Part shown: positions 1-64,000 of the stretch, piece after piece
Layout of the letters: each line of letters begins with the position of its first letter
Position numbering within the stretch: position 1 is the stretch's first letter
Virus record (IMG/VR): IMGVR_UViG_3300029705_000054
Coordinates: 65,687 to 129,686 of that record
Length of the DNA stretch: 64,000 nt
Direction: 5' to 3' (one strand)
Source of the DNA: a virus
Taxonomy: Duplodnaviria > Heunggongvirae > Uroviricota > Caudoviricetes
Program-made: the position numbers and the translations under genes
The notes under the pieces: model-generated
Seen by the model: the letters and a program-made list of their open reading frames with translations, nothing else
Told to the model about the DNA's origin: nothing
Database searches by the model: none

Positions 1-1
1 A

Positions 2-1459
2 AATTATCATTTCCACGAAGAAGATTTTTGTGAAGACTTTCACGTGACTCTTTTTGGAACTATATATAATCTACATGCGCTCGGCGCTAAGGAGATAACT
101 CTCAATGCAATAGAAGACTATCTTGCACAGCGCCCTAAGCGCCAAGCGATATATAAATCAAATAAGGGTGCAGAATATCTTGAGCAACTTAAAGAGGCTA
201 CACAATTAAGCGCCTTTCAGTATTACTATGATAGAGTTAAGAAGATGACGCTCTTGCGCATGTATAACGAGCGCTGTGGAATGGATTTATCGTGGCTCTA
301 TGATATGGATAATATCTTTGATGCAAAGAAGAAACAGGCACAAGAGGACTGGTTAGACAATACACCTCTTGTAGAAATTGCAGATTTAATTGATAAAAAG
401 ATAGATGAAGTTAAATCAGTTTATGTAGACAACTGCGAAGCCGATATTGTTCAGGCGGGCGCAGGTGTGGAGTTACTTCTTGAGCAATTAAAACAAAAGC
501 CTGAGCTTGGATACCCATTGTATGGCAAATATATTAATACTATTTTCCGCGGCGCGCGCTTGAAAAAATTTTACTTGCGCTCAGCTGCAACAGGTGTTGG
601 TAAAACGCGTTCAATGGTAGCAGATGCGTGTTATATTGGATGTGGTTCTATGTATAGCCTTGAAGAACGCACTTGGATAAATACAGGTGAACCACAAGCC
701 ACTCTTTATATAGCAACAGAGCAAGAGTTATCAGAAGTTCAAACCATGATGATAGCGTTTTTATCTGGTGTTGACGAGGAACATATTGTTACAGGTGAAT
801 ATCTTGAAGGTGAATGGGAGCGCGCACTCCATGCTGCGCAACTCTTAAAGACTGGAAAAATCTATTTTGAAGCACTTCCAGATTTCTCATTACAAGACAT
901 TGAGAATGTTATTAAGAAAGGCATTAGAGAGAACGATATCAAGTACGTATTCCACGACTATATACACACGAGTATGAAGATTCTCGAAGAGATTACTCGA
1001 AGAAGCGGCGGTGTGCGCCTTAGAGAAGATAATATTCTCTTTATGATTTCCGTAAGACTTAAAGATTTGTGTAATCAGTATGGAATATTTATTATGTCTG
1101 CGACTCAGTTGAGTAATGATTATCACGAGGCAGAGGTTTATGACCAAGGATTGCTTCGTGGCGCAAAGTCTATAGCAGATAAAATTGATGCTGGTTCTAT
1201 TTTACTTGAGGCGACGGATAAAGATAAAGAGGCGCTGGCGCCTTTGGTTAAGCGTCTTGGATGTGAGATGCCAGATATTAAGATGTCGATTTATAAGAAT
1301 AGACGAGGTCGTTGGAAGAATGTTCTAGTCTGGATTAAGTCAGATCGTGGTATTTGTAGATTAGATCCGATATTTGTAACTAAATATAGTTATGAATTAG
1401 TTGATATAGAAGATTTTAAGATAAATGTAAAGAAAAGCGTTGACTTATCAGCGTTTTAA
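2..1459 (+). CDS. DnaB-like replicative helicase (5' end outside window)
   Basis: Walker A SAATGVGKTRS, Walker B-like YVFHDYIH, QLS motif and arginine finger KNRRG. Frame is open from position 2; ends TAA; no TAG. Confidence 0.85.
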   Translation, partial: NYHFHEEDFCEDFHVTLFGTIYNLHALGAKEITLNAIEDYLAQRPKRQAIYKSNKGAEYLEQLKEATQLSAFQYYYDRVKKMTLLRMYNERCGMDLSWLYDMDNIFDAKKKQAQEDWLDNTPLVEIADLIDKKIDEVKSVYVDNCEADIVQAGAGVELLLEQLKQKPELGYPLYGKYINTIFRGARLKKFYLRSAATGVGKTRSMVADACYIGCGSMYSLEERTWINTGEPQATLYIATEQELSEVQTMMIAFLSGVDEEHIVTGEYLEGEWERALHAAQLLKTGKIYFEALPDFSLQDIENVIKKGIRENDIKYVFHDYIHTSMKILEEITRRSGGVRLREDNILFMISVRLKDLCNQYGIFIMSATQLSNDYHEAEVYDQGLLRGAKSIADKIDAGSILLEATDKDKEALAPLVKRLGCEMPDIKMSIYKNRRGRWKNVLVWIKSDRGICRLDPIFVTKYSYELVDIEDFKINVKKSVDLSAF

Positions 1460-1470
1460 GGAGTAGAAAA

Positions 1471-1803
1471 ATGAGATGGACTAAAAAATATCGTAATAAA
1501 GACTATAAAATAGTAAAACGCTTTGCTCTATTGCCTATTCGAGTAGGCAATGAATATCGTTGGTTTGAAACTTGTTATGTGCTAAAAGAAAGAAGCTATA
1601 GTTGGGGAGAAGACCTTGGATGGATTAATATTTCTTGGACAAATGCTGAAACTTATACAATGTGGAAGAATGGTTGTCAGGATAGATGCGCTGATAAATT
1701 TTGTATGCATTGGATGGAAGGCGGTTTTTGTGATTTAGAAGAAGCCAAAGTTGATAATAATGGAGTATGTTATAGCAGGGTGGGTAAATATGAAAGATCT
1801 TAA
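1471..1803 (+). CDS. hypothetical protein with C-terminal four-Cys (DUF1540-like) motif
   Basis: RBS AAGGAG; motif CADKFCMHWMEGGFC...GVC; ends TAA. Confidence 0.65.
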   Translation: MRWTKKYRNKDYKIVKRFALLPIRVGNEYRWFETCYVLKERSYSWGEDLGWINISWTNAETYTMWKNGCQDRCADKFCMHWMEGGFCDLEEAKVDNNGVCYSRVGKYERS

Positions 1804-2020
1804 CATAAAAAATCCAGAACGAGTTACTCAATGTAGTGCAACTCAATGTTTATATAATAAAGATGAATATTGCACAGCCTCACTTATTCTTCACGATGAA
1901 CGAGGTATTTGTAAGATATTCATGCCAAGAGACAAGTTTGAAAAGATGATAGAAGATTTGAAGCGTTTTAATGAAAGGGAGGCTTGTAATGGATCAAAAG
2001 AACACAATAGTAAAATGTAA
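1790..2020 (+). CDS. small four-Cys (DUF1540-like) protein
   Basis: CSATQCLYNKDEYCTASLILHDERGICKIF; ATG 1790 overlaps the upstream stop region. Confidence 0.65.
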   Translation: MKDLNIKNPERVTQCSATQCLYNKDEYCTASLILHDERGICKIFMPRDKFEKMIEDLKRFNEREACNGSKEHNSKM

Positions 2021-2582
2021 GGCGCACCCTGATTGCCTATTTAATCATAATGGAGTATGTGATAACTATGTGATTAATATTGGCGCCGATGGGAAGTGTG
2101 AGGGGTATGTTAAAACCGCTTCAGAAGAAAATATGAAGAATGGGGTTATTGGAGAATATAAGGGGTTTACTCTTAAAGAGCAAAAAACCTGTCACCCAGA
2201 CTGTATCCACTTTGATGATAGTGATATTATGGTAGGTCCAATATGTTTATTCAATCATCCAGAACCTCTTAAAGACTTTTTTGAGGGAATGCCTTGTGAC
2301 TATTATCATTCAACAAACTATACAAGAGGTCAACGAGCAAAATGTAATATTTGTGATGATATGATGGATATTGATGATAAGCATTTAGGCGAAGCTGTGA
2401 CAGTTAAAATGAAAATTGCAGAACTTAATAAACCAAATAAGAATAAAGCTATCATAAGCGACTGGGCTTTCGCAGCTACACCAGACATTTGTAAGACTTG
2501 TAAAAAAGTAGTTTATGGACAGCCTTGTAAATATAAAAATGTATCATATGGAATTTGGACTTGTTACGAGGAGGAAAAATGA
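1989..2582 (+). CDS. Cys-rich hypothetical protein, N-terminal DUF1540-like motif
   Basis: RBS AAAGGGAGG before ATG 1989; CKAHPDCLFNHNGVCDNYVINIGADGKCEGY. Confidence 0.65.
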   Translation: MDQKNTIVKCKAHPDCLFNHNGVCDNYVINIGADGKCEGYVKTASEENMKNGVIGEYKGFTLKEQKTCHPDCIHFDDSDIMVGPICLFNHPEPLKDFFEGMPCDYYHSTNYTRGQRAKCNICDDMMDIDDKHLGEAVTVKMKIAELNKPNKNKAIISDWAFAATPDICKTCKKVVYGQPCKYKNVSYGIWTCYEEEK

Positions 2583-3694
2583 GCAAGTATGACTCCAACG
2601 AAATCAAACAACAACTTACCTTCCAACAAGTCTTCGATTACACCGCAGAGCTTGGCGGCAATCCTAAACTTGACCCCGGAGGAGGAGAAGTTTTTACTGC
2701 CCACACTATCTGCCATAACCCAGCTTGCACCGGATCACACAAGTTATACTACTACGGGAATACTCGACTCTATCGCTGCTACACTGAGTGCGCGGGAGAC
2801 GCGTTTGACATATATGACTTAACACGGCGCGCAATGAAGATCCAGCGCGGCGAAGAGTGGTCACTATCACACGCCGTTGGGTATGTTGCCCGCTATTTCG
2901 GCATAGCTTCATCTGAAGACGAGAATTTTGGAGATGCACAACAAAAACTTCGTGATTGGGATATTTTAAAGAATTATCAACAAAATAGCTCCATCAATAA
3001 TGATAAAAAAATAATTGAGTTCAAAAAATTTGATGAAAATATCCTTCAACACTTACCACGCCCGCGCATTACTCCATGGCTTAATGAAGGCATTACTCAA
3101 GAGATAATGGATTCTCGAGGTATTTGTTATGACCCCGTTAACCAAGGTATTGTGATACCTCATTATGATGAAAATGGAGCGCTAATAGGTATCCGTGAGC
3201 GCACACTTATTAAAGAAGAGGAAGCATATGGTAAGTATCGACCAGCGATTCTTAATGGTGTTCAATATAATCATCCATTAGGTTTCGCTTTATATAACTT
3301 GAACTTTTCAAAAAACAATATACGAAAAATACAAAAGGCAATTGTTGTAGAAGGTGAAAAAAGTTGCTTAAAATATGCATCCTTTTTTGGGACAGAAAAC
3401 GATATTTCGGTAGCAGTGTGTGGAAGTAATCTTATTCAACATCAAGTAGATTTATTAATTAAACATGGCGCGAAAGAAATAGTGATTGGTTTTGATCGCC
3501 AATGGCGACAAAAAAATGATACAGAGTTTAATCAGTGGGTAAAGAAGCTTCAAGCAATTCATAAAAAATACTATTCTAAAGTGCAAATTAGTTTTATTTT
3601 TGATAAAGAAAACTTATTGCCATACAAAGCTTCTCCTCTTGACGAAGGAGCAGAAGTATTTATAGAACTGTTTAAAAGGAGGATTTTATTATGA
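2579..3694 (+). CDS. DNA primase (Zn-binding domain plus Toprim)
   Basis: RBS GAGGAGG; TICHN...CYTEC zinc motif; Toprim IVVEGEKS and IVIGFD; ends TGA. Confidence 0.85.
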   Translation: MSKYDSNEIKQQLTFQQVFDYTAELGGNPKLDPGGGEVFTAHTICHNPACTGSHKLYYYGNTRLYRCYTECAGDAFDIYDLTRRAMKIQRGEEWSLSHAVGYVARYFGIASSEDENFGDAQQKLRDWDILKNYQQNSSINNDKKIIEFKKFDENILQHLPRPRITPWLNEGITQEIMDSRGICYDPVNQGIVIPHYDENGALIGIRERTLIKEEEAYGKYRPAILNGVQYNHPLGFALYNLNFSKNNIRKIQKAIVVEGEKSCLKYASFFGTENDISVAVCGSNLIQHQVDLLIKHGAKEIVIGFDRQWRQKNDTEFNQWVKKLQAIHKKYYSKVQISFIFDKENLLPYKASPLDEGAEVFIELFKRRILL

Positions 3695-4443
3695 ATGAAA
3701 ATATTAAAAAATGGTGTATCTATGCTCATGTTAATAAGCAAAATTAGAAAAGATATATAGGACAAAGCTGTAATATAAAGTAGAGATGGAGAGCTAATGG
3801 AAAGCAATATATTAAAAGCCCTCTTTTTTATTCTGCCATTGAAAAATATGGATGGGATAATTTTGAGCATATAATTTTAAAACAAAACTTGCTAAGTCAA
3901 AATGAAGCTGATTATTGGGAAAAATTTTATATCCAATTTTATAAAAGTGACAATCCTGATTTTGGATATAATTTAACAAAAGGAGGTCAGCTTGGACATT
4001 TGCACACAGAAGAAACTAAAAAGAAAATTGGTATTGCTTCTAAAAATACTTGGCAAAATTTACCAGAAGATAAAAAAGAAGAAAAGAAAGTATTTTTAAA
4101 GGAAATTAATGTAAAATATATAGAAAATTCTTCTTTTGAAGAACGAAAAAATAATACCTTAAAAGGAAGAATGGCATCTCGTGTATACTGGGATAGTCAT
4201 AAAGAAGAAGAAAAAATTAAATTAGATAAAATGCGAATAAATTCAGTTAAAACCAATAGTAAACCAGTATATTGCATAGAAACCAAACAAGAGTATTCAT
4301 CAAGTCAAACCGCTGCTCGAGCACTAGGAAAAACAGATGGTTCTCACATTCGTAGAAGTTGTCGTAATAAAGGTGAAACTAAAGGCTATGGTTATCATTG
4401 GTTGTTTATTGAAGATGTAGAAAATTATTTAAAGAAAGGATGA
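3691..4443 (+). CDS. free-standing GIY-YIG homing endonuclease with C-terminal NUMOD1-like domain (2 in-frame TAG)
   Basis: ATGA overlap with primase stop; reads WCIYAHVNKQN*KRYIGQSCNIK*RW (TAG 3745, 3781), then GYN..GG and a KPVYCIET...GYHW tail. Confidence 0.85.
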
Positions 4444-4452
4444 GATTGTGAA

Positions 4453-6246
4453 TTGAACTATAAACTTTTAGGAAATATAAATCCGCACTATTCAGCAGTA
4501 GAGTAGGTGCTAACCAATAGAGGTATTCCCTACTATGATATCCATCACTGGCTGAATACAACGGATGCGGATATTAATGACTTTAACTTATTGGGCGCCG
4601 ATCGATTGCGCAAGGCAGCTCAAACCTTAATAAAAACGATTTCTCAAGGCGCCCGAGCGCTGGTTATCGTGGACTCAGACTGCGACGGATTTACCTCGTC
4701 CGCGCTTCTAATCAATTACCTTTATGACCATTTCCCAGCTTGGGTTCAGAACAACTTAGACTGGTTTATTCATAGCGGCAAACAACACGGACTTAGTGAT
4801 GTCGATGTTGAATGGGCGGCCGCCAATTACGCATTAATCTTGTGCCCAGACGCAAGCTCTAATGACTATGAATATCACCTAGCTTTTATCGACAAAGGTG
4901 TAGATATTATTGTCTTAGACCACCATGAAGCGGATATTGTATCTCCAAATGCAATAGTCATAAATAATCAGCTTTGCGCCTATCCAAATAAGCAACTATC
5001 AGGTGTTGGTATCACGTGGCAGTTTTGCAGATACCTTGATTCACTTATGCACACTGATTATGCGCAGAATTATCTTGACCTCGTGGCGCTGGGGAATACC
5101 GCGGATATGATGTCGCTTCAGTCAATAGAAACAAAGCATCTTATAATGAAGGGCTTCCGCGCAGAAAATATTCACAATCCATTTATCGCAACAATAGCTG
5201 AAAGTAATGCCTATTCTCTTGGAGATAAGATTACTCCACATGGCGCTGCTTGGTATATTGCGCCGTTTGTCAATGCTATGGTGCGTAGTGGTGAAGAAGA
5301 AGAAAAGGAGCTTCTTTTCAAATCCTTTTTAAAGTTTAAGGCTTTTGATTATATATACTCTACAAAGCGTGGGCATAAACAGGGTGAAACTGAACAATTA
5401 GTGACGCAAGCAGTGCGTACTTGTAAGAATGTAAAGACGCGCCAAACGAAAGCTCAAGATGCAGCAATGGAATTACTTGAAGAGCGTATTACTATGGAAA
5501 ATCTGATGGATCATCAAGTCCTTTTATTCCTTCTTGAACCTGGCGAGGTTGAGCCAAATGTAGCTGGTCTTGCCGCAAATAAAATAATGGGTAAGTATCA
5601 GCGTCCTTGCGCCGTACTTACAAAACGCGAAAAAGAAATGGATGCAACCCCCACTCTTAATGCGCGCAAGTATTTCTGTTACGAAGGTTCAGCGCGAGGC
5701 TGCGATAAAGCAGAAGTATCTAATTTCAAAGATATCTGCGAAGGAACTGGTCTTATCCAATATGTGGCTGGACACCAAGGCGCGTTTGGCTTAGGCATTC
5801 TTCCAGAGGACGTGCCTTTCTTTCTTGAATCGACTGACCGCGCGCTTCGTAATATGGCATCTGAACCAGTCCATTATGTAGACTACATCTACCGCAATAC
5901 AAATGTAGATCCTAATCAAATCCTTGAAATAGCTGAGCTTGATGGTATCTGGGGCAAGGATGTGGAAGAATCATTCGTTGCTATTGATGGCTTAAAAGTG
6001 ACCGCAGATATGGTAACTGTGTATATAAAGAAAAACAAGACCCTTAAAATAACTCTTCCCAACCGCTTGTCGATAATGTTATTCAACGCACCCGATGACT
6101 TGTGTGAGAAGCTTCAAAACACTCAAGGCTATGTGGAAATGGATATCATTGGAAAGCCAAATAAGAATGAATATAATGGCTGGGTAAGTCCGCAGATATT
6201 TATCGAAGAATATGCAATTACAGGTGAAAGTAGGTATAATTTCTGA
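4453..6246 (+). CDS. recJ: RecJ-like ssDNA exonuclease (DHH family), 1 in-frame TAG
   Basis: DSDCDG, LDHH, GNTADM and GHQGAFG motifs; TTG start 4453 gives SAVE*VLTNRGI (TAG 4504). Confidence 0.85.
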
Positions 6247-6491
6247 TGAAAAGAATAATGTTTTTTCTATTAGATGATAAAGAAAATAAGGTAGAGACTA
6301 TTCTAACCAACAACACTAAAATTACAATTATTAAAGGTACACGAAGCTATCTCTTAATGGGGCGCCCTGGTGCTAGATGTAACACCATTTATGTAGATGG
6401 CGAATTAAACACAAAGATTAATGAAGAATGGATTACCTGTGTATTAAAACCCATGTGCAGTCCTTATGGGGGAGAGCTAATCTTCATTTAA
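6246..6491 (+). CDS. hypothetical protein
   Basis: ATG overlaps recJ TGA; 81 aa; ends TAA. Confidence 0.6.
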   Translation: MKRIMFFLLDDKENKVETILTNNTKITIIKGTRSYLLMGRPGARCNTIYVDGELNTKINEEWITCVLKPMCSPYGGELIFI

Positions 6492-6561
6492 CTAATACTT
6501 GGAACGAACTGGGTCGTAAATTTAAAATGAAAATGACTTTTGGAATTTTTAGGAGTAAAAT

Positions 6562-6786
6562 ATGAAATATTTAAAACGCACAAAATTACCTCGCACTACA
6601 GGAATTAACTGTTGTAAATGTAGAATTAGAATGAAGTGTATTCAAGAGAAGGTTCAAAATTGTCAGCACACTTCTCTGAGAAAAGACTCTTTAGCATATG
6701 GTGAAGAAATTTGGCAATGTCCTAAATGCGGAAGGAAAACAACATTATTATATTATCTAACAACAATGACATCAGAGGATAATTAA
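6562..6786 (+). CDS. small Zn-ribbon-like hypothetical protein
   Basis: RBS AGGAG; CCKC...CPKCG. Confidence 0.6.
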   Translation: MKYLKRTKLPRTTGINCCKCRIRMKCIQEKVQNCQHTSLRKDSLAYGEEIWQCPKCGRKTTLLYYLTTMTSEDN

Positions 6787-6796
6787 TCATCCTCTT

Positions 6797-6825
6797 TTGA
6801 TTTTTAATAAAAATTATGTTAAAAT
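6797..6825 (+). promoter_or_regulatory. sigma-A-type promoter with extended -10
   Basis: TTGATT-N17-TAAAAT with TG before the -10; upstream of the NADAR gene. Confidence 0.7.
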
Positions 6826-6857
6826 ATATTATAAGAATAAGAAAAGAGGAAAATAAA

Positions 6858-7313
6858 ATGGATATAGGAAGCGGGTCTGCATACCCATCTTGCACATTGA
6901 GCAACTTTGCGCCGCACCCATTCGTAATAGACGGCGTCGAATGTGCATCAATGGAGGGGTTCTTGCAGTCATTAAAATTTAAATCACCCGATATGCAGCG
7001 CCATGTCTGCACCCTGGTAGGCAAGGCCGCAAAGTTTAAGGGTAAAGATAAGAAGTGGTGGAGAGATCAGACTCTCTACTGGCAGGGAGTAGAATACAAG
7101 AGAGATAGCGAGGAATACCAGATTCTTCTAAACAGAGTTTACAACGCTCTATACCAGAACGAAGGATTTAGGCGAGCTCTTGAAGCATCTAAACCCGCTA
7201 TCTTAACGCACTCAATAGGTAAAAATGATGAGAGCAGAACAGTATTGACTCAATCGGAATTCTGCGGAAGACTGATGAAGTTGAGAATGGGTAAAAAATT
7301 GGAGGAAGAGTAA
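6858..7313 (+). CDS. NADAR-superfamily protein, T4 gp30.3/AdfN-like
   Basis: PSCTLSNFAPHPFVIDG...EGFLQSLK...TLYWQG...QNEGFRRALEAS...LTHS...TVLTQSEF follows the T4 gp30.3 pattern as I recall it; RBS GAGG; no TAG. Confidence 0.8.
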   Translation: MDIGSGSAYPSCTLSNFAPHPFVIDGVECASMEGFLQSLKFKSPDMQRHVCTLVGKAAKFKGKDKKWWRDQTLYWQGVEYKRDSEEYQILLNRVYNALYQNEGFRRALEASKPAILTHSIGKNDESRTVLTQSEFCGRLMKLRMGKKLEEE

Positions 7314-7553
7314 ATGAAAGAAATAAAAAAGACGGATCCAAGACCAATTTGTTTTGCTACCTCTTGCTTTTTTCACGATGGAAAAAAGCATTGCGCGTGT
7401 AAAATACAATACACCAATGAGCGTGGAATATGTGGAACTTATAAAGACGGAAAACAAGTCGAAGAAATGTTTATGCATTTTGAAAATTTTAATGGGATTA
7501 AGGTATTGGATAAATACAGATTTATGGGAAAAGAAAAAAGGGAGGAAGAATAA
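7314..7553 (+). CDS. small four-Cys (DUF1540-like) protein
   Basis: CFATSCFFHDGKKHCACKIQYTNERGICGTY. Confidence 0.6.
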   Translation: MKEIKKTDPRPICFATSCFFHDGKKHCACKIQYTNERGICGTYKDGKQVEEMFMHFENFNGIKVLDKYRFMGKEKREEE

Positions 7554-7780
7554 TGTATTTAGAAGAAAGAGTAGCTAGAGTTGAAGCCTTTATGGAAGCC
7601 TTTCTATCTGAACACCCTGATATGTGTCCACATCAATGGTGGTTAGATGGTAGTAGCTACGAAGATGAAGAAGGAAATCATAGAGTGGGAATTCGATGCA
7701 GATTTTGCGGTAAACAAGAAGAACGCATTGAACGAAAGGAAAAAACAGATTCGTCTATAGGCTTTAGTTTTACATTTTAA
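7553..7780 (+). CDS. small hypothetical protein, possible Zn ligands
   Basis: TAATG coupling; CPH...CRFCG. Confidence 0.6.
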   Translation: MYLEERVARVEAFMEAFLSEHPDMCPHQWWLDGSSYEDEEGNHRVGIRCRFCGKQEERIERKEKTDSSIGFSFTF

Positions 7781-7791
7781 GGAGAAATATA

Positions 7792-8175
7792 ATGGCAAAT
7801 AAAGAAAAAGTAAAAAGCATAATTAAAGACTTAATGCAGCAGCTATATGAGGCAAAAGGCTTTAATAATCTTGATTGCAATCCTCTTGAACGCAATATAT
7901 TTGAAGCAGAAATGAAAGATCTGTGGGAAGATGTTGAAGCTCATACTATACTTTATACTGATGAACGAGAAGAGTATGAGGAAGAAATTGAAAGCTTAAA
8001 AGCAGATATCGATGACTTGAAAGACTATAATGATCATATACGAGAAAGAAATGAAATACTAGAGAGTGACAATACAGATTTAATAGATAGAAACTATGAT
8101 TTACAGCTAGAGAATGATAAGCTTTGGGAAAAGTTAAAGAATATTAGCAAGGTGGTGAATGACACATGGTGCTAA
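7792..8175 (+). CDS. acidic coiled-coil hypothetical protein
   Basis: RBS AAGGAG; heptad-like C-terminal half. Confidence 0.6.
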   Translation: MANKEKVKSIIKDLMQQLYEAKGFNNLDCNPLERNIFEAEMKDLWEDVEAHTILYTDEREEYEEEIESLKADIDDLKDYNDHIRERNEILESDNTDLIDRNYDLQLENDKLWEKLKNISKVVNDTWC

Positions 8176-9353
8176 CTGATCAGCAATTAACTGGACTTAC
8201 GATCGCACTTCAGCGATATAAAGCAGGCGAAAAGTATACGGTTATTTCGGGATACGCTGGATCTGGTAAGTCAACGCTAGTTAAATTTTTAGTAGCCGCG
8301 CTTTTGAATACTGGATCTGGTTTAACAATAGAAGATGTAGCATACGCAAGTTTTACTGGAAAGGCGGCATCTGTACTTCAAAAAAAGGGTAATAAAAATG
8401 CAATGACCCTTCATAAGCTATTATATTATACTCGCCCCCTACCCAATGGCAAATTCGTGCATTCCCCCAAAACGGAATTAGAATATCGTATTATTGTGAT
8501 TGATGAATGTTCTATGGTGCCGCAAGATATGGTAGCACTTTTATTTTCTCACAATGCTTACCTTATTTTCTGCGGCGATCCAGGACAACTTCCTCCAATT
8601 GATAAAACAAATGCCAATCATTTATTAGATAAACCTCATATCTTTTTATCTGACATTATGCGTCAAAGTTTAGAAAGTGATATTATTCAATTGAGCTTAA
8701 AAATTCGAAATGGAGAAAGAATAGATAATTTTAAGGGAAAAGATGCCATGGTTCTACCTTCTAGTGAATTGAATACAGGTATGTTGACTTGGGCAGATAT
8801 TATTCTATGCTCAACTAATAAGACTAGAATTGCTTTAAACTCACAAGTCCGAGAACTATTGGGTTATGAAAAACCATTAGAAAAAAATGAAAAATTAATC
8901 TGTTTAAAAAATTATTGGTCTGAAATTTCAGAATCAGGCAATGCTTTAATTAATGGCACTATTGGATATTGCACTGATTTTTATGAACAAACTTTTTATC
9001 CTCCAAAAATTTTAGGAGTGCCTCCTATCCCAATTATTTCTTGTAATTTCCTTTCGGAAAATTTGGACAAGTTTAATGAATTGAATATGGATAAAAATTA
9101 TATAATAATGGGAGAGGGAAGTTTAACCCCCCAACAAATCTATAAACTTTCTCGAAATAAAATGACAAAGCATATGATTCCCTATGAATTCACATATGGT
9201 TATAGTATTACTGGACATCGCGCGCAAGGCAGTGAATGGGATAAAGTACTAGTTATTGAAGAACGTTTCCCATTTGATAAAGAAGAGCATAAAAAATGGC
9301 TATATACTTGTTGCACAAGAGGAAGTGAAAAAGTCGTTATTATAAAGGAGTAA
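8166..9353 (+). CDS. SF1B helicase, RecD/Dda-like
   Basis: GYAGSGKST, FTGKAA, IDECSM, GDPGQLPP, YSITGHRAQGSEW, LYTCCTRG. Confidence 0.9.
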   Translation: MVLTDQQLTGLTIALQRYKAGEKYTVISGYAGSGKSTLVKFLVAALLNTGSGLTIEDVAYASFTGKAASVLQKKGNKNAMTLHKLLYYTRPLPNGKFVHSPKTELEYRIIVIDECSMVPQDMVALLFSHNAYLIFCGDPGQLPPIDKTNANHLLDKPHIFLSDIMRQSLESDIIQLSLKIRNGERIDNFKGKDAMVLPSSELNTGMLTWADIILCSTNKTRIALNSQVRELLGYEKPLEKNEKLICLKNYWSEISESGNALINGTIGYCTDFYEQTFYPPKILGVPPIPIISCNFLSENLDKFNELNMDKNYIIMGEGSLTPQQIYKLSRNKMTKHMIPYEFTYGYSITGHRAQGSEWDKVLVIEERFPFDKEEHKKWLYTCCTRGSEKVVIIKE

Positions 9354-9357
9354 AAAA

Positions 9358-10329
9358 ATGGAGTACAAACAAATTCCAATAGGGCAAGCTGAAAATATTT
9401 CTGGTAAATAGTTTAATCGTTTAAAAGCGCTATATAGAGTAGAGCATCCAACAGGGAGAAAAGGTGTCTTTTGGCTCTGCGAATGTCAATGTGAAGCAAA
9501 GACTTTATTAGTGGTGTCTAAAAACCATTTAACATCAGATCATACTAAATCTTGTGGCTGTCTTAAACACGAAAATAAAAGTGGCGGAAGACCAGTTCGA
9601 GATTTAACAGGACAAACTTTTGGAGAACTTACAGTTTTAAGTTTAGCCAAAACAGAAGGTGGCCATGCCTTTTGGAATTGCAAATGTTCTTGTGGAAGGG
9701 CGCATATAGTAATGGGCTCAAGTCTTACGGCTGGCGACACCAAAAGCTGTGGATTTTGTAAACCTAGGCATTTTATTGATTTAAGTAATCAAAAATTTGG
9801 CTTATTAACTGCTTTAGAACCAACTGAAAAAAGGATTGGATCTTATGTAATTTGGAAATGCTTATGTGATTGCGGTAACTATACGGAAGTTCCTTCTGGC
9901 TATTTAACTGTGGGGCAAACAAAAAGTTGCGGCTGTTTAGGCGCATCCTATAATGAAACAAAAATTACACAAATGTTACAAGAAGCCGATATTAGCTTTA
10001 CAAACCAAAAGAGTTTTAAAGACTGTTTGTTAGCCTCTGGTGCAAAGGCTAGATTTGATTTTTATATAGAAGACTCTTATATTATTGAATTTGATGGACA
10101 ACAACATTTTTCATATCGCAAAGATACTATAAATACTTGGAATACAAAAGAGCATTTTGAAGAAACTCGCAACAACGATTTACTTAAAAATAAATATTGT
10201 TTTGAACATAATATTCCATTAATTCGTATCCCATATGATCAAGAGTATGACCTAAACGATTTAAAATTAGAAACTTCAAGATTTCTATTAACAAAAGAAA
10301 ATGAAGAAGAATATTATCAACGGAAATGA
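9358..10329 (+). CDS. putative homing endonuclease: three Cys-rich DNA-binding repeats plus PD-(D/E)xK/Vsr-like nuclease (1 TAG)
   Basis: RBS AAGGAG, ATG 9358; repeats ISGK*FNRL, LTGQTFGEL, LSNQKFGLL, each followed by W.C.C.C...KSCG; nuclease RFDFYI...IIEFDGQQH; TAG 9409. Confidence 0.75.
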
Positions 10330-10336
10330 GGTAGCA

Positions 10337-10636
10337 ATGAAACCATATATAGAAGCAGAATTACACGATCTAATTGAGAACATAAAAGCAACGACTGATG
10401 TAAGAGAGCTATCTTTTGAAGAATTGTATCTTTTATTCAGACAAAAAATAAAAGAAAAACAGATACCTGTAGAAGTATACTACGACCCAGAGAGGCTAGA
10501 TCCCAATTCTCTTTGGATACTTGGCGTAAGCGAACTTCAAAAGCCAATAAAAATCGCTTTCATTGGCGATCCGCCGCTAATAGATCTAAATAACTTTGAA
10601 ATAGGAGCATGGAAAATAAATGACAGAAAAATATGA
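10337..10636 (+). CDS. hypothetical protein
   Basis: RBS GAGGT before ATG 10337; ends TGA. Confidence 0.55.
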   Translation: MKPYIEAELHDLIENIKATTDVRELSFEELYLLFRQKIKEKQIPVEVYYDPERLDPNSLWILGVSELQKPIKIAFIGDPPLIDLNNFEIGAWKINDRKI

Positions 10637-10856
10637 ACAAGCAATAAAAGAAACTTTTAAGTATCTTGATAAATGTATCGCAGAACAGCGAGCTAAGAAC
10701 TATGCACATATTGGCTTACTTAAAGAAGAGATTATCGAAAGACAAATGAAGAAACGAGGTTTTGATGTTTATTGTTCTTACAGTCAAGATCATAAGATGA
10801 TTAATGTCTTTCCTTGTGAAAACAATTTACCAATTCATATTTGGAGGGAAAAATAA
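10620..10856 (+). CDS. hypothetical protein
   Basis: RBS AGGAG; overlaps upstream ORF; ends TAA. Confidence 0.55.
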   Translation: MTEKYEQAIKETFKYLDKCIAEQRAKNYAHIGLLKEEIIERQMKKRGFDVYCSYSQDHKMINVFPCENNLPIHIWREK

Positions 10857-10857
10857 T

Positions 10858-11049
10858 ATGTTTATTGAAGTAACTCTTTTTCATTCTCAAAATAAAATAA
10901 TGCTAAATACGGCATATATCGAACAATTTGGGCCAAGTCGTGAAATTCTAACTGGCACTGAAATTTGGATAAATGCTGATTCTGATAATGAGCCCTATGA
11001 GGTAAGTGAAAGTTATTTAGATATATGTCGTATGCTTGGTTTAAAATGA
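10858..11049 (+). CDS. small FlbD-like domain protein
   Basis: MFIEVT...IMLNTAYIEQF...TEIWI...YEVSESY resembles the FlbD-type pattern; weak, pattern only. Confidence 0.45.
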   Translation: MFIEVTLFHSQNKIMLNTAYIEQFGPSREILTGTEIWINADSDNEPYEVSESYLDICRMLGLK

Positions 11050-11052
11050 TAA

Positions 11053-11076
11053 AAGCCGTATCAGGTGATACGGCTT
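11053..11076 (+). terminator. intrinsic terminator overlapping the next promoter
   Basis: AAGCCGTATC-AGGT-GATACGGCTT followed by GATTTTTT. Confidence 0.75.
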
Positions 11077-11103
11077 GATTTTTTGTAAAAAATAAGTTAT
11101 AAT
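11075..11103 (+). promoter_or_regulatory. sigma-A-type promoter
   Basis: TTGATT-N17-TATAAT. Confidence 0.75.
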
Positions 11104-11141
11104 TATTATATATAAAAGTATGCGAAAGGAGAATAATAAAT

Positions 11142-11318
11142 ATGTTTAGCACATTAATTGATAAAAAAACAATTCAAGAGGTAAGAGAATTTTTAATAAG
11201 TGAAGATTGTAGATTTGTAGATAATATGAATAGAGCGGGTTTAAGTTTTCCTGCAATGGCGCTTATTATTCAAGCAATAGAAGATAAATGTAACGAGATT
11301 GAAAATGCTTTAGAGTAA
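11142..11318 (+). CDS. small hypothetical protein (58 aa, not in ORF track)
   Basis: RBS AAAGGAG; ATG 11142 to TAA 11318; directly after the promoter. Confidence 0.6.
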   Translation: MFSTLIDKKTIQEVREFLISEDCRFVDNMNRAGLSFPAMALIIQAIEDKCNEIENALE

Positions 11319-11324
11319 AATTAA

Positions 11325-11366
11325 GGTCAAATCTCAATAATTTTATTATCACTTTTTTCTTATATA
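11325..11366 (+). promoter_or_regulatory. bipartite phage promoter-like motif (spacing variant)
   Basis: GGTCAA-N30-TATATA upstream of the GIY-YIG gene. Confidence 0.45.
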
Positions 11367-11396
11367 TATAAGAACAAAGTGAAAGGAGAGCATTTT

Positions 11397-12266
11397 ATGG
11401 CTTATATTTATAAAATTACCAACCAAATAAACAATAAAGTTTATATAGGAGAAACTATTCGAGGGGTTGAGACAAGGTGGAGGGAACATATAAGAAGGGC
11501 TCATTCTAAAGAAGGTGATCATGGATATTATTATCATATTTCTTGTGCTATACGAAAATACGGAGAACAAAATTTTATTATTGAAACGCTAGAGAAATGC
11601 CCTGATGAAATTAGATTTGAGCGAGAAATGTATTATATAGAATATTTTGACAGCACCGACCCTAATAATGGATACAATGCAGTTCTTGGAGGACAAGGGG
11701 CGATTCTATATCCCACTCAGCTTTTTCTTGATGGCTGGAATCAAGGTCTTTTAATTAAAGAAATTGCTGAAAAAATAGGCTGTTCAAAAAAAACTGCCCG
11801 ACTTCGATTAAGAGGAGCAGGAATTTCACGAGAAGAGATAGCCGCAAGATTTGGTTGCGCAGTAGCAAAACGATGTGCTTATCCTGTACTACAGTATGAT
11901 TTAAATGGATATTTTATCCAAGAATGGGAATCAGCCTCAGAGTGCGGCAGGGCTAATGGTTTTCAACAAACAGCAATTAGTTAGGTATGTGCTTAGAAAT
12001 AGAAAAGTGCTTACGGCTTTCTTTGGAAATACAAAGCAGATGAAAGAGATATCCAAGAGTGGGTACAAATTTATTAGAATAAGTTATCTAGTGGACGCCC
12101 TAAGAAAAGAATTCAACAACTCACGTTAGATAATAGCATAATTGCTGAATATGACTCTGGAGCAGATGCAGCTAGAGCTCTAGGATTACAAGATAAAAGT
12201 AATATTTGCGCAGCTGCCAGAAAGCAAAGAAAAGCATATGGATATTATTGGAGGTATATAGAATAA
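11397..12266 (+). CDS. free-standing GIY-YIG homing endonuclease with two NUMOD1-like repeats (4 TAG)
   Basis: MAYIYKITNQINNKVYIGET...GYN; TAG at 11982, 11994, 12000, 12075 within AIS*VCA*K*KSAYGFLWKY; ends TAA just before dnaE. Confidence 0.85.
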
Positions 12267-12269
12267 AAA

Positions 12270-15200
12270 ATGAAACGATGTGAAATTCATACTCATAGTG
12301 ATTATAGTAATATTAGATTGTTAGATAGCGTAAACACTGTACAACGTCTTATAGATAAGGCAGTAGAAATAGGACTTCAAGGAATTGCTATTACAGACCA
12401 TGAAACTTTAGCTGGACTACCAGAGGCTAATTTTTATGCAGAAGAAATTCAAAAAAAATATCCTGATTTTAAAGTTATTTTAGGCAACGAGATTTATTTA
12501 TGCAATACTAGAGAAACTGGACAAAAATATTGGCATTTTATCTTATTGGCGAAAAATTTTAATGGATGGCGCGCATTAAGAGAGTTATCATCGCGCGCTT
12601 GGCTCAATAGCTATTGGGATCGCGGCATGGAAAGAGTAGTAACTCTTAAATCAGATCTCGAAGAAATTGTAAACAAATATCCAAATTCACTTATAGCAAC
12701 AACCGCTTGTCTCGGCGGAGAATTATCAACAGCAGTCGCAAATATGGTAAGTGCAGAAGCTATGTTTGATATGGATACAAGACAGCGAGAGTATAATCAT
12801 ATCATTGATTTTATCTCTTGGTGTAAGAATCTTTTTGGAAACGACTTTTATTTAGAGTGCGCGCCCGCCGCTTCAAGAGATCAGATAGTGGTTAATAAAA
12901 AGCTGCGTCAAATCTCTGATGCAATGCAGATTCCAATGGTAATTGGCAGCGACGCACATTATCTCTCAAAGAAGGATAGATATGTTCATAAAGCGTATCT
13001 TAATTCAAAAGGCGGCGAGAGAGAAGTAGATAGCTTCTATGAATATTCTTATCTTCAAACTGAAGACGAGATTTTTGAAAACTTACGAAAATCTTTCAAT
13101 GATGATAATTATATTAGCAATTTATTTGAAAATAGCTTATCTATCTATGATAAAATTGAAAATTACAGTATTCGACATAAGCAAAGAATTCCTAAAGTTG
13201 AAGTAAAAGAGTATCCGCAAGTTGATTTAACAAAATCTGGTAATGACGATGAATATTTTATCGGTACACATTACCCTACTTTGAATAGTCTATTTAATTC
13301 TGAAAATAAGGTGGAACGATATTGGGTAAATCAATGTTTTGAAAGTTTGGCAAATAAAAAGAAAGCTACCAGTTATGATTTAATCGTTGAATTTTCTCAA
13401 TATCTCGACAGACTTGAAGAAGAAGCAGATATCAAGAGAACGATTAGTGAAAAATTGGAAACAAATATGTTTGCATATCCTGTCACTCTTCAGCATTATA
13501 TTGATCTCTTTTGGGAATGCGGTTCTATGGTTGGCGCCGGTCGTGGTTCAAGCTGCTCAGGCCTAAACCATTATCTCCTTGGAGTTACCCAGCTTGATCC
13601 TATAGAGTGGGATCTTCCCTTCTGGCGCTACCTCAATAAGGAAAGAGTAGAACTCGGTGATATCGACTTAGACCTTTGTCCAAGTAAAAGACCCTATATT
13701 CTTAAGAAAATTAAAGAAGAACGTGGAGCCAAGTTTAATACAGATATTGATGAACTGTCTCGCGCAAACTTAGGTTGTACTCTTATTGCAACTTTTGGTA
13801 CGGAAACTACAAAGAGCGCAATATTGACCGCTTGCCGCGGCTATCGTAGTGAAGAATATCCGGACGGTATTGATGTTGATATGGCGCAGTATCTTACTTC
13901 TCTTGTTCCGCAAGAGCGTGGTTTCTTATGGAGTATCAATGATGTTGTTAATGGTAACCCAGATAAAGATCGTAAACCAGTAGCGTCATTCGTTCGAGAA
14001 GTAAATCATTATCCTGGACTTTTGGAAATTATGACTTCGATTGAAGGTCTTAAGAACAAGCGCTCATCTCACGCATCTGGAGTAATTTTATTTGATGAAG
14101 ATCCATATGAGTTTGGCGCATTCATGAGAACTCCAAAAGGTGAAGTTATAACGCAATTTGATCTTCACACTTGTGAGGCACTTGGAATGGTGAAATATGA
14201 CTTCCTTGTAACAGAAGTACAAGACAAACTCGTAGAGACTATTAATATGCTGCAAGAGACTGGCGAATTAGAGTCAGATATGACCTTGCGCCAGATATAT
14301 GATAAATATTTTCATCCGAATGTTCTTCCTATTGAAGAAGAAAAGTATTGGAAACCTATTCAAGATGTTGCAGTATTAGGTCTTTTCCAGTTTGACTCAG
14401 ATGTGGGCGCCCAAGCGGCTAAAAAGATTCGTCCATCAAGTATCCTTGAGCTGGCGGACGCCAATGGTTTAATGCGCCTTATGACAAATGAAAAAGGTCA
14501 GGAAACCCCAATGGAAAAGTATGTTCGTTTTAAGAATAATATTAACCTTTGGTATAAAGAAATGGATGAATTTGGCTTAACCAAAGAGGAGCAAGAGGTA
14601 TTAAAACCTTACTTCTTAAAGTCTCACGGTGTTCCACCTTCTCAGGAGCAGATGATGCAGATGTTGATGGATCCCAAGATTTGTGGGTTTAGCCTTGCAG
14701 ATGCCAACGCCGCCAGAAAAATTGTCGGAAAAAAGCAAATGTCTAAGATTCCTGCTTTACAACAACAAGTTCTTGATCAGGCTAGCTCTCCATGCATGGG
14801 TCACTATGTATGGAAACATGGAATTGGACCCCAGATGGGTTATTCCTTCTCCATAATCCATGCTCTAGCCTATTCATTTATAGGATTCCAGACTGCGTAT
14901 GCTGCGACTAGATGGAATCCAATTTATTGGAATACCGCAAATCTAATTGTTAATAGTGGCTCACTTGAAGGCTATGACAATGAAGATGACGATGAAGAGG
15001 CAAAAGATAAACAGACTGATTATACAAAACTTGCTCGTGCTTTAGGAGATATTATTTCCGCTGGTATTAATGTATCTTTAGTTGATATAAACAAATCTCA
15101 ATTCAGCTTTAAGCCTGACGTAGAAAATAATCAAATCCTCTTTGGTATGAAAGCATTAAGCGGAATCAATAGCGAAGTTATTGAGCAGATAATTTGCGGC

Positions 15201-16244
15201 AGACCGTATGCTAATATCGCCGATTTTATGGAGCGCTGTCCTCTTAATAAAACACAGATGATTTCTCTTATCAAGGCGGGCGCCTTTGATAAGCTTGAAG
15301 CAGAATGGGGTAAAGAGTTAAATATCCATCCTCGTTTCGTAGCTATGGCATATTATTTATCAAAAGCTTGTGAGCCTAAAAGTAAACTAACTTTGCAGAA
15401 CTTTAACGGACTTATTCAGCGTGGTCTGGTTCCAGAGTCACTTGACTTTGAGCGCAGAGTTTTTGAGTTTAATAAATATCTCAAAGCAAATACAAAAGTT
15501 GGAAAATACTTTGTATTTGATGAACCTTGTGATAAATTCTATAAAGGTCACTTTGATATTGAAAAACTTGAAGTTATCAATGGATTAACTTGTATTCAAC
15601 AAAAGACTTGGGACGGTATTTATCAGAAACAGATGGATGGCGCCCGTGATTGGTTGAAGGAGAATCAGAGTGAGGTTTTGCGCCAACTCAATACACAGCT
15701 CTTTATGGATACTTGGAATAAATATGCTCAAGGATCTTTATCCTCTTGGGAAATGGAGTCTCTATGTTTCTATTATCACGAGCATGAGTTAGCAAATGTT
15801 GACACCTATAAGTATGGTATTTCAAACTTCTTTGCGCTTCCAGAAGAGCCCGAGGTTGACTACTATTTCAAGCGCAATGGTCAACAGATTCCGATTTGGA
15901 AAACGCATAAGATTATCGGAACTGTAATCGCAAAAAATGATAATAAAGCATCTATTACTCTATTAACTCCAAGCGGTGTTGTCACTGTTAAGTTTACGAA
16001 GGAATATTATGCGCAGTACAAGAAACAATTGTCGGAGCTTCAGGATGATGGATCTAAGAAGATAACAGAAAAGGGCTGGTTTAAGAGAGGAACGATGCTA
16101 CTTTTAACTGGCTATAAACGTGGTGACCAGTTCGTAACCAAGACCTATAAGCATACCCCGACGCACCAAATCTATAAAATATCATTGCTTAATAACGGAC
16201 GCGATATGGAACTAGTTCATGAAAGAAAGGATATGGAAGAATGA
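12270..16244 (+). CDS. dnaE: DNA polymerase III alpha subunit (family C, PHP domain)
   Basis: HTHSDYS, AITDH, HFILLAKN, GRGSS, DIDLD, KYDFL; 1324 aa with no TAG. Confidence 0.93.
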   Translation: MKRCEIHTHSDYSNIRLLDSVNTVQRLIDKAVEIGLQGIAITDHETLAGLPEANFYAEEIQKKYPDFKVILGNEIYLCNTRETGQKYWHFILLAKNFNGWRALRELSSRAWLNSYWDRGMERVVTLKSDLEEIVNKYPNSLIATTACLGGELSTAVANMVSAEAMFDMDTRQREYNHIIDFISWCKNLFGNDFYLECAPAASRDQIVVNKKLRQISDAMQIPMVIGSDAHYLSKKDRYVHKAYLNSKGGEREVDSFYEYSYLQTEDEIFENLRKSFNDDNYISNLFENSLSIYDKIENYSIRHKQRIPKVEVKEYPQVDLTKSGNDDEYFIGTHYPTLNSLFNSENKVERYWVNQCFESLANKKKATSYDLIVEFSQYLDRLEEEADIKRTISEKLETNMFAYPVTLQHYIDLFWECGSMVGAGRGSSCSGLNHYLLGVTQLDPIEWDLPFWRYLNKERVELGDIDLDLCPSKRPYILKKIKEERGAKFNTDIDELSRANLGCTLIATFGTETTKSAILTACRGYRSEEYPDGIDVDMAQYLTSLVPQERGFLWSINDVVNGNPDKDRKPVASFVREVNHYPGLLEIMTSIEGLKNKRSSHASGVILFDEDPYEFGAFMRTPKGEVITQFDLHTCEALGMVKYDFLVTEVQDKLVETINMLQETGELESDMTLRQIYDKYFHPNVLPIEEEKYWKPIQDVAVLGLFQFDSDVGAQAAKKIRPSSILELADANGLMRLMTNEKGQETPMEKYVRFKNNINLWYKEMDEFGLTKEEQEVLKPYFLKSHGVPPSQEQMMQMLMDPKICGFSLADANAARKIVGKKQMSKIPALQQQVLDQASSPCMGHYVWKHGIGPQMGYSFSIIHALAYSFIGFQTAYAATRWNPIYWNTANLIVNSGSLEGYDNEDDDEEAKDKQTDYTKLARALGDIISAGINVSLVDINKSQFSFKPDVENNQILFGMKALSGINSEVIEQIICGRPYANIADFMERCPLNKTQMISLIKAGAFDKLEAEWGKELNIHPRFVAMAYYLSKACEPKSKLTLQNFNGLIQRGLVPESLDFERRVFEFNKYLKANTKVGKYFVFDEPCDKFYKGHFDIEKLEVINGLTCIQQKTWDGIYQKQMDGARDWLKENQSEVLRQLNTQLFMDTWNKYAQGSLSSWEMESLCFYYHEHELANVDTYKYGISNFFALPEEPEVDYYFKRNGQQIPIWKTHKIIGTVIAKNDNKASITLLTPSGVVTVKFTKEYYAQYKKQLSELQDDGSKKITEKGWFKRGTMLLLTGYKRGDQFVTKTYKHTPTHQIYKISLLNNGRDMELVHERKDMEE

Positions 16245-16408
16245 TTGATATAAAACGGGTAATTACCCCCGATTATGAAAATGCTGGTAATCTCTATAAA
16301 ATAGAGATTACCACAGAATCATTTGAAGATTATAGTGAAGCTTATCAACTACTATTATCTTTACAAGAAATACAAAAAGAAAGAGGTCAAACAAGAATTT
16401 ATGGATAA
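16241..16408 (+). CDS. small hypothetical protein (55 aa, not in ORF track)
   Basis: ATGA overlap with dnaE stop; TAA overlaps the kinase start. Confidence 0.45.
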   Translation: MIDIKRVITPDYENAGNLYKIEITTESFEDYSEAYQLLLSLQEIQKERGQTRIYG

Positions 16409-17030
16409 ACAATATCAAGTAGTGGCGCTTATAGGCAAGGCGGGCGCAGGTAAAGATTTAATTCAGCGAGTTACTTATGAATTACATCCAGATATTTTTC
16501 ATTCAATAGTTAGCTGTACTACGCGCCCGCCGCGAGATAATGAACAAGATGGTATAGATTACCATTACCTTTCTATTGAAGATTTTACTCGTAGAGTTTT
16601 AAATGGGAATCTCTTTGAAGCAACAGAATTTAATGGTTGGTTTTACGGCACTGGTTATGACTCATTAGTAACCGATAAAATTAATATAGGTGTATTTAAC
16701 CCTGCAGGTGTAATTGCTCTTCTTGAGGCGCCTAATATTCAAACCATAGTAATTTATGTGGACGCACCTGATAAAATGCGCTTAATGCGTTATTTACAAC
16801 GCTCTGATAATCCTAATTGTGCAGAAATGTGTCGTCGTTATTTTACAGATGAAACAGATTTTAGCGACCTTGAATTTGAATATTACAGGTTTGCAAATAT
16901 GGATAATAATACCAATCCAGACCTACTTATGAACTATGGTATTACTTTGCCTATTAGTAGAATGTGGTTATCTCTTGGTAAAGATCCGGCTGTTTTTAGT
17001 GAACATTTAAAGTTGATAAAAGCAAAATGA
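16401..17030 (+). CDS. guanylate kinase-like NMP kinase
   Basis: P-loop GKAGAGKD; SCTTRPPRDNEQDGIDYHY; FYGT. Confidence 0.8.
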   Translation: MDKQYQVVALIGKAGAGKDLIQRVTYELHPDIFHSIVSCTTRPPRDNEQDGIDYHYLSIEDFTRRVLNGNLFEATEFNGWFYGTGYDSLVTDKINIGVFNPAGVIALLEAPNIQTIVIYVDAPDKMRLMRYLQRSDNPNCAEMCRRYFTDETDFSDLEFEYYRFANMDNNTNPDLLMNYGITLPISRMWLSLGKDPAVFSEHLKLIKAK

Positions 17031-17070
17031 GGTCAAAAATAATTTAACTAATTATAATAAAAATTATATT
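17031..17070 (+). promoter_or_regulatory. bipartite phage promoter-like motif
   Basis: GGTCAA-N28-TATATT upstream of nrdH. Confidence 0.55.
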
Positions 17071-17105
17071 ATAATGTCAAAATTAAATGAAAAGGAGAAA
17101 ATGAC

Positions 17106-17330
17106 ATGGATATAACTTTATATTCAAAGCCTGGATGCCCCCAGTGCAAAGTGTTAAAAATGAAAATGGATAAAGCTGGTATCAGCTATAAGCATATTGA
17201 AGATGAAGATGCAATTATTGCTCTTGGAGTAAAAGCTGCTCCCGCGCTTCGTATGGATGGTACTATCTATACAGGCCCAGAAGCTATTAAGTGGTTTACT
17301 AATTGGGCAAAGGAGCATGCTAATGGATAA
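17106..17330 (+). CDS. nrdH: NrdH-like glutaredoxin
   Basis: YSKPGCPQCKVLK CxxC motif; upstream of nrdD. Confidence 0.8.
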   Translation: MDITLYSKPGCPQCKVLKMKMDKAGISYKHIEDEDAIIALGVKAAPALRMDGTIYTGPEAIKWFTNWAKEHANG

Positions 17331-17997
17331 TCAATATTGCATTTATTGTTATACCAATAAAATAAATGGCAAAAAATATATTGGTTAGTCTAAAGATATC
17401 ACGCGTCGCTGTCACCCCTCTAACTATACTGGCTGTGTTAAATTTTATCATGCTATTGAAAAATATGGATGGGATAATTTTGAATAGACTATTTTATATG
17501 AGAACTTAACATTACAGGAAGCTAATCAAAAAGAAGAAGAACTTATCACAAAATATGATACTGTGAATAGTGGCTATAATATAAAAAGTGGCGGATTGAA
17601 TAATGAATATTCAAGAGAATCTCGTCAAAAAATGAGTAATAGTTGTAAAACAAAAAGAAAAATTATATGTTTAGAAACACAAAAGGTTTTTGATAGCGCA
17701 AAAGAAATTGAACGATTAAAGGGTTTTGCTAATGCAAATATTATTGCGTGTTGTCGTGGAAAATTACACACTGCATATAAATTTCATTGGACATACTATG
17801 AAGATTATTTATCAAATAATCTTCCTCTATCTGAAGATAAAAGAGTTACTCCAGTTTATTGTGTGGAGCTAAATCAAAACTTTAAATCTCTAGCAGAAGC
17901 AGAGAAAGAGCTTGGCATACATCATGAAAACATATCTCGATGCTGTCAAGGATTTTTACAAACAACAGGAGGATATCATTGGAGATATGGAAGTTAA
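17323..17997 (+). CDS. free-standing GIY-YIG homing endonuclease with NUMOD1-like repeats (2 TAG)
   Basis: YCIYCYTNKINGKKYIG*SKD, with TAG 17386 at the conserved YIGQ position; second TAG 17485; overlaps the nrdD start. Confidence 0.85.
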
Positions 17998-20900
17998 TGT
18001 TAAATTAAAGAAAAATTTTGTTACTGCTTATAACAAAATGCAAGATGAATTTGGAACTGAAATGGCAAAGCTTAATGGATTTGCTGATGAACAATTAAGT
18101 TACACAGATTTTATTAGTTCATTTATCGATACCAAAGTCGTAGCTGACGCGAGTATTGATGGCAATAGTAATGTTAGTAAAAAAGATATTGTAACTCTCT
18201 TAAACGAAATGCCAAAACCTCATAGAAAATTATTAGCTTATAATAAAATTCATTATGAGATGCAAAAACATTTTGGTTTTAAACGTGCAAATGAGTGGTT
18301 GCGCGCCGAATGGATTGGTCAGCTCTACATGCATGATGCTGATACCTCGACCTTTAAACATTACTGCTATAAGGGTGAAGAACTTGTAACAGTAAGAGAC
18401 AAGGTGCATCGTGAATACACTTTTGCACTTAAGAATTTGTATGAAAATATTTTGTATATGGATACAGAAGCAGAAGAAAAATATGATGTATCTATTGAAC
18501 AAAATGCACTTTTCCCGAAAAATATCGAGATACTTGATATTAATGAAGAAACTGGAGAAAAATGTTGGACTAAGATTACTCGCGCAGTTAAACACACAAA
18601 TAATAAACCTATGCGTTTTATCAAGTTAGCAAATGGTTTATCACAAATTGTAACAGAAGATCACCCTATTATTACCGATTGTGGAGATATTCCTGCAAAG
18701 GATGTAACTAGTGAGTATCGAGTCTTTACAATACAGCCTAATAAATATTCTGAAAGTCATCAAGAAATTGTATATCAAATTCCTTATAATAGAGAGACAG
18801 GATGGATATTAGGTATGGCTCTTTCCGAAGGAAATAGTCTGAATAGTCAATTTGTAATTGCTCAAAAACTAGATTCTCCTCAAGCTGAAAAATTAAAATA
18901 TATCTGTGACCAATATGATATTCCATATTCAGAAAGTGGAGATAGAAAAATTTATTTAAAGGTTAGTCCTTTTGAAGAATGGTTAAATTCACTATTAAAA
19001 GGTCAGACTTCTGCAACTAAGCAGTTACCATCATATTTCATGACTTATCCTTCTGAATTTATGGATGGAATTATTGCGGGAATGATCGATGGCGATGGTA
19101 CTATTGATGGATATAAAAATAGACATTGTCATATCCGTATTGCCTCAGAAACGCTATGCCATCAATTGAGTATGTATTTACATTCCAAAGGGGTTTTTGC
19201 AGGAGATCGCACTCCATTTAGATATAATCGAGCTGGAAGCTTCGAACAAAAGTTACCAATGTTTGGGATTGGCTTCACTTTAACGAACGAAGAATATTTT
19301 TCTCGTATTGGAAGTATTAAAATTGCTGAAAAATATATTCCTTTAACTCGTAAAGGTAATTTTAAAAACAAGCAATATGAATATAACTATGGATGGGTCT
19401 CAGTTATTGATAACTCAGAGTATATTGATGAATGCCCTGAGGTATATGACTTAACAACAAAAACAGGTCATTTTATTTGCAACAACATTCTATCTCATAA
19501 TTGTTTTGCTTATGACCTGAAAGACCTGGCTGAAAAAGGACTATATTTTATTGGCGCACCTTTTAATCCTGAGCCTGCTTAGCATTTAACTACTTTTGTT
19601 GATTTTGTTAAAGAGTTTATTAGCTATGCTTCTAATCGTTCCTCCGGCGCCGTAGGACTTCCTAATCTCATCCCTTATATGTATTACTTTTGGCATAAGG
19701 ATATGGAAGAAGACTATCTCGGTATCAAGAGTAGCGGAAATGGAGAGAAATATGCACGTCAAAACTTCCAGCGTTTTGTATACGCAGTGAATCAACCTTA
19801 TGTCCGCGATGGGTCGCAATCTGCATTTACTAATACCAGTGTATTTGATCGTCCTTACTACGAAGCTTTATTTGGCGGCAGTGAGTTCCCTAATGGAGAA
19901 TTTATGATTGACTATGAAGAAGAAATTATTGAATTCCAAAAATGGTATATGGAAACCGTTGCTGATATCAGGGACAAGAATATGTTTACTTTTCCAGTAC
20001 TTTCAATCTCTCTACTAAAACAAGAAGGTAAATTCCAAGATGAAGATTTTGCGCGCTGGGCAGTTAAACACAATATGCGCTGGTCTGACAGTAACCTATT
20101 TATTGATGATTCAGTAACTTCACTTTCTAACTGTTGTCGTTTGAAGAGTGATATTAAAGACCTAGGTTATTTTAATAGTATCGGAGGTACCGCACTAAAA
20201 GTCGGTTCAGTTAAAGTCTCTACAATCAACCTCGCGCGCCTCGCTCTTGATAGTGCTAATGAATTTGAATATCTATGTGGATTGAAGAAGTTGACACTTT
20301 TGAATCTTCAAGCACTACATTGTGTACGTAATATTATTCGTCGTAATGTTGAAAAAGGACTATTACCTAATTTTTCTAATGGGTTAGTCGACTTTGAACA
20401 TCTTTATAATACTATTGGTTTTATCGGAGTATATGAAACAATGAAGCGTTTTGGCTATACTCGTACAGATGAATTTGGCAATGTTTACTATACAGAAAAT
20501 GCTTCGTCGCTTGGTAAAAGAATCTTTGAGACTATACGTCAAACGGCAGATGAATTTATTGCAGAGGTAGGCGCCGATTATCACGTTAATACTGAATAGA
20601 TCCCCGGAGAGTCGGCTGCCGCAAAGCTAATGAAAAAAGACAAATTCTTTTATCCGGAAGCGAGCATCTTTGACTTACCGCTTTATGGTAATCAATTTAT
20701 TCCGCTTGGTATACAAACAACCCTTGCCGAGCGCGTACGTATCGCCGCAGAGTTTGATGGATATTGCAATGGAGGTTCGATCCTACACGCCAATATCGAT
20801 GCCCCATTTGATAGTTTTGATAAGGCTTGGGATATGGTTAATTATATCTCTGATGCAGGAGTAACATATTTTGCTTTTAATACCAAGATTCAAGCTTGTG

Positions 20901-21061
20901 ATAATAACCATGCCTTCTATGGACGCACTTGTCCAGTATGTGGTCGACCAGTTGAAACAGAATATACTCGTATCGTTGGCTTTTACACCCCTATAAAGAC
21001 GTGGTCAAAAGAAAGAACTAATGAATATAAAATGAGAAAATGGGAGCCTATTAATAAATGA
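17987..21061 (+). CDS. nrdD: anaerobic ribonucleoside-triphosphate reductase (class III) with intein and 2 TAG
   Basis: ORFs 17912-19582, 19679-20599 and 20630-21061 are one frame joined by TAG (EPA*HLTTF at 19580; NTE*IPGES at 20597); glycyl-radical loop TRIVGF; CxxC...CPVCG. Confidence 0.9.
18365..19501 (+). mobile_element. intein with LAGLIDADG endonuclease in nrdD (379 aa)
   Basis: Starts CYKGEELV, ends ILSHN before +1 Cys (CFAYDL); TEDHP block B; LGMALSEGN and AGMIDGDG motifs. Confidence 0.9.
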
Positions 21062-21540
21062 AAATAAAAGGAATTATATTTGAAGATTTTGTAAATTATA
21101 AAGTTCCTTGTATGACAATAGAAACGCCTATTTGTAAAGGTTTTAAATGCGATCGTGAATGCGGCCAACCAGTGTGTCAAAATAGCGCACTGGTGGCCGC
21201 ACCTGATAAAGAAATTGCTAACACTTCAATAGTACAAGCTTATAGAAACAACCCTATCGCGCGCGCGATATGCTTCCAAGGTCTAGAACCTTTTGATACA
21301 TTTGAAGACCTGTTAAATCTTATCTTTGTTTTTAGAGAATGTTATTCTATAAATGATGATATTATTATCTATACAGGTTATAATAAAGATGAGATTGAAA
21401 ATGAATTAATTCAATTAAAACAATTTTCAAACATCATAATAAAATTTGGGCGCTATATTCCAAATACTGAGTCACATTATGATGAAATACTTGGCGTAAA
21501 ATTGGCTTCTCCCAATCAATACGCAGAAAGGATTAGTTAA
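21058..21540 (+). CDS. nrdG: anaerobic RNR activating enzyme (radical SAM-like)
   Basis: Follows nrdD; Cys cluster ICKGFKCDRECGQPVCQN; GLEPF, IYTGY, KFGRY, LASPNQ. Confidence 0.85.
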   Translation: MKIKGIIFEDFVNYKVPCMTIETPICKGFKCDRECGQPVCQNSALVAAPDKEIANTSIVQAYRNNPIARAICFQGLEPFDTFEDLLNLIFVFRECYSINDDIIIYTGYNKDEIENELIQLKQFSNIIIKFGRYIPNTESHYDEILGVKLASPNQYAERIS

Positions 21541-21734
21541 TGATCATTAAAAGATATGCTAGTGATGAACTTGCCGCTGAGATCCGCACAGCTATTAATG
21601 CTGCTGAAGGACATTGTCCTTGTGTGCTAAAAGAATTTCGAAATGAAGATACTAAATGTATGTGTAAAGATTTTCGTGAATCACCTTAGGGGACTATTTG
21701 CAATTGCGGTTTATATATAAAAACAGAAGCTTGA
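21540..21734 (+). CDS. ferredoxin-thioredoxin reductase catalytic-subunit-like small protein (1 TAG)
   Basis: GHCPC...KCMCKDF...P*GTICNCGLY; the third Cys motif lies after TAG 21687; ends TGA. Confidence 0.65.
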
Positions 21735-21759
21735 CAAAAATAAAAAATTAAATTATAAT
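21731..21759 (+). promoter_or_regulatory. consensus sigma-A promoter
   Basis: TTGACA-N17-TATAAT. Confidence 0.85.
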
Positions 21760-21793
21760 TATTATATATAGAACAATTTAAGGAGAAAGAAAA

Positions 21794-22219
21794 ATGAAAG
21801 CCAACTATGAAGATAAAATTCCAAAGCAAACGTCAGAAGTCTCTCTTGGAAATCTATATGATATAAATAAGCAGTTGATGGAAAAAGAGCCTAAGATTAG
21901 CGATGCTCAACTTGAACTTTCGCGTGAACATTTAAGAACTTGGTTTCTAAACCATTTTGAACAAAAGTATTTTATGCTTTTATGTCATGAACAGCGCGAC
22001 TTTACTTTATTTAACTTAAATAAAACAAATAGCGATATGACTCCTCCTCTCACAGTTTACAATGCAGCTAATGACGTTATTGAGTGTATGATTAATAGAG
22101 GAGAAATTTTAGCAATAGAAGATCAAACAGATGGTAGTTGGGAACTTTGGATTAGAAACCCTGAGGGTTGTTTTGCTTATTATCTTTTCCCATATGGAGA
22201 AGCAGTAATTGAATATTAA
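21794..22219 (+). CDS. hypothetical protein
   Basis: RBS AAGGAG; 141 aa; ends TAA. Confidence 0.65.
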   Translation: MKANYEDKIPKQTSEVSLGNLYDINKQLMEKEPKISDAQLELSREHLRTWFLNHFEQKYFMLLCHEQRDFTLFNLNKTNSDMTPPLTVYNAANDVIECMINRGEILAIEDQTDGSWELWIRNPEGCFAYYLFPYGEAVIEY

Positions 22220-22229
22220 GGAGCAGTCT

Positions 22230-22490
22230 ATGAATACAATATTAATACACGGAAGTCCAGTAACCCCTTTTTATAAAATTTGCGTCGTTAAAGAAAAAGC
22301 AATAGTTGACACAATAGGTGTTCAATTTGAAGATCTCGATGAAGTTATTTTCGAGCTTATTAAAAAATATGATATTAAGCATATTAGTTTTTCAGGCGCA
22401 AAAGATTATATGGAAGGCATTGAAAAAAGACTAAAAGAAACAACAGTAACAACTTATAGTATAGATGATTTGACTTTTCAATATCTATAA
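22230..22490 (+). CDS. hypothetical protein
   Basis: RBS AAGGAG before ATG 22230. Confidence 0.6.
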   Translation: MNTILIHGSPVTPFYKICVVKEKAIVDTIGVQFEDLDEVIFELIKKYDIKHISFSGAKDYMEGIEKRLKETTVTTYSIDDLTFQYL

Positions 22491-22512
22491 GAATAAAAGG
22501 AGATAAAAGGAT

Positions 22513-22764
22513 ATGGCTAAATATTTGCTTAAAACAACAGAAGAGCATAGAGCAGATAGTGAAAAAGAGGCGGCTGCGCTTATAGAGGCAGCTAAGGCGG
22601 ATACGCGCTATCTCTTATCAAAATACTCTTCGGTAAAAAAAGAACGCAAACAAAAGGGTGAAATTATTGATGAATATTATATTGTAACTTTGGTTAAGGT
22701 ATTCGATGACCCTAAAGAACCTTGTGGAGAAGCAAGCGTAGAATATAAGATTGGAGCATTTTAA
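22513..22764 (+). CDS. hypothetical protein
   Basis: RBS AAAGGA; 83 aa. Confidence 0.6.
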   Translation: MAKYLLKTTEEHRADSEKEAAALIEAAKADTRYLLSKYSSVKKERKQKGEIIDEYYIVTLVKVFDDPKEPCGEASVEYKIGAF

Positions 22765-22765
22765 T

Positions 22766-23251
22766 ATGGTAGGAGTAACATCTTGTGACACTAATGGAAT
22801 GTGGCGTAGCCACGTAAATTATGTAAAACTTTCACCCACTGCGCACGAGCCAGTGCAGGGCAGTACATACGCAGCAGGCTGGGATCTTTATGCGGATCTT
22901 GAATTGCAAAGTCGTATCACCCTTGCTCCAGGCGAAGTTCGTAAGATTTCTACTGGCATTGCTATTGAGCTACCTCAAGGCACGTTTGGCGCAGTTTATC
23001 CTCGTTCTGGGATGGCTACAAAGCGTGGTCTTGTATTAGCCAATGGAACAGGTATCATTGATTCAGATTATCGAGGAGAACTAATAGTAGCTCTTAAGAA
23101 TACTTCAAATGAAGTACAAATAGTAGAACATGGAGAACGTATTGCACAAATCGTGGTTACTCCATATATACCAGTACTATTTAATGAGGTAAATTCTATT
23201 GGAACTACCGCGCGCGGAGAAGGCGGATTTGGTAGTACAGGAACTAAATAA
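22766..23251 (+). CDS. dut: trimeric dUTPase
   Basis: AAGWDL, PRSG, GIIDSDYRGE, RIAQ, RGEGGFGSTG. Confidence 0.93.
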   Translation: MVGVTSCDTNGMWRSHVNYVKLSPTAHEPVQGSTYAAGWDLYADLELQSRITLAPGEVRKISTGIAIELPQGTFGAVYPRSGMATKRGLVLANGTGIIDSDYRGELIVALKNTSNEVQIVEHGERIAQIVVTPYIPVLFNEVNSIGTTARGEGGFGSTGTK

Positions 23252-23478
23252 TGGCTCAATTACCTCAATCTGTTGCTTACGAACAATTAAAACAAAATCT
23301 TATTAATCTTGTAAATGCTGGAGTTAATGATTATCATCTACCGCCTTTTACAATCGCTGCATTATTAAAAGATATTTATATTGAAACTCAAAATCAAGTC
23401 CAATTAGAATATCAAAGAGATTTACAACAATATCAATTACTTATAGAGCAAGAACAAAAAGCCAAGGAGCAGAAGTAA
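23251..23478 (+). CDS. small coiled-coil hypothetical protein
   Basis: TAATG coupling to dut; 75 aa. Confidence 0.6.
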   Translation: MAQLPQSVAYEQLKQNLINLVNAGVNDYHLPPFTIAALLKDIYIETQNQVQLEYQRDLQQYQLLIEQEQKAKEQK

Positions 23479-23490
23479 ATTCTGCTCCTT
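23464..23490 (+). terminator. intrinsic terminator fused to a promoter
   Basis: AAGGAGCAGAA-GTAAA-TTCTGCTCCTT, immediately followed by TTGACT. Confidence 0.7.
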
Positions 23491-23519
23491 TTGACTTTTA
23501 TAAAATTTTATAGTATAAT
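23491..23519 (+). promoter_or_regulatory. sigma-A-type promoter
   Basis: TTGACT-N17-TATAAT upstream of the resolvase gene. Confidence 0.75.
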
Positions 23520-23542
23520 AAAACCAGAATGGAGGTGCATAT

Positions 23543-24052
23543 ATGTACTTACTTGCATTAGATGCCTCAACTAAAGCAACAGGTGTGGCAATTTTTAAAG
23601 ACAAAGAGTTGATTGGATAGACTTGTATTACAGCTTCTTCAAATGATTTATATAAACGAATCCATAAAATGGTTGATAATATACTAGCATTAGTAGAATA
23701 GTTAAAGATTGAAAAAATTGTAATGGAAGAAGTTATTCCAGATCATACTAAAAACACTAATACATTTAAAGCATTAATGTATTTACAAGCGTTAATCCAT
23801 ATCGAGCTTCATGATAAATATCCTAATGTAGAAATTGAATTAGTTTATCCTAGTTCTTGGCGCTCCGTATGTGGAATAGAAGATGGACGTGGATCTAAGC
23901 GCGAATAGAAAAAATAGAAAGATATAGACTTTGCAAACCGTGCTTATGGATTATCTTTAACCAATGACGACATTGCAGACGCAATTTGTATTGGTCATGC
24001 TTATTTACATCCAAAAAAAGAAAAAGATTATAGCTCTGCTTTAGAGTGGTAA
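23543..24052 (+). CDS. ruvC: RuvC-like Holliday junction resolvase (4 TAG)
   Basis: RBS GGAGG; LALDASTKATG, IVMEE, PSSWR, NDDIADAICIG; intact only with TAG read through; ends TAA. Confidence 0.85.
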
Positions 24053-24054
24053 AA

Positions 24055-24084
24055 AAGAGGAAGATATCTCAATATCTTCCTCTT
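24055..24084. terminator. bidirectional terminator at the convergence of the two gene arms
   Basis: AAGAGGAAGATAT-CTCA-ATATCTTCCTCTT. Confidence 0.75.
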
Positions 24085-24389
24085 CTTATTCGTTCAAACA
24101 TTATATCAGTTAAATCAATAATTTCTTCACCAAAAACCGAAATTATTTCCGCTATAAGTTCTTCCTCATCATGACCCAAAGTCATATCATATGCAAACAT
24201 TGCCGCATGCACTAACTCATGGCAAAGAACTTTCTCAAACTCTTCACCATAAAGTTCGTTACTAATATAGATAGTTTTAGTTGCATCATTACACGCCCCA
24301 ATAGCAAAGTTACCGTCAGGCATTAAAAGCGCAACGTCGTATGGCATAACTAAAACAATCCACCATTGTTCTCCATTAATGGTAAACAT
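24069..24389 (-). CDS. small HExxH zinc metallopeptidase-like protein
   Basis: GAC...TIYI...VLCHELVHAAMF...EE. Confidence 0.7.
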   Translation of the reverse strand: MFTINGEQWWIVLVMPYDVALLMPDGNFAIGACNDATKTIYISNELYGEEFEKVLCHELVHAAMFAYDMTLGHDEEELIAEIISVFGEEIIDLTDIMFERIRRGRY

Positions 24390-25108
24390 TATTTAATTTT
24401 AGTAGCGAGCATGCTTATCTTTTGTTGTAGAAGTTGTTTTTCTTCAGGAGATGCGTCTTGAATCATCTCTGTGAGATCACTGGAAAGTTCTTGCATATAA
24501 GATTCAAGCTCTTTCATTTGATGAGCTTTATCTTTCATACCTTTACCGTCCATATACATCTTGCGGCGTTCGCCGCTTCTTCCTTCTTTAGGGTCACGAC
24601 TCATAGCTTCCATATATCCTCGATTACCGCCGCGTTCGTACATTGAATACATACCATCGTTATACATTGGATAATGTTCACCTGGAATCATTCCCTCATG
24701 GTAGCCACGAGTGCCGCCTCCGCGCGCATCATTACCACCTGAGGAGTTCGAACTATTGCCATTAGACGAGCTAGAATAGCCACCACTATTTTCGCCACTT
24801 TGCGCATACATTGGTGAATAATATCTTTCTCTATTGCGAGGGTCATACATCTCAACAGGATAAGGCATATGATACATAGGAGTTGTACGAGAATAATACA
24901 TCATTCCGTGCTTGCCTTTACCTTCTTTATCTTCGCCTTCTTCCTCCATAGCCTCAGTAATTGTACAATAATAGATAGCTTCACTAAGATCCTTAATCAT
25001 ATCAATGGCGGCGCCAAGCTCTTGAGCGTCGACCTTCTCCATGTTGCCATAGACCTGGCCTTGAACACAACCGACGAGCGCCTCTTTCATCTATTTTAAT
25101 TTTTCCAT
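24389..25108 (-). CDS. hypothetical protein, helical termini and Tyr/Met/Gly/Ser-rich middle (1 TAG)
   Basis: Starts MEKLK*MKEAL (TAG 25091-25093); TAATG coupling to the peptidase gene. Confidence 0.7.
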
Positions 25109-25109
25109 A

Positions 25110-25529
25110 TTACGCCACCCTTTCTATAATTAAGTTTGCATTTTGAACATCAATAGCTTGCGTACTAGTATTTCTTACGCTAACTGTGATGCAGCAATTA
25201 GCAGGAACGTCAATATATACTGCGCTAGCTACATTAGCGAATTCTTCTACTGCCGCTGGAGTTTGGATCATTGTGGTTGTAGCCACAGCCTCTCCGTTAA
25301 TAGCAATCGCAAGAGAGATCGCTTCAACAGTTCCGTCAGCGGGAATGGCTATATTCCCGCTGAAGAACGCCTTAAATCTCGCACGACATTGGTTAGTAAG
25401 ACCACGAAGAGTTACTAAACCACTACCATCACGATGCATAATGGAGCAGCTGCCGCAAACCGCAGTGTCGGTAAACTGAACATTTTGATTAAGCTCTACC
25501 GTCTGCAGAGCATTTGCTGTAATTTCCAT
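25110..25529 (-). CDS. BclA C-terminal (C1q/TNF-like) fold protein, putative
   Basis: Beta-rich 139 aa (SGLVTL...F.GNIAIP...SLAIAING...ITVSVRN...NANLIIER) resembles the BclA_C pattern; pattern inference only. Confidence 0.5.
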   Translation of the reverse strand: MEITANALQTVELNQNVQFTDTAVCGSCSIMHRDGSGLVTLRGLTNQCRARFKAFFSGNIAIPADGTVEAISLAIAINGEAVATTTMIQTPAAVEEFANVASAVYIDVPANCCITVSVRNTSTQAIDVQNANLIIERVA

Positions 25530-25557
25530 TCTTATCTAAGCCTCCGTTTAAAATTAA

Positions 25558-27535
25558 TTAGAAGCTTACGCAATTACCGCAACCGCAGTTACGAGTTACT
25601 TGATAATCGTAGCAGCAGTTGGGGTTAGGAACTACATACGCAGGAACGGGACATGGAGTCGAAAGTCTGCGAATAAGTTCTGCAGTCTGAGCTTCTTGAT
25701 TTGCAGTGATAAATGCATTTTGATTTGCTTGTGATGCCGCGAATTTAAGAGACTGATTCTCTGCAGTAAGAGAAGCGATCTTATCTTGCGTCATGAAATC
25801 GATGATTCTATCACCAAGTTTGTCAATAGCTTGAAGCGTATTGCAGTTATAAGTTTGAGCGGCAAAACGATTTTCCATGTTAGCCTTCTCAATGTCGCAG
25901 CAGCAAGCAGCTAATTGTGAAGCAAGAGCGTTAGTATTTATAACGCCTTGAGTTTTTACATCAGCAATTGCGGCGCGAGTGTCACCATTATGTTATCATA
26001 CAAGCTCTTTATCTTGTATTTCTTATAGTTTCCTATAAGATCAGACTATATCTTCATCCTATCTAAATAGGAGTTCGGTACTCGTGTCGAGATTATTGGT
26101 ATCCATCCTCACTCGTTAGTCGTTGAACCTTCCAAGGTACTGTTATTGGAATTCCCTTGGCTCGGCTGCTGATTAGCATATTCACATTTATATTGTCCTT
26201 TATATAAAATCCCATTTTTTAACGCGCTATTGAAACAAGAACCATTTGGCGCACCAATAGCTTTCGCTGCGGCTCCTTTGCTCTCATACCATATTCCATT
26301 TACAATAATAGGAACTTTTGTACTTAAACTAGGAGTGAATGGTTTGGGTCCTTCATCCTCATAATAACATAATTCTCCTTGAGGATTGCCTCCTTTTTTA
26401 CACCATCCTACGACAGTTGTCTCTGCTACTCCATATGCTCTTGCTGCATCAACTAGACCATCATATCGGGTTTTGTTTATTATAATAGGTCGCTTATGTT
26501 TATCTCCAGCTTTTTTTGCAAATTCTGGATTTTTCATAGGATTATTCTTAGACATTCTTTCTCTCTATTCTTGAGCTTTCATTGGGTTATATTTAGACCA
26601 ATATTGTTTCATATCCTCTGTCCATACAAAAGAGTAGCCTCCAGTTCCAGGTTTAGCTAAACTACAATGACATTCACCTTTTTCTTTGTAGTAATAAGTT
26701 AACTCTGCTTCATATTTAAAAGCTTGTTCTTCTGTGAGCTGATCTTTAACAATTCTTGAATCTACATTATAATCCATACAATACTATTTGAATAATTGAT
26801 TTCTGCGCGCCATCTCTCGATATCGTTTCCCGCAGCCTTTGCCTACATAAAAGACATAATTGGTATCAACATTATACCATTCATATACATAAAACTTATT
26901 TTCTTCCATTTTTAATCTCCTTTATTATTCTATATTGAATTATGAACTTCATTGTTCAATATATATTTAAAATTGAGTTTAATGGATGAATAATTTTTGT
27001 CCTTAATTTTTTATTTTGTGAAATTAGCCTTCCAGCAATTCTCCGAATTGTTTTCTAATAGTTACCTATTAGGCTGCCAATGACTTTAGCAGCATTCTGC
27101 GATCTGGTTACCAAGGGCTGTAAATCCAGCTTGGTTTTGATATCCAAGAGTACAGATAGCGTTATCTACTCCGTGGAATCCTGTTGTGATAGCATTACTT
27201 AATGCGTATGTGCTATCAGCTAAACCATAAGTTTGGTTATCAAGTTTAGAAATTAAAGTTTGCTGATCGACTGCAGCGCGAACATCATCTTTAGTTGCAC
27301 AAGCTGATCCACCAAAGTTAGCTCCATAGAAGTAAGGATTTAAAATGTAACCTGCGCCTCCTTCAGAGCCTCCGTTGTTGCCCCAACCATTTCTTCCCCA
27401 TCCAGTGAAAAGAAACAATAAGATGATCCACCAACCGTTCTCACCAAAGCCGTCACCGAAACCTCCATTTCCTCTGTTGCCGCCTGTTACTGCGGCGATG
27501 TCGGATAAAGAATATCCATTTGAAGTGTTGAACAT
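25558..27535 (-). CDS. Gly/Asn/Cys-rich protein split by a group I intron (exons 27535-27088 and 25985-25558; 291 aa spliced)
   Basis: Splicing gives TGC TGC T|GT GAC = ECCCDTRAAI and restores frame (876 nt); hydrophobic WWIILLFLF, CCC motifs, Cys-rich C-terminus. Confidence 0.85.
26109..26909 (-). CDS. intron-encoded GIY-YIG homing endonuclease (2 TAG)
   Basis: FYVYEWY...FYVGKG..KR; TAG at 26784-86 and 26565-67; NPMK repeats and NUMOD1-like tail; ORF runs through the Q and R core elements. Confidence 0.85.
26960..27002 (-). promoter_or_regulatory. bipartite promoter-like motif inside the intron (spacing variant)
   Basis: GGACAA...AATTTTAAATATATA upstream of the intron endonuclease. Confidence 0.45.
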
Positions 27536-27568
27536 ATTATGTCCTCCTTTATAAAAATATATTTAGAT

Positions 27569-27817
27569 TCAGAGTCCAAAATACTGCTTTTTGAACCTAC
27601 TGAACTCTTTATCAAAATCAATTCCTTGTTCTTTGGCAAGATTACGTGCGAATTTTTCAATATCTGCTGTACGATTATCTTTTGCCATTGACAAGAGATT
27701 ACCCATAATAGGATTTTGTGACGCTTCTCCTTCAAGAATATCAATCATTAATTGTTCTGGATTTTTGCCCTAACGCATTTGCATTAATAAATATGCGGGG
27801 TCTACATTGTAAGCCAT
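27569..27817 (-). CDS. small helical hypothetical protein (1 TAG; not in ORF track)
   Basis: RBS AAGGAGG; MAYNVDPAYLLMQMR*GKNPEQ...NPIMGNLL...IEKFARNL; ends TGA. Confidence 0.7.
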
Positions 27818-27828
27818 ATTTTACCTCC

Positions 27829-28314
27829 TTATAGATTAAATGGCGCATTTACTTGCGCTTTTACATTGCGCGCCGGTCCAGGTTCTTGTGATTTTTCCTA
27901 AACCAAACTTGCCTTAAAACTTGCCAAAATTTCATCAAGCTCATCCTTAGTAACATACACCGGCGCCGGCGCAGCTTCACTTGGAGTGCTTAATTCAAAT
28001 ACATTAAAAGCGGCAGTGCCATCCATGTTAATCTGTTTGGTATAAATCTTCTTATTTCCTAAGTCTGGGAAAACATAGAGCGATCCATCTAAATCGATTT
28101 GACTAGCTCTTGCTTCATCAATCGAGACTACTGGACGACCTTTAATGTAATTGCCTTGTGACATCATTATAGGCGCGGTATATTGCTGCTATGGAGCAAC
28201 GCTAGGCGCACTCTAATCTGTCTGTTGAGTCTGCATCATTCTCTGATACTGTGGTTGCATCCCATATCCATACATATAGGGTGTCTGTTGAGTTAGATTA
28301 TTATACATATTCAT
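27829..28314 (-). CDS. hypothetical protein with Gln/Met/Tyr-rich N-terminus (3 TAG)
   Basis: QTQQTD*SAPSVAP*QQY...IKGRPVVSIDEARASQIDLDGS...IYTKQINMDG; RBS AAAGGAG; ends TAA. Confidence 0.7.
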
Positions 28315-28349
28315 TCGAGTTTATTTCTCCTTTCACTCTTGTTCAAATT

Positions 28350-28389
28350 TATATTAAAATTTACTTAATCGCTTTAATAAATTTTGATA
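28350..28389 (-). promoter_or_regulatory. bipartite phage promoter-like motif
   Basis: TATCAA-N28-AATATA heading the six-gene module. Confidence 0.55.
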
Positions 28390-28497
28390 TAAATTTTGAA
28401 ATTTAACAGGAGAATAAAAAAATCCTCATCCATATGATGAGGAAATCATTTTAACAGTAATCAATTAAAATCGTATTAAATTATTTCTTTCAATAAA

Positions 28498-28522
28498 AAA
28501 GGAACTCAAAATGAGTTCCTTT
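28498..28522. terminator. intrinsic terminator after the tail operon
   Basis: AAAGGAACTCA-AAA-TGAGTTCCTTT with A/T tracts. Confidence 0.75.
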
Positions 28523-28529
28523 ATTTTTA

Positions 28530-30740
28530 TTATATTCTTTCAATCGCACGACTTGCGCTTATACTCATTGTTCCATTCGCTGTAAGTGGAACTGTTAAAC
28601 TATTTATAATATAGTCTCCATGAATATCACTATCATCATCATTTACTGTAATACGAGTATTTGGCTCTAAATGATAAATAGGCATACAAGATAAACTAAT
28701 ACTATTATTGTAACTAGTGTACTAATGTAATGCACTGCGTACTAAATCATATGCTGAATTAGTTGCTACGCCTATTCCAATAGCTGATTGAATCGAAGTA
28801 TCTGCAATAATATACTTTTGATTAGCAGATGCATCTTCTGCTTTTTCAACATATAAAATATCTTTTAGCACTGGCGCAAAGACACAGTTTACTTTTGAAT
28901 CATTAATAACTTTTTGTCGGCGGCCTATAGTCTAAACTCCAAACTATTTTATTGATTCTAAACCTGTAACACCTATTGTATTTGATTGTATAGTCTAATA
29001 ACCAGTAACAACAGAATAATTAATAATTATAGAAAGTAATGTATCGGTTGTGTTGTTATATTTTATAATAATATAATTAGCATCATGTTCAATAGAAGTA
29101 ATGCAAGCTGTTTCTTCGCCTTCAATAGAATGTAATTTAAGTATACTATCCATCCCTTCATATGGAATTTTTTCCGTTCCGCTCTATGTGGCAGGTATAA
29201 TTACCGTTGCTGTTTTTTTGGCTAAAATTGGTATAATATTATCTCCGCCAAAAAGATTAGGGTCTATCATATCTATAAAATAAGGTGTTGCATCAGGCTA
29301 ATTATCATAAAAGAAGCCGTTATCACCAGGCTTAATATTATCGGCTTCTATTCCATATTGAACATTATAAATCAAAGGCAAATTCTAAATTAACTCTTTA
29401 GCCAAAGGAGTTTGAACTCCATCTCTAATATACTACATATAGAGTTCTTGGCGCCAGTCCTAAGTCCTTACTTTTTTTGCACTAAGTTTATCATTCTCAG
29501 GCTACACATCCCATACTGCTTTAGCTCTCTATGTACCATCTGCATCCATCTAAAACACAACCCAGTATTCGTTACCAGACTAAGGCGGTGTGTCAATAAT
29601 TAAATGATAACAAATTGGGGTTTTATTTTTAGCAGTCTACCCCCATACAATAATATCATTTTTAATTTCACTATAACGTGGATTATTAGAATAGGAAACA
29701 GTACAATTAGTATTATCAAAAGAGTAGATTGATTTACCTCGCGACTAATTAATAAAATATTTATCATTAATAGCATCTACAAGATTGTTAATAGCACTAC
29801 CTTCATTAAGATAATTTTTAATTTCTCTAAATCTAAAGTTCCCATCTAAATCAAAGAAAAACTCATAATTACCCATAGTATTTTTTATCTTGTTTAAGAC
29901 AGATTCAATAGTTTCACCTGCATTAGAAGTTAACTCTGCTTGACTATCACCTGCGCCATAAGTAAAATTAGTCATTTGATATCCAATAGCATCTCCAAAA
30001 ATATATTCATCAATAGCTCCATCATTTGGCGCCTATCCTAATGTTAACTCATATTTGTTACCATCTATATGCTTTAAATAAGCTGGATAATTTGATGTCC
30101 ATCGAATTGCATTTTTAATCTAAAAGGGAACATCTTCAATAATAATTTTTTCTTTAGGAATACCACCTGCATCATGTACCAGAGATTCAATTAATTTACG
30201 ATTTAAAACAGGCTCAGGATCACCGCCCTCTACATAAATAGGAGAATGCGTTGTCTTAACTGAAAAAGTACCTCCTAAAGAGCCATTCAAAAATGCCATT
30301 TTATCATTAAATTTTAAAGATATTTGAATACCCGAATTATTTGAACTCACAGAAGCATCTGTAATTCCATAAACTCCAACAGGGAACCAAAAGATAGAAT
30401 ATTCTAAATACTATGCGCCAGTATTTTTAATACCAACTTCAATTTCAATCTTTTTATTCATTGATAATTTATTATTAATATCAGTTACTTTATTCATTAT
30501 AAAATTAGGATTTTTACAAATATCTTTATCCGTATAAGTTAACATTGTTAAAGAGCCAGTTCTACGCATTGAAGACTAACCATTTACTGAAATACTACCG
30601 GTAGTGGCAAACCCTTCAATAGATTCAAGAGGTTCGTCATTCATGTTGAATAAAATAATTTTAACATATTGTTCTTTTACTATTAAATTATCAACATATC
30701 TTAATATCTAAGGATTAGATAAGTAGCTATATTTTGCCAT
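28530..30740 (-). CDS. putative distal tail/baseplate hub protein (736 aa, multiple TAG)
   Basis: ORFs 30120-30350 and 29745-29975 are in frame with ATG 30740 and TAA 28530; GSISVNG*SSMRRTGSL; FFFDLDGNFRF. Confidence 0.6.
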
Positions 30741-30742
30741 AA

Positions 30743-32098
30743 TCAACCTCCTATTGACTCCAACTTAAACATGTCATACTAAGGAGCAACTTCTGTCGCA
30801 GTGCAAGAAAAGGAGTAAATTGAGCGCCAAAGCGTCTTCTCAGGGGTCAATGAAATGTTAGATAAATAAACAAAAATATTACCCTCTTGAGTTGATTTAA
30901 ACAATTTAATATCTGGTGTATAAAGAAAGTCTAAAACCTTATCGCGATATTTACGTTCATTAATTACATGATTATCATATGAATCATCGGATAATAATGT
31001 AATTTCATTAAGTAAAGATCTATCATCAGTTAAATCTTCGCCTTCGTAGGAAATCATACCATTAATAGTAAAAGTGCGATATTTTTGTGCGCCGTTGCGT
31101 CTTACAAATGGATAGGCGCCCCCTAATGTGGCAGTGATTACATCTGCTACGTTGCGTTTATAGCTAGATATATCTGGATTAAATCTAATACGTAATGTTT
31201 TATTTTTAGACAATAAAAACATATCATCAAAGACTTTATTTATCACGATATGAGGTTCATTTATAACAGAGGCATCAGGGTTATTATAGTAATAAACATC
31301 ATGAGAACCTTCTAAAAGATAATCGGTTATATCAGTATCAGTGCCTAAACTGTGTTCTTGTTCGTCTATTTTCTTATATATCTCATAACCATTAGGATTA
31401 GATATTTTAATACTATATTCTTTTTCAAAAGAATAAGTAATGGGCGCCAAAGATTCGTTTGATGCCGTCCATTCTCTTAAGCCAGATCCAGAATATACAT
31501 ATCCTTTAAAAGTTTTATAAGTATATTGATAATTAATAGCGGTTCCAACTAAATTATATGATAAAATAAACTTAAAATCTGTAGGTAGAGAAGAATAAAA
31601 TTCCTAAGTTTTTCCCGCACAAGTAAATGCAAAATAAGTAATAAAATCTTCCTCAGATAAACTATCTTGTCCTGTTATAGATATTGTATTATTACGACCA
31701 ATATTCGTCCAACTTATATCTAAACTAGGAATTTGAGTCAAATAATTAAATCTCACTCCAGTACTCGCTTCTGAGTGTAAAGATTTATTATTAGTATTTT
31801 TTAACCAATCCTTCCATCCTTCTACAGGAGTAGTAGAAACAGAAGTGTCTATTAAATATAGATAAATAAGTATATCTTTAAAACCATCTATATAATTAGC
31901 TTTAATACTATTATTAGAACTGGTTAAAAGTTGCCAATCTATGTTGCCAGTTTCAATGTCTTCTTGTTTTATTAAAATTTTATCTTTGTTAGAGATTATT
32001 TTGTTTATTAAATTAAAATAAACAGTTATACCCTAATTAGTGAAAACTGTTCCTTTTGCAGTATCAATAATAGGTGGATAAAGTGTTTGTGTTGCCAT
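30743..32098 (-). CDS. putative distal tail protein (451 aa, multiple TAG)
   Basis: MATQTLYPPIID...; ORF 30779-31450 in frame (TLGGAYPFVRRNG, KLFKSTQEGNI); ends TGA. Confidence 0.6.
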
Positions 32099-32128
32099 AA
32101 TCTTTTTCTCCTTTTATCTCCATATATC

Positions 32129-32635
32129 TTATTCCTATTCATGAATATCTGATATAGCAACTACGGTTACTGTGGGAAGGGCGCGAAGCTCGTCCATAAG
32201 CTTCTTAGCCCAACTGTTGCCGCCTTCTTCTTTATAAATAGCATATCTTTCTTCAAGTAAATCTAAAGTGTAGTTATCAATACATCCTAATCTAATCCAC
32301 TTTTCATGCTATTCTTTTATCCATGTTTTGATTGCTAATCTATCAGATTTACGCAAACGAGTTAACTCTTTACTTTGCGCTTCATTAATTTTTTTCATTT
32401 CAATTAAGTTATCTTCTAATAACTTAATTCTGTCTTCATGCTTCACGAGACGCGCCTCTTTTTGCTCAGTTTCCGCTTCTATCTTTTTACCTTTTTGGAT
32501 ATTTTCTTCTTTAAACTTCTCTCTTGTAGACCATATTTTTTTACACCAAGAGATAAAATTAACAATGGCTGGAATCGCAATTAATAAAATAATAATTACA
32601 GTACCAGCACCAAATGTTCCAATTAATTCAGCCAT
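32129..32635 (-). CDS. holin-like membrane protein (2 TAG)
   Basis: N-terminal TM segment and coiled coil; after TAG 32309: ERYAIYKEEGGNSWAKKLMDELRALP; RBS AAAGGAGG. Confidence 0.5.
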
Positions 32636-32671
32636 GTAGGAATTCCTCCTTTCCCAGTAATTCTCTAATTA

Positions 32672-32711
32672 TATATTAAAATTCATTAAATGAGATTAAC
32701 TTAAAATGACC
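32672..32711 (-). promoter_or_regulatory. bipartite phage promoter-like motif
   Basis: GGTCAT-N28-AATATA, just past a terminator. Confidence 0.55.
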
Positions 32712-32718
32712 AAAAAAA

Positions 32719-32745
32719 GAAAGGCGCTAACTATTAGCGCCTTTC
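32719..32745 (-). terminator. intrinsic terminator
   Basis: GAAAGGCGCTAA-N3-TTAGCGCCTTTC with a U-tract on the minus strand. Confidence 0.75.
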
Positions 32746-32763
32746 AAATATCTGTTTAATTTA

Positions 32764-34278
32764 TTATATAACAGTAGATGCTGTTCCGCAATTAAAGATG
32801 AAAACTTCGTCAGAGAGATCATCAGAAGTAATCTTATCTGCCTTTGCGCGATATGTAGTAGCCACATCTGCGCTCTTTGCATAATCTTCAATACCAAGAG
32901 CTGCAATCTGGTTCTCAGTTTCAGTCTTTGCCGCAGCAATAGCTCTACCTTCTGCGCCAATAGGCTCATAAGTTTGAGCAAGGTTTAAAGCGTCAACAAT
33001 ACCTTGAGCAGTACCTTTTGTCTCATACTTGCCCGCAGCATCTGCGATAGCAGCCGCCTGTGCATCAGCAGCAGCACCCTTAGCATCATAAACATTGCTA
33101 AGCTTTGCAATCTCTGTATCGGTATAACCTTTAGCAGTAGCCTCTGCAGCAGCTTGTGCACCAATAGGCTCGTAAATGGTAGATGCATCTGTTTTCTTTA
33201 AGTAATCTGCCTCCGCGGTAGCTGTAGGAAGTGCAGCATCAGCCTTTGCCTGAGCTGCAGCTGCGGCCGCCTCATTCGCATTTACCTTTTCAACAAGCTG
33301 AGCAGTAGCAGTTTCATCAGCCTTTAAGAAATTCTGAATCTCTAAGAAAGAGTTATAAGCTTCATCGACTTCTCCACCCATGATAGCTTGAATTTGGGTA
33401 TCAGTATAGTCCTTAGCATCGGTTAATGCTTGATCAGCACTGCCTTTTGCATCAAAAGCAGCATCTGCCTCGGTTTTAGTATATCTATCAGCAAGAGCTG
33501 TCTCAACCTCAGTCTTAACTGCAGCCGCATCAGCTGTTGCTTTTACTGCTGCAAGAGCTGCGTCATTAGAAGTTTGATATCCTGCAAGATCGTTTGCAAC
33601 CTTCTGAACATTCTCTTTTGTTTCAAAGTTGGCAATATCAGCAGATTTTACATAATCACCCTCGATAACGCCAAGTCTACGATCCTGTTCCGCATCAATT
33701 GCTTGTTGCGCAGCTGTTGTTGTATAGCTTGCAAATTTTGCATCTACTGCGCTGATTTGACCAGGGAGTGTTGTTTCGACAGCAGTCTCTACTGCATCAA
33801 CTCTACCTTCAAGAGCAGATACGTCAAGGTCCGAAATAGACTGACTGATTTCCTCAATCTTGCCATCAATTTCATCTTTTGTATAGTAACTTCCAAGAGC
33901 CGTTGTAAGTTCTGCTGGAGTTACAACATCTAATCTATGAAGAACGAGTTTGTCATTCTCCCAAGTTACATCAGAAAGAACCTCTCCCTCTCCTTCGTCT
34001 ACTACTTCAATTCCGCTCTTCTTTGCCCATGCATAAACATCAGCTGCAATAGCAGACATAAAGGGAAGCTCTTTAAAAGTTTTGGTAGAATTCTCTACAT
34101 TTTCACCTACTTTTAAAAGAGCAGTAGGAACATGAATAATATTGCCCTTGGCATCAGTGGTTGTAACATCTACATATGCTATACCAACTTCACCTGGCTT
34201 AAGAACTATAGAGGATTCATTCCAATTAGTTAAGCTATCATGCTTAAGCATGATACGAGTATTAATTTGTTTCGCCAT
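32764..34278 (-). CDS. fibre-like protein with Mtd_N-like N-terminus and Ala-rich coiled repeats
   Basis: W...SIVLKPGEVGI...LKVG...FKELPF; repeats FDAKGSA, YDAKGAA, YETKGTA and YEPIGA (x2); no TAG. Confidence 0.65.
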   Translation of the reverse strand: MAKQINTRIMLKHDSLTNWNESSIVLKPGEVGIAYVDVTTTDAKGNIIHVPTALLKVGENVENSTKTFKELPFMSAIAADVYAWAKKSGIEVVDEGEGEVLSDVTWENDKLVLHRLDVVTPAELTTALGSYYTKDEIDGKIEEISQSISDLDVSALEGRVDAVETAVETTLPGQISAVDAKFASYTTTAAQQAIDAEQDRRLGVIEGDYVKSADIANFETKENVQKVANDLAGYQTSNDAALAAVKATADAAAVKTEVETALADRYTKTEADAAFDAKGSADQALTDAKDYTDTQIQAIMGGEVDEAYNSFLEIQNFLKADETATAQLVEKVNANEAAAAAAQAKADAALPTATAEADYLKKTDASTIYEPIGAQAAAEATAKGYTDTEIAKLSNVYDAKGAAADAQAAAIADAAGKYETKGTAQGIVDALNLAQTYEPIGAEGRAIAAAKTETENQIAALGIEDYAKSADVATTYRAKADKITSDDLSDEVFIFNCGTASTVI

Positions 34279-34372
34279 AATTTTAAAATCTCCTTTAAAT
34301 TATGAATTTATTTAATCGGCGCCAAAGGTCACCCTAAGGCGTCTTATATTTTATATATTAAGTGGCTTATAA

Positions 34373-35239
34373 TTAAGCCTTGGCGCTACCGCCATTAAGA
34401 ATAAGCTCTTCGACCCCTTGGACTAATATATCTGTGCTTATAGTTTTTACACTACCAACATTGCTAGTTGCATCAACATAAACTGCATTTGTAACTGCTT
34501 TCCCGTCAACATCAGCCGCAGACTTAACTCCACCAAGAGTTTCAGCAGTAGCTGCAGGAAGTTCATAAGTAGGAATTGCTGCAATAGCATCATCAACATA
34601 TGCCTTAACTGTTGCTTTTTCACCATCGCCGCCAATGCCTGCAAGAATATCACTATGCTTATTGATAATAGGAAGAACTTCTGTCTCAAGAGTAGTAAGT
34701 CTACCTTTAATTGCGCTAATGTCAGATGTATTAGTAGCAATTGCGCCATTGGTTAACGCTGCAATTGCGTCATTCGCTGTCTTCGCATCGGCAACACCTT
34801 TATTAGCCTGAGTTTGCGCTTCTGCAATTAAGCTATAAAGCGTATCGCCTTCATCATTTTGTCCCTCACCAGGAGTTCCAATCTTACCATTGATAGCAGC
34901 AACTACCGCATCGTTAGTCTCTTTATAAGAATTTAATTGACCTAGAACCTCACCAGCAGACTCGCCGTCCATGGTTGAGTCAGACATTTTAAGCCAAGCA
35001 TCTTCATTAAAATAATTTACATCGTCTAAGAGCATATAAATACCATTGTTTTTAGGCTCAATGTCAGTTGCAACTGCAACTATCATACCTTTATAAATCC
35101 ACAATTCGTTATTTATAGCCCATGTATTTGCCGCAAATAAATCTGCTTTAGTTTCAACCAAAGCCCGCGCATCGAATGGGGCAGCTTTTTGCGGCTCATA
35201 ATTAGCTGAGACTAGAAATGTACCTTTTTCTCTTGCCAT
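34373..35239 (-). CDS. putative fibre-associated virion protein
   Basis: PFDARALVETKADL...YKGMIV...NGIYML; LPAATAETLGGVK repeat motif; no TAG. Confidence 0.55.
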   Translation of the reverse strand: MAREKGTFLVSANYEPQKAAPFDARALVETKADLFAANTWAINNELWIYKGMIVAVATDIEPKNNGIYMLLDDVNYFNEDAWLKMSDSTMDGESAGEVLGQLNSYKETNDAVVAAINGKIGTPGEGQNDEGDTLYSLIAEAQTQANKGVADAKTANDAIAALTNGAIATNTSDISAIKGRLTTLETEVLPIINKHSDILAGIGGDGEKATVKAYVDDAIAAIPTYELPAATAETLGGVKSAADVDGKAVTNAVYVDATSNVGSVKTISTDILVQGVEELILNGGSAKA

Positions 35240-35257
35240 ATCTTATCTATACCCCTT

Positions 35258-36145
35258 TCACTCTACGTAAATACGCAATTCTCTATTACCAGTCTTAGAA
35301 CCATTATGAGTATATACCATATAGTCATCAGACTAATCTAAGGAGTCTCCTTCAATTAAAGATGTATCAAAAGTAGCTAATGATGCTTCAGGACTACCTC
35401 CAATCCATTGCCATGTTTGAGTCATTGTCTCAAATTGTTTAATACCAATAACTTTTAAATTAGCATTAACTGCAAAAGATTGCTTTGTATTTCCTGTTTC
35501 TATTAATAATTCAACTTCGTATCCGGCGCCATTTTCATCTTCAAACCAAGTAAAATCTAACTCTTTACCATCAGCAGTATATATTTGATGGGTACCGACA
35601 ATAGTAAAGCTTGTCGTTAAATAACCTGCAGATAAAGGTAAATCAAAAGGCTATCCAATACTGTTTAATGGCTGTTCTCCTTCTGCATAATAAACAGTGC
35701 AGTTTATTATATTTTCACCTGCAATAGGTATTAAATCAATGGTGAAAGTAGCAGAAGGGACTTCAATATCATTTATTGTATATGATAATGGGGCGCCCGC
35801 GCGATACCCTGAGGTACCATAGGCAGGCGATATTGCGCCTCGATCAAAAACTAGAGTTCCATTAATAGTAACGGGTTTTCCAGCAACAGCTGTTAATCCT
35901 GAGGTAACTTCAACTGCTAAACTAGGATTCGTAAGGGTGGGACTTACTACGCCGTAAAGCATCATTAAAAGAATCTCTTCAGATGTTTTGCCTTCAAGCT
36001 GCTTAGGGTCCGTAATGGCGCCAACTGGATAAAATGTCGCGCCTTCTGGGACTGCGCCCATCACAGGTAGTTTATCTGAAGAAATTCGTCCATCTGAACC
36101 AATAAGCGAAGTCGCAAGACCTCTTGCAATAATATCTATCGCCAT
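35258..36145 (-). CDS. putative virion protein (295 aa, 2 TAG)
   Basis: ORF 35651-36145 continues through TAG to TGA 35258. Confidence 0.6.
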
Positions 36146-36146
36146 C

Positions 36147-36485
36147 TTACGTCTCCTCCGTGCTTATCATTTGTCCAAAAATAGAAACATTTCCTTCTAC
36201 TGATTCTATTCGTACGCGTACTTCACGAATACCGACTACGCCAATCTCATAGATACCAGCTTTTGTAAACACTCCTCGGTGGGCAGAGAAGTCACTTAAG
36301 CTAATACCTGCGAGCGCAAACCAGTCACCCATAGAATTATTGCGTCCTTCAAGATAATACTTACCATTAGCGCCACTTATTTGCAGCGTTAAGGTGTCGC
36401 TTGCCGCATTAGAAAATGTTTTTGATACAATAGGAGCACTGGCATTTTCAATAAAATTACAATTTTGTTGAATAACCATATTCAA
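36147..36485 (-). CDS. beta-rich hypothetical protein
   Basis: RBS AGGAGG; 112 aa; translationally coupled to the next gene. Confidence 0.6.
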   Translation of the reverse strand: MNMVIQQNCNFIENASAPIVSKTFSNAASDTLTLQISGANGKYYLEGRNNSMGDWFALAGISLSDFSAHRGVFTKAGIYEIGVVGIREVRVRIESVEGNVSIFGQMISTEET

Positions 36486-36505
36486 TAACCTCCTATCTTA
36501 AAATT

Positions 36506-36536
36506 CAAAGAGAGAAATAAATTATTTCTCTCTTTG
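36506..36536. repeat. 15-bp perfect inverted repeat, 1-nt spacer
   Basis: CAAAGAGAGAAATAA-A-TTATTTCTCTCTTTG, between the promoter-like motif and the RBS. Confidence 0.8.
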
Positions 36537-36544
36537 TCTATAAA

Positions 36545-36584
36545 TATATAAAAACTAAAATAATTCGATTAAATCATTTTGATA
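36545..36584 (-). promoter_or_regulatory. bipartite phage promoter-like motif
   Basis: TATCAA-N28-TATATA. Confidence 0.55.
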
Positions 36585-36594
36585 AGAATTTTAA

Positions 36595-36882
36595 TCAGCA
36601 ATCTGTAGCGCCTTCAAAGAATTTAAGTTCTTTTAACTTTTGATAAATGAGAATTAAGGCGCCATAATGGTCAACTTCATACCATTCAGCCTAAATAATA
36701 AAACTAGCACTTGCATATATATCATGAATATCTGCTCGACGCGACTCTTCTGAGAGATAGGAATCAACAACTACAGAAAAAATATGCTGTTTTTCTTCCT
36801 ATGAGCTTAAATGCAAATTACTAATACGATGATAGTGCGTTACTACTCCATTCTGCTAAATTATTGGTTTTTGTAAAGCCAT
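36595..36882 (-). CDS. small tail-fibre-associated protein (3 TAG; not in ORF track)
   Basis: MALQKPII*QNGVVTHYHRI...Y.KLK....FEGATDC; RBS AAAGGAG; ends TGA. Confidence 0.65.
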
Positions 36883-36900
36883 TATTAATTCTCCTTTCAG

Positions 36901-36940
36901 ATAATTACTTCATTGGTTATTTAACCAATGAAGTAATTAT
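36901..36940. repeat. 19-bp perfect inverted repeat, 2-nt spacer, spanning the tail fibre stop codon
   Basis: ATAATTACTTCATTGGTTA-TT-TAACCAATGAAGTAATTAT. Confidence 0.85.
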
Positions 36941-39900
36941 ATCTTTTAAATTCTAAACTTCTTGTTCAAGTGCCGTGATACGTTTTTTAGCTTTTTGAAT
37001 TTGCCATGTATTCAGCGAAACAATTTCTCCATAACGAATACCCCAAGTACCACCGTCATAGGCTGGCTTGCATACTGCAGCAAAATCTTGCAATGTTAAG
37101 CCTGCATCTTCGATCGCCTGTGCCATTGGTTGTGCAATAAAACCAGTATGATATCTGTCTGAGGTTCCATCATTATATTTATAAATAACAGGTTCAAAAT
37201 TATCATAAGCTTCTTCGTACTAAAAAGGAATAGCTTGAATCGAATTTTTTATTCTCTAGTCACTACCTGTTGAATTTACAGTTTGAGCAAATAAATTACC
37301 ATTATAGTCTAAAAAGGCAAGAGGATCGCCATTTGAACCTGTAAGTAAAAAAACTGTCTTTTCATCAGCTTTCCTTTTAATAAGCGTCCATGACCATGAA
37401 GAATAAACTGTTTGATTAAGAATAACTGTAAAATATTCCCCTGGCTATATTATTATATTTCCACTGTTAGGATCTTCTTTTAAAGCAGTAGCTGTAGAAA
37501 ATATGGTTGGATAACCACTTTCAATATATTTTAAACTTGTACCAAAGGGAGTCGCGCCATTGTCAGAACCGTTTTGAAAATATAAGCCATCGAATATAAT
37601 CCAGTCACCATAGTAGATGTCACCAGATAAATTTCCAGTAGAATAATATAAATGTCGAGGAAGTACGGCAAAAGAATAAGTAGAAAAAACATTATCAACA
37701 AATATGTCAATTTTTACTGTTTTAACATTTAGTTCCGCTCCATATGTAAATGTTATATACTAAAAATCTCCTTCATTACGTATACTAACTGTAAAATTGT
37801 AACCATACTGCGCATTAAACTCGTCTACCGAAAGACCATTGAACGAAAATCTTGCTGATGCTTTTAACATATATTCTTCCTTTTCTATAAGTACTCCCAA
37901 ATCTTCTAATTTTATGCTATCTTTAATATCTGAAGGAATATTAAAAGAGCTAAGTAACTATAATAAAGGATAATCATAACTACCAATGCCAGTACTATTT
38001 AAACTAAATATTGAGCCAGATGCTAATTTGGGACTGTATAATCCATTTGGACCGATATTCCAACCACCAATATATCCATTTTCTGTAGTAATAGTACCTT
38101 TAATATCTACGGCGCTCGCATACAGGCTACCGTCTGCTAATAACTAAAAAGTATAGTTGCTTGAGCTAGTACTACTACTTGCAGTTAAATTAGCACTACT
38201 CGTAGTTGTATTTGGTATAGTCTAATAAGTATGAACAGTATATCCAATAGTTATCTAAGCATCTGAAGAGGTTGGATTACTATAATAGACAGTAATCTAC
38301 TTAGTATCAGGATTATATTCAATAGAAGTAATATAAGAACCCCCTTCTCCTTCTATTGAGTTTAATATAAACGTACTATCTACACCTTCATGTAAAAATT
38401 GTTTTGCTTCAGTCTTCTAAGCTGACAGAGTTATGCTTTTCTCTTTCGAAACTAAAACTGTTATAGTAGTAGAATCTCCACTACCACCATTATCATCGCC
38501 ACCGCTATTATCACCATCACCGCTGCCACCTCCACCGCTTCCGCCTACAACTATACGGTGCGGTGAGTTTCCTCCACCTAAAAGTGATATTCCCATACTA
38601 CTATCGTCTGATATAAGGGAGAAACTCTCATTCTCAACACTAATACTATTTTCATCAATTTTCCAACCACCAATATAGCCTAACTTTGCTGACATACTAC
38701 CATCTGCTGTTACTTCATACGTAGGCTTTGTCATTCCAGAGAAATCATAATTCTTATATATGACTACTACTTTTAAAATCAGACCGCCGCTTAAACCAGC
38801 TGTATTATTTATCTAACCAGTGCATTCAATTTTATTTTGTTTTGGCTCTTTCCATTCAAAGCTATATACATTTTTATTTAATAACTACCAAGAAGCTTCT
38901 TGTTCACCATTATTAATATTAATCTATTTATAATATAGTGTTAACTATGGATTAAACACGTTAGATAACCAAGTTTGAAAATTAGTATAAGAAAACACCT
39001 ATTCTCCAATTTTACCTTCATAAGGCATTGAATATGGTCTACCTTTAAATCTAAAAGAAAATTTAAATTTATGAGTATCGTCTGTTGTAATAATAACATT
39101 TTCCCTATCGCTATCCCACTCTATTCCACTTATAATATTTTCCCAAGCTATAGTACCTCCAGAAGCAAAACGCTATTCTCCAGAGGTAGAAACCATTGCT
39201 GATTTACTATCTCCATCGTCTTTGTAAATGCCATAGTCATTTATACTCCAACCGCCAATTTCGGCGGCAAGCGCATTAAGATTATCAACATTTATTTTAT
39301 CAGCGCTAATGGATCCAGTATAAATTTTTGAACCATCAATTAAAGTTTTATTTTCACTTACTGCCCAGTCTCTTAAAGCCATTTCAGAACTATCAACTCT
39401 TGGATCGGTAAAATCATATGTTCCATTACTAAAATATATTTTTTCTCGATACCAAATATATAAAATACCTGAAAGTTGAACGACTTTATCAAGAGATGTA
39501 GACCAACCACCTGGAACTAAACTCTTTTCTGTCTCACTGTTCTCAATAGCATCTGATTCTATATCCGGCTAAGCTGAAGTTAAAGTTCCTGCGTACTATG
39601 GCTCTATTTTATCAACTGTAATAATAAAACTTAAAGTTTCGGTATCCCATTCTTTAGCAGTTGTATTTAATTGGTCAGCTACTTTTAAAGTAAAGATTAT
39701 ATTTTCGGCAGTTTTCAAATCATTTTCTGTAATAGAGTATTGAAAATAACGTATTTTAGTCTAGTCTGTTTCACCCTCGACTAATGATGTTATTGTTCTA
39801 CTACCATTTATTTCGATACTAGGCGCTATCTTTGAGTTATTGATATCTTGTATTAAAATAGGAGTTGATATTCCGGCTTCATTTTTATAAACGTCTAAAC

Positions 39901-41881
39901 GCACTTTTGGAAGTTTAGACGAATCAATTAGCATTTCAGAAGTAATAGTAATCTATTTCTTATCAGGAACTAAAGTATAACTAACTTGAGCTGCATTACA
40001 AATTATTGTAATAGTTTTAGTTCCTATCAATGGAGGATCTGTAGCGGTGGTTTCACCTTGATAAACCTCAACTTTATAAACAACCTATCCAATAGCCATA
40101 TTTTCAATATCCAAAGTAAATATACCATTTTCAATATTCTTATTAGAAGATAAATTAGAATTTATTATATTAGAATCAGTACCTTTATACCATTTACAAA
40201 AATAATTTGTGACTGTATCTGCAACCCCGCCTTTATTGACTGTAATTATAATAGAGCCTATTGAGGCAGGACTTATATTGCCAATGCTTGACTTAATAAA
40301 AGTTAAAGTCTCAACATTAGATTGTATTGAAATCGCCGGCGCGCCAGGTGTTCCGTCTGCGCCACTTATATTAATAATAGAAACCAACTTTAATCCGTTA
40401 ATATAAATTCGCTCTATTTTTTGCCAAATATATTTATCATTTTCTTTTTCTGGCATTTCATTTTGCCAACCGTCAGTATCTTCTTTAGGCTCTTTTTTTG
40501 AAGATAAATACTAAATACTAAAAGAAATCATACTTTTTTCAAGCGCCTACTTGTTAAAGACTGATATCGAAGCTTCACCCACATATTCAACATTCTTATA
40601 AACGACAAATAAATACTCATCTTGATCCACAATATCTGCATTCTGAACTATAAGTGAAGCATCCGTCTTACCAAACTATTCGCTCCATTCTCCACCTAAT
40701 GTATCGGCTTTATACCAAGAGTAAGTATAACCCTCTCCAGGACTACCTATTAATATAACATTATCATCAAGATAATAATCCTTATTCTATTGAGAAGAGC
40801 TAACAATAACGTCAATCTTTGACGCCGCTAAATTACGAACAGTAAACTCTTTTTCGAAATCCTCTCCATTGTATCTAATAACAACTTTAAATTTTCTTGT
40901 TTGATTAAAAATCCAATCGCGTTGAATACTAAATGTAGTTTCTGTACCTGGAGCTATTTTTTGAATCCAAGTGTCTGCACCATTATATGCATAAAGTGCA
41001 TACGTTACATTACTATTATCAAAAGCCTAGCTAAAACCTGCATCTTTAAACTATAAATAGGCGCTGACCTAGATTGAATCAACATCATTCTAGACAAAAG
41101 TTAACCCATCACGCGCCTTGATAATAACCTCAAACAAATCAGAAGTTTCTTTCTTTTTGGCGCAATAAATGTTGATATTAGATACTTTGTCTCCTTCCTC
41201 AAGACCCTTTAACACAACTTTGGTAATAGTATAGATTCTACCTTCTGTTTTTATAAATTCACTAACCTAAGCAACTTCTTTTTGAATTAAAGAAGTCTAT
41301 AAAAATGATAGAGTTATTAGAATCTCTTTCGCGGGCTTTGAGTCATCTTTTATAGTAACCACCAATGCTCTATTTTTCGTAGAAGCTATTGCCGAAGTAT
41401 AATTTAAACTTAAAACTATATGGTCAAAATCTTCTTCGTTTAAACTAACATTTAAATTATTTATTTCTTCTTTAGAAATAATCGAATCATCAGGCACCTC
41501 TATATCATATAATACTAATTCTTGCGGGGAATAATCAAATTCTTCATCAATAGAAAGCACAGTTCCTTTTCTAGTATATGATTTTGATATTTTTTGAGTT
41601 TCTGTCAATGTATTAGAAATAATTTTCTCTAAAATAAAACATTGCTCTCCGCTTATTGTATTAGTATTATCTACTCCTAGTCTAACTAAATCGCCTTCTG
41701 CCAAACTCAAAGGAGTATTAACGGTTCTTATATTTCCTTCATACCGCACTTTATAAACGTATTGTCCATCAATATATGCAGTGCAATTTACGATTTCACC
41801 AGTAACAACTCTCCAAGTTGAATTAGTATTGGCTATTTTTTCAATAGCTTGAAATAAATTATCAGCATATTTATTACTCAT
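36917..41881 (-). CDS. large tail fibre/receptor-binding protein with C-terminal S74 intramolecular chaperone (~1654 aa, many TAG)
   Basis: ORFs 41297-41881, 40085-40456, 39173-39382 and 38417-38734 share one frame; three (G/E)(Y)IGGW.I repeats; SD*RIKNSI...HTGFIAQ...IRYGEIV...coiled coil. Confidence 0.75.
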
Positions 41882-41913
41882 AAATTATTATACCTCCTTT
41901 TTTCTCTTCTAAA

Positions 41914-41953
41914 AATATAAAAATTATAATAAATAAATTAAATAGAAATGCCC
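41914..41953 (-). promoter_or_regulatory. bipartite phage promoter-like motif
   Basis: GGGCAT-N28-TATATT, just past a terminator. Confidence 0.55.
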
Positions 41954-41954
41954 A

Positions 41955-41984
41955 AAGGCGGCTAAAGTTGCCCTTAGCCGCCTT
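41955..41984 (-). terminator. terminator after the tape measure gene
   Basis: AAGGCGGCTAA...TTAGCCGCCTT hairpin. Confidence 0.7.
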
Positions 41985-41987
41985 ATT

Positions 41988-44900
41988 TTATTTAACTCGA
42001 GAATTCTTACCTGTATACTACAATGCTAAATTAACCAAGTCTTCAAAAGCTTCTTTAATTTCGTCCTTGTCAGTAGCATTCGGGAACTCCGCATTAATAT
42101 TAACAATCTATTCAATAGTCGAACTATTAAGCGCTTCCCATGCCGCTTGAGAATGCGTAAAACCAAAATTGTAATTCGCCATCTAATCAACCATCGAAAG
42201 ATTTAAAGTGCGGAGAATATCAAGTGCATCAAGGAAATTCGAAGAGTCTTGTTTATTGAGAACTATTTCTTTCTCATGAAGCATCGCAAGTCGGCCCTCG
42301 GCGCCCCAGTCTCCTGTGTAACCACCAGTATCAAACTTAGATAATCGTCTATAATTATTATAAAGTTCTGTAAAATTGAGAACCTCTTCAGCATTATCTA
42401 AATATACTCCACTTCTATCATTTGAGTTTTGGTTTTGCGTTATGTTTTTAGATAAATCTCCACTTTGATTGAGAGCTGCCCATGATGAATAATTCTTATT
42501 AAACATTTCATTATACTATTTTAATCTAGTAGCAGTCTAATAAGAGCCTATTCTTTCAATTAACTACTAGGTATTTTTATCCATTAAACCAGTGACAGGT
42601 AAACCAGCTCTTTCTTGAATCTTTGCCACCATGTCTCTAAGAGCGCCCGTATATGTTGTTAAATCCTCGTAAAACAAACCATGACCCATCTCAGTTAAAG
42701 TACGCGCCAAATCTTTTATATTCTATTCATTGTCAATAAAATCAAGATGATCGGAACCTGCATCATTAATTCCACTGGATTTTTCCCATTCTGGATCTTT
42801 CTTCATTGCCTCCCAAGTTTGAGCGTCTAATTTACCAGTAGGAGCTAATCCCATTCGGAGCTAATACTCTTTAATCGCTTCTTCGGTACCTGAGTCCAAT
42901 TCTCCAGTTATTGTTAAGCTAGTGTCTCCAGGTTTTGCACCACCAGAAGTCGATACTGTATCTGTAACTGTAAATCCTTTATTATTAAGAAAATATTGAG
43001 CATCTTCAATATCACTTTTACTAAGACTAAGATTGGTATCAGGAGATCCACCGCCCTAAAGTCCTAATCCATTATTAATAGCCCCTTGAACCGTCTGAGC
43101 GATTGTACCAGTGTATTCTGAAATTGCACCTTCTAACCCTTTTATACTAGATAGTAGACTTTCAGTTTTTTCTTCTCCGTCTCCTAATATACCCTTACGT
43201 ATTGCCTCTAATTTTTCAATAACCTATTCCTATTTTGATAAAATACCATCTGTGTCAGATAATAAATTATCCGAAATACCTTTAAAAGCCATATTTATAT
43301 TATTTAGTTGTTCATCGGCTTCTTTTTTAGATGCAAAAATTTCAGCTATAATCTCTTGCGACTTATCTGCAAAAGTACTTTCTGCAGTGGTCATACTTTC
43401 GGCCCAATCTGACTATAACCAGGTAAAAATTTCACTTAACTCATAATCTAAACCTAAATTAATCTATGCATCTTCTGCACTCCAGCCAAGCTTATCGAGT
43501 AACTCTTTTGTTCGAAGCTAACTATCTTTAAATCGCGCTAACTATTTATCTGTATACTCTTGAGCATCTTCTTCCTTATCCCATTCGCCACTAGTAATCT
43601 TTTCAGAGACAGTCTATTGCCAATCTTCCCAAAGAGAAGCTACATTGTCCAAAGTCTTTTTCAACTCTTCCTCGTCTAAGTTAACTAGTTCCTATTGCGC
43701 CTTATTTAAAGCTTCTTGCTATTCTAAAATTTTACTCTAATCAGCAACATATTGATAACTATAAGTACCATCTGCTCCGCGCATTAGGCGCATTTGAGTT
43801 TTGTTTTCTTGAGCTTCTTGAAGAGCAATTTCTGCTTGTAATAAGTCTAAACGCTTTTGCGCCCTATCTAAATCATATTGAGTTAATTTATCCTTTTTGC
43901 GCAAAGCCTTTAATTCAAGATTTCTTAAATCATTTAGTTTTTGTTGCGCATTAACAGATAATTTAGTAGACTATAATGCCTTTTCAAAAGCTATTTCAAT
44001 AGCATCAATACCATAGCCAGCATCAATCTAATCCAGATAATCATCACTCATATCTTTGAACCATTCCCACTCTTCTTTAAGAGATGCAACAGTATTACCA
44101 AATACCTCTTCTTCAAAGTTTGCAATGGTTACTTTGACATCATTTGCAAATTGTTCAGTAATAAGAGTAGCTTTATTAACCAATTCACTTAAATAATTAG
44201 AGCGAGCAGTTAAATATCTTTCAGCCTATTCTGGGCTCAATTCTTCGCTATCTTTTACTAATTCATATTCTTTAAGCTAAGTCTCATAATCTTCTCTACG
44301 CTTTTCTGTTATTTTCGTTTGATTGCTTAAAGCAGATTTATAATAACCATCTAAATATTTAAATGCTTTATCTCCATAAAGTAATTCATTTAAAGAAACC
44401 TATTGTTCCAATATCTCTGAAATATCTTCAAGGTATCCAATATAAGTTTCATATGCACTAGATACATCATCTAAGTACGAATTAATATGGTCATAAACTG
44501 CGGCGCGCGCCTCTTCAAGGGACAGACCTTTTTCCATTAACTGGTTTAAAAGTTCCTATTTTTTCTCTTCAGCACCTTTTAACGTATAAATGTCTGTACG
44601 AAGTTTTAAGGTATCTTCATCATAAAACTTTTTGGCACTGTCATCCATAGCATCATAAGTAGCCTAAGTAATTTCAGCAGGTAGCTATGAAAATTTCTCA
44701 AAAGTCTCCTCTGAAATTATTAATCCCTCATTGAGGCCCTTAATTGCTTCGTTAATATTGTTAATATCATCTGCATAAGTATTAATATCTCCTAATAAAA
44801 CTTCTCCTATTTTTACATAATCATCATCATAAATAGTTTTAATATAATCATTATAAGCTCTTTCAAAATCTGTTTTATCAAAAGCTAATTCTAGTTTTAT

Positions 44901-47900
44901 TTCTAATACTTCAAGATTTTTATCAAATGAATTATAAATACTATCAAGCCATGCATTATAGTTTTCTTCATAATTAGACTATGATTTTTCTATCGCTTCA
45001 AATAAATTATTCCAACTCTCTTTTAAAATAGGATTATTTATAATTTCTGATACATTTTCAGCATAATATGTTTCTAACGCTACTAAACTACTCGCATCAA
45101 AAGTTCCATCTGCAGCAAACATTTTTCTAAACAAAGCTGCGTCAACTTTAATGCCAGTTGCTTGCATATTTGTAGCAACATTTTGTAAATTAGCTTCAAT
45201 AATTGTCTTATCAAGCTGAACATCACGTCCTAATGACTACCGAGTTAAATTAATATTTTTTGACAATAAAGATGACTATTTTATTAAATTATCAAGCTAT
45301 TCACTTTTACCTAAAGACTCATAAGCTTTCTATAAATATTCAAGTTCATTAGTATTATCAGTAATTAAATGCGATAAATCTTTATGTCCTAAAATTAGCT
45401 GTTTTAAAGCTTCTTCCTGAGATGAAAAATTCTTTTTAAAAATATTAAAACTATCTAAATTTAATTCATTTTCTTGTCCCTATAACGAATTAATGACAGT
45501 ACGAAGTTCAATAGCTTCAATAGCCTATTTTTTCTAGTCTTCTGTAACAGTATAAATATCTCCCTTTACAAAATCTTTAATTGCTGTTCCATTAATTAAT
45601 GCATTTTCAAGCTCTGTGACAGAATCATAAGTAGTAAGCAGCTGATGCATTACACCATCATACTTTCTTTGTTCTTCATTTATAGTCGTGTTACTTACTT
45701 CACTTTCAATTTTACCTTGCAGCTCATTATATTCTTTTTCATAAGTGTCATAATCTTTATTTTCAATTAAATCTCCGGCTGCTACTTTTTTCTTTATTAA
45801 TATATCTATATAATCTGAAAATAAAGTATTAAACCCTTGTAAGGCATTTTGTTCCTTTACTCGGCTCTACCCCCAATGGCCAAAACCTCCAGAAAGTAAA
45901 AATTTATCCTTATTATAATATAAATCTGATGCTGAAGCATTATTTATTTTTTCCCAAGCTGCATTTATAATTTGTGTCTAATTTTTAGACCATGTTAGAT
46001 CTCCAGTTTTATTTCCTGTAAATGCAGCAACAATTGTATCAAAAGAAGCCTCTCCACTTGTCAAATTAGGTATATTTGAAACTGTTATTGTGTTTGGAAT
46101 ATTTAAATTTGATACATCAATAAACTTTGATACTCTATCAAGGTTATTTAGGTCATCTCTTGCTTTATTTGCTTCAATATTTTTCTATGTATAATTTTGT
46201 AAATTACCTTGACTAATATTTAAACTATTAAAAAACTTTTCTCTCTCGTCTTTTTTACCTTGCTAGTATAATTCATTAGCATTACCAATTAATAATGCTG
46301 TACCGTCAGCTAAAACGGTAAAATACTCTTTTTGTTTATCTGATAACTTATCATATTCATCCTATGCAATCTTACTCTCTTTTGCAACTTTTTGCATAAT
46401 AGATTGAAAATTAGCATAACTATCTTGAAGCTCTTCAAGAGTAATGGCCTGGCCCCACAAAGCACGCCATTGTGCCGTAAAATCATCAAAAACATCATTA
46501 GGAACTGTAACATTTAAATCTGTAAAAATTCTCTTAATTTCATTTTCAACATTATCAATAGAAGACCAATCTATTTCCTATATTGCTACGATAACATCAT
46601 CTGATGCTTCACCCATAGAAGTAAATACGGCAGCAAATTTATTAGCTGATTCTGCGCCATAGCGCTCCCATAATTCAGTAAAATATCCACTAAATGCAGC
46701 CCACTGCTCAGGACTTAATAAATCAGTTGTAATTGAGTTTTCTAATGTAGTAAAAGCAGCTTGCATATGAATAGGCATATCTAAAGTTACTTTATCCCAT
46801 GAGGCGTTAGCTGCCGTCACAGCAGCCTCATGAACACTCAATAAATCATCTGCAGATTTACCAGTTGCTTCACTTAATTTAGTTAATTCTTCGGCGGTTA
46901 ATGTAACTGATGTTAATTCTTTTAAGGCAGCCTTATTTAACTTTTCATAATTTGCATTACCAGATCTTAATAATGATACAGCAGATTTTGCAGTTTCATC
47001 TTGAAATTTATTTACAATTGGCGCCAATGCCATTGTCGTAATGCCTTTAGTCGATTTGGCTAAATCTGAAGCCATATCTGAAGCTAAAGCCGCATATATC
47101 TAAGTCATCGATATATCTTGTTCATTGCCTTCCGCATCGATATACTAAAATCTATTAGAACCTTTAGTGCCTACAAAATTACTCTCATCTAACCCTAATG
47201 TTTTTAAATAATCTATTCCTGCTTTTTTGTCTGCTTGATCAAAACCAGCATATTGAGATTTAACCTATTCTAATGAGGCCTAGTATTCTGTATCAGCCTT
47301 TTCTCCTGCTGCATAATACTCACCTAAAGAATAGCCTTCTCCTAATATAGATTTACCAAGCTCAATATATTTATCCTATTTTCCTGCTTCATTTGCACGA
47401 TAAGCTTCAGCTAAAGCCTTAGTCTCTGCAGTATTATCAACCAATGCTCTTTCAGTATCCGTTAACTCATTCGTTGTTTTACCTAAAACCTTTGCTAATG
47501 TTTCATAAGAATTAAAAACAGCTGTGTTACCAGCGGTATAGGCATCCATAGCTTTGCGATAAGATTCATCAGATTCTAAGTTTTGAGCTTTAGTATCTTC
47601 ATTTGCATCCGTAATCGCTGTAACAATTAAGCCGCCAACTCCACCAATAGCTGCGCCGATAACCATACCTAACGGTCCAAAAATTGCGCCAATACCAGCT
47701 CCTGCTGTGGCGCCAATGGCACCTGCTCCCGCTGCTAAATCTGCACCTGCTTGACCTCCAAAACTAGAACCTTCTACATATTCTTTACGAGCATACTCAT
47801 ATTCCTTGCGATCGGCAGCCATATCTGTAAGTAAGGTACGAGATGTAGCACGTTGTAGTTCTTCATACTATTTCTGCTATATTAGCTCTAAGCCTTCTGG

Positions 47901-50900
47901 ATCAATAGATAATTCTCCAGTAATAGGATCGCGCTCCATATATGATGCTAATTCAGGATATTTAGTTAATAAATCTAAGACTTGATTATTAATATCTGTT
48001 AAAGCCTTATTCCATTCAACCGTTCCTTCAGTTAAATCTTCTAAAGCAGTTTTAGCATTTTCTAGATTTGAAATAGAAGACTATAAATTATCCCATTCTT
48101 GTTGTGTGGCTTGTAATTGTGCCTATTGAGCTTTTGCAGCTTCTGTTGCTTGCTCAAAAGCTTTTTGCTCTTTATTCTAAACAGCAATGCCGATTGCTGC
48201 AGTTCCTGTAATAATCGCGGCCACTGCTGCAAATGCTGCAATATAAGGCGCCACCGCTCCAATAGCTTGTCCAATACCAGCAGCGCCACCTTTTGCTGCG
48301 CCTGCCTTGGCTCCTGCGCCACCTGCTTTCCATCCTTTAACGCCTTTTAAATCAGTGCCTTTCCAGCCTTCTTTGAATCCACTACCAAAATCTTTAAATT
48401 TATTTTTCCCACTATCAAAAATATCTTTCGTTGTATCTTTAAAAGAAGGATTATCAGTATTATTAGCAATTTTTTTAGCAGCAGCATTTTTTAAAATTGC
48501 TATAGTTTCATTATCTAATGCTTCACCGTTTAAAATATGATTATTAATTTCTTCGCGTAGTTCATCATTTATTTCATCCCCGGCTAAATCTACTAAACAT
48601 TTGGCTGCCCACAGTTTAGTTTCTGCATTAGCTTCTTTATCTTTTAATGTTGTTAAAATTTGTGTTAAAGCAATTTCTTGAGCAGTCTAAATATTTTTTT
48701 CTGCAAGTTTAGCATTATGGGTACTATATAATTTAATTAGACCTGTAATCAATGGACTTAATAATGATATTGTAGTAACAGTATTCTATAATGTCTATAA
48801 CAGTTTTTCTCCAACAGTTAAATCTTCATTTTTCCAAATAGAACCTAAATTAGACAATATTGTCAACGCAGAAATTGCCATACTAATATTAGATGTTAAT
48901 TGAATAAATGAATTAATTTGCTTTTCAAGGTTAGCTTTACGCAATGCCATTTCAGCAGCCACACCAAACTAATCCATAGTAGATTTTGCCTCAACCCCCG
49001 CTGCGCCAAGCTCACGTAAAGATTGCTACATCTTTTTAGCTTCTGTATTGCCCTTGCCCATTGCGCGTTTAGTTAAACGCTCAATTTCAGACACGGCTGT
49101 CTATATTTGATCAAACTATTCTTGAGTAATTTTTGTATCTTTATTAAATCCTTTTAATACTGACGCATATTTATTAAAATGAGTTAAGTCCTATCCAGAA
49201 AGTAATCCAGACTATGAAATTTTATTAACATCATTTAACGTATGCTGAAGTTCGTCATTAAACTTTTTAACCGCAGGGCTTCCTTCTTGCTTAAATTTAT
49301 CCCATGATGTATTGTTAATAATTTTTGTTAAATTCTATGCACGTTTTATAGTTTCGTTATATGCAGCCTAAACATTCTCTAACTCAAAATATAATCTCTT
49401 ATAAGAATTTTCAGCAGAAGCATCCATATATTCAACACTTGAATTTTCCATTCTTATAAAATCTTCATTTGAAAATGGATTTTCACGAGCATATTCAGAT
49501 AAACGATTTATATAAAGCTATGCAGACTCTTCTGTGACAGAGGATTTACTTCCAGCAGGAGGCATATTAAAGCCACGCTATAAAATTTTTGTATACTAAT
49601 CTCCTATTGTAGTAGGATCATAAGCTTCTATAGATTTCTCGTATTCATTAGCTGCATTTGCAAAAGCATTAATAGTATCTGTTAAATTATTAAAAGTTTC
49701 ATTTGTAATAATACCCTATTGCTTTAATAATACTAAATTTTCTCTTAAAGCGCTAATTTTTTCATCATAATCAGAAGTCAAAGTATCCCCATTTAAACGA
49801 ATTTCTTTAATATTCTCTAATAATCCACGCAGCGATTGAGCAGACTGCTATGCATTTTGAATGTTAGTAACAAATGTAGCCATGCCAGATGCTAAACTAC
49901 CAGAAAATAATTTAGTCATTACTGGTAAAATAGCCATTAATAAAGTACCGCCGCCCCCTATTGATTCAATAGCATTACCAAAAAATGTAACAAAATCAGT
50001 TAAAATATCAATAAGATTATTAGTACTTTTTGAATCAAACAAAGCATCATATACACGCTCACCTGCCGCGCTTAATTGTTCTAAATGAGCTTCAACAGAA
50101 TCTAAATATTTTTCTTGTTGTTCTTGTAAAAATCCGGTTGCAGTAGCAGAATCTCGTACAGACTTCTCATACATACTCCAGTTTTCAAATAACGCTAAAA
50201 GATTATTATACTGACGAGTACCAGCCATTGTCTATGCCAATGAAATCTATTGTTCACGCGACAATGTATTCCATTTACTACCAATTTCCTCAACAACGCT
50301 ACCCATATCGCGTAGTTTATTATTCGCATCTAAAACATCAAAGCCCAATTGCGACATTTGTTTTGTGTATTCTCCAAGAGTAGCTTCTGCATCTAAGCCC
50401 GCTTCAATATCACTAATACGAGCAAAAATGGTTTTAAATGCTGTACCAACAGACTCAGGCGCCTGGCGCGTAACGGAAATAACAGTTGCTAACATTGCAT
50501 TTAACTAATCAATATTAACTCCCATATTGCTAGCCGCAGAAGCAACTTTAGACATACCAGTAGAGAGCTCTTCTAAGTCGGCTGCGGTTGTTGCTGCTAC
50601 AACTGCAATTTTATCGATATAAGCTTCAGCTTCTTGCGCCTATACCTTATAACCATTCCAAACCGCGGTTAATTGTTCAGAAACCATTTCTGTGCTTTGT
50701 TTCGTAACATTTGCAACTTTCAGCGTTGTTTCTGTTCTAGCTCTTACCTCTTCTTCAGATAAACCTTGTTGGTAATATATTAAAGCAGCATTGGCATAAT
50801 CTTTAGTACTTTTACCTAATTCCCTAGCCGCTTTATTTGCTTGACGCGCAAATTTCTCCATTGACTCTGCGCTTTTATCAGTAACAAGCATAATATTGTT

Positions 50901-51416
50901 TAATGATTTATCTAGCTATTTAGTATAATTCCATGCCTATTGAACAGAAGAAGTGATCGTCTATAAAGCTGAAGATGCAATAGACCATTTAATAGTATTC
51001 ATCAATGTAGTGCCCATAGAGCGCAATAAATTATGTGTCTCTTGAAGCGGTAATTTAGTTGATGAAATTGCTGTTGCTAAATTTCTAAATGCAGTTGTAC
51101 CTTCGGCACCCGCAGATGCAAATTTATTTTTTATATCCTAAATAGAAGCACCATTTTCTATTAATTTTTGTTTAAAAATATCAATGTTATGCGTGCCTAA
51201 CGTAGGATTAAAACTAGCTTCAAGTGCATTCTATACTTTCTTAGCCTCTTGTTGAATAATAGATAATTCTTTTTTAGCCTCAGCCAAATTTTTAATATTA
51301 GTTAAGTCCGCTGGTTTCATATTCTATAAATTAGATAAACTTGTTTTTAACTAATTTAAACCAGACTAATCTACATTAAAACCAACCTAGAAATTAATTC
51401 TTTCCTAATTAGCCAT
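41988..51416 (-). CDS. tape measure protein (~3142 aa, dozens of TAG) with a PG-binding_1-like domain near the C-terminus
   Basis: Seven track ORFs are all in frame with ATG 51416 and TAA 41988; TP901-type motifs KTIFARI and AGTRQYNNLLAL; C-terminal FDTGGYTG...LHEKEIVLN. Confidence 0.85.
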
Positions 51417-51471
51417 TATATATCCTCCTTGTTTCTCGTTTTAGGTAAAATAAAATACCCTATACTACTAA

Positions 51472-51511
51472 TATATAATAGTTAGGGTATTAAATTTATC
51501 TTATTTTGACC
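51472..51511 (-). promoter_or_regulatory. bipartite phage promoter-like motif
   Basis: GGTCAA-N28-TATATA upstream of the tape measure gene. Confidence 0.55.
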
Positions 51512-52039
51512 TTAATTAATTGGACGATTGCCATTTGCAGCTTGTGCAAACTTTAATACCTCTTGAAAATCCTCAGGATTAAACTTCTCAATAATGTCCT
51601 TTGCCGCATTTGCATTAATAGGTAGATTCTCTACAAAATTATTAATTACAGATGCAATAGTATTGCGATATTGAAGTTTAAGATCCATCATATGTTTAAG
51701 GTTATCGCAAAGATATTCATATTCATGAATAGGAATCGCCGATATAATTGCTTGTATTAATCCCTCGCTATACAACTCATCATATAGCTTAACAGGATTA
51801 TCTTTTTCATCTTCTGTAAATTCAATATCTGTATAAGAATATACAATATAAAGTTTAAAATACATATCTAACATTAATACATTATAAATACCATTTTCTT
51901 CACTATTTTGAAGTGCGAGTTGAATAATACTATTTTTTTCTTCAATAGGAAGATACTATAATATATTAATAGTATTATTATTATATTCAATAGTTTTTAC
52001 ATCTTTATTAAGATGAATATTAAAATTAGAATAATTCAT
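51512..52039 (-). CDS. putative tail assembly chaperone (1 TAG)
   Basis: ATG 52039; INIL*YLPIEEK; immediately upstream of the tape measure gene. Confidence 0.55.
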
Positions 52040-52082
52040 ATTCTTTAATCTCCTTTTACTCTTACTTAGTTCTTACATATAT

Positions 52083-52111
52083 ATTATAAGAAAAAATTTT
52101 TAAAAAGTCAA
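52083..52111 (-). promoter_or_regulatory. sigma-A-type promoter
   Basis: TTGACT-N17-TATAAT on the minus strand. Confidence 0.75.
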
Positions 52112-52120
52112 GTTTAAATA

Positions 52121-53881
52121 TTATTTATAAGAAATACCTGCAATAGTATTAAGATATATTTTAGATAAAGAAACCGCTATATTCTATGATTTTGCATGAA
52201 TAACTAATTTAGAAATACGCTCTTTTGCCAATGCAAAATCAGGTTTATCACCTACCCTTTTATTATCTAATAGAATTTGAGAAATACGAGGTGTAAATAT
52301 TGCCACCTAATTAAAAGAATCCTGAGTCATAGTCATAATATCTTTTAAAATATCTCTCATGCTATATAAACGAATTCTTCTAAAACCAGTTATAGCAGCA
52401 AATTTATCTGCTTTATCATAAATAGCTAAAATATCAGCAAACTAATTACTAAAACCTCTACCCTGACCGCGCCCAGTCATTGCGCTCCATAAAATATATA
52501 AAGATAAAGCTTGATTAGCCTACGTACGCATTCGCTATATTTCAGCCGCATATTTTCCATTCTCATATCCTCTCTATTGGCTTAAAATCTATAAATAATG
52601 ATTGCCTAAGTTTCCAGGTTTGTGTTTCAATTCTAATGCTCCTAGATATAAAGCTAAACTAGAATCCTGTAAAGCAATGCTATTAGGAATTTTTGTTCCA
52701 ACTTTTGTTTCAATAGCTGAAATATCAGACATATCATAATTTTTCATAGACACTCCAAATTGTGTATTATCTTTTAAAGTAACAATGAAATCCGCTTTTT
52801 GCTAAACTGTATCAGAAAAAGATTCAATTGAGTAACTAATTTCTCCCGTTTTTTTAGACTCATATTTTTGAATAGCTTTTCTATGAGAGTTTTTATCATC
52901 AAATAAAGTTCCTAAATCAATATTATCTAAATTTAATTCAATAGATCCAATACCTGCGCCCGTCATATTTCCATTTACTTTTTTTGTCCAAGCTTTCGTC
53001 ATTGCGCGCCCCATAGTAGTTTTATTAGAATTAACGAATGACTTAAAATATTCTTCCAGCGCAGTTCTAGAAAGATTATTAAGATTTTCACTAATAACAG
53101 TACCCATAATTTCTGCTAATTCTGCTCCAATATTATTCTAAATTCTAATTGCGCTCAATGACTATGCAGTTAGCTTCTAAATATCAGCTAAAAATCCATT
53201 TAAAAAACCTTTTTTCCCCTATTTTGTTTCTTCTGCTATTGATAAAAAACCGCCTTGTACCTTACCACGAGTAATTACCCTAATTGAATCTGCTAATAAA
53301 CTATCTTCACCTTTCGCTTGTTGCAAAGATAAAATGTAACTTTGACAAGTAGCTAATAATCCAATTTTTAAAGAACTTTCATTTAATTTTGATAATTTAC
53401 TTTTTATTGACTATAGATGCGTTACCAATGGGTCGATATGTATACCAGATTGTCGTTGAAAATTTTGCATTGTTTTTTGCGCATTTACTTCATCCGCTTT
53501 TAATGCTTCAGTAGTAATTTCAGGATCATAAATAATGCATTCTCTATGAGGATCCCATTTTAATCCTTTTATAATATAATCTGAAATAGATTTATAATTT
53601 TTACTAATAATACTTAAAAGCTAAGTTAAAAAATCTTTATTATCATTTTTATGTGCAATAACATTAGATATAAATGAATTTAACTTTTTTGCTCCACTAT
53701 TGTATTGCTATTCTAATTTTGCAATATTATTTATTTCTTTAGTTTTTAAAATTTCGCGCGCAACCTCTGTTCTATGATGAGCAAAAATCATAGGATCAAA
53801 ATTACTAGGGCCTTGTTTAGTAGTACCATATAATCGATAATTTTTCCAGCTAACATGAATATAATCTCCAAGCTTACTCAT
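52121..53881 (-). CDS. hypothetical tail-region protein (586 aa, many TAG)
   Basis: RBS AAGGAGG, ATG 53881 and TAA 52121 in frame; ORF 52802-53107 in the same frame. Confidence 0.6.
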
Positions 53882-53905
53882 ACATACCTCCTTTTACTCA
53901 TAATA

Positions 53906-53934
53906 AAAAGGCGGTGGACCACCCACCGCCTTTT
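53906..53934 (-). terminator. terminator after the major tail protein gene
   Basis: AAAAGGCGGTGG-N5-CCACCGCCTTTT. Confidence 0.75.
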
Positions 53935-53958
53935 AAATACTATTTAATTACTTACTGC

Positions 53959-54882
53959 TTAAGCAATAGGATAAAGTTTTTCTGCATCTGCTATCAAATC
54001 AGCAGAATCTTTATCAGGATCCTTGTCATCGCTAGTATCTTCGTCAACAACTTGCATTGCGCAAAGAACTTTCTTAGAACGATCAAAACGAGTGTATCCA
54101 GGCATTGCATCCATTGTGAATGTAAATGTAGAAGGATCACCAGTAGAAGCCATTGAGAATGTGAAGTTAGATTGAATTTTAACGTTCGGGAAAATAAGCT
54201 CAGCAGGTAAGTCTCTACCGTCAGATTGACGTCTAAAGAGAGTAGATGCTTCAACATAATAATAACCTGCAAAGTTCTCCATATCAATAGTCATTTCTGT
54301 AACACCAGCTGTCTTTTGAATATAGAAGTCAACAAAGACATCTGCTTCAACCGCCGTCTCACCGTCCATTTGGATGGGTCCAGTAATTGATTTACCATCT
54401 TCTGCAATAGTGCAACCAGTAAGAATATTCTTAAGCGAACCATGCTCCATTAGCATAACAAAAACAGGAGAAGCTTCATCGATAGTTTCATTCTCACCGA
54501 GAACATCACTAAGATCGATTTTTCCATCTGTACCAATAACAGTTCTAGAAGTAGAATGAACATGAGCAACATGAGTATTCTCTCCAACTTTTTCACCAGC
54601 CTTTAAAAGACCAGCGCCAGAAAGAATAGCAAATCCAAGCTCAGAAAGAAGTGCGTCTTCAACCGTGAAAGTAAGAGTTCTCTCACCTTCCCAAGCGATC
54701 AAACGCGCATTACCCTTACCACCCTGAGCATAAACAGTGGTAGCTGCGCCTTCCATTGTGGAAGTTTTTGCGCTGTCAATATAAAGAACAGGCTGTCCTG
54801 CAACATACTTAAAGGAACCAAGGTTTCCAGCATTTTTAGCCTTAAATACGACGTCGCATATTTCTCTAATACCAAATTGCAT
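53959..54882 (-). CDS. major tail (tube) protein
   Basis: MQFGIREICDV...EGAATTVYAQGGKGNARLIAWEGE...QSNFTFSMASTGDPSTF; strong RBS; followed by a terminator; no TAG. Confidence 0.75.
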   Translation of the reverse strand: MQFGIREICDVVFKAKNAGNLGSFKYVAGQPVLYIDSAKTSTMEGAATTVYAQGGKGNARLIAWEGERTLTFTVEDALLSELGFAILSGAGLLKAGEKVGENTHVAHVHSTSRTVIGTDGKIDLSDVLGENETIDEASPVFVMLMEHGSLKNILTGCTIAEDGKSITGPIQMDGETAVEADVFVDFYIQKTAGVTEMTIDMENFAGYYYVEASTLFRRQSDGRDLPAELIFPNVKIQSNFTFSMASTGDPSTFTFTMDAMPGYTRFDRSKKVLCAMQVVDEDTSDDKDPDKDSADLIADAEKLYPIA

Positions 54883-54917
54883 AGAGTTGTCCTCCTTAAA
54901 ATATTTTAAGTTTTTTA

Positions 54918-55679
54918 TTAAGCGCCTTCATTATGGAGATCTTTCATCCAATCTTCAGGCTCTTTTATGTCTTTAGCGCCAGCCGTACGAGCTTTGAAAT
55001 AAATATCATATCCCGTTTTAAGTTCATAGCGCTAAAACTCATCAAATAATTGATAAACAGTGTATTTCATAAAAGAATTCATATCTTTATGCTCTCCAAC
55101 TGTTAATATTGAAATATATCTACTAAAAATTGCAATCTTGTTTGGTTTCGCAGATAGTTCGGCAAGCTATTTTTGTCTGCGTTTAAATTTGTCTGCAATT
55201 TTCTTCGCTAACTCACCCTACACATTATAATCTTGTGTAGACGATGCCCTTTTCAAACAAAACATTTGAGTCAGAACATCTTTAAATACAAGGAAATTAG
55301 TATCATTAATTTCACCGCATTGTGTAAATTTATCATTAGCGTCAACAAGCAGTATCGCATTGGGCGCCAATTCAACAGTATAAAAGGGAAAGATTAAATC
55401 TAACACCTATTTAGCACAAGATATATTAAATATCATTGACCCACTTTTATCATTCATTATTGACATTAATATATTAAAATCAGTATAATTAGATAATTTA
55501 ATTTTGTCCTCAGAATTTAACATATCTTTTGAAAACCTCAACAACTCACAACCAGTAAATAATGTTTCCTCTCCAATTAAAGAGATTTCATATATCGTAG
55601 GCTAATGAATTGTTACCGTGCCTTCGACAAAAGGAATATCTGCTCCAGAGAGTAAGAGCAACTCATTATTCAGTGCCAT
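54918..55679 (-). CDS. tail-region structural/assembly protein (5 TAG)
   Basis: MALNNELLLLSG...TIH*PTIYEI...YTVYQLFDEF*RY; ends TAA. Confidence 0.6.
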
Positions 55680-56256
55680 GATATTCATCATCTGGAAGGA
55701 TATCATCGGTTCCATGCACAGCACGATAGATTAAAGAAAACATCCCTACGTTTCCATCTATAATTGGCCCATTGCCGCCCAAGAAATTTAGTTCTCCTAT
55801 TCCAGATAATTTTGCCTTATTTAAAATACCATCAACATAACCCGCAATTTTAAAAGGTCGCTGTTGATAATCAGTTAAATCCCAACAATCAAGAGGACAT
55901 AATACATCAATATTTACTGAGCAATCTCTAAACTCTGGATTAGTTCCATTTGGCAAGAAATTGTCAAAACTAATCACCAATGCCGCCTTTAACTATTCAT
56001 GCTCATTTTGCTTTATTACTGGAGACGTAATAATATATCCTTGATCAATAAGCTATTTAATACTCATATTTTCAGCATCTTGATATTTTGCACTCGTATC
56101 AATTAAGCAATCGTTATTTGTAACAACAAGTAATCGTTTTAAAATCTTACTGTGCTGGCGGCTATCAATAAATAATTTTTTTAATATAGTTTCCGTATCA
56201 CGTTCACATGAAAGAAAGGATGATTCTAAAGGTTTAGCAATTGTATCTCTCTTCAT
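55666..56256 (-). CDS. putative tail completion/terminator protein (2 TAG)
   Basis: ORFs 56053-56256 and 55666-55980 joined through TAG; RPFKIAGYVDGILN. Confidence 0.6.
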
Positions 56257-56273
56257 AGTGTACTCCTTTTATC

Positions 56274-57263
56274 TCATAATGACAATATCTCGATATTGTG
56301 AATAATATCATTAATACCATCAATTTTATATATTAAACTAACACTACCACTTTTACCTGTAGTGATTTCAACTTTAACAGAAGACTCATTCGATTCGATA
56401 ATCTGCGCCCTATGATTACTCAATACCCACGCGCCAGGCGCACTATTGCGCACCTTATATTCAACAATATCGTATGGATATACCTCAGTAGGACCTTCGA
56501 TTACGGGAGTTGTTACATCATTTCCCTTTAAGGCATCAGCATTTTCTTCTTTAGCCTCGGGCGCAACCTCTTCCCAGACATTCGTATAGTCTTCTTTTAG
56601 ATAAACAGTCAAGATACCATCTGTTGATAAATCATCGACTGCTTGTACTTCAAATGGTCTTCCTTGAATTTTTACTTTTTTAAATCTATGAAAGAACTCA
56701 TTTGTTTCCTATATATTAGAAATATAAATTTCTACAGTATAATTTAAATCGTTAAAAATAAAATTCTTAGTTTTTTGCCAATCGATACCTTTTTCATCAG
56801 GGCCTTTAAGATATACTCGACGACGATGTTTATTACCATTATCATCTTCCCATTCTACTTCGGCATCACATTGGCGCATCAAGCCTCTAAAATAAGCAGT
56901 TTCTTGGAGATACTGTGAATATACTAACCAATAGGTTCCATTCTCTTTCCATTGAATAAGACTTCCACTTTTAACTCCAATAATCTCTTTTCCTTCAGAA
57001 GTTTTTTCTCCTTCTGGCCTTTCTTTATTTAAACAAATATCTTCAAATGGAATAGATAACATTTTATCATCTGCTTCCATACTAATTTTATTTGGATTAA
57101 TAAGACATCTAAATTCGCGCCCATCTTCAAGGATTGCAGTAGCTGACTAATAAGAATATAATAAAGCTTTATTCAAACTTCTTTTCTTATCTTCCGTCAT
57201 TCGATCAATCTACTTGGCGCCGCCATGATATTGTAATCTTGTTTTTAAATTATTTAAAGACAT
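56274..57263 (-). CDS. putative head-closure/neck protein (3 TAG)
   Basis: ALLYSY*SAT; joins ORFs 56709-57080 and 56274-56612; Ig-like C-terminus. Confidence 0.6.
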
Positions 57264-57565
57264 TGTTGTAATTCACTTAAAATACTCAGACACTCAAAAA
57301 TGATTCCACGATAAGTCATAAAATCTTCTTCAGAATCAAGAGTAAATAGTCCTTCTAATTTACAAAGTAATTTATATAGATTAGGCTATTGATCGAGAAA
57401 TAACCTATTCATACCCTAAAGCTCTTCCATAATTGTGATTAAAGGTTTGCGCCAATCGCTCCCTTCTTCACGCAATGGGAGAAGCTTATATATCTAATTA
57501 GTTAATCGAGTAAAACTAATTTTTATTGCTTCTTTACCTATATTATAATCATACTTTAAAAGCAT
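57254..57565 (-). CDS. small neck-region protein (3 TAG; not in ORF track)
   Basis: RLTN*IYKLLPLREEGSDWRKPL; RBS AAGGAGG; ends TAA. Confidence 0.65.
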
Positions 57566-57567
57566 AT

Positions 57568-58044
57568 TTAGTCCTCCTTAAAAGAAGATTCCATAATACT
57601 TCCAAAAGTAGATTTCATAATACCTTTACTATCTGCTTTTCTCCGTTTATAAAGTCTTTGCAAATGGAATCCTTTTCTTTCATATTCCTTTTGCATATCT
57701 TTAAGCTTGTGCATATGATTAGCTTGAGAAGTAAATTTAAAATCACTTCCACTATACTTCATACGAATCAATTCAATATTAGCCAATTGATATCCAATCC
57801 ATTCGACTATCATATATATAGCAAGAATATTAATTTCTTCATCACTTAATGAAGCATTAAATACTTCATTTGTTTTATCGTTTAAATTAACCCTAGGAAA
57901 TTCAAACCACGGTATTGCGCTATCAAGAAGCTCATTCAATGCTGCGGCGGTTTCTTCTGGAGTAATTTCCATATACATATCGTCAGTTATTTTCGATAAA
58001 AATCTATCATGCACTACGGAAAAAGGTGTTGATGTTACTGGCAT
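57568..58044 (-). CDS. putative head-tail adaptor
   Basis: Lies after the capsid genes; TPFSVVHDRFLSKITD...DFKFTSQANH; no TAG. Confidence 0.55.
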   Translation of the reverse strand: MPVTSTPFSVVHDRFLSKITDDMYMEITPEETAAALNELLDSAIPWFEFPRVNLNDKTNEVFNASLSDEEINILAIYMIVEWIGYQLANIELIRMKYSGSDFKFTSQANHMHKLKDMQKEYERKGFHLQRLYKRRKADSKGIMKSTFGSIMESSFKED

Positions 58045-58062
58045 ACGAACACCTCCTTAATA

Positions 58063-58641
58063 TTACTTTACAATAGTGTATTTATTGGGCATAGCCGTTC
58101 TGCGCACAGGCGCTTGAGTTGTTTCTTCAGTCTCTGCTTCACCGATTGGCGCCGCACGTCTGGTCTTAGTTTCAACTTTAGTTTCCTTTTGCGCTTCATG
58201 TCTAAGCTCAATTGCTTTAGTTACATTAAAATTAGTAGCTTCAAAAATTGCAGTTCTTTTCTTCATGTCGTTAAGTTCTGTAAGAACAGCCTCTTCTTTA
58301 ATTAGATCAATAACACCCTCAGGCGCAAAATCTAATGCATCTTTAAGTTGATCTAAAGTGCCTTTTTCAAGAAGAAAAAGAACATCATTTTTATCATAAA
58401 AATACTCAGGTTCTGCATCTGGAATTAGTTCTTCAACAGCTTCTTTACTATGCAGAATCAAATCACTAGCTATTAGATTATAAGTACCTGGGATTTGTAC
58501 TGCTTGACGCAATTCGCCCATAGGAATTTCTTTTGTTTCTTTTGGCTCAAAACGTCTAATAACCTTAGATTCTGGTACTCTGTAACAAACAATCGCATTT
58601 GCGCGATTTTCTACTCTGATTTTATCAGTATTATTTAACAT
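58063..58641 (-). CDS. head-associated hypothetical protein
   Basis: RBS AAAGGAG before ATG 58641; no TAG. Confidence 0.6.
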   Translation of the reverse strand: MLNNTDKIRVENRANAIVCYRVPESKVIRRFEPKETKEIPMGELRQAVQIPGTYNLIASDLILHSKEAVEELIPDAEPEYFYDKNDVLFLLEKGTLDQLKDALDFAPEGVIDLIKEEAVLTELNDMKKRTAIFEATNFNVTKAIELRHEAQKETKVETKTRRAAPIGEAETEETTQAPVRRTAMPNKYTIVK

Positions 58642-58676
58642 AATTATATCTCCTTTTATCTCCATTTAGAATTTAA

Positions 58677-58710
58677 GAGGGAAGGAAGACCCACCTTCTT
58701 CTCTTCCCTC
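58677..58710 (-). terminator. hairpin after the major capsid gene
   Basis: GAGGGAAG...CTTCCCTC stem. Confidence 0.5.
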
Positions 58711-58727
58711 TGAAAGTTCAAGTTTAA

Positions 58728-59780
58728 TTATCTGGTTTTCTTAAGAGATCTGTTCTTATAAACACAGATATCATTGTTGATCATAGCCGCAACGCCAACC
58801 TTCTTATAGAAGTGGATGCTCTTAGACCAGTCTTCATTATCTTCTTCTTTAATCATTGTATCACCTTCGAAAGCGATCTTGATTGGCTTCTCAGCGCCGC
58901 CAGGAATAATCCAAGCATATGAAGGATCGATAACCTTTTCAGTATTTGTTTCATCAACAAAAGATTGACGAAGAACGATGACTTGATGGTTCTTGTAGTT
59001 TGCAAGACGACCATTTCTCCAGTACTCATCCTTCATACTATCAGACATTCTTCCTTGATCCCAAGCATTGTCAGGAAGCATTTGAGAAGCAAACTCAAAT
59101 GTACAATAAATCGTCGATCTACCGTTTCCATAAGTGTCCGCAACTGCAAGAAGAGCGTCCATTTCAGCCTCAACGAAGCTATCAGCAAGAACCTTGTTAG
59201 CATCTTGAATATTCTCAACAGCAGCGATAAGAACATTTGCGATTTCAGCATAGATCTTATCATCCATACCTTCCATAACAATATCAAGAACTGTAGCCAT
59301 ATCAATTCTACCATCAAGGAATTCCTCAATAGCGATCTGACATGCTGCACCCATTGCAGAAGTCTTTACTTCGTAGCTACGTCCATCAAGCTTAAAGACC
59401 TCATAACGACCAGCAAGACCTGCAGGCATTGCAATAAACTGCTTTGCACGTCTCTTGGAAGCCTCGGTAATTCTCTGAACGAATACAGGCTTTTCGCCTT
59501 GACGATATGTCTTAACTTCAGCAAATGCGCCATATTGTTGCATTACTTTAGCAGGAAGCTTATCAGTGATAATTTCCTCCATAAGAGTATAAACTGTATT
59601 ATGGTTCTCTCTCCAAAGAGCATATGTACCAATAAGATCCTTAAGCTCTGCACGGAAAGCATTATTTAAATCTGCATAGCTATAACTCTTATCCTCAAAA
59701 GAATAAGCAACGGGAGCAGAAGGATTAGCGTCAGCAACGCGGTGACCTAATGTAAATAAACTATTTCTATCTAATGCCAT
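58728..59780 (-). CDS. major capsid protein
   Basis: 350 aa after scaffold and decoration genes; HK97-like layout (FAEVKTYRQGEKPVF...YKKVGVAA); no TAG. Confidence 0.75.
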   Translation of the reverse strand: MALDRNSLFTLGHRVADANPSAPVAYSFEDKSYSYADLNNAFRAELKDLIGTYALWRENHNTVYTLMEEIITDKLPAKVMQQYGAFAEVKTYRQGEKPVFVQRITEASKRRAKQFIAMPAGLAGRYEVFKLDGRSYEVKTSAMGAACQIAIEEFLDGRIDMATVLDIVMEGMDDKIYAEIANVLIAAVENIQDANKVLADSFVEAEMDALLAVADTYGNGRSTIYCTFEFASQMLPDNAWDQGRMSDSMKDEYWRNGRLANYKNHQVIVLRQSFVDETNTEKVIDPSYAWIIPGGAEKPIKIAFEGDTMIKEEDNEDWSKSIHFYKKVGVAAMINNDICVYKNRSLKKTR

Positions 59781-59798
59781 TACTATATCCCTCCCTTA

Positions 59799-60323
59799 TT
59801 ATTTAATACGCATAACCTTGACGCCCTATTGGCCATCAGGCATTGTGTAAACTTTTACAACTTGGAATACAATATCGCTAGTTCCATTAGTAGAAAGGAA
59901 ACCTTTAGCATTGATCTTGAGCTCAGTGCCAACCTCAATTTCCTCTGTGCCAGTGAAAGTAGCTTTGCCAGAGGTATTAGCGTCCTCAAGGCAGTTTGTT
60001 GTGTAAATGTCGCCAGGCATAGTCTTTAAAACTCTAGGCGCCATAACACCATTATTATAATTATCTTTAATAAGAGCAAAATCTTTGTAAGACTCTCTCC
60101 AGAAGTCATCATAAAGCTTGACTTCATTCATAACGAGCATCCACTCGCCTTCGCCAGTAAAGTTAACTTCATTCTTTGCATAGTCATATTTTACAAACTG
60201 ACCATTTTCAAGGATTGCAATATCCTTATTGCAAGGAAGAGAAGCGTAAACTTGACCATTTCTTTGAGCGGAAAGATGATTAGGCTCGACTTGACCAAAT
60301 CCAACACGCTTAATAGTAGCCAT
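59799..60323 (-). CDS. putative capsid decoration/stabilising protein (1 TAG near C-terminus)
   Basis: GFGQVEPNHLSAQRNGQVYASLP; PDGQ*GVKVMRIK then TAA. Confidence 0.6.
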
Positions 60324-60343
60324 GTTATATGTCCTCCTTAAAA

Positions 60344-61705
60344 TTATTTATTTTTTGCATTTTCAACTGCTTGTAACCAAGCAGGCATTGAAGCACCAGG
60401 GTTGGACATATTAAATGTCACAGGTGGTTGCTCTACTTTATTATTATTTTTAGAGTTATCCTCTAATTCAAAATTGACCTTTTTTCTGAAACAAATTACA
60501 GAAAGTTTTTCTTCAATTTCTTCTACAGTGTAATTAGCTTTATTAAATAAGACCTCTGCCTTATCTTCATCGCTAAGCATATAGAATTTTCCAATCATTT
60601 CGTCTTTCTTTGCATCGTCACTTTGTCTTTTAAATTCAACAAGTTCTAGGTGCTCAGCTGAAAGGGTATTATACTGAGATTGAAGTAGCGCATACTGTTC
60701 TGCAAGCGCAGAGTGTGCAGTTCTTTCTTCCTCAAGTTCCTGCTGAAGTGCAGTAAACTGCTCTTCTATTGAAGGCGCGGGCGCCGGTTCAGGATCTACA
60801 GGAGCAGGGTCTTCAGGATTTACGACAGGTTCTGCCGCAGGCTCTTCAACCACTGCAGGTGTATCAACAGCTGGCTCTTGTGATGCAGCAAAAGAAGGTT
60901 CTACTGGAGTTTCAGGCTCGATAATAGGTTCCGCAGCAGGTTCTGCCGCAGGCGCTACAATAGGCTCTTCAACTACAGCATTATCGACGATAGCGTCTAT
61001 CATTTGCTGACCTCCTCCTAATGCAGTCTTTAAATCCTGCATCATAGTAAATAATGTTTGTCTGAAAGTATCATCTACTTTCGTAAAAGACGCACTAACA
61101 TTTGGTGCTTTTATGCTTGAGCCTTCAAAACAAGGTTCAACATCGTCGCCCAAAATGCAAAGTTTTGAAAAAATTGCGTCATTTATAATAAAGAAATCCA
61201 TGCCTTTGGTATTTGTTTCCCAATGTCCTTTAACGGTTGCTTCATCTAATTCCATCGAGTGCGGCTTGCCATCGCCCTCAACAGCAGATTTACATTCCTC
61301 AAATTGGCCAGTCCACAAATATCCTGTAGTCATAAGATATTCTCTCAAAATAGTTTCTCCAAAGTCATTAGTATCTTCAAATTCTTTAAACCATACCTTT
61401 GCATCTGGAGCTACAAAACCATAAGGAACAGTTTTGCAATTAAATTTAATCCCATCGTTATCAATAATAACTTCTTGTCCGTGGTCTCTAAAGTCTCCAA
61501 TGTCTTCTTTATAATAACCTACAATAGGCGCACCTCGTAATGTCTTAGCCATTTCGGTTGCAACATCCTTGGTTATATATGACCTATTACGATTTTCGCC
61601 AACATACAAAACTTTAATTTCACATGCAGACATTAAAGGATTAATATCAAGTGGTTTTAAATTGATAAACTCAGGAGAGTTTATCGTAGCAACTGATTTG
61701 TGCAT
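60344..61705 (-). CDS. prohead protease/scaffold protein
   Basis: IKVLYVGENRN...GAPIVG...HSMEL...LCILG..VEPCF; Pro/Glu/Ala linker; coiled-coil C-terminus; no TAG. Confidence 0.75.
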   Translation of the reverse strand: MHKSVATINSPEFINLKPLDINPLMSACEIKVLYVGENRNRSYITKDVATEMAKTLRGAPIVGYYKEDIGDFRDHGQEVIIDNDGIKFNCKTVPYGFVAPDAKVWFKEFEDTNDFGETILREYLMTTGYLWTGQFEECKSAVEGDGKPHSMELDEATVKGHWETNTKGMDFFIINDAIFSKLCILGDDVEPCFEGSSIKAPNVSASFTKVDDTFRQTLFTMMQDLKTALGGGQQMIDAIVDNAVVEEPIVAPAAEPAAEPIIEPETPVEPSFAASQEPAVDTPAVVEEPAAEPVVNPEDPAPVDPEPAPAPSIEEQFTALQQELEEERTAHSALAEQYALLQSQYNTLSAEHLELVEFKRQSDDAKKDEMIGKFYMLSDEDKAEVLFNKANYTVEEIEEKLSVICFRKKVNFELEDNSKNNNKVEQPPVTFNMSNPGASMPAWLQAVENAKNK

Positions 61706-61722
61706 TTCCGTTTCTCCTCTCC

Positions 61723-63318
61723 TCAGCTCATGGCTTCGCGATTTTTAATTGTCTTTTCTGACTTTTGATCATCAGGCTTCTCTTGGCGCCCGACTTTTTT
61801 CTTTTCAACAACAACTTCTTCCTGTTTATTTGCAGGATTAGTAGTTTTGTTATTATCTGTTTTCATTTTTGCTTTTGCCTCTTCCCTCTACTATTTCGAT
61901 TGGAAAAGGTTAGATACATCAAGAATTTCATTTTCAAATTTCGCTGTGGCTATTACTGAAGCATAAGATTGCCCAAGTGCAACACTTGCAAGAACCTTAG
62001 AACAACCTCCTTGCGCGCTTTGCTCTCTATAAATTTTTGACATATCTTTATAATTATAAATTGTAGTTGGTAATATTTGAACTTTATAATACAATTTTTT
62101 ATTTTTCTTATCTTCAATAAGCTAATTCAAAAATGATTGAAACTAAAGAATAAGATTATATAAATTAGCTTCGTCATCAAGAATACTTTTTTCAAGAGCA
62201 ATATTACCATCAGTATTAAATAAATTCTATGCCGTACCTGACTCATTATACACGGTTCTTTCAACCTTTTCTAATTCATCAATAGTAGTAGCAGTATTTT
62301 TATCAGCCATGTCAGCGACTTCTACATCTGCAAAAGTCGTTAATACATCAATACCAATAGCCTTGCCCAACATTTTAACTGCATTATTGTGAAGCTCTTG
62401 TGCTTCCTCAACATCAAATATTAAATCACCATTTTTGTCTAATGGCATTTTCTAAATAATAATTTTTAGAAGTTTTTGCGCCATTTTCTTTCTATCCAAC
62501 TCTTGCGCAGCATCCAAATCAATAATATGTGGAATAACTGAAATAAAAGGAGGATAATCTTCGCCATTAATATTAAACTTAATAGCACATTCTGGATCAA
62601 GTAGATACCATCCCGCAGTATCCCCCGGCTCAACAGGTGGCAGCTTTCCATTTATAAAAGCAGTATAACCTTTTTGAAAGTCCTTAGGGAACATTTTCAA
62701 CACTTGAATACGATAATCTTCATCTCTATAATAGTCATTAAAGAATTTCATATTAAATTCAACCGCCGGGCGCCCTTTGACACTAAAGCGGCTGCGGCAA
62801 TACTTTGGTAATAGCTCCTAAAGGTAAGCGCCATTGTCTGTTTTTATAATATATCCATAATAGCATCCATTACGCAATACTTTCAAAGCTATATCGCCTA
62901 AATTCTCTTTTACTCCAAAATTATCTAAATACTCATTCCATTTATTAAAGCCATCAATAACCTTTTCTGGAGTAGCATTTTTAACATAAGGAGTAATAAA
63001 CCAATCATATCTATAAAAATTAGCTAAGTGTTTACATAGTCTTGAATAGATACCACTTATTTTAAAATAAAAATTAGATGCTTCACGCATAAATTCTATA
63101 TCTCCAGTTACAATTGCCTTCTAAATCCTTTCTTTTGTCATATTAGGATTTAGTTTTTTATATGCTCCTAGATTTATAACTGCATCATCAAGCGCCTTAA
63201 TTCCTATTTTTATTCGTGAATAATCTAATTCAGGAATTACATTCCCTTCTGTTGGGATACTTCTTGGGGTGCTCATGTTAAAGCCTTTTTTATGAATTTG
63301 CTCTATTCTTTCGTCCAA
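61723..63318 (-). CDS. portal protein (531 aa, 8 TAG)
   Basis: Hand translation joins five track ORFs through 8 TAG (63121, 62818, 62452, 62227, two at ~62120-62145, 61891, 61888) to TGA; between terminase and protease; tail GRQEKPDDQKSEKTIKNREAMS. Confidence 0.8.
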
Positions 63319-63344
63319 ACTAAGCACCTCTTCTTTCTCTAAAT

Positions 63345-63373
63345 ATTATATTCAAAATTTTCAATCTTGTCAA
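63345..63373 (-). promoter_or_regulatory. consensus sigma-A promoter upstream of the portal gene
   Basis: TTGACA-N17-TATAAT on the minus strand. Confidence 0.8.
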
Positions 63374-63726
63374 TAGCCAGCGGCCTTAAAGATATAATCG
63401 TAGTTTATTCTTCCTTCATCATAATAAGGAATTAAAACCAAGGGAATATTATGTTTTTTACAATACTCCCTTTTTAACATATCGTAGTATTGCTATTGGC
63501 GCAATCCAGCCACTCCGCCAAATTTAGACTTAGGTTCATAATGTTGAATACCCTAATATTCAATTAAAAAATCAACCTCTCCATCATCGTCTAATACTGC
63601 AAAATCAAATCTTAAAGGGGTTTTAGTATAACCAACAAGATCGGAAAATGAATACTCTTCTGTAAAAGAGACGCCAGCCTCGGTTAAAATATCACAAATT
63701 TTAATTTCGCCTCGACTTGCTTTCAT
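63370..63726 (-). CDS. Vsr/DUF559-like PD-(D/E)xK endonuclease (2 TAG; not in ORF track)
   Basis: MKASRGEIKI...LRFDFAV...LIEY*GIQHY...KREYCKKHNIPLVLIPY. Confidence 0.8.
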
Positions 63727-63750
63727 ATCTCTTCACTCCTTTACTATTGT

Positions 63751-63790
63751 TATATAAAAATTATAAGTTATAATTTATTTAAAATTGTCC
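63751..63790 (-). promoter_or_regulatory. bipartite phage promoter-like motif
   Basis: GGACAA-N28-TATATA. Confidence 0.55.
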
Positions 63791-63799
63791 TAATTTTTA

Positions 63800-64000
63800 T
63801 CAAGAGAAGAACATCATCTCTGATATATTTCTCTTTTTACGTTTTCGACTACGGTCTTCTTCTTGCTTAATATAATATAATCCATATTCAAAAGCAGAAA
63901 ACTTATCTTTTGGAATCCCGCGAGATGATTGCTTAAGAATAATATTTGTACCTTCGTTATCTTCTACAAGATTCAAAAGCTACTCACGCAAAATTGTAGT
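63800..64000 (-). CDS. terminase large subunit, C-terminal fragment (1 TAG)
   Basis: TTILRE*LLNL...IPKDKFSAFEYGLYYI, nuclease-domain-like end; directly upstream of the portal operon. Confidence 0.7.

Follow-up and report, generated by a model that had tools for sequence, protein, structure and literature searches.

An insulated, late-oriented gene cassette of gut phages encodes a Cys-rich, putatively rod-like protein, here split by an intron, and a predicted TNF/C1q/BclA-type beta-sandwich

Background

What does a tailed phage do with a six-gene cassette that codes both for a Cys-rich protein and for a protein resembling BclA? BclA and F-BclA belong to the Bacillus exosporium nap and the F-ENA tip fibrillum, and a first-pass annotation of the locus read it as a possible counterpart of spore coat or exosporium, which may alter the spore surface of the host, or as a disulfide-cross-linked shell around virions. 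The locus lies in a stretch of 64,000 nucleotides (the window) from a complete, 135-kb phage genome with terminal repeats. In the literature we found no paper describing this cassette.

Results

Layout and boundaries of the cassette

All six genes that had been described (g1 to g6) were found on the minus strand, between positions 28314 and 24069 of the window:

28522-28498 and 28443-28423, minus strand: upstream terminator pair, intrinsic-terminator-like hairpins with 11-bp and 8-bp stems and T runs
28340..28361, minus strand: promoter-like motif AATTTTAA-N7-TTGAACA, about 25 nt 5' of the g1 ribosome-binding site
28314-27829, minus strand: g1, 161 aa, three in-frame TAG read as Gln; family phrog_21718
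27817-27569, minus strand: g2, 82 aa, one TAG; small, Met/Gln/Asn-rich
27535-27088, minus strand: g3 exon 1, codons 1-149 plus 1 nt, ending in ...AECC; matches phrog_16490 positions 5-139 of 286
25986..27087, minus strand: group I intron in g3, 1102 nt; Rfam RF00028
26109..26909, minus strand: GIY-YIG homing endonuclease gene in the intron, 266 aa, two in-frame TAG; phrog_314, E 9e-8
25985-25558, minus strand: g3 exon 2, 2 nt plus 141 codons and stop; matches phrog_16490 positions 162-278
25529-25110, minus strand: g4, 139 aa, stand-alone, beta-rich; family phrog_20016
25108-24389, minus strand: g5, 239 aa, one TAG
24389-24069, minus strand: g6, 106 aa, HELVH motif at residues 57-61; its start overlaps the g5 stop
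24055-24084, bidirectional: downstream terminator, hairpin with a 13-bp stem

In-frame TAG codons thus occur in three cassette genes, g1 (three), g2 (one) and g5 (one). The genes are tightly packed, with gaps from g1 to g6 of 11, 33, 28, 1 and -1 nt, but the region is less compact than the annotation had it, because the 1102-nt intron and its endonuclease gene split g3. Terminators had been proposed on both sides and are indeed present: the upstream hairpin pair (28423..28522), which sits 3' of a gene for a 738-aa tail protein, forms one boundary, and the hairpin at 24055-24084 forms the other, separating g6 from a convergent early operon. Terminator-like sites number 11 in the region, compared with 3.0 +/- 1.7 in shuffles.

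The motif upstream of g1 is a putative promoter. Without mismatches it occurs in only two places, upstream of g1 and, as a second copy of the 22-mer pattern at 26974-26953, upstream of the intron endonuclease gene. With two mismatches allowed there are 5 matches in total, a total reached in 1 of 100 shuffles. A looser AATTTTAATATA-type motif is found at g1 and at one other late gene, which was equalled in 25 of 100 shuffles, and the suggestion that the cassette shares its promoter-like motif with the virion genes is therefore not firmly supported.

The g3 gene and its group I intron

The g3 gene is not one open frame but consists of two exons. The first codes for a Gly/Asn-rich N-terminus, the hydrophobic segment WWIILLFLF and a first helical region, and is homologous to the first half of unsplit proteins; the second completes the first CCC and adds a second CCC, a long helix, a PxPAY motif and the Cys-rich tail CC...CGCGNC. 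The spliced protein has 291 aa and 15 Cys, with CCC at 148-150 and 177-179, and is collinear with its unsplit homologues, the exon junction CC/CDTR corresponding to CCCDTR in the unsplit protein of Dulem virus 33. The earlier picture of a Gly/Asn-rich, Cys-rich protein with one hydrophobic segment and this tail was accurate, except that the two CCC motifs exist together only in the spliced product, as the intron separates the exons and the first CCC forms only after splicing. Both halves match a single family, phrog_16490, which carries no functional annotation. No Pfam or NCBIfam family was found for either exon, and membership of g3 in the ExsY/CotY/CotZ or CdeC proteins was rejected on this ground.

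The intron matches Rfam RF00028 over the full model length at 26218-26022 with 45.8 bits (E 6e-10), which does not reach the gathering score of 50. The exon sequence GCUGCU can be read to pair with GGCAGC (P1) and GUCAU with exon GUGAC (P10); a U precedes the 5' splice site (U.G in P1) and the intron ends in G. In DNA contigs, alleles that lack the intron are joined at exactly the same place with the same length. In addition, the 3' core resembles introns of Bacillus, Staphylococcus and Clostridium phages, and the translated endonuclease shows a GIY...YVG motif. Judged from its sequence, the element is a group I intron, and g3 is expressed here only after splicing.

An AF2 model of an unsplit g3 homologue, of low overall confidence (mean pLDDT 52), contains a short hydrophobic helix (32-42), long helices (75-141 and 158-258) and a disordered tail. 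Among 25 diverse g3 sequences, WW, CCC and PxPA are invariant or nearly so. The flanks of the hydrophobic segment are almost devoid of positive charge (mean K+R of 0.86 and 0.87 on the two sides), so that either topology is conceivable and the segment might not even cross a membrane.

The fold of g4

The AF2 model of g4 (pLDDT 86.5, pTM 0.81) confidently predicts a beta-sandwich of the type found in TNF, C1q and the BclA C-terminal domain, so that the earlier guess at this fold holds. Its best Foldseek matches in the PDB are F-BclA, BclA and ExsFA/BxpB (TM 0.64-0.77), and TNF ligands were also matched. The model likewise matches viral fibre tips, namely those of giant-virus collagen-like proteins, fibritin neck whiskers, a cyanophage short tail fibre and the phi812 spike knob. 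Since the fold occurs both at virion fibre tips and in proteins of cell and spore surfaces, it is not informative on where g4 acts. Pfam BclA_C (PF18573) gave no match to g4 at E<=1, and a profile of 20 g4 homologues retrieved no BclA chain from the PDB at E<=10. Membership in the BclA_C family was rejected by sequence, a collagen stalk and an exosporium leader being absent as well. In the cassettes of C. perfringens and crAss-like phages, the gene in the place of g4 codes for a protein that is not similar to it in sequence.

The proteins g1, g2, g5 and g6

g1 combines a disordered, Q/M/Y-rich N-terminus (13 Q, 8 M and 6 Y in residues 1-55) with a small conserved domain and a C-terminal helix, and was detected in 150 of 169 related loci. 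Genes of the g2 type, whose product is presumed to be helical, were found in about 146 of these with two seeds, and those of the g5 type in 164. In g5 a low-complexity middle rich in G, Y, S, M and R lies between conserved N- and C-terminal helices; searches yielded no Pfam or PHROG family and no PDB relative for it.

From its motifs, g6 is a putative minimal, peptidase-like HExxH zincin. H57, E58, H61, E76 and E77 are invariant among 13 homologues, and the protein falls into phrog_1233 (E 1e-12). The match to SprT-like PF10263 is marginal, its 25.6 bits equalling the cut-off of 25.6, and that to Peptidase_M78 PF06114 (19.5 bits) lies below the cut-off of 22; the best PDB profile match, MJ1213 (4qhf), is likewise marginal at E 0.16.

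Distribution and synteny

Related proteins form at least 7993 clusters for g3 and at least 7984 for g4, none of them named and none with a Pfam domain. The gene order g1-g2-g3-g4-g5 is kept in 169 loci from IMG/VR and MAGs; these five genes represent a near-universal core, and the sixth, peptidase-like gene is variable. Carriers include large recoded phages, siphophages of about 45 kb, which lack g6, Butyrivibrio phage Ceridwen, C. perfringens phages and crAss-like phages, and most MAG bins with the cassette are Clostridia.

The cassette is found at different module borders in different phage lineages, always in the orientation of the late genes, in this window as in all carriers. In the siphophages of about 45 kb it sits inside the head-gene block, with the genes for portal and minor capsid protein 2 on one side and those for scaffold and major capsid protein on the other (66 of 69 close relatives). 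Within one lineage, the 69 close relatives include three natural deletion variants, which lack g1-g3, g2-g4 or g1-g4. Its own terminators, its varied locations and these deletion variants point to an accessory status: the cassette is an insulated, mobile, late-oriented accessory unit, very common among the tailed phages that infect gut anaerobes, and as a late-gene unit of gut phages it is widespread yet undescribed.

Discussion

Possible functions of the cassette

The reading that we favour, if tentatively, is that the cassette makes a late, hydrophobically anchored, Cys-locked helical stalk with a trimeric head, which acts at the cell envelope and not in sporulation. In such a structure g3 would form an oligomeric, probably trimeric, helical stalk, held in the membrane or envelope through its one hydrophobic segment, which is flanked by Gly, and locked by the invariant CCC cluster and the Cys-rich C-terminal tail. 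g4, expected to trimerise from its fold, would be the head that docks on this stalk, a candidate site being the PxPAY tail of g3, nearly invariant and rich in Pro like the leader peptides that ExsF/BxpB binds. The prion-like, Q-rich g1, the Met-rich g2 and the Y/G/R-rich g5 may serve as assembly or matrix partners, and the peptidase might process one of the cassette proteins. The complex, made late, could for example mask receptors, exclude other phages or mediate adhesion at the envelope of the infected cell. Binding of g3 to g4, the trimeric state and the membrane location of g3 are all inferred here from models and analogy.

The location inside the head-gene block of the siphophages speaks for a virion part no less than for an envelope stalk. 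It would suit a non-essential decoration fibre or whisker on capsid or neck, built from g3 and g4 with g1, g2 and g5 assisting assembly and with the hydrophobic segment buried in the particle or used during assembly. The recurrence of the g4 fold at the distal ends of viral fibres and the late-gene co-orientation everywhere are consistent with such a fibre. We nevertheless consider it rather unlikely, as the cassette has no fixed structural neighbour (it follows tail genes or a holin, follows lysins, stands beside replication genes and occurs in crAss-like phages) and so spans genomes of very different type with very different sets of capsid genes. It also has its own terminators, the Gly-flanked WWIILLFLF is atypical of a capsid fibre, and no cassette member bears a structural PHROG annotation. 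A part in lysis seems less probable again: g3 would be a single-pass holin or lysis regulator like T4 T, with a large C-terminal domain, modulated by g4 and g2, while g6 would help to breach the wall, and the cassette might replace an endolysin that is missing in this phage. Indeed, about 25 loci of the large-phage type have a holin gene (phrog_13712, E 9e-35) directly 5' of g1 and no lysin beside it, and the cassette comes after a lysin or holin in Ceridwen, Dulem virus 33 and the crAss-like cr116_1. In the complete source genome, searches for 10 common families of cell-wall hydrolases gave no match, and a Pfam scan of those late proteins that it covered found no cell-wall hydrolase. However, the tape-measure protein of this genome bears PG_binding_1 domains, so wall-active domains of an unrecognised family may exist elsewhere in the genome, and the upstream holin has no homologue in it. 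The siphophages have a CHAP lysin about 25 kb from a cassette that lacks g6, and of 24 carrier genomes with a completeness of 90% or more, 21 encode Amidase_2, GH25, Glucosaminidase, NlpC/P60 or CHAP far from the cassette, for which reason it is mostly not an endolysin substitute.

That there is no joint machine at all, the genes being independent small morons kept together by linkage alone, appears very unlikely to us. Three of the six proteins are largely of low complexity, interactions among g1 to g6 are at this point a proposal, and the flanking genes vary, with g6 in one type and genes for 127, 101 and 109 aa in the other; but the order g1-g2-g3-g4-g5 is retained across phages whose other genes differ wholly, down to 30-45% protein identity, and start and stop codons within the cassette abut or overlap. 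The spore system proposed at the outset, with the cross-linked shell as its alternative, we regard as highly improbable, in spite of the exosporium proteins that head the structural matches of g4, the 15 Cys of g3, the coat-like low-complexity composition of g1 and g5, the Clostridia that make up most MAG bins and the version carried by C. perfringens phages. By sequence comparison no cassette protein matches BclA_C, CotY/ExsY-type or other sporulation families; an NCBIfam scan of all of them gave no N-terminal exosporium leader (TIGR03720) at E<=1, and none of the six has a run of at least four GXY triplets, so a collagen-like stalk is absent. The cassette is also present in phage Ceridwen, isolated on Butyrivibrio fibrisolvens, which is not known to form spores, and the cassette or its g3 core in crAss-like phages and a Bacteroides uniformis phage, so that phages of non-sporulating hosts account for part of its range. 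This breadth of carriers, from recoded phages and siphophages to Ceridwen, C. perfringens and crAss-like phages, makes a spore-only role unlikely. No integrase was met among the annotated parts of the 135-kb source genome with its terminal repeats, an incidental observation from an annotation not aimed at one.

Comparison with known systems

T4 holin T has one hydrophobic segment near its N-terminus followed by a large Cys-containing C-terminal domain, to which g3 is comparable, and works with the antiholins RI and RIII, small partner proteins of the same phage, in late expression like that presumed for the cassette. The cassette adjoins a holin or lysin in several lineages, but has no known sequence or fold relation to T, and most carriers have their own holin and lysin elsewhere. 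g6 resembles the minigluzincins (projannalysin MJ1213, PDB 4qhf), SprT-like proteins and ImmA/IrrE (M78) as an HExxH protein of about 106 aa with invariant downstream Glu residues, although these matches are marginal and the cassette has no repressor-like partner.

Among viral fibres, T4-type fibritin whiskers, giant-virus collagen-like fibres with C1q heads, the short tail fibre of cyanophage A-1(L) and the phi812 central spike knob carry the g4 fold class at the end of a trimeric rod. The arrangement proposed for the cassette is likewise one of rod (g3) plus head (g4), but the two come from separate genes, the rod bears Cys clusters and a hydrophobic segment like that of a membrane protein, and the unit is untied from tail and head genes.

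The C-terminal domains of BclA and F-BclA (PF18573; 135-141 aa) share the TNF/C1q jelly-roll of the 139-aa g4, the top structures 9h38, 3twi and 1wck being matched with E 6e-6 to 1e-4 and TM 0.64-0.74. g4 is, however, only 11-17% identical to them, with no PF18573 and no PDB match by profile, and is a separate gene instead of the end of a collagen-like protein; the cassette has neither GXY repeats nor an exosporium leader and is phage-encoded, including in phages of non-sporulating hosts.

ExsFA/BxpB (about 140-170 aa; 7r5i, 8d02, 9h3d) is, like g4, a stand-alone beta-sandwich of this fold, and 7r5i, 8d02, 7r1m and 9h3d are within the top 20 Foldseek matches (TM 0.65-0.77). Its trimer anchors BclA and F-Anchor via their Pro-rich N-terminal leader peptides (PMC12357932, PMC10470788), and the ExsF trimer clefts bind such a Pro-rich leader peptide (PMC12357932). 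The candidate partner of g4 is not a collagen but a Cys-rich, alpha-helical rod that has a hydrophobic anchor, its Pro-rich motif is C-terminal instead of N-terminal, and sequence similarity is absent. Nevertheless, in both cases the gene neighbour is fibre-like with a conserved Pro-rich peptide, here the PxPAY tail of g3, and this analogy suggests that g4 might dock on g3 in a mode like that of ExsF on the leader peptide.

Genome setting and recoding of the late genes

The phage genome containing the window is complete, with 135,189 bp and terminal repeats. The early genes lie on the plus strand up to about 24050; the late genes, on the minus strand, start past position 64000 and extend to 24069. 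Translation with table 11 breaks the late genes into fragments, and reading TAG as glutamine, as was done for all gene calls, restores frames of 3142 aa (82 TAG) and 1654 aa (32 TAG). A tRNA with the anticodon CUA, one of 19 phage tRNA genes, is encoded outside the window (C1:48794-48868, in the numbering of the whole genome) and is likely the suppressor underlying this recoding.

Cassette structure and boundaries

The late strand ends in six co-oriented genes, g1 to g6, which are separated, in order, by 11, 33, 28, 1 and -1 nt and lie between hairpins:

28522-28498 and 28443-28423, terminator hairpin pair after the preceding 738-aa tail gene
28314-24069, minus strand, g1 to g6
27535-27088, minus strand, g3 exon 1
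27087-25986, minus strand, predicted group I intron
25985-25558, minus strand, g3 exon 2
25529-25110, minus strand, g4
24055-24084, bidirectional hairpin closing the cassette against the convergent early operon

The six-gene, terminator-bounded unit of the first-pass annotation is therefore present with hairpins at both ends, and the compositions described there for the six proteins agree with those computed. Sharing of a late-promoter motif with the virion genes is not supported. The 22-nt pattern AATTTTAA-N7-TTGAACA occurs free of mismatches in the window only at 28340-28361, 5' of g1, and at 26953-26974, 5' of the intron endonuclease gene, and a looser version is no more frequent than in shuffles. 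The exact pattern may be a promoter or regulatory site common to g1 and the endonuclease gene.

The split gene g3

Two ORFs within the cassette, 27535-27086 and 25878-25558, hit one family, phrog_16490, whose profile they cover at positions 5-139 and 162-278 respectively. The stretch that separates them contains a GIY-YIG endonuclease gene with TAG codons and the core of a group I intron (RF00028, 45.8 bits, E 6e-10, below the gathering score of 50). As read from the sequence, exon 1 ends in ...GAATGCTGCU at 27088 and pairs with GGCAGC to form P1 with a U.G at the splice site, the exon-2 start GUGAC pairs with GUCAU as P10, and the last intron base is the G at 25986. The predicted spliced junction, AECC/CDTRAA, has its counterpart in QQCCCDTREA of the unsplit Dulem virus 33 protein, and the unsplit 290-aa protein of MT838220 also agrees with the spliced product. 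Moreover, intron-less alleles from related phages are present in DNA contigs of other faecal metagenomes. One joins 27097 to 25983 with 11 letters replaced, which gives the exact length of the predicted spliced sequence, and a second is joined at 27088. On these comparisons g3 is a split gene, interrupted by a putative group I intron.

The host gene of this intron is unrelated to DNA metabolism. Over its last 70 nt, at the 3' end, the intron is 74-90% identical to sequences without annotation in phages of Bacillus, Staphylococcus and Clostridium. In other phages the cassette often has homing endonuclease genes in or beside it and appears to be a preferred target of homing elements. Insertions of endonuclease genes or other sequences were seen within the cassettes of several unrelated phages (loci L008 4161-4784, L001 7512-8306 and L002 5413-5964, and between g3 and g4 in L045 and L048).

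Distribution and gene order

Word-indexed searches of protein clusters at 90% identity gave at least 7993 clusters related to g3 and at least 7984 related to g4, none of which carried a domain or a name among the matches listed. From IMG/VR and genome bins 169 loci were gathered and their ORFs labelled by iterative profile search; g1, g3, g4 and g5 were each found in 150-167 of them and g2-type genes in about 146. Taxonomy of the bins was too easily distorted by mis-binning for hosts to be read from it, with labels including Methanobrevibacter, Akkermansia and Alistipes.

Large phages like the present one have the order [holin] g1 g2 g3 g4 g5 g6, followed by a convergent early operon. In siphophages of about 45 kb the genes for the portal, minor capsid protein 2, a protein of 127 aa (phrog_3754) and a hydrophobic protein of 101 aa precede g1-g5, in this order, and those for the scaffold and the major capsid protein follow. 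The cassette lies between a lysin and lysogeny genes in Butyrivibrio phage Ceridwen and Dulem virus 33, and is flanked by lysis and replication genes in C. perfringens phage CPD1. In the crAss-like phage cr116_1 a holin and a carboxypeptidase precede a clear g3 homologue, which retains the hydrophobic segment, CCC, AASQ..AQ and the PxPAY..NPYCNC tail. What emerges is a conserved, mobile, late-oriented cassette of five plus one genes, the five forming a core that is combined with alternative peptidase-like partners.

The sixth gene of the window, g6, encodes a putative minimal HExxH zincin whose SprT-like score is right at the cut-off. The 127-aa protein preceding the cassette in the small phages (e.g. 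L041 5363-5743) has homologues in 90 loci and a GDC...GH pattern, which suggests a small papain-like hydrolase; it may be an alternative processing enzyme in this type, where g6 is absent.

Among 69 close relatives of one phage of about 45 kb, 66 contain the whole cassette. Three natural deletion variants (IMG/VR loci L201, L223 and L236) lack g1-g3, g2-g4 or g1-g4 and retain g5 and the flanking head genes, which is weak evidence that the deleted genes are dispensable for making particles.

The cassette proteins

Modelled with 20 homologues, g4 is an all-beta sandwich (pLDDT 86.5, pTM 0.81). In a Foldseek search of the PDB the top ranks go to the heads of F-BclA and BclA and to ExsFA/BxpB, ahead of ligands of the TNF family and the knobs of some phage fibres or spikes, which bears out the BclA C-terminal-like fold claimed earlier for the beta-rich protein. 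A search of viral models placed free-standing proteins of 135-145 aa from uncultured sipho-, myo- and podoviruses highest, followed by the terminal parts of giant-virus collagen-like fibres and of fibritin whiskers. The g4 sequence matched no Pfam or NCBIfam family and, by profile, no PDB chain, and hhalign found no similarity between its profile and the proteins at the g4 position of cr116_1 and CPD1.

The g3 model, made on an unsplit homologue, is a low-confidence monomer (pLDDT 52) in which two long helices and a disordered tail follow a short hydrophobic helix. The CCC and the WW within the hydrophobic segment do not vary across 25 diverse members, and the PxPA of the tail is nearly invariant; the charges flanking the segment give no call of membrane topology. 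A double-glycine leader at the N-terminus (YSLSDIAAVTGG) was considered and rejected because GG is not conserved among the homologues. The central pair of the cassette consists of a Cys-rich helical rod, which has a single hydrophobic segment, and a protein of TNF/BclA fold.

PDB profile searches with g1, g3, g5 and g6 gave nothing significant. For g3 the top matches lay in the HR1 heptad repeats of coronaviruses (E 0.4-0.8), a resemblance that probably explains the label 'spike protein/glycoprotein' on its crAss-like homologues. Family searches found no informative relatives of g1, g2 and g5, and the table-11 parts of g1 and g5 matched only unnamed viral protein clusters.

Discussion

A lysis function, with the cassette standing in for an endolysin, would fit the holin that immediately precedes g1 in about 25 loci, the lysis genes adjoining the cassette in several lineages and the complete 135-kb genome itself, in which none of ten common wall-hydrolase families (Amidase_2/3, GH25, CHAP, NlpC/P60, Glucosaminidase, M23, Hydrolase_2, SLT, M15_4) was matched; Pfam likewise gave no wall-hydrolase match in those late proteins that were scanned. 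However, when whole records of carrier phages were searched, 21 of the 24 that are at least 90% complete had Amidase_2, GH25, Glucosaminidase, NlpC/P60 or CHAP domains far from the cassette, which is therefore no general endolysin substitute, and we largely reject this explanation. The present genome has no homologue of the holin that is encoded upstream of the cassette in relatives. The tape-measure protein of this phage (3142 aa, 82 TAG, 41988-51416) contains two PG_binding_1 domains near residues 2800-2871, which may flank a wall-degrading domain of unassigned family. A 168-aa late protein (32129-32635) has an N-terminal hydrophobic segment and shares phrog_4257 with a 143-aa gene convergent to the cassette in relatives (e.g. 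L026 9316-9744); it is possibly holin-like.

The spore-coat or exosporium-like system proposed in the first-pass annotation is linked to spores by the fold of g4, by amino-acid composition and by nothing further; the cassette has no collagen stalk, exosporium leader or CotY/ExsY-type match, and its carriers include phages of non-sporulating hosts, so that we consider this reading highly improbable. A virion fibre made of g3 and g4 is a live alternative because the cassette sits in the head module of one lineage.

Full-text literature searches found no paper on the cassette or on either core gene. With carriers as different as TAG-recoded phages of 135 kb, siphophages of 45 kb and crAss-like phages, the cassette probably serves a general, portable function in the gut. 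Identifying it would assign a role to a considerable part of gut-phage dark matter and reveal the job of a BclA/TNF-type head outside spores. Direct testing is possible with cultured carriers, namely Butyrivibrio phage Ceridwen, C. perfringens phages such as CPD1, and Bacteroides phage C3_41T2LP.

Judged by their architecture and by analogy to ExsF/BclA and to fibre tips, g3 and g4 would form a stalk-and-head complex acting at the cell envelope, in which the g3 stalk would be anchored and locked through its cysteines and the head would dock at the Pro-rich g3 tail. We tentatively propose, as a rather unlikely reading, that the cassette might produce a self-assembling 'nap' on infected cells, debris or virions, which would alter adsorption, exclusion or persistence in the gut. 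Prion-like and Tyr/Gly/Arg-rich proteins would then form a matrix around Cys-locked, hydrophobically anchored helical stalks with TNF/BclA-like heads, and thousands of gut phages would use this sporulation-independent analogue of the exosporium hair layer.

Follow-up and report, generated by a model that had tools for sequence, protein, structure and literature searches.

When the window (the whole 64,000-nucleotide stretch of phage DNA that was analysed) is read with the standard code, the locus described here resembles five junk ORFs, while it really consists of a 291-aa gene and a 266-aa endonuclease. A sequence-only reading had proposed a group I intron at this locus; the 266-codon GIY-YIG ORF, the TAG recoding and a second, empty CCC target in exon 2 were absent from it. 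The locus raises the question of whether the two halves of the gene are joined by a genuine group I intron, what that intron encodes, and how it came to reside in a gene of this kind.

A split late gene in a recoded gut phage

The 135-kb gut phage, whose source habitat is herbivore faeces, reads TAG as Gln (code 15-like). Giant ORFs of 3142, 1654 and 738 aa, containing 82, 32 and 20 TAGs, respectively, open with TAG=Q, and the phage carries its own tRNA-CUA (genome position 48794-48868). The split gene itself lacks TAG codons. It is a fibre-like late gene located at the distal end of the tail/late module, with the following arrangement:

27088..27535, minus strand: exon 1 of the host gene, 149 codons plus 1 nt, ending in ...AECC plus T; phrog_16490 profile positions 5-139
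25986..27087, minus strand: group I intron, IA-like, 1102 nt, with an endonuclease ORF in the P5 loop; boundaries set to the nucleotide by intron-less alleles
25558..25985, minus strand: exon 2 of the host gene, GT plus 141 codons plus TAA stop; phrog_16490 profile positions 127-278
25110..25529, minus strand: conserved downstream partner gene, phrog_20016, a BclA/ExsFA-like TNF/C1q-type jelly roll; context, outside the intron

The phrog_16490 profile spans the splice junction (E = 3e-22 for exon 1, E = 3e-23 for exon 2), and the gene's own family HMM agrees, exon 1 matching its positions 3-135 and stopping at the second C of a CCC motif. The spliced host protein comprises 291 aa (149 + 1 + 141) and belongs to phrog_16490, of unknown function, a family of at least 8000 proteins. 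A Pfam search matched neither exon, and the CCC motif was invariant in 120/120 uninterrupted homologs. The proposal that the intron lies at a conserved site of an uncharacterised gene outside DNA metabolism is borne out by these results.

An AlphaFold2 model of the host protein, built from a 52-sequence alignment, consisted mostly of long helices and reached a pLDDT of only 50, too poor for a fold search. An ESM Atlas search returned only unnamed viral clusters, and a PDB profile search with the host family returned only influenza haemagglutinin HA2, at a sub-significant score (E about 0.05). We read this likeness as compositional or coiled-coil resemblance rather than as evidence of function; it probably accounts for the "spike/glycoprotein" auto-annotations of the family. 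The phrog_20016 partner, in turn, was modelled with a pLDDT of 91 and matched F-BclA, ExsFA, BxpB and BclA in Foldseek (E = 1e-7, TM 0.72-0.78).

Intron-less relatives define the splice junction

Exon 1 ends at position 27088 as ...GAA TGC TGC T, and its last nucleotide plus the next two intron bases form an in-frame TAA. Joining 27088 to 25985 combines this T with the GT of exon 2 into a Cys codon and yields a 291-codon frame. Moreover, excising 27087..25986 restores, to the nucleotide, the frame and the CCC motif of intron-less relatives. In those relatives (L005-L009, L060, L077 and L081) the exons are contiguous, a single Cys codon separating the two exon matches, and the junction reads ...TGCTGCT^GCGACACTCG... 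(^, insertion point); in the close relatives L005-L007 it is exactly as predicted. Such intron-less joints were found alongside identical intron-bearing contigs, in independent samples; all of these are DNA contigs, and a look-up of RNA runs returned none that contains the sequence.

The sequence-only reading had claimed that splicing rebuilds the CCC motif and a 291-aa ORF, which translation and the junction of the intron-less relatives now confirm. It had also set beforehand, as its refuting test, the alignment of homologs over the predicted junction, and had suggested looking for intron-less alleles in related phages; such alleles exist, and they align. Its further claim that the unspliced message meets a TAA exactly at the 5' splice site also holds for the window, but this feature is not conserved: sister alleles carry TAG, a sense codon in this phage, and in the Clostridium perfringens phage CPQ4 (MZ401006.1) the stop lies three codons later. 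From these comparisons of sequences, we infer that the pre-mRNA of the host gene would undergo the predicted splicing.

A complete and covarying ribozyme core

The elements of the ribozyme were assigned as follows:

27073..27093, minus strand: P1 and P10 guide, exon GCUGCU (27093..27088) pairing with guide GGCAGC (27078..27073), U.G at the 5' splice site
27084..27080 with 25985..25981, minus strand: P10, guide GUCAU (P1 loop) pairing with exon 2 GUGAC
27055..27072, minus strand: P2 hairpin, CUAAUAG-GUAA-CUAUUAG
27018..27047, minus strand: 5' strands of P3 (27047..27043), P4 (the "P" element, 27038..27032), P5 (27029..27027) and P5a (27022..27018)
25998..26185, minus strand: 3' half of the ribozyme, with P5a' (26185..26181), P5' (26177..26175), P4'/Q (26172..26166), P6 (26160..26132), P7 (R/S, 26121..26117 with 26048..26044), P7.1 (26115..26088), P3' (26078..26074), P8 (26072..26057), P9 (26039..26022) and P9.1 (26019..25998)
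25986, minus strand: terminal guanosine (omega-G) at the 3' splice site, kept in all aligned introns

In the window sequence, each of the 12 helices pairs over its full length. Across five full-length introns (alignment A4), 97% of the cells were paired, compared with 31-43% in slid controls, a contrast inflated by the drawing of the structure from the window sequence, which leaves the counts of compensatory changes unaffected. Changes on both sides of a pair occurred at 17/68 pairs, against at most 4 in slid controls, and 0/500 shuffles reached the score. Furthermore, 89% of the cells were paired in six more distant 3' halves, against at most 47% when slid, and 21/35 pairs changed on both sides. 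In the MAFFT alignment A2, P6 and P8 of the distant introns are out of register, which lowers their paired percentages; A4 is the main test.

Individual elements follow the same pattern. The splice-site U.G was invariant in 5/5 introns, pair 5 of P1 changed from C-G to U-A in CPQ4, and the P10 guide covaried with its own exon 2 in L090, L095, L096 and CPQ4. The P2 sequences of CPQ4 and of phiCP13O differ from that of the window and still form perfect hairpins with a GUAA loop, and the P4 of phiCP13O (UUCGGUA/UACCGAG) retains its pairing with 5/7 pairs altered. P3 (UUCGG/CCGAA) and P7 (GACUA/UAGUC) never vary among the aligned introns, which makes their pairing uninformative for these two helices. 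P5 is weak, its first pair being unpaired in 4/5 introns. The subgroup label is IA-like, given that P7.1 (CGAG/CUCG) is present with 3/4 pairs covarying and P7.2 was not resolved.

The complete core claimed beforehand, with its U.G-bearing P1, P10, P3, P7 and terminal G, is thus found in place, with helices that covary. The scan with group I models suggested along with that claim gave a mixed outcome. At gathering thresholds, an Rfam scan of the whole window yielded no match; only with E-value thresholds on a sub-region did Intron_gpI (RF00028) match positions 26218..26022, with E = 4e-10 and 45.8 bits, below the gathering cutoff of 50. The score falls short because the 801-nt ORF occupies the P5 loop: the model placed its 5' third on ORF sequence, because the real P1-P5 lie about 850 nt upstream of the matched stretch. 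The sub-cutoff score reflects a limitation of the model for introns that contain ORFs and does not point to any feature being absent. At E <= 0.001, Rfam did not detect the introns of CPQ4, phiCP13O, CD1801 and pCD1602_4, for which sequence alignment was used instead.

The last ~75 nt of the intron are 85-90% identical to Staphylococcus and Bacillus phage intron cores, and the P7-P9 core is common to 169 phage records. Alleles with saturated synonymous sites still share 84-93% identity in their ribozyme RNA.

The intron encodes a recoded GIY-YIG endonuclease

26109..26909, minus strand: intron ORF of 266 codons (801 nt) in the P5 loop, an I-TevI-like GIY-YIG homing endonuclease

A Shine-Dalgarno sequence (AGGAG) lies upstream of this ORF, and its 3' end traverses P5', P4', P6 and P7, with the UGA stop in P7.1. 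Two TAGs are in frame, at codon 42 (26786..26784) and codon 115 (26567..26565), and the frame stays open only when TAG is read as sense; the database proteins of the endonuclease likewise translate only "with_TAG=Q". TAG115 aligns with Q in 118/119 homologs, and the GIY and YIG motifs (Y7-V-Y9 and Y21-V-G23) and the catalytic R29 and E67 are all present, at columns conserved in at least 110/119. The gene of this putative endonuclease is intact; its assignment is based on its PHROG matches (phrog_314 homing endonuclease, E = 9e-8) and on its 1126 homologs, many of them with PF20987, PF07453 or PF01541; a Pfam search with the endonuclease of the window found no family at E <= 0.1, and the CPQ4 homolog gave sub-threshold matches to GIY-YIG and NUMOD1.

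In six recoded alleles of the endonuclease, the frame contains 1-7 TAGs but neither TAA nor TGA, and it is never shifted; dN/dS is 0.09-0.20, and TAG and Q swap at the same columns among alleles.

Homologous introns occupy two CCC targets

25893..25905, minus strand: second copy of the target, unoccupied, TGCTGCT^GCGACA; protein ...QLAACCCDIEK

The host gene contains two near-identical targets (TGYTGCT^GYGAY), 87 nt (29 codons) apart in the spliced mRNA. In the window, the intron occupies the first CCC repeat, at the junction of exons 1 and 2, and a homologous intron occupies the second CCC repeat in at least five related recoded phages (L090-L098), in each case with a P10 guide that matches its own exon. 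Three allelic states therefore exist: empty, first repeat occupied and second repeat occupied. These two sites, and their alternative occupancy by homologous introns, are a new observation of this analysis. Synonymous sites are saturated in the host genes and in the introns, endonuclease included, so divergence does not tell in which direction, or by what mechanism, the intron switched sites.

The earlier argument that "retention" of the intron implies the importance of the CCC region stands in one half only: the region is conserved, but most alleles, the closest relatives included, lack the intron, which marks it as a sporadic mobile insertion. Family-wide conservation, and not the presence of the intron, supports a real role for the host gene and its cassette. 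Cultivable carriers of the cassette include the C. perfringens phages CPQ4, HMD-PC1 and CPD1.

Alternative explanations

An intron that is real but not autocatalytic, its splicing depending on a phage or host protein or on in vivo conditions, is the alternative that survives best, and we consider it rather unlikely. Such behaviour has been reported for some Bastillevirinae introns: Weglewska et al. 2025 (PMC11878797) observed splicing of four of eight validated phage introns in infected cells only. Both the weak P5 and the overlap of the endonuclease ORF with P5', P4', P6 and P7, through which translation could hinder folding, would fit such a dependence. Nevertheless, the helices of the catalytic core, the U.G pair, omega-G and P10 are all intact and covarying, and the closeness of the core to Twort-like and SPO1-like phage introns suggests a competent ribozyme.

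Very improbable is a decayed, non-splicing remnant in a host gene that is a pseudogene or produces only its 149-aa N-terminal fragment. The in-frame TAA at the splice site, the Rfam score below cutoff and the three pieces into which the standard code breaks the intron ORF are what decay might leave behind, but each of those "breaks" is a TAG where glutamine is expected, in a phage that decodes TAG as Gln. In addition, neither host exon is disrupted, the two are in phase, and their dN/dS of about 0.03-0.1 shows strong purifying selection. The ribozyme has changed less than synonymous sites have, its changes include compensatory ones, and alleles with the intron persist across several diverged lineages and in several samples.

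Phage genomes often contain free-standing GIY-YIG endonucleases, and some T-even phages have split genes whose separately translated halves reassemble. That a free-standing endonuclease gene with its own Shine-Dalgarno split the host gene in this manner, in the absence of a functional intron, is the least plausible alternative and close to negligible: the split interrupts a codon (phase 1), the 5' end of exon 2 offers no start codon in frame (an ATG located at the 3' splice site is in another frame), and about 300 nt of flanking non-coding RNA form a covarying group I core.

Comparison with known introns

The intron of the window resembles the T4 td/I-TevI system in its probable group IA architecture with a P7.1 extension, in a GIY-YIG endonuclease with putative NUMOD and I-TevI DNA-binding modules encoded in a peripheral loop, in the ORF's own ribosome-binding site, in the in-frame stop near the 5' splice site and in its conserved-motif target. 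Unlike td, which interrupts thymidylate synthase and belongs to group IA2, the present intron is assigned as IA-like only and resides in a late gene of unknown function; its ORF is situated in the P5 loop and overlaps the core, and expression of the ORF would be gated by TAG codons. In the T4 system, delayed translation of I-TevI is needed for efficient splicing (Gibb and Edgell 2010, as cited in PMC3984707).

Borges et al. proposed that the intron endonuclease of TGA-recoded "Agate" phages is made only after the code switch (bioRxiv 10.1101/2021.08.26.457843). The endonuclease described here similarly carries the reassigned stop codon of its phage in frame, but the codon is TAG = Gln and the host a late gene without TAG, whereas in the Agate phages TGA = Trp and the host is an early gene; moreover, purifying selection acts on six diverged alleles here, and all of them keep in-frame TAGs.

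Firmicutes phages offer a further parallel in the group I introns of some virion structural genes, namely Twort orf142, which encodes the tail tube protein (PMC11878797), the phiCP13O tape measure and the CD1801 portal. The P7-P9 core of the window is 74-90% identical to those of the Twort orf142 and clostridial phage introns, while the Twort introns lack ORFs and the host genes differ. The tape-measure gene of phiCP13O and the portal gene of CD1801 are split by introns of the same lineage, which are not annotated in their examined records. A structural host gene is unusual for such an intron, yet it is precedented by these tape-measure and portal genes of clostridial phages.

CPQ4 carries its intron in an orthologous gene, with a ribozyme 59-76% identical and a homologous GIY-YIG ORF, and splicing in silico restores SSCCCETN; its GenBank record leaves the intron and exon 2 unannotated. 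In contrast to the phage of the window, CPQ4 is a 40-kb standard-code phage whose endonuclease ORF has no internal TAG and ends at TAG, and its gene has a single CCC motif, with the insertion one codon (3 nt) upstream relative to it.

Related rDNA group I introns have been reported at two positions of one gene, an arrangement read as circumstantial support for reverse splicing or ectopic homing (Hausner et al. 2014, PMC3984707). In both cases, homologous introns at alternative sites of one gene share a short P1-complementary sequence; here, however, the sites are paralogous repeats in a protein-coding phage gene, and the P10 guide is visibly adapted to each.

Proposed mechanism and implications

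Taken together, these results make it very probable that the 135-kb TAG=Gln gut phage carries a mobile group I intron, IA-like in type, within one of its late genes. In the mechanism that we propose, the in-frame stop at the splice site (TAA here) would halt ribosomes so that the core can fold, and two GTP-initiated transesterifications, guided by P1 and P10, would splice the pre-mRNA. The endonuclease would be made only once the suppressor tRNA is active, and would then cut the intron-less alleles of co-infecting relatives, whose repair would insert a copy of the intron (homing). Ectopic homing at a look-alike site, or reverse splicing, may account for the switch between CCC repeats and for the one-codon offset of CPQ4, with the P10 guide adapting to the new exon after the change of site.

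More tentatively, we put forward the possibility that the TAGs of the endonuclease act as a timer that orders splicing before homing, and that the intron lineage has moved among CCC sites with its P10 re-tuned. Before the suppressor tRNA becomes active, ribosomes would stop at codon 42, far from the ribozyme core, allowing the transcript to fold and splice; after the code switch, the endonuclease would be produced and homing would follow. The same lineage would have moved between the paralogous CCC sites, and to a site one codon away in the C. perfringens phage. If true, these alleles would document, in nature, the ectopic transposition of a group I intron in a protein-coding gene.

The motif targeted by the intron is the most constrained spot of a very widespread, unstudied gut-phage protein, and with it a new host gene family, outside nucleotide and DNA metabolism, joins the short list of phage genes bearing group I introns. 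The purifying selection on six TAG-bearing endonuclease alleles shows that selfish elements adopt the alternative code of their phage, a result that supports, and goes beyond, what Borges et al. observed in Agate phages. Finally, the three allelic states, with their matching P10 guides, offer a system in which the spread of group I introns to new sites can be tested.

Predicted exon joining across the intron

The intron interrupts a gene of the phrog_16490 family, which lies on the minus strand of the window as follows:

27535–27088, minus strand: host gene exon 1, 149 codons from the start, ending ...GAA TGC TGC T
27087–25986, minus strand: group I intron, 1102 nt, last base G
25985–25558, minus strand: host gene exon 2, starting GT GAC ACT... 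and closed by a TAA stop at 25558

Joining the exons (T/GT, Cys; slashes mark the splice junction) produces a 291-codon frame reading ...NQIAECC/C DTRAAIADV..., and the CCC motif and 291-aa ORF that the sequence-only reading had expected from splicing agree with intron-less alleles. Exon 1 matches positions 5–139 and exon 2 positions 127–278 of the same PHROG profile. Against a profile of 120 uninterrupted homologs, the last residue of exon 1 is the second C of the CCC motif. Intron-less alleles sought in related phages were found at loci L005–L009, L060, L077 and L081; in each, exactly one codon lies between the matches to the two exons, and thus homologs do align across the predicted junction. 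Their DNA reads ...TGCTGCT/GCGACACTCG..., and that of the window after splicing ...TGCTGCT/GTGACACTCG.... L005, L006 and L007 are close relatives on 123–135 kb contigs identified in a viral contig scan, with host proteins 85–96% identical in pairwise alignment. Additionally, among contigs of four other DNA runs, some identical to the window span both intron boundaries, and in two of those four samples diverged relatives show intron-less joints from 25983 to 27097 with an 11-nt junction like that of L007.

Structure of the intron RNA

A default Rfam scan of the whole window gave no match. When 25800–27300 was searched with E-value thresholds, the Intron_gpI model matched 26218–26022 (45.8 bits, E = 4e-10); the proposed search with group I models was positive at that E-value, but below the gathering score of 50. 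The alignment was good at the R element (GGUUCAACGACUA), the S element (GAAGAUAUAGUC), P8 and P9, the 5' third of the model being forced onto ORF sequence. Of 50,697 phage records searched with blastn, 169 gave matches, most of them through only the last ~75 nt (P7'–P9), at 85–90% identity, in Staphylococcus, Bacillus and Clostridium phages. All the core elements claimed from sequence (P1 with its U.G pair, P10, P3, P7 and the terminal G) were mapped:

27093–27088 with 27078–27073, minus strand: P1, GCUGCU/GGCAGC, terminal U.G
27084–27080, minus strand: P10 guide GUCAU, with exon 2 GUGAC
27072–27055, minus strand: P2, GUAA loop
27047–27043 with 26078–26074, minus strand: P3
27038–27032 with 26172–26166, minus strand: P4
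within the intron, minus strand: P5 (weak) and P5a
26160–26132, minus strand: P6
26121–26117 with 26048–26044, minus strand: P7
26115–26088, minus strand: P7.1
26072–26057, minus strand: P8
26039–26022, minus strand: P9
26019–25998, minus strand: P9.1
25986, minus strand: terminal G

Covariation was assessed on two alignments. In five full-length homologous introns (window, L090, L095, L096 and Clostridium phage CPQ4), standard pairs occupied 97.0% of cells, versus 31–43% with the 3' partners slid, and both sides changed in 17 of 68 pairs, versus 1–4 when slid; none of 500 shuffles reached the covariation score. The second set, six 3' halves from more distant introns (among them the phiCP13O tape-measure and Clostridioides phage CD1801 portal introns), was 89.4% paired (at most 47% slid), with double changes in 21 of 35 pairs; five of the seven phiCP13O P4 pairs differ while pairing is kept. 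P3 and P7 are invariant, so pairing there is uninformative. The P7.1 helix suggests subgroup IA. Alleles that have reached saturation at synonymous sites (dS about 1 or more) still share 84–93% identity in their ribozyme segments, and this sequence conservation indicates that the intron RNA itself is under constraint.

The intron-encoded endonuclease

With genetic code table 11, three small ORFs are seen in the intron, all in one frame with two TAGs between them; with TAG read as sense these become one 266-aa protein. Read in this way, the minus-strand late region of the window also yields ORFs of 3142, 1654 and 738 aa (82, 32 and 20 TAGs), and the complete phage genome (135,189 bp, direct terminal repeats) encodes 19 tRNAs, one with anticodon CUA. 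The intron ORF matches PHROG homing-endonuclease families and contains the full set of conserved GIY-YIG residues; Pfam domains for I-TevI DNA binding, NUMOD1 or GIY-YIG are found in many of its 1126 homologs. Of 119 homologs, 118 have Gln in the column of TAG115, and TAG42 occupies a polar position that varies.

The closest homologs (65–74% identical), on related contigs with the same gene order, translate only with TAG as Gln. The six TAG=Q alleles contain 1–7 in-frame TAGs, which swap with CAA/CAG at the same columns; in these six, no in-frame TAA or TGA codons or frameshifts were found, and dN/dS is 0.09–0.20. This pattern argues that the endonuclease is a maintained gene requiring TAG-to-Gln decoding. 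The homolog of CPQ4, a standard-code phage, lacks internal TAGs and ends at a TAG stop just after P4'. An analogous TGA-recoded intron endonuclease, for which delayed production was proposed, was reported in Agate phages (Borges et al., bioRxiv 10.1101/2021.08.26.457843); by that analogy the principle of a recoded intron endonuclease is already known.

The host gene and its partner

At least 8000 proteins of about 240–310 aa, from gut metagenomes and Firmicutes MAGs, make up the phrog_16490 family; all are unnamed, and no Pfam domain was found in them. The motif Q-L-x-x-CCC-x-T-Q-R-A-I-D-G-V occurs in all 120 uninterrupted homologs, in agreement with the earlier placement of the intron at a conserved CCC site of an uncharacterised gene. 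Located at the distal end of the tail/late module, the gene encodes a protein whose Gly-rich N-terminus bears a hydrophobic helix and whose C-terminus is rich in Cys, with Cys motifs and long predicted helices in addition; its AF2 model is poor (pLDDT 50). It is followed by a conserved partner with a confident predicted fold:

25529–25110, minus strand: downstream partner gene, phrog_20016, pLDDT 91

This model matches the F-BclA, ExsFA/BxpB and BclA C-terminal domains (Foldseek E about 1e-7, TM 0.72–0.78), which are TNF/C1q-like trimeric knobs (jelly roll), with cyanophage tail-fibre tips further down the list. A stalk-plus-knob fibre formed by the two proteins is a reasonable guess.

For positions 41–165 of the host family profile, the only PDB sequence matches were sub-significant (E about 0.05); each was to influenza haemagglutinin HA2, with a Gly-rich hydrophobic N-terminus, a long helix and a 'TQxAIDG' motif in common. 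In crAss-like cr116_1 and Bacteroides phage C3_41T2LP, this resemblance probably underlies the automatic annotations 'spike protein/glycoprotein' and 'viral fibre'. Separately, the host gene (25558–27535, minus strand) and its partner lack in-frame TAG, and the adjacent late genes (27829–32098, minus strand) have 2–20 each; the pair could thus be translated before the code switch.

Alternative target sites and the splice-site codon

The window's host protein contains the motif twice, with 29 codons (87 nt) from one copy to the next. The intron falls in ...NQIAECCC DTRAAIADV... and leaves ...SQLAACCC DIEKANMENRF... uninterrupted. Two copies occur in 8 of 120 homologs. At L090–L098 the first copy is uninterrupted and a homologous intron occupies the second (...SSQLAACC/C DLEKATMEDRF...), and at L005–L007 neither copy is occupied. 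All target sites share TG(C/T)TGCT^G(C/T)GA(C/T), and in every intron the P10 guide complements the exon 2 that follows it. The CPQ4 gene differs in having a single CCC motif, with its intron one codon upstream (TGT T/GT TGC), again behind GCUGUU.

P10 guides and exon 2 starts of five homologous introns
Window: guide GUCAU; exon 2 GUGAC
L090: guide UCUAAAUUAU; exon 2 GUGAUUUAGA
L095: guide AGAUUAU; exon 2 GUGAUCU
L096: guide UCGU; exon 2 GCGA
CPQ4: guide UCGCA; exon 2 UGCGA

The textbook account of such alternative sites is ectopic integration, in which either an endonuclease of relaxed specificity or reverse splicing could have moved the intron (Hausner et al. 2014, PMC3984707). Divergence is saturated, and for that reason favours neither of the two mechanisms and neither direction of the switch.

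The TAA noted exactly at the 5' splice site holds for the window, where the first two intron bases complete it, and for L090 and L094, but the feature is not conserved: L095 and L096 have TAG, a sense codon in these phages (L095:2339/2340, L096:2341/2342), and the stop of CPQ4 comes three codons inside the intron. On unspliced L095/L096 RNA, a ribosome translating after the code switch would continue for five more codons, into P1/P2, until it met a TAA. Early in-frame stops are common in such introns and are thought to stall ribosomes, letting the core fold (PMC3984707).

Related introns

Phage introns reside mostly in nucleotide and DNA metabolism genes (PMC11878797); the sequence-only reading had listed nucleotide-metabolism and polymerase genes, besides terminase, capsid and lysin genes. 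Structural hosts do exist (in Twort the tail tube gene and, for the related introns seen here, tape-measure and portal genes). CPQ4 (MZ401006.1, L001:2373-3402) carries a homologous, unannotated group I intron with a GIY-YIG ORF; in GenBank, two separate hypothetical proteins stand for the endonuclease and for exon 1 with its readthrough into the intron, and exon 2 (L001 3403-3707) has no annotation. Related introns apparently split the phiCP13O tape-measure/minor tail gene (L086, gp23/gp24), annotated as separate CDSs, and the CD1801 portal gene (L087), annotated as portal plus 'hypothetical'.

About 1.5 kb before the window start, a second group I intron (L003:1499-1854; G000:C1:63865-64218 of the phage's own genome) scores 75–78 bits, above the Rfam cutoff and stronger than the window intron; it splits a P-loop ATPase gene, between whose halves lies a LAGLIDADG-type ORF (L003 931..1566). 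In runs X3–X6, a 22.8-kb contig of about 10-fold higher depth contains an intron core related to window 26041–26180 (20 differences in 140 nt) and joins 26180 to 26863, a junction indicating a further intron of the lineage, harboured by a different, more abundant phage of those samples. A human faecal phage scaffold (L085, MT837385.1) has group I intron matches at 1740–1962 and 2273–2522 (32 and 77 bits) within about 800 nt.

Biological significance

These results indicate that the feature is a genuine mobile group I intron, probably active, which encodes a recoded GIY-YIG endonuclease and has a host gene family new for such introns. Its interest lies in the way paralogous sites are alternatively occupied, each with an adapted P10, and in the maintenance of TAG codons in a selfish gene.
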